Translations under genes and position numbers: made by a program | DNA from: a virus | Lineage: Duplodnaviria; Heunggongvirae; Uroviricota; Caudoviricetes | Length of the DNA stretch: 14,599 bases | Direction: 5' to 3' (one strand) | Virus record (IMG/VR): IMGVR_UViG_3300044728_000133 | The notes under the pieces: model-generated | What the model was told of the DNA's origin: nothing | The model's input: only the letters and a program-made list of their open reading frames with translations | The model's database searches: none | Shown: piece by piece, positions 1 through 14,599 of the stretch | Numbering within the stretch: the first letter of the stretch is position 1 | Layout: every line of letters starts with the position of its first letter

Positions 1-634
1 ACTCCGTCCTGGCCGCGTTCGTGAGGTTCCCGAAGCGGACGAGGATCATCCGCGTGCGCTTGGCGGTCGAGGCGATAAGCTGCGAGTACGCGCCCTTTGT
101 GTTGGCCGCAGCGCCCGGGTCGACCTGAGTGCCGCCCGAGTCGGCCGTGTTAGCGCCCCACGTCTCGCACGTCCGCATGATCGGCGAGAAGATAGGCACG
201 TTGAGCGGGTATATGCACCAGGTGGCGTTGATGAGGTTGACGTTCGCCTGTTCGCGTAACGCGACGCGCGTGCCTTTTGGGATGAAGATCGGGACGTGGA
301 ACGCCTCCCAGTGGTAGGTGTTCGATCCGGTCACCGACTGGTAGAGGTTCGCCACGAGGACCTGCTCCGAGCCTGCCGCGCCGACGCCGATGTCGATCAG
401 GAAGTCACGGTCGTTGACCTCAAAGTTGTCGGGAATGATGTGCAGGCCGTAGTAGTGCTCAGTGGTCGCCGCGATGAACTCCGTCCACGCGCCCTTCGTG
501 TTCGTGCCGGTGTCGGCGATGTCTGTCTGATAGCGAGCGGGCGCATGCGCGCCTGGGTCGGCTCCAGGCAACTCCAGTCGCCGCCCACGCAGAACATCCG
601 AGAGCTGCCCACCGACTCGGTGCAGCGTCGTCAT
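1..634 (-). CDS. Putative tail-tip/receptor-binding protein, paralog of 631..1512 (3' end beyond window; not in ORF track)
   Basis: ATG at 634 overlaps the upstream TGA (ATGA) and the frame is open to base 1. Manual translation: MTTLHRVGGQLSDVLRGRRLELPGA...TNTKGAWTEFIAA...FLIDIGVGAAGSEQVLVANL...VPIFIPKGTRVALR...RTCETWGANTADSGGTQVDPGAAANTKGAYSQLIASTAKRTR. This is colinear with the 293-aa neighbour. Confidence 0.9.
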   Translation of the reverse strand, partial: MTTLHRVGGQLSDVLRGRRLELPGADPGAHAPARYQTDIADTGTNTKGAWTEFIAATTEHYYGLHIIPDNFEVNDRDFLIDIGVGAAGSEQVLVANLYQSVTGSNTYHWEAFHVPIFIPKGTRVALREQANVNLINATWCIYPLNVPIFSPIMRTCETWGANTADSGGTQVDPGAAANTKGAYSQLIASTAKRTRMILVRFGNLTNAARTE

Positions 635-1512
635 GGTGCGAACCCGTAGAGGGCTGCATCGAACAGGCGGTCGGTCGCGTCGTTGATGTCGCACTGTGCA
701 CGAATCGCTACCCGCGACCCCGCCGGGATGTCGACTGGCAGCAGGTTGTTGATCAGCGACGAGCCGATGAAGTCCGAGTTGGCGGAGGCGTCGAGCCTCA
801 AGTCCGACCAGACGACGACCTCAGACCCCGCGCCGCCCACGCCGATGTCGATGAACCAGGCGCAGAACGTCCGCGCGGTGTTGTTCTGATTGCCGAGCCA
901 GAGGTTGAGGAGTCTGATGCGACGAGACGTTGAGGCGATCATCTGCGTCCACGCACCCTTCGTGTTGATCGTCCCGCCGGGGTCGATGCTCGTGCCACCC
1001 GAGTCACCCGTGGCCGCGCCCATCGTCTCGCACGTCCGGTAGATGCGAGGGAAGGGGTTGACCTTGAGGTAGGTGAGCCATACCTCCTGCGTATTGGAGG
1101 CAGCCGAGGACTGAAGACGAGCCGCGACGCGGGTGTCCCGCCTGATGTAGATCGGAAACAGACCGTGGGGGCCGTGACGGATGTTCGACTTGGGGGATGA
1201 GGCGAGGAGGTTGGAGAGCACGACGACCTCTGATCCACCTGCTCCGATGGCGACGTCCACGAGCGAGTCGCGGGCGAAGTTGGAGTTAGGCACGGAGACA
1301 TAGATGCCGTAGCAGTCATCAGCCAGCGCCGCCGTGATCTCGACGTAGCTGCCCTTCGTGTTAGTCGAGCCGGAAGCCGTCGCCGTGTTCATGGCCATCG
1401 CCAGCTGCGGATTCGATGGCGCTCCAGCGCCCCACAGTTCGTGCGCCTGCCCTCCGAGAACGGCCGTCAGCTGCCCTCCGACGAAGTACGGCCGGTCCTG
1501 CGGCTTGAGCAT
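631..1512 (-). CDS. Putative tail-tip/receptor-binding protein with two tandem homologous beta-rich domains (293 aa)
   Basis: TAATG coupling to the upstream gene. Internal repeat: NTKG(S/A)(Y/W)..., D(V/I)(A/G)(I/V)G(A/G)(G/A)GSEVVV, then P(I/V)xIxxx(T/S)RVAxR, occurring twice. It lies after the fibre genes. The RBP function is inferred from position only. Confidence 0.75.
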   Translation of the reverse strand: MLKPQDRPYFVGGQLTAVLGGQAHELWGAGAPSNPQLAMAMNTATASGSTNTKGSYVEITAALADDCYGIYVSVPNSNFARDSLVDVAIGAGGSEVVVLSNLLASSPKSNIRHGPHGLFPIYIRRDTRVAARLQSSAASNTQEVWLTYLKVNPFPRIYRTCETMGAATGDSGGTSIDPGGTINTKGAWTQMIASTSRRIRLLNLWLGNQNNTARTFCAWFIDIGVGGAGSEVVVWSDLRLDASANSDFIGSSLINNLLPVDIPAGSRVAIRAQCDINDATDRLFDAALYGFAP

Positions 1513-1877
1513 TACGGCACGTCGATCCGAGTAACGTGTCCGAACACGACGATCTTGTTCGCCACCTCAGCAGACGCGACGACGACGAGCGCGTTGCGAA
1601 GAGGGAGGTCAGCGACGACGAGGGTGAGGCCAGAGAGCGGCGGGATGTCGACGCGGATCGTGTCATCTATGTCTGTCGTGCCGCCCCAACCAAGCTCGAT
1701 GTAGCGCGTCACCGTGTCATCGTTGTAGGCATAGAGGGTGATGAAATCGGTGTCGTCCGTGCCCGAGACGGCGGTGTGAATCGTCGTGTCGGAGCCGTCG
1801 ACCGGAGCCACGGTGGTCACCTTGATCCCGCGCCCGTTGGTGGATCCAGAGAGCGTGCGCTTGCTCATCGTGTTCAT
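1512..1877 (-). CDS. Small virion structural/fibre-associated protein (121 aa)
   Basis: GAGGTG RBS lies 7 nt before the ATG. The LSGSTNGRGIKV...IHTAVSGT...LYAYN...GGTTDIDD...SGLTLVV pattern is one I recall from uncharacterised proteins next to fibre genes in environmental phages (recollection, unverified). An alternative start is the ATG at 1868. Confidence 0.7.
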   Translation of the reverse strand: MNTMSKRTLSGSTNGRGIKVTTVAPVDGSDTTIHTAVSGTDDTDFITLYAYNDDTVTRYIELGWGGTTDIDDTIRVDIPPLSGLTLVVADLPLRNALVVVASAEVANKIVVFGHVTRIDVP

Positions 1878-1889
1878 CGCGTAGTCACC

Positions 1890-3719
1890 TCAGACTGAAA
1901 GCAGGTTGACGTGCAGGACAAGGTTCTCGTCGTCGACATCCGTGCCGCCGCCGCCGCCGAACGGAAGCTCGAGGCTCCGCTGGATCTGAATCCACCCGGC
2001 GATGGTCGTGTCGGCGATGAAGATTGGCTTTGAGATGTCGCCGTCGGCGGTGGGCTCGGTAACAGTCATCGCGCCGGCGCTCGACTCGCTGAGCCAGTAT
2101 TGCTCACCCGCCGTCAGCCCTGAGAGCACGGTGGTGTATCCGCCCCCCTGGAGGGTGAAGTTGTCAGTGTCCGGCACATCCACCACCAAACCGACGACCT
2201 CGGCGTTCCCCAGTGAGTCTGCCTGCGCCTTTGCGTAGCCAGAGCCTGTATCGCGCAGCCAGTCACCGACGACGAAGCCGTGGCTGGCGATGTTGACGTT
2301 GAGCGTCCAGGCGACGTCGCCCGAGATGCCGTCCGCGCCAGCGTCGCCCGTCTGAGAGAAGTGCAGGAAGAGACCATCACCGTTCGAGAACGGGCTGGCG
2401 TCGGAGGACGCGACGACGTCGGCCACGAGCTTGCGGTATCCGGCGACGGTCGTGACGTCCGTGAGCCGGAAGAGGATCCACTTCGTCAGATCACTCGCCT
2501 TGACCAGGCGGACGTAGCCCTTGTATGGATTCGAGCTTGCGTCGAAAGAGTCGAGCGCGAGAGTCCAGTCCTCTCCCAGGTTGTCGAGCAAATCGACGAA
2601 GATCTGGGTGGCGATGTTCTGGGTGGCGGCGTTGAGCCGCACCGTCCCGGAGCCAGGGTCTGAGTCCGTCGTGGTGGTCGAGAACGTGTAACCGATCGCC
2701 ACAGCGCCTGAGTGTGGCCCGGTCGCTCCAGTCGCTCCGGTAGCGCCACCGGGGCTGCCTGTTGCTCCCACCGGGCCCGTTGCTCCGGTGGCACCGCCCG
2801 GGCTGCCTGTTGATCCCTGGTTCCCAGTCGCTCCAGTGGCACCGACGCCCGTCGCTCCGGTTGCCCCTCCGACCCCAGTGGATCCGGTAGCCCCGACGGC
2901 CCCTGTGGCTCCCGTCGTGCCTGCACCGGTTGCGCCGGTAGCACCTGCGGTACCCGCTGTCCCGGTCGCCCCGGTGTTACCGGTCGCGCCCGCTGGTGAA
3001 CCTGTCGCGCCCTGCGTGCCCGTAGCGCCTGTAGCACCTGCCCCGGTCGCACCAGTAGGCCCAGTCGGCCCGAGCGGCCCTGTGGCTCCTGTGGTACCCG
3101 CACCGGTTGCTCCAGTCGCTCCTGCCGTGCCCTGCGCGCCCTGGGTGCCCGTAGCTCCGGTAGCCCCTGCTGGTGACCCTGTCGCGCCCTGTGGCCCGGT
3201 CGCTCCCTGCTGGCCAGTGACGACAACCGAACCGAGCGGCGATGGCGTGCACACGATGATGACGCCGAGACCCAGCGCACCGGAACTGACCGTGTCCACG
3301 TCGATGTGCAGGTGATCGCCCCAGGAGAGAGAGATCGTGCCGCCGGAGGTGATGACTGGCTGGACGGCTGCGTCCTTCGAGTTGCACTCGCCCGAGTCAA
3401 TCGTGATCGGAGTCGAGAAGATGTCGGTCCCGACTTCACAGGGAGCGCTGTGACGGATATTGACGGTCGTTCCCCCTGCGCCTCCCGCCGTTGAGACGTA
3501 TGCCTCGGCCTTGATCAGCTCGGAGTTGTCGAGATCCTCGGGGATCTCCATGACGAAGGCGTCGTCCCCGATGATGACGTCCTCGTCATCGGCGAAGACC
3601 TTGATCTCGTAGACCGCTACACCTCGAGGGACTCCTGGGCGTCGTGCGAGCTGGCGAGTGCGGAAATCTGCCGCTGCTGCCTGACGTGCCTCAGTCGGCT
3701 CCTGAACTGGAGCGGTCAC
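1890..3719 (-). CDS. Collagen-like tail fibre/minor tail protein (609 aa)
   Basis: GTG start overlaps the upstream TAG. About 167 aa of Gly-X-Y repeats (mostly GAT) are flanked by globular beta-rich domains. It directly follows the Tal/hub gene. Confidence 0.85.
2715..3215 (-). repeat. Gly-X-Y collagen-like repeat region, Thr-rich, with interruptions (GSPAG, GAGTT, GVGG, GSPGG)
   Basis: Directly visible in translation and DNA. It contains a 114-nt diverged duplication (3078..3191 vs 2901..3014, offset 177 nt) and two [11 protein letters not shown] units. Confidence 0.95.
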
Positions 3720-5035
3720 TAGCTAATCTCCGCATCCGAGCTTGTCTGGATCTCAGAAAGCGTCAGGACTGAAGGCGTGGCGTCCCAGCTGATCGTGTAC
3801 TCGTGCACACGCTGCGCACCCGAGAAGCCTCCGCGCACATCGGAGACGGCCTCCACGTGGACCAGATCGCCGATTCCAAAACAGCCGATCTCGGAGTCTG
3901 CAGTGGGCGTGATGTGAATGATGTCGCGGGGCTGCGCAGCCAGCCAGGAGTACATCTGCCAGTAACGACGGTAGAGATCTCGACCGACCGTTCCGAAGCC
4001 GGGGATGCAGTCGTCGTCGTAGGCATCCATAATGTCGACCCGCATGCGAACGTCATAGGCCAGGCGAGAGGCGTAGATTCGATTCCCGAGTGGGTTGTTC
4101 GGGTCAGCGGCGGTGTACTGGGTGTTGTCGGTGTTTACGGAACGCCCGCCAGGTGGATACACAAGCCCGGTGTCGAAACCCTGCACGTTGAAGCACCAGT
4201 GCTGATCTCCAGCAGGGTCAGCTGCCGATTCGATACGAGGCCCACCATAGAGCCAGTACTTGTTGATCATGGCCGTCATGTCACGGTTCCAGCGCACCGC
4301 GTCGGTGTTGAAGAGCCCCGTCCCGTACTGGAAGAGGACGGAGCCGGAGAGGTCGGTGCCGAAATTGCCGTTGTAACCGTCGATCGTCCCCGTGATACCC
4401 CCGCCGGGATCGGTGTAGGTGATGACGGCATCGACGGTGCCTGTTGAGACGAGAAGCGACCAGAACTCGGCAATGGTCATCGGCCAGTCAACGGGAGCGC
4501 CATACATGGGTGTGCCTCCTCCGGCAAATGAACCGAAGGTGAGGCCGGTAGGGCCCTCTGCGTCTGTGGGCGCAGCAAGCGCCGGATTACCCTGAGCGGT
4601 GCTGCTTCCCTCCGTATTCTTGAGCATGGCCTCGAGGATCAGTGCGCCACTGACATAGTCGGCAATGATGTCGGCGTCTCCTACCGCGACTCCGCCTGCT
4701 GCCTTGGAGAAGTCTCCGTCGTCGGCACGCACCACTCGGTACTGCCAAAGCTCCATGGCATCCTGAGCGTTGAAGACGGTCGTACCCCCGTCCTTGGCGG
4801 TATCTGTCTCCGTGTTCAGGATCCTGCCGTGAAAGACGATCTCTTCGGTGTTCCCATCGTCGAGCGTGATCTTCATCAGGTCGCCGCAGTCGGCCGTCGA
4901 GGCGTCCATCCACACCTTGACCGTCGCCTGCGCCGGGCGATTCAGCCGCGGCGTCCAGCCGCCCTCCATCGAGGCGTCCGTTACCTCGACGCCGCCCAGG
5001 TAGACGTGCGCTGTTTGCCCCGAACCACAGGGCAT
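3719..5035 (-). CDS. Tail-tip hub / Tal-like minor tail protein (438 aa)
   Basis: Second gene after the tape measure, with TGATG coupling. The N-terminus (W[12 protein letters not shown]...VFHGRI...F-x-AQD) and C-terminus (FGIGDLVHV...[13 protein letters not shown]) resemble siphovirus hub proteins. Confidence 0.75.
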
Positions 5036-5505
5036 CAGGTGACTTCCAAAAACCCGAAGCTGAAAGAGCGCAGCATGAAGTCATCCGTCGGCTGGACGTC
5101 AGCAGCGACCTCGTACTGGATAGTGAACGTCTCGCTTGTGCCGTTGCGCTTGGTGTAGGCAAGCGTGCCGTAAGGCGTGCGGATCATCGGATTGAGCACT
5201 GCATCGATCAGTTCCTCCATGTCATCGAGGATCTCCTGGCAGCTGCCAGAACCGAAGGGAACTGACTGCACGATCAGCGATCCCTCGAAGACCGGATGCC
5301 GTGGGCCAAACCAGTTCTTGTGCGCTACACCACCGTCGTTGAACGCCTTGTCTTCTCCGGTGGCTCGAATCGGCCCTCGATCGAGCCCGTGGATAGCGGC
5401 CACCCAATAGAGGTCGTCAAATGACCCATGGCCGAGGGTGCCGTCATTGAGGGCGAGTGATCCGCCTGAGGAAGTGATCGTGTACGTACACGACAAATCA
5501 GCCAA
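5035..5505 (-). CDS. Distal tail protein (Dit)-like minor tail protein (156 aa)
   Basis: First gene after the tape measure. The start is reassigned from the track's 5796 to TTG at 5505 (MADLSCTYTIT...), which has a GGAGG RBS upstream and overlaps the TMP stop by 8 nt. The track's N-terminal 97 codons lie inside the TMP gene. Confidence 0.75.
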   Translation of the reverse strand: MADLSCTYTITSSGGSLALNDGTLGHGSFDDLYWVAAIHGLDRGPIRATGEDKAFNDGGVAHKNWFGPRHPVFEGSLIVQSVPFGSGSCQEILDDMEELIDAVLNPMIRTPYGTLAYTKRNGTSETFTIQYEVAADVQPTDDFMLRSFSFGFLEVT

Positions 5506-8500
5506 CGCCGTGGCCTCCCCGGCCGCCGTAATCGAGCGCCGCTGTACCCTGTCTGCGCTGGCGGTGCGCCTCGGGATGCTCATTGCCGCGGTTGCCATGC
5601 TTGAGCAGGGTCTTGATCTCGCGCAAGAGCTGAATCTGGATGTTCCCCTGGGTGCTGGTAACGCCGCGGATTTTGTCCACAGCGGCCTGTCCGGTCGGGC
5701 GAGGAGACGGCTGATTCTTGATCGCTGATGTCGCAGATGGCGTGAAGACACTGCTGGGCGAGCTGCTCCCACCCACGAGGCCACCTGTCGCCCCACCGGG
5801 GATCAGGTTCCCGAGCAAACTGAAGGTGAAGCCCTGGACGTTCTGCAGGAACGCGAACTGCTGCTTCTGAAGCGACTCCAGTGACTTCTTCTTCTCTGCG
5901 GTGACGGCCTTGATGGCCGCGTTCTGCTCGGCGATCTCGTTGCGCAGTTCCTTCAGGTGGTTCTTCTGCTCCCTGGTGAGATGCTTCTGTTTCTTGATGA
6001 GGTAGATCTCCTTCTGGATGTTGGCGATCACCTTCTTGCGGGCGTTGATCTCGGCCTTCTTGTTTCCCGTCGTCACGAAGAAATCGACGTCGAGCTCGAG
6101 CCCCGTACGGATCTGCTCGTTGATGGTCGCGGCCTGTTCCTTGCGAAGAGCCTTGATGTCCTGGGTCAACCCGAACAGGACCTGGACAAGCTCGGCAATC
6201 GCCGCCTTCCTCAGCTTGAGCGTCTTCACCTGCTCGGCGATTCTCCGGATCTGGAGAATCACGAGCTTCTTCAGGAAGATCGTGGTCTTGATGTCATCAG
6301 CAAGCCCCGCAGTACCCGCCGCGATCGTGATCTTGTTCTGAGCCTTCGTTCGGTTGAGGTCGAAGCCAGCGAGGATGGCGTCGTCGATTCTCTCGCGAGC
6401 GTCTGCGGCATCCTTCGCGGCACCCTCTATGTCTCTCGCAGCGGATTCGCTATCGATCTTCTGCTGCTCGAGGATCGTCGCGATAGCCTCGTCCGCCTGC
6501 TCGAAATCAGCCGCTGCCTTTGCAACCTGAGCATTTCTCTGAGCATTCGTCAGATTCGGGTTGACCCTGGCCTGCGCTTCTCGCTTGGCCGCATCCGCAC
6601 GCTGCTTCTTAAGAATGGCGATGACCTGAGCATCAGATCCGTGGGCCTCGGCCACGGCAAGTTGGGTCGAGAGCGTTGAGACGAACTTTTCACCGAGGTC
6701 AAGCTTTGCGATGGCCTTCTCCGCGCCCTGGCTCAGCGCATCGATCATCGCCTCGCCAAGGAAATTAAAATCGGGGAGGACCGATTCAAAACCAGAAAGA
6801 ACGCCGAGCCCTCCCTTTTTCCCCTCCCCCTTAGCCTGGTTCGGATCGATCCTCGCCTTGATCTCCGCGATCGAGGGAACGATCCCCGTCTTCGTGATCT
6901 CCTTGACCAACTCCCTGATCGAACGCGCCACCTTCTGCGCCTCTGAATCTCCCTTCGCCAGCTTGTCCGCCATCTTGTCGAGCTGAACGAGAACTAGGTT
7001 TAGGTTGCTTTCTCCGGCAGTACTGCGGGGTCCCTGGCCAATCGACCTGAAGAGAAGCTCGACCTGAATGCGTGCCTTGAGGGCCGCTTCGCCGACCTTC
7101 TCTGTGTCCTTGGTAAGACCAGTTGCTCGGCCCAGACGACCACCACTTAGCGCGTTGGCTGTACGCGCTGCTCCTGCAATGGCCTTCCTTGGACGACGCG
7201 TGGGATCGATCGAGTTCTTGATCTGCTCTATCCCGATCTTCTTGAGGCCACCAAGGACCTTGTCCAGGAACGGAACCGAATTCGCAGCCTCCTTGCCGAT
7301 ATGGGCCAGACCACCACCGATCTTCTCGGTAACGATAATGACGTCATTGATGCCGGAGACCAACTCATTGATGGTGTCCACGAACAAGCTAAGTGGCCCA
7401 AGGGTCAGTGACCCGAGAAGCGTTCCGAGCGTCTCTAGGTTGGAGGTAAGGGCGGAGATCTTCCCCGAGAGACCGCTGGCCTGCGCCCCGGCGAGTTCGG
7501 CGGCAGAGCCATTGCGCGCTAGCGCTGTCCTCGTAGCGTCCAGCCCCGAGATTCCCTGGCGCCCGATCAGCGCCTGCGCTCGGATTGCGTCTGTCCCGAA
7601 GACGACGGCCGCAGCGCGGTCATGCTCCGCACGCGTGAGACGGCTTGTGGCTTGCTCGAACTCAGCGAAGACCTCTGGCCGGATGTTGCCTGCCGTGTCC
7701 CGGAGATCGATGTTCAGCTGCTTCAAAACGGAGCTAGCGCGCTTGGTCGGGTTGATCAGCTTGATGAAGGCCGTGCGCAAAGAGGTACCCGCGTCCGAGC
7801 CCTTCAGCCCAGCACGAGACAGGAGCGTCAGCAGTGCAACCGTATCGTCGAGGTTCACGCCGACGAGAGAGGCCGCAGCCGCCGACTGCTGCAAGGAAAT
7901 ACCCATGTCGGTGATCTCAGCCTGTGACTCATTGGCAGCGTTCGTGAGGAGATCGGCTACGTGCACTGCGTCCGTACCCCTCAGTGCAAATGCGTTGATC
8001 GCGCTGGCTACAAGAGTTCCTGCTTCAGCGAAATCGATCTCTGCGGCAGTAGCCAGCTGCAAGGTGCCTTTGGCGCCGTCGATGGCGTCCTGGACAGACA
8101 GCCCCGCCTTCACGAGCAGGAGCATGGACTTGGCTGCGTCTCCCGCCGAGACGCCTGGAAGCTTCACGTCACGACCGAGCTCGAGAGACGCCACCCTGAC
8201 CTGCTCCATCTCTTCTGCGGTGGCGCGGGAGACGACACGCAGGATGTTCAGCTGCTTCTGCAGATCAGCGGCGCTCGAAATTGCCTTCGCTGTGATCGCA
8301 ACCGCCGCTGCTCCAGCGAGGAACTCTCCGCCTGCGGCCAGGGTTGCTCCACGTGCCCCGACGGCCGCCAGCGCGGTGGCGATACCGCCGCGCCCGGCTG
8401 TTTTAGCCTTGCTTCGAAGTGCTGAGGTTTTTGCGAGCTGTTCCCGCTGGGCAACGATGTCGCCCTGGCGAGCAGTGATGTTTTCCAGCAGGGCTGCGGT

Positions 8501-9364
8501 GTCTGCCTGGATGGCGATGTTCTCGAGATCGATCGCCTTCTTGTTGACTGCGTGCAGGTCAGCCTCGACGGCCAGCAGATCGTTGTTCAGCTTGGCCAGC
8601 TGCGAGCGGGACGTGATCGCCTTGACGTTTTGCCCGAGCGCAGCATTGGCCGTCTTTTGAGCATCCGCAAACGCGCTGGTCAGTGCTGTCTGCTTCGACG
8701 CGTTTGAGATGATGCCCTTCTCGGTATTAAGCCTCGCGCCGAGGGACACCAGACCCTTTTGACGAAGAGCAAGTTCTTCTGCGAGTGCGGTGTTCCCAGC
8801 CGCTCTCGCTGCAGCCTCTCCCTTGATAGCAGCCGTAAGTCCCCGATCGATCTGCTGCATCCCAGCCTTTGCCTGCTTCAACTGGAACTCAGCGCCGAGA
8901 TTCTTCTTCAGGGCAACACTGAGTCTCCCCTCAGCAGCCGAGCGTCGATCAGTGAGATCAGCGAGGAGCGCCTCCTCTCGAGCGAGCGCCTTGTCTGCCT
9001 GCGTCTTCTGCTGCGTCCCAGCCGTACTGGCAGCGATGCCTTTCTCACTGACCCCAGCACGTCCGATCCTCGTGCCCGCCTCGACGGGGATACGGACAAT
9101 GACGCCCTTCGCAGCCTGGTCTACCTGCGTCTTCAGCGCTGCCCGGAACTTCCCGATCTCCACATTGGGCTTGACCGGGATGAGGATCGGCGTCTTACGA
9201 GCTTCGGCTTGGAGCGCTTTTCTGAAGGGAGTGATCTTGGCCTTGATGGGAACAGTGATGCCGCCACTGAGGGACTTCTCGATCTGTTTCCGCAGGTTGG
9301 CTCGGAAGCCCTTCTCCAGTTCGGACTGGATCCGGACAAAAGCGGTTGCTACGAAATCAGCCAA
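5498..9364 (-). CDS. Phage tail tape measure protein, TP901-family core (1288 aa)
   Basis: Longest ORF, Ala/Lys/Leu-rich and helical. Core at about 7430..8280: ATAEEMEQVR...LG...SAGDAAKSMLLLVKAGLS...GTLQLATA...VADLLTNAAN...AGLKGSDAGTSLR. It follows the chaperone genes and has a TTG start. Confidence 0.97.
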   Translation of the reverse strand: MADFVATAFVRIQSELEKGFRANLRKQIEKSLSGGITVPIKAKITPFRKALQAEARKTPILIPVKPNVEIGKFRAALKTQVDQAAKGVIVRIPVEAGTRIGRAGVSEKGIAASTAGTQQKTQADKALAREEALLADLTDRRSAAEGRLSVALKKNLGAEFQLKQAKAGMQQIDRGLTAAIKGEAAARAAGNTALAEELALRQKGLVSLGARLNTEKGIISNASKQTALTSAFADAQKTANAALGQNVKAITSRSQLAKLNNDLLAVEADLHAVNKKAIDLENIAIQADTAALLENITARQGDIVAQREQLAKTSALRSKAKTAGRGGIATALAAVGARGATLAAGGEFLAGAAAVAITAKAISSAADLQKQLNILRVVSRATAEEMEQVRVASLELGRDVKLPGVSAGDAAKSMLLLVKAGLSVQDAIDGAKGTLQLATAAEIDFAEAGTLVASAINAFALRGTDAVHVADLLTNAANESQAEITDMGISLQQSAAAASLVGVNLDDTVALLTLLSRAGLKGSDAGTSLRTAFIKLINPTKRASSVLKQLNIDLRDTAGNIRPEVFAEFEQATSRLTRAEHDRAAAVVFGTDAIRAQALIGRQGISGLDATRTALARNGSAAELAGAQASGLSGKISALTSNLETLGTLLGSLTLGPLSLFVDTINELVSGINDVIIVTEKIGGGLAHIGKEAANSVPFLDKVLGGLKKIGIEQIKNSIDPTRRPRKAIAGAARTANALSGGRLGRATGLTKDTEKVGEAALKARIQVELLFRSIGQGPRSTAGESNLNLVLVQLDKMADKLAKGDSEAQKVARSIRELVKEITKTGIVPSIAEIKARIDPNQAKGEGKKGGLGVLSGFESVLPDFNFLGEAMIDALSQGAEKAIAKLDLGEKFVSTLSTQLAVAEAHGSDAQVIAILKKQRADAAKREAQARVNPNLTNAQRNAQVAKAAADFEQADEAIATILEQQKIDSESAARDIEGAAKDAADARERIDDAILAGFDLNRTKAQNKITIAAGTAGLADDIKTTIFLKKLVILQIRRIAEQVKTLKLRKAAIAELVQVLFGLTQDIKALRKEQAATINEQIRTGLELDVDFFVTTGNKKAEINARKKVIANIQKEIYLIKKQKHLTREQKNHLKELRNEIAEQNAAIKAVTAEKKKSLESLQKQQFAFLQNVQGFTFSLLGNLIPGGATGGLVGGSSSPSSVFTPSATSAIKNQPSPRPTGQAAVDKIRGVTSTQGNIQIQLLREIKTLLKHGNRGNEHPEAHRQRRQGTAALDYGGRGGHGVG

Positions 9365-9766
9365 CTACTTGACCTTCAGGGCGGGCATCTTGGCCTGGAG
9401 AAATGCCAGGCTCCGGTTGTTCATTGCCACAATCTCTTCCTCCGTCATGTCTTGCACTCTGCGTTGGCCTCCCCGACGAACGGGTGGCCGCCGTTGCTGC
9501 TGTTGCGGTTGTTGCTCGACTGGATCCTTCCCGCCAGCGGGAACAACGTCCCTGCCATGCGCCCTCCACTGCTCGACAACCTCAAGAGCCTCCATGAGCG
9601 TGGCTGATGCCGAACGGGCCTCGTCAGCGAGGAGGGTGTAACCGGCATCGAGAAATTCTCTGAGCGAAAGTGCACGCGGGTTACCTCCGTTGAGCGTTAC
9701 GCGGCCCCAGATGTAGGACCGGTTCGCCCAGCACCAGAGGCCAAGGGAGTGGGCGGCGGCGTAGGG
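9365..9766 (-). CDS. Tail assembly chaperone 'T' segment, probably expressed as a G-T fusion by -1 frameshift
   Basis: The track's 9365..9595 ORF extends upstream without a stop in the -1 frame of the chaperone: PYAAAHSLGLWCWANRSYIWGRVTLNGGNPRALSLREFLDAGYTLLADEARSASATLMEALEVVEQW... There is no ATG/GTG/TTG at the start of this protein-like segment. Confidence 0.75.
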   Translation of the reverse strand, partial: PYAAAHSLGLWCWANRSYIWGRVTLNGGNPRALSLREFLDAGYTLLADEARSASATLMEALEVVEQWRAHGRDVVPAGGKDPVEQQPQQQQRRPPVRRGGQRRVQDMTEEEIVAMNNRSLAFLQAKMPALKVK

Positions 9767-10095
9767 CGGCCGGACTGCGTTTCGTAGAGATCGTTGTGGA
9801 ACTCGACGAACTTCCAGGCCGGAACGGCTTCCTTGCCTTTGCGCGCGCGGAGGGCCTTGTAGCGCTTCGTCATGTCTGTGTCACCAGCCATGAAGGCGAG
9901 GATGTGGCGATCGATCCGCTGCATCGCCGTCTCAGGCACCTTGCCGTTCTTGTCGTCTTCGACGTCGGCCAGAAGGGCGTCGGCCTCTTCTCGCTCCCAA
10001 GCCTCGATGATGTCTGGGGAGACATCGTGTACCTCGAACGTCTCTCCGCCGAGCGTGAAGGTCATGTCGTGGGAGAGTTCGTCGTAATTCGGCAT
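9697..10095 (-). CDS. Tail assembly chaperone 'G' (132 aa)
   Basis: ATG at 10095 with a perfect AAGGAGG RBS 5 nt upstream (start reassigned from 10134). The protein is acidic and helical, ends in a low-complexity SGRPTPPPTP...GAA tail, and lies directly before the tape measure region. Confidence 0.85.
   Translation of the reverse strand: MPNYDELSHDMTFTLGGETFEVHDVSPDIIEAWEREEADALLADVEDDKNGKVPETAMQRIDRHILAFMAGDTDMTKRYKALRARKGKEAVPAWKFVEFHNDLYETQSGRPTPPPTPLASGAGRTGPTSGAA
9761..9770 (-). promoter_or_regulatory. Candidate -1 programmed frameshift site (GC CGC CCT AC; CCT to CCC)
   Basis: This is the point where frame 0 turns low-complexity (RPTPPP) and the -1 frame becomes protein-like (PYAAAH). 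The -1 frame is open from about 9884, so the exact site is an inference. Confidence 0.5.
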
Positions 10096-10100
10096 TGCTT

Positions 10101-10107
10101 CCTCCTT
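10101..10107 (-). promoter_or_regulatory. Shine-Dalgarno AAGGAGG for the chaperone gene
   Basis: Exact consensus 5 nt upstream of ATG 10095, overlapping the TAA of the terminator gene. Confidence 0.85.
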
Positions 10108-10657
10108 AGGAGCCGATCGGCTCCTGGTAGCCACCTAGAACGACCCGGATCGTCCACGTCCATCCGGCTGATTCGCCGGAGGGGATTAGGGCGAGTAGGG
10201 CGTCAAACTCCGCTGCGTCGCAGAGCGTAAGGAAGTCCCCGGATGCCTTGACGTTGTGCAGGTGGTTCCAGAGCGCCCAAGCATCGGCGTTCCCCTGCTC
10301 AGCGTCGAGACCCAGTAGCACCGGGCTAGGGGCTGAATACGCACCCAGTGCCGAGACATCCCCGGTCGTGACGCACCGTGTGGATGTGATGACGAGGGCG
10401 ACGTGGTTCATCCACGCACCCCTTGATGCTCTCTTTCCTGCCTCCAGACCGCCGGGCGTCGTGTCCATCTCCGAGATGGGGGTGACGTGGACGGTGAGCT
10501 GATCAGGGCAATCGAGCGCGGGCAGACCGAAAGAGACGTACCTGTGATCTTGAGCGCCCTGAAGATTGGCGTCGAAGTCGGGAATCGTGTTCAGAGCGTC
10601 GACACAGTGCTGCAGGACCTCCGCGGCAATGGCCTGAAGGTCACCGATCCCGGCCAT
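10106..10657 (-). CDS. Tail terminator / tail completion protein (183 aa)
   Basis: Positioned between the gp10-like and chaperone genes. The P-A-L-D-C-x-x-Q-L-T-V...TRCV...GW-x-W-x-I pattern resembles terminators that accompany Cys-rich adaptors in actinophages. Confidence 0.65.
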   Translation of the reverse strand: MAGIGDLQAIAAEVLQHCVDALNTIPDFDANLQGAQDHRYVSFGLPALDCPDQLTVHVTPISEMDTTPGGLEAGKRASRGAWMNHVALVITSTRCVTTGDVSALGAYSAPSPVLLGLDAEQGNADAWALWNHLHNVKASGDFLTLCDAAEFDALLALIPSGESAGWTWTIRVVLGGYQEPIGS

Positions 10658-11065
10658 CTAGCTTCCCGTGAAAGGCTTGCCGAACTCGGAGCAGAGTGCG
10701 GGCTCGAGGAAGGGGTAGCGGTATGCACCCTGCGTCCTGCCATTCCTGAACGTCGGCAGATTGCCCGCCGGCCCAGGCATCCCCTTCTCCAGCGCGAGTC
10801 CGTACGGGAAACCTTGGCGTGGTGACTTCACGTCGGTGCCGATCAGGGCGTACAGTCCCTGAGGGTTCTGGAAGATCCCGGCATTCCGGATACTTGCGAA
10901 GAGCGCACGCGAACGCGGTCGTGGGCCGCCACCTTGACCGAGAGCGTTCTGGTGGGCACGCACGTCCACGCCATTTGCCTTGAGTGCGAGGTAGCGACCA
11001 ACGGGGCCGTCCTCACGCAGAGCGAGGCTGCGGATTCCGCTCTCGTGAATGACCACCCGCGTCAT
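10658..11065 (-). CDS. HK97 gp10-like neck/tail completion protein (135 aa)
   Basis: Start reassigned to ATG 11065 (ATGA overlap with the adaptor stop). It has the gp10-like pattern R-S-R-A-L-x-x-S-I...Y-G-L-A-L-E-x-G...YPFLEPAL. Confidence 0.7.
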   Translation of the reverse strand: MTRVVIHESGIRSLALREDGPVGRYLALKANGVDVRAHQNALGQGGGPRPRSRALFASIRNAGIFQNPQGLYALIGTDVKSPRQGFPYGLALEKGMPGPAGNLPTFRNGRTQGAYRYPFLEPALCSEFGKPFTGS

Positions 11066-12171
11066 GAGGCAATCCTGCGTCCATACCGCTGGTGGGAACT
11101 CGGCCCGAAGAAGAGAGCACGTCGGCTTAAGCCATGCGGATTGAACGTGTTCAAGAAGATGTCGACGAGCGGAATGCCGGTCGACCAAACTCCATTCGCG
11201 TCTCGGTGCATGAAGGTCTTCTCAATCGTGATCCCCTGGCGCGTGATGCGGGTAGCGCCGAAGGGAAGCGCGCAGTCGTCAGCGCCTGTGCACGACTTCG
11301 AGATCTCACAGGCTAGGGCTCGAGCGGCGTACTGTGCTGAACTCGGCGGGATCTTGCCCAGTGTGTACGTGACTGTGAACGCACCGTCCGCGTCGTCATC
11401 GACGTCCAGCGACTGACAGCTCGGCCAGAGCGCTCCGTTCTTGCGCACCAGCCACTCGTTGTCACGGATGAGGTACGTGTCAGGGTCGATGACCACTCCG
11501 TCGATCATGACCTCGGTGACCTCGCGAACTGGTCCCGCCAGCGGTACCTCGGAGATCGGTCGGCAGCCACACGGCCTGGAGTCACCCCAGCAGTCACCCG
11601 TCCAACCAACCAGGTGCCCCCTGGAGAGCACCTGGAATCCGCAGCCACATGTGTTCGAGACACATGGACGAACGGTGTCCTGACAGAGACCGGCGAATCG
11701 GCTCCCTGAAGCCAGGTAGAGCAGTTCGGAGGCCGCATTCACAGCAGCATCCAGAACCTCCGCTTCCTCTATCCCGCAGCAAGTACTAACGTCCTCCGTG
11801 GTCGTCCATGCACTACAGGGACCCGTCTGAAGTCCGCCGTCTGCTGGAGGCGGGATCGGCGGGAGGAACCCAGATTCTCCGGCGACGACCACAACGAGCT
11901 CGTCTGCCGTAGATGTCGTTACGGGATCCCAGGTGCCATCAGGCGACCAGGCGATGGTGTACTGACCGACTAGCGCCGGCGCTGCGGGTGCATTCCACGT
12001 GTAGATGCCGATCGGGGTGCCGAGAACCGTTTCCTCGGTGATATTCGTCGTAGTCGGTCCGATGACGGTGTTGCCGTCCCCGTCGAATACGGCGACCTCG
12101 ACCGTGCCGACCAACCCGTCGGTGCCATCGGCATAGACGGCCTCAAAGGGCTGGGACTGCTCAACGTACAC
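11062..12171 (-). CDS. Head-to-tail adaptor with N-terminal extension (369 aa)
   Basis: The C-terminal 250 aa or so (AASELLYLASGSRF..C..TVRPC...VTEVMIDGVVID...WLVR..G..WP.CQ...FTVTY..G..PP...LACEI...C.LP...ITRQGIT...TGIPLVDIFL...NP) match actinophage adaptors as I recognise them. GTG start, with an in-frame TAG 4 codons upstream. Confidence 0.8.
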   Translation of the reverse strand: MYVEQSQPFEAVYADGTDGLVGTVEVAVFDGDGNTVIGPTTTNITEETVLGTPIGIYTWNAPAAPALVGQYTIAWSPDGTWDPVTTSTADELVVVVAGESGFLPPIPPPADGGLQTGPCSAWTTTEDVSTCCGIEEAEVLDAAVNAASELLYLASGSRFAGLCQDTVRPCVSNTCGCGFQVLSRGHLVGWTGDCWGDSRPCGCRPISEVPLAGPVREVTEVMIDGVVIDPDTYLIRDNEWLVRKNGALWPSCQSLDVDDDADGAFTVTYTLGKIPPSSAQYAARALACEISKSCTGADDCALPFGATRITRQGITIEKTFMHRDANGVWSTGIPLVDIFLNTFNPHGLSRRALFFGPSSHQRYGRRIAS

Positions 12172-12183
12172 GCCGGGCTGAGT

Positions 12184-12768
12184 CTAGGGCTTTCTACGGA
12201 CGGCGAACACACCGTAGTACGCGCGACCGACGGCACCGTCCGTGTTCAGGTGAACCGTGAAGCCGGTGCCGCCAAGCCATTCATTGAGCAGTTCTTCGGT
12301 CAATAGATGCGGGTGCCCTTCGTAAGGCGGGATGTCGATCCACTCGAAGAGACGAACAGTGCCCGCAATGTCGAGAGCTCGCTTGACGACGAGCGCCGGG
12401 TCACGAACATGCTGGAGGACGTTGTAGACCCAGGCTTCGTCGAAGTAGTAGCCAGCGAGGCTCGGGCTCTCTGCCTCCATGCACCAGTACTCGATGCCGC
12501 AATGTTCGTATCTCTTCAGCACCCACTCTGGGAAGACGCTGGGATCGGCGACGGCAGCGCGCCCCTTCTCCACGCACTTGAGCAACAGTGAAACAGGGCC
12601 ACCCCCGATGTCGATGACCGAGCGTCCCTGGAGGTTGAACGTCGGCGGATGAGCGCCGTGCCAGCTTGGAAGCAGACCCATGCGTGGCGCGTAGACGAGC
12701 TGCTTCTGCTCCTCGTGGAGGGTGGAGGCGCAGTCACCCCACCAGGCTGCTTCGTCGAACTCGCTCAT
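12184..12768 (-). CDS. Class I SAM-dependent methyltransferase (194 aa)
   Basis: Start reassigned to ATG 12768 (ATGA overlap). Motif I is VIDIGGGP. Downstream are FDEAWVYNVLQHVRDP and a GTVRLFEW strand, typical of Methyltransf_11/23-like folds. Confidence 0.85.
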   Translation of the reverse strand: MSEFDEAAWWGDCASTLHEEQKQLVYAPRMGLLPSWHGAHPPTFNLQGRSVIDIGGGPVSLLLKCVEKGRAAVADPSVFPEWVLKRYEHCGIEYWCMEAESPSLAGYYFDEAWVYNVLQHVRDPALVVKRALDIAGTVRLFEWIDIPPYEGHPHLLTEELLNEWLGGTGFTVHLNTDGAVGRAYYGVFAVRRKP

Positions 12769-13907
12769 TGATCGAAGCCGCGTTCCCAGAGAGTGTCCAA
12801 CTGATCCATCCAATCCATGAACTGCGGCCCGACCGCCTCCTGCGAGTAGCGCGCTCTCGCAGCTCGACGGATGTCCTTGCGGTTCAGCTTCTGAACCTCC
12901 TGGAACGCTTCGGCTCCCTGGAGTGGCGTGCGAAAGCGCGCGCCCACGTCTGGCGTCACCGTCTCTGTGAATGCACCCCAGTCGGACGCGACAACCGGGC
13001 AACCCGCGAGCATCGCCTCAACCGCCACGCCTCCGAAGGGTTCCACGTACAGCGTCGGGACAATCGTTGCGGCAGCGTTCTGCATCAGTTCGTTGCGGTC
13101 GGCGAACCCGACCGAGCCCATGTACAGGCAGTCGCCTTTGATCACCACACCGTCGGCTCCGGTGATCTGCCCTTCGGTCACGTGTGTCGCTCCAGGGCCA
13201 GCGATGTACAGCGGTAATCCGATGCGTTTCGCAATCTCCATGGCCACATGCGGCCCCTTGCGCAGGATGATCCTTCCGATGAAGAGGACGTAGTCACCCT
13301 TGGGCTTCCGAGCCACGGAGAACTGCCTCGCGTCGAAGAAGTTGGGGATGACTGCGTCAAACGCGCGACCGTCCCCGGTGCCCTGGATCCCGTACACGTT
13401 GTGCATCCAGGCGTAGGACTCGTAGGCATGGAACGAGCGCGCGTCGACCCCGATGTAGCCGACGCCCCACTCGAGCGTGATCGGGTTGTTCCACTTCGGC
13501 CCCGCGATGGCGTCAGCGATCGGGGCCTGCGTCGAGGTAAGGAGACAGAGGAAGTGGTCGCGGCGATCAGCGGGCATGCGCTCCCGCATAGCGTCGATGG
13601 CCCTCGTGTTGGCCTCGAACCAGTACGGCTGCGTGTTGTCCCACTCGAATGCCTTGGTGGTGTCGTAGCCGTTGGGCCCGCCGTAACCCCAGCGCAGACG
13701 ATCGGCCTCGGTCGAGATCACTACGTGCTCGTCCGGCTCGCAGTCGATCTCGTCGGGGCCATAGAGGATGACGTAGCAGCCCTGCGCCCGGAACATCGGC
13801 ACGGCTTTCAGCAGCTTCATTGAGTACGCGCAGCTCGCGTCCTTCTCGGTGAGAGTTGTATGAGGAAGAGCGACGAGGTGGAGCGTGCGGTTATGTTCGA
13901 GGCTCAC
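12765..13907 (-). CDS. GT-B fold glycosyltransferase, GT4-like (380 aa)
   Basis: Start reassigned to GTG 13907 (GTGA overlap). Motifs: IPNFFD, VLFIGRIILRKG and EPFGGVAVEAMLAGCPVVASDWGAFTE (the E-x7-E signature of retaining GT-B enzymes). Confidence 0.92.
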   Translation of the reverse strand: MSLEHNRTLHLVALPHTTLTEKDASCAYSMKLLKAVPMFRAQGCYVILYGPDEIDCEPDEHVVISTEADRLRWGYGGPNGYDTTKAFEWDNTQPYWFEANTRAIDAMRERMPADRRDHFLCLLTSTQAPIADAIAGPKWNNPITLEWGVGYIGVDARSFHAYESYAWMHNVYGIQGTGDGRAFDAVIPNFFDARQFSVARKPKGDYVLFIGRIILRKGPHVAMEIAKRIGLPLYIAGPGATHVTEGQITGADGVVIKGDCLYMGSVGFADRNELMQNAAATIVPTLYVEPFGGVAVEAMLAGCPVVASDWGAFTETVTPDVGARFRTPLQGAEAFQEVQKLNRKDIRRAARARYSQEAVGPQFMDWMDQLDTLWERGFDQ

Positions 13908-14110
13908 GCCGGCGGGAACTGATGGGCGAATGTCAACCGAACGAGCGGCCAACTCTGGACAGAGAACGGAGTGCATCCATTCGGACACGCCTCCGGCCAT
14001 CCCGAGTTGTCATTCGGCCAAGAACACTCGGCGCCGCAGTTCATGCAATACCCAATCTGCGGGGCTTCGCCTTCCGGCTCACCCTTGGGGAACTGAAGAA
14101 GTTTGCCCAT
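13904..14110 (-). CDS. Small hypothetical protein with CxxC...CxxxC (possible Zn-ribbon, 68 aa)
   Basis: ATG 14110 in a TGATG overlap, and its stop overlaps the GT start. It fills the operon exactly. Sequence: YCMNCGAEC...ACPNGC. Confidence 0.6.
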   Translation of the reverse strand: MGKLLQFPKGEPEGEAPQIGYCMNCGAECSWPNDNSGWPEACPNGCTPFSVQSWPLVRLTFAHQFPPA

Positions 14111-14385
14111 CACGCCACCAGGATCATGATCTCGGGAGGGTGATCGTCCGTCCATGTCGGCCCGGTGCACATGGGCTCCATTCGCTGGTCATTTCGCTCC
14201 TGGCGTCCGCAAAGTGGGCAGCGGTAGACAAAGGCGGAGCCGGTCTCAAAGAGCCCCGTCTCGATCAGTGCCTTGGCCTCTTCATCCGCAGAATAGGCTC
14301 GTCGCTCACGCTTGACCAGGTGGGGATCCTTGTGACCGGGAAGCCAAACCGGGATTCCCTCGGTCTCGCGAAGGGGGAAGGTCAT
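14110..14385 (-). CDS. Small hypothetical protein with CxxC...C-x8-H (possible Zn-binding, 91 aa)
   Basis: ATG 14385 in an ATGA overlap with GAGGAG 5 nt upstream. Sequence: YRCPLCGRQ...PMCTGPTWTDDH. Confidence 0.7.
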   Translation of the reverse strand: MTFPLRETEGIPVWLPGHKDPHLVKRERRAYSADEEAKALIETGLFETGSAFVYRCPLCGRQERNDQRMEPMCTGPTWTDDHPPEIMILVA

Positions 14386-14599
14386 TGCCACTCCTCTACT
14401 GGACACTCGATCCCCGCGAGGATACTCGCTCGATCGGACTCATACCCGTTCGCAAGATCGCCCGTGTGCCACTCGACTAGGACGCGCGAGAATCTGTCCA
14501 TCAATCCCTGCTCGATCAGATAGGGCAGCAGCACGTACTCCGCGCCCTCGATGTCGACCTTCAGCACGATCTTCGTATCGGGAAGCATTCTGACCCAGG
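14382..14599 (-). CDS. FkbM-family (Methyltransf_21-like) methyltransferase, C-terminal part (5' end beyond window)
   Basis: The frame is open to the window edge (..WVRMLPD..). It contains IVLKVDIEGAEYVLL...VLVEWH, the characteristic FkbM C-terminal motif. Confidence 0.85.
   Translation of the reverse strand, partial: WVRMLPDTKIVLKVDIEGAEYVLLPYLIEQGLMDRFSRVLVEWHTGDLANGYESDRASILAGIECPVEEWQ

Follow-up and report, generated by a model that had tools for sequence, protein, structure and literature searches.

A candidate cassette for glycosylation of threonine-rich collagen-like fibres in the late operon of an uncultured siphophage

Introduction

Mycobacteriophages such as Che8 (gp108-110) and the Corndog-type phages of cluster O encode glycosyltransferases (GTs) that modify the phage's own virion proteins, the proven targets being the capsid and the tail tube. 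To our knowledge, virion glycosylation in phages has been proven only for a few mycobacteriophages, in which it weakens recognition by antibodies. The Corndog-type phages combine an O-methyltransferase with three GTs, according to the account of Freeman et al. 2023 that is cited in PMC11600133.

Glycosylation of collagen-like proteins is known from other settings. In Bacillus anthracis BclA and the Clostridioides difficile BclA3/SgtA system, Gly-X-Thr collagen repeats carry O-glycans on Thr, and the modifying genes lie near the substrate gene. Methylated sugars reportedly occur in the Bacillus BclA glycans, as described by Daubenspeck in 2004 (cited in PMC11923368). Collagen triplets of the vent worm Riftia have O-glycosylated Thr in the Y position, and this modification takes the place of hydroxyproline in stabilising the triple helix; similarly, the peptide (Gly-Pro-Thr)10 forms a triple helix only with galactosylated Thr, and viral collagens are enriched in T-G-A and T-G-P triplets (PMC11923368). 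Mimivirus encodes both collagens and the enzymes that glycosylate them, including the L230 lysyl hydroxylase/glucosyltransferase and a collagen glucosyltransferase (PMC9546862).

Here we analyse a 14,599-nucleotide stretch of DNA from an uncultured siphophage (referred to below as the window), in which a GT gene and two methyltransferase genes are embedded among virion genes.

Results

The cassette consists of five minus-strand genes, running from the 3' fragment of an FkbM-like methyltransferase gene through two genes for small Cys proteins (small1 and small2) and a GT4 glycosyltransferase gene to a gene for a class I SAM methyltransferase (MT), with successive ATGA, TGATG, GTGA and ATGA overlaps (Table 1). 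The preliminary description had claimed an unbroken overlap chain that leads into the adaptor gene, and this was confirmed, with all junctions located on the minus strand; the adaptor and the gene that follows it share an ATGA overlap as well. The overlap chain is thus real, yet such packing is usual for phage late operons. No promoter-like or terminator-like sites were seen on the cassette strand between positions 9000 and 14599, and the GC content of the cassette is the same as that of the neighbouring genes. A search of INPHARED with positions 11000-14599 gave no DNA-level match. The parent contig was also looked for by exact 40-mers in viral, metagenome and genome collections, with no match, and a protein identical to the GT was not on record; the part of the cassette upstream of the window was read through relatives only.

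Table 1. Positions of the cassette genes and of the virion genes discussed in the text
Feature	Coordinates	Strand	Remarks
FkbM-like SAM methyltransferase, 3' fragment	14382-14599	minus	last 72 codons; gene cut by window edge
small1	14110-14385	minus	91 aa; own ATG overlaps upstream TGA as ATGA at 14385-14382
small2	13904-14110	minus	68 aa; TGATG junction at 14112-14108
GT4 glycosyltransferase	12765-13907	minus	380 aa; GTG start; GTGA junction at 13907-13904
Class I SAM methyltransferase (MT)	12184-12768	minus	194 aa; ATGA junction at 12768-12765
Head-tail adaptor	11062-12171	minus	GTG start at 12171, 12 nt past MT stop; phrog_783
Collagen-like tail fibre	1890-3719	minus	609 aa; Gly-X-Thr repeats; tail-fibre and collagen PHROGs

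The GAT-repeat collagen fibre previously noted in the window is also present, on the same strand as the cassette. Its Gly-X-Thr repeats occupy approximately residues 168-348 (approximately window positions 2676-3218); most triplets are G-A-T, and Thr is found at 70% of the Y positions. This is the only collagen gene visible in the window, and it lies 9 kb downstream of the GT. The GT itself directly adjoins the MT/adaptor side and not a collagen gene, and the upstream region in which a collagen gene is expected is cut off by the window edge.

The identity of the GT is clear from profile searches: it scored 56.1 bits against Pfam Glycos_transf_1 PF00534 (cut-off 26.4) and 52.4 bits against PF13692 (cut-off 27), and it matched the phrog_3408 profile over its full length (E 7.3e-49, profile positions 6-347 of 363). 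Both Glu residues of its EX7E motif, E289-P-F-G-G-V-A-V-E297, are invariant among 10 diverse homologues. Judged by these sequence features the enzyme belongs to GT4, with a predicted GT-B fold class and retaining type. We favour the GTG start over an internal ATG or an upstream ATG at 14000, since homologues align from residue ~9 (LHxVxLPHT). Relatives are encoded on at least 572 viral contigs and at least 173 genome contigs, the nearest among isolated phages being those of Synechococcus myophages. The solved relatives of the GT (glucosylsucrose synthase, tetrahydrobiopterin glucosyltransferase and PimA) act on small-molecule or lipid acceptors, which counts against a role in fibre glycosylation.

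The MT matches phrog_3603 (2.5e-48), and all of 18 homologues keep its motif I (D53-I-G-G-G-P58) as well as the acidic residue that closes strand 2 (D75). Its AF2 model (pLDDT 86.4) has a class I Rossmann-like seven-strand methyltransferase fold, for which Foldseek gave at least 500 PDB methyltransferase matches at E <=0.001 (best 3mcz, 6e-8), with small-molecule O/N-methyltransferases (3mcz, NodS, UbiG, EvdMO1) at E values of 6e-8 to 1e-6. A profile search against PDB sequences gave weak UbiG matches only, and against Pfam Methyltransf_23 the MT scored 19 bits (cut-off 27) and its homologue in locus L001 27.0. The modelled fold identifies the MT as a class I SAM-dependent methyltransferase and points to no particular acceptor. 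The MT adjoins the GT in 15 loci (tblastn), including that of cyanophage ACG-2014f, in which gp017 is an MT homologue of 47% identity; the MT-GT pair has been kept between the siphophage of the window and ACG-2014f.

A protein search recovered the full-length FkbM-like protein of the ~90-kb parent contig (P0244, 180 aa), whose C-terminus is identical to the window fragment. P0244 matched TIGR01444 fkbM_fam at E 2.7e-5 and 24.6 bits, below the cut-off of 37.7, and had no Pfam match at E <=0.01; the window fragment matched PF05050 weakly (E 0.013). Homologues at 41-53% identity carry PF05050, and the protein has an invariant K-x-D-x-E-G-A-E motif. Foldseek paired its model with the FkbM structure 2py6 (probability 0.97, TM 0.49, E 0.04) and returned nothing at E <=0.001; in VIA-align, 2py6 reached Z 8.0 (rmsd 3.4 over 137 residues), level with generic Rossmann folds, and no PDB sequence matched in a profile search.

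Neither of the small Cys proteins belongs to a Pfam, PHROG or NCBIfam family. The conserved C-x2-C...C pattern of small1 is a possible zinc site, and the conserved CxxC...CxxxC pattern of small2 is zinc-ribbon-like. Loci L009, L010 and L015 have copies of small1 with 84-91% identity, which in every case follow the FkbM-like gene, and L009/L010 have a 78% identical copy of small2 in which the four Cys are kept. In the Atlas, small1 had only sub-threshold leads, as were all zinc-finger leads for the small proteins, and the nearest clusters to small2 are viral hypothetical proteins.

The genomic surroundings of GT relatives were examined in 96 mostly viral loci. Among the 72 whose upstream sequence spans 3 kb or more, 49 have a collagen-like Gly-X-Thr ORF within 3 kb upstream of the GT relative on the same strand, compared with only 1 of 73 within 3 kb downstream (Fisher p 1e-19, a value that ignores kinship among phylogenetically non-independent loci). 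In most of the 49 upstream ORFs Thr takes 50-100% of the Y positions, and 13 of the 49 are directly adjacent to the GT. A replicate with the best 80 loci from bacterial genome assemblies gave a similar picture, a collagen-like ORF being found upstream in 30/47 loci and downstream in 3/59. Co-occurrence of the GT with Thr-rich collagen genes, proposed earlier as a check, is therefore strong and directional in two independent collections. Of the 37 loci whose upstream sequence reaches 8 kb or more, 5 lack a collagen-like ORF.

Phages of unrelated types share the linkage. In the Synechococcus myophage S-CBWM1, a collagen-repeat 'tail fiber protein' gene ends 9 nt before the GT, and S-CAM7 and ACG-2014f show the same collagen-then-GT pattern. 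In 9 loci the next gene on the upstream side of the GT encodes a GT25 (PF01755), and in cyanophages a gene for a P4H-type 2OG oxygenase (PF13640) is among the neighbours; the human collagen galactosyltransferase belongs to GT25, and PF13640 is the domain of P4H. Overall, methyltransferases, GT25 or P4H-type enzymes often accompany the phrog_3408 GT. Accessory genes are, for their part, known to gather downstream of fibre genes, which could give linkage without a substrate relation.

The closest relative with long context, locus L009, bears out the prediction of more cassette genes: upstream it encodes a giant collagen and a GT2-like protein, along with the FkbM-like protein, small1 and small2. 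Collagen giants of 991 and 1209 aa stand upstream of GT-MT-adaptor in L009 and L013, respectively, and in L001 and L012 a collagen fibre gene is followed, a few genes further on, by the GT, which has the MT beside it or nearby. Locus L015, whose GT is 71% identical, has no collagen ORF within 10 kb on either side. As a control, a search of IMG/VR based on the adaptor found two relatives only, a number too small for statistics: L099 with neither GT nor collagen, and L100 with collagen and no GT. The GT is thus not obligatory for collagen giants, as L100 has such a giant without a phrog_3408 GT.

Discussion

GT relatives are nearly always found just after genes for Thr-rich collagen-like fibres, and the GT of the window therefore probably sugar-coats such fibres. 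The tight coupling of the cassette to structural genes, with no promoter or terminator between them and uniform GC, argues for the same conclusion, as do the GT25 and P4H-type neighbours, which belong to collagen-modifying families. Considering the sequence-based evidence as a whole, we think it probable, on balance, that the cassette carries out late-expressed O-glycosylation of Thr-rich collagen fibres together with methylation of the sugar. The preliminary description had proposed that an O-methylated glycan decorates the fibre, neck or capsid; this is supported in part, in that the computational tests were favourable and the probable target narrows to collagen fibres. The analogy drawn with Che8 would hold for function only: gp108 is not akin to the GT, and the Che8 GT genes lie outside the structural operon.

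We propose that a late-expressed cassette for virion glycosylation is cut by the window edge, with its downstream half inside the window. The soluble GT4 would take a host nucleotide-sugar and O-glycosylate Thr at the Y position of a Gly-X-Thr fibre. Candidate substrates are the 609-aa tail fibre and a bigger collagen protein whose gene probably lies right beyond the upstream window edge. The phrog_3603 MT and the FkbM-like methyltransferase may then methylate the sugar. A likely benefit would be that a proline-poor triple helix is stabilised or solubilised, or that the fibre surface is masked or tuned.

It is possible that the cassette glycosylates other virion proteins (the capsid, the tail tube or the adaptor with its Thr-rich extension), and that shared placement alone accounts for the link to collagen. 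In clusters O and F it is established that phage GTs, together with an O-methyltransferase, glycosylate the capsid and the tail tube, as summarised in PMC11600133. In the window, L009, L013 and L015 the adaptor gene comes straight after the GT-MT pair, which elsewhere directly precedes a portal gene (16 loci) or an SU10-type adaptor gene (11 others). The adaptor of the window, which matches the phrog_783 head-tail adaptor family over residues 122-361 (7.6e-53), also carries an additional Thr-rich N-terminal domain of ~120 aa. However, what follows downstream varies (portal, adaptor or endolysin region), and it is the collagen gene on the upstream side that stays constant; in cyanomyophages the GT is found among fibre and baseplate genes, far from the capsid genes; and the GT has no homology to Che8 gp108 (BLASTP E 0.87, hhalign probability 0.3%). 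We therefore regard other virion proteins as unlikely targets.

Another explanation, and in our opinion a quite unlikely one, is that the GT and methyltransferases are 'moron' genes whose products change an envelope glycan of the host during infection or lysogeny, so as to exclude superinfecting phages or mask a receptor; their place beside fibre genes would then reflect only the build-up of accessory genes there. The automatic names of GT homologues ('glycosyltransferase involved in cell wall biosynthesis') and the PHROG category of phrog_3408 (moron/auxiliary metabolic genes) point in this direction, as do the far-sub-threshold generic GT4 matches in NCBIfam, to LPS, EPS and lipid GT4 enzymes, and an integrase-family gene directly upstream of the GT in 8 loci. 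However, no membrane-spanning segment is predicted in the cassette proteins (maximum 19-residue Kyte-Doolittle mean 1.38), and no flippase or lipid-carrier gene accompanies the cassette. The GT is of GT4 and not of the GtrB-type GT2, and the combination of integral-membrane GT and flippase that is typical of seroconversion Gtr systems was not found, which speaks against the host-surface role raised in the preliminary description as a possible refutation. The placement in a late operon described above, the specificity of the link for collagen-type fibres, which holds also where the collagen gene precedes head/neck genes, and the GT25 and P4H-type companions likewise count against an action on the host envelope.

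That the GT glycosylates phage DNA against restriction, through hypermodification of hydroxymethyl- or hydroxy-pyrimidines, is very improbable: some phages have proposed DNA glycosyltransferases of GT-B/GT4-like type that share their best structural neighbours (7fg9, 8x3q, 5zfk) with the present GT (PMC13326640), and the genome of one distant relative, G002, includes a ThyA-like gene, but that gene is ~17 kb from its GT, known DNA-modification GTs cluster with C5-MT/5mYOX or ThyS and not with structural genes (bioRxiv 10.1101/2023.12.21.572611), the methyltransferases here are FkbM-like and small-molecule-like and not C5-cytosine enzymes, and the neighbouring hydroxymethylase that had been named as a counter-indication is missing, with no thymidylate-synthase-like or TET/JBP gene in the window (Pfam/PHROG annotation) and no match to PF00303 or PF12851 in the complete 56.6-kb genome of the close relative G001 (GT 80% identical).

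Returning to the glycosylation of collagen fibres, a broader and more tentative idea is that the phrog_3408 family may be a dedicated collagen-Thr O-glycosyltransferase, widespread in phages and some bacteria, whose sugar replaces hydroxyproline and is needed for folding or stabilising proline-poor Gly-X-Thr stalks. Were this true, glycosylation of fibres would be an overlooked but widespread part of building virions, in phages as different as soil siphophages and marine cyanomyophages. If the GT family does glycosylate Thr-rich collagen fibres, this would explain the Gly-X-Thr richness of viral and bacterial collagens, offer a testable account of what stabilises proline-poor triple helices, and add a post-translational layer to host recognition by phage fibres and to their immune visibility. 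The idea is directly testable, since the family is present in the cultured cyanophages S-CAM7, ACG-2014f and S-CBWM1.

The phage cassette as proposed would be a fresh variant on known virion and collagen glycosylation. It would share the logic of the mycobacteriophage systems, in which phage GTs modify the phage's own virion proteins; however, the Che8 GT genes are located at the right genome end and the GT of the window in the structural operon, gp108 is unrelated in sequence, and the proposed targets are collagen-like fibres instead of capsid and tail tube. The BclA and BclA3/SgtA systems are cellular and not viral. SgtA is reportedly a GT-A enzyme with TPR, as opposed to the GT4/GT-B type of the phage GT. 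The BclA-type arrangement of a gene for a candidate Gly-X-Thr substrate beside the GT is seen for the GT family, and in the window the collagen gene is 9 kb away. Riftia collagen is an animal protein and (Gly-Pro-Thr)10 a synthetic peptide, the enzymes being unknown or unrelated to the phage GT, and Mimivirus is a eukaryotic giant virus with hydroxylysine-linked glycans and other enzyme families.

The cyanomyophage genes, for whose function in ACG-2014f, S-CAM7 and S-CBWM1 we found no study in the literature, are carried by different phages, namely ~139-228 kb myophages of cyanobacteria, and are joined there by a P4H-type oxygenase. They are nevertheless true homologues (GT 31-33% identity over 96% length, MT 47%) standing beside a Gly-X-Thr collagen/tail-fibre gene: in ACG-2014f, gp015-gp019 encode a collagen protein, gp016, the phrog_3603 MT, the phrog_3408 GT and a 2OG-Fe(II) oxygenase, and S-CAM7 and S-CBWM1 have equivalent genes.

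Organization of the cassette in the late operon

The window represents a single late operon of a siphophage, with all genes co-directional on the minus strand and a GC content of 62%. The preliminary description had reported an unbroken overlap chain running from an FkbM-like methyltransferase gene through two small Cys proteins (small1 and small2), a glycosyltransferase (GT) and a methyltransferase (MT) into the adaptor gene, and we were able to confirm each junction (see table). No promoter-like or terminator-like sites were found on the minus strand within 9000-14599. An ATGA overlap also joins the adaptor to the next gene: although the longest ORF there (10658-11188, minus strand) overlaps the adaptor by 126 nt, its true start is likely an ATG at 11065 that forms an ATGA with the adaptor stop codon, and the coupling chain therefore extends beyond the adaptor. 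Such an overlap chain is the usual packing of operons of this kind.

Features of the cassette and of the structural genes that follow it
Feature	Position	Strand	Product	Remarks
FkbM-like methyltransferase	14382-14599	minus	last 72 codons	fragment; gene cut by window edge
small1	14110-14385	minus	91 aa	ATGA junction with preceding gene
small2	13904-14110	minus	68 aa	TGATG junction with preceding gene
GT4 glycosyltransferase	12765-13907	minus	380 aa	GTG start; GTGA junction with preceding gene
SAM methyltransferase	12184-12768	minus	194 aa	ATGA junction with preceding gene
Head-tail adaptor	11062-12171	minus	369 aa	12-nt gap to preceding gene; phrog_783 match
Tape-measure gene	5498-9364	minus		downstream of adaptor
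Collagen-like fibre	1890-3719	minus	609 aa	downstream of adaptor

At its N-terminus the adaptor has about 120 extra residues (1-120; the phrog_783 match covers residues 122-361), a Thr-, Val- and Gly-rich stretch that appears beta-rich. This extension is kept in the 358-374-aa adaptors of three related loci (L009, L013 and L015), and in SU10-type adaptors of distant loci the Pfam match likewise begins at about residue 112.

The glycosyltransferase, the methyltransferases and the small proteins

Judged by its sequence, the GT is a bona fide GT4/GT-B enzyme: it matches Glycos_transf_1 with 56 bits (cut-off 26.4) and phrog_3408 at 7e-49, and the EX7E motif is invariant across its homologues. These align from a conserved LHxVxLPHT strand, which supports the GTG start. 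NCBIfam gave generic GT4 matches only, all far below threshold, and among enzymes of solved structure its sequence relatives are glucosylsucrose synthase, tetrahydrobiopterin glucosyltransferase and PimA (PMC9909042). The metagenomic protein set contains over 1,000 members of the family, and relatives are encoded in at least 572 IMG/VR contigs and in 173 species genomes from Saccharibacteria, Bacillota, Actinomycetota and other phyla. The segment 11000-14599 has no DNA-level match among isolated phages; at the protein level, GT relatives among them occur only in the Synechococcus myophages ACG-2014f, S-CAM7 and S-CBWM1 (31-33% identity over 96% of the protein).

The downstream MT matches phrog_3603 (2.5e-48), has an invariant motif I (DIGGGP) and is predicted to adopt a confident class I fold (pLDDT 86). 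The structures closest to the model belong to O- and N-methyltransferases of small molecules, among them NodS and EvdMO1, a sugar O-methyltransferase; a sugar would fit as candidate acceptor.

For the truncated gene, a protein search retrieved the complete 180-aa protein of the parent contig itself, P0244, which has the window fragment as its C-terminus. We take it to be a divergent, short member of the FkbM family because it matches TIGR01444 (E 2.7e-5, under the cut-off), bears an invariant K-x-D-x-E-G-A-E motif, has PF05050-bearing homologues (41-53% identity), and finds the FkbM structure 2py6 among its top fold matches, tied with generic Rossmann folds. The small proteins have conserved Cys patterns (C-x2-C...C in small1, CxxC...CxxxC in small2) and matched no known family in profile, family-database and Atlas searches (Pfam, PHROG, NCBIfam). 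In relatives the FkbM-like gene always precedes small1, which therefore belongs to an FkbM-like sub-module rather than to that of the GT.

Gene order in relatives

The GT and the phrog_3603 MT form a mobile pair of varying position. In L001, a genome complete at 56.6 kb and with a GT of 80% identity, the pair follows the tape measure, a collagen fibre and two more genes and precedes an M23 endolysin; in L012 the GT follows a collagen fibre and three more genes, and the MT comes two genes later. L009, L013 and L015 have the pair just ahead of the adaptor, as in the window. Downstream neighbours of the GT include portal, protease and capsid genes in 16 loci and an SU10-type adaptor in 11.

L009 (GT 85% identical) encodes, in order, a collagen-repeat protein (called 991 aa), several unknown genes, a GT2-like and an FkbM-like protein, small1, small2, an HNH endonuclease, the GT, two methyltransferases and the adaptor. 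The further cassette genes anticipated beyond the window are thus present upstream in this relative (GT2-like, FkbM-like, collagen-repeat), and the arrangement is probably a model of what lies past the window edge. The HNH gene (L009 9298-10062), which separates small2 from the GT in this relative, the closest one with long context, has no counterpart in the window and may be a mobile insertion inside the cassette.

The GT family is linked to Thr-rich collagen genes upstream

We scanned all fetched loci for collagen ORFs, defined as at least 15 Gly-X-Y triplets in runs of at least 6, with the downstream flank of the same loci as internal control. Among 96 mostly viral loci, a collagen ORF lay within 3 kb upstream on the same strand in 49/72, against 1/73 within 3 kb downstream (Fisher p 1e-19, the loci not being phylogenetically independent). 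The co-occurrence with Thr-rich collagen genes that the preliminary description had proposed to examine recurs across a set of 80 loci from bacterial genome assemblies (30/47 upstream, same strand; 3/59 downstream); the counts lack phylogenetic independence and cover several synteny types and phyla.

Most upstream collagen ORFs of the mostly viral set have Thr at 50-100% of their Y positions, and 13 of the upstream ORFs directly adjoin the GT. In this set 37 distinct loci extend at least 8 kb upstream; a hand count put a collagen ORF somewhere upstream in 32 of them. In the bacterial set most collagen ORFs stop 70-300 nt ahead of the GT. There (L119-L180; Bacillota, Saccharibacteria and other MAG or genome contigs) the ORF is usually a Gly-X-Thr protein of 200-700 aa, either a prophage fibre or a cellular, exosporium-like collagen protein. 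The window's own fibre is rich in G-A-T, with Thr at 70% of Y positions.

Two exceptions were noted. No collagen ORF lies within 10 kb in L015, and L100, whose adaptor is related, encodes a collagen protein of 1,213 aa and 278 triplets but no phrog_3408 GT; giant collagen proteins before neck genes can therefore occur without this enzyme family. In L100 (3321-9969) a 671-aa LamG-domain protein follows the collagen protein.

Discussion

The window is a peripheral, truncated example of a collagen-linked GT cassette. The proposal that the phage decorates its fibre, neck or capsid with a methylated glycan is partly supported by the upstream linkage, and its target is narrowed to collagen fibres. 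We infer the acceptor, sugar and benefit of the cassette: expressed late in infection, the GT would take an NDP-sugar from the host, since the window has no sugar-nucleotide gene, and O-glycosylate Thr of the G-X-T repeats; methylation of the attached sugar by the methyltransferases would follow.

It is less likely that other virion proteins (capsid, tail tube, adaptor) are the targets, as the downstream neighbour of the GT varies while the upstream collagen gene is constant. Modification of the host envelope appears less likely as well: no cassette protein has a membrane-spanning segment, and the genes sit within the late operon and match their neighbours in GC. Against this, accessory genes are known to accumulate downstream of fibre genes, and this hotspot remains a real confounder. 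Glycosylation of phage DNA, one of the outcomes named beforehand as contradicting virion decoration, is unlikely, as published DNA-GT clusters adjoin thymidylate-synthase-like or TET/JBP-type genes and the complete relative G001 has neither.

Glycosylation of collagen repeats would accord with published work. A (Gly-Pro-Thr)10 triple helix forms only with galactosylated Thr, and viral and bacterial collagens over-represent T-G-A and T-G-P triplets (PMC11923368). Modification of bacterial collagen-like and tail-collar proteins by hydroxylases and sulfotransferases encoded alongside them was predicted in earlier comparative work, which does not mention this GT (PMC2938197); our literature search turned up no report of glycosylated collagen-like fibres in phages. 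The suggested analogy to mycobacteriophage Che8 holds at the level of function only, because the GT is unrelated to the virion glycosyltransferase Che8 gp108 (BLASTP E 0.87; hhalign probability 0.3%).

In cultured cyanomyophages, a collagen-repeat protein, a phrog_3603 MT, a phrog_3408 GT and a P4H-type 2OG-Fe(II) oxygenase stand in a row. ACG-2014f (NC_026927; 4172-9660 of locus L017) has the order collagen protein gp015, gp016, MT homologue gp017 (47% identical to the window MT), GT gp018 and oxygenase, the S-CAM7 counterpart of which matches PF13640; in S-CBWM1 (7009-9062 of locus L011) a G-X-T 'tail fiber protein' ends 9 nt ahead of the GT. Our literature search found no studies of this row, which looks like a collagen-modification cluster. 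Moreover, in 9 loci a 191-aa GT25-family protein (PF01755) separates the collagen gene from the GT4 gene, immediately upstream of the latter; loci with such a protein about 590 nt upstream include L043, L044, L051, L056, L084 and L095. Animal collagen is modified by these same two families, GT25 and P4H-type oxygenases, and the human collagen galactosyltransferases are GT25 members.
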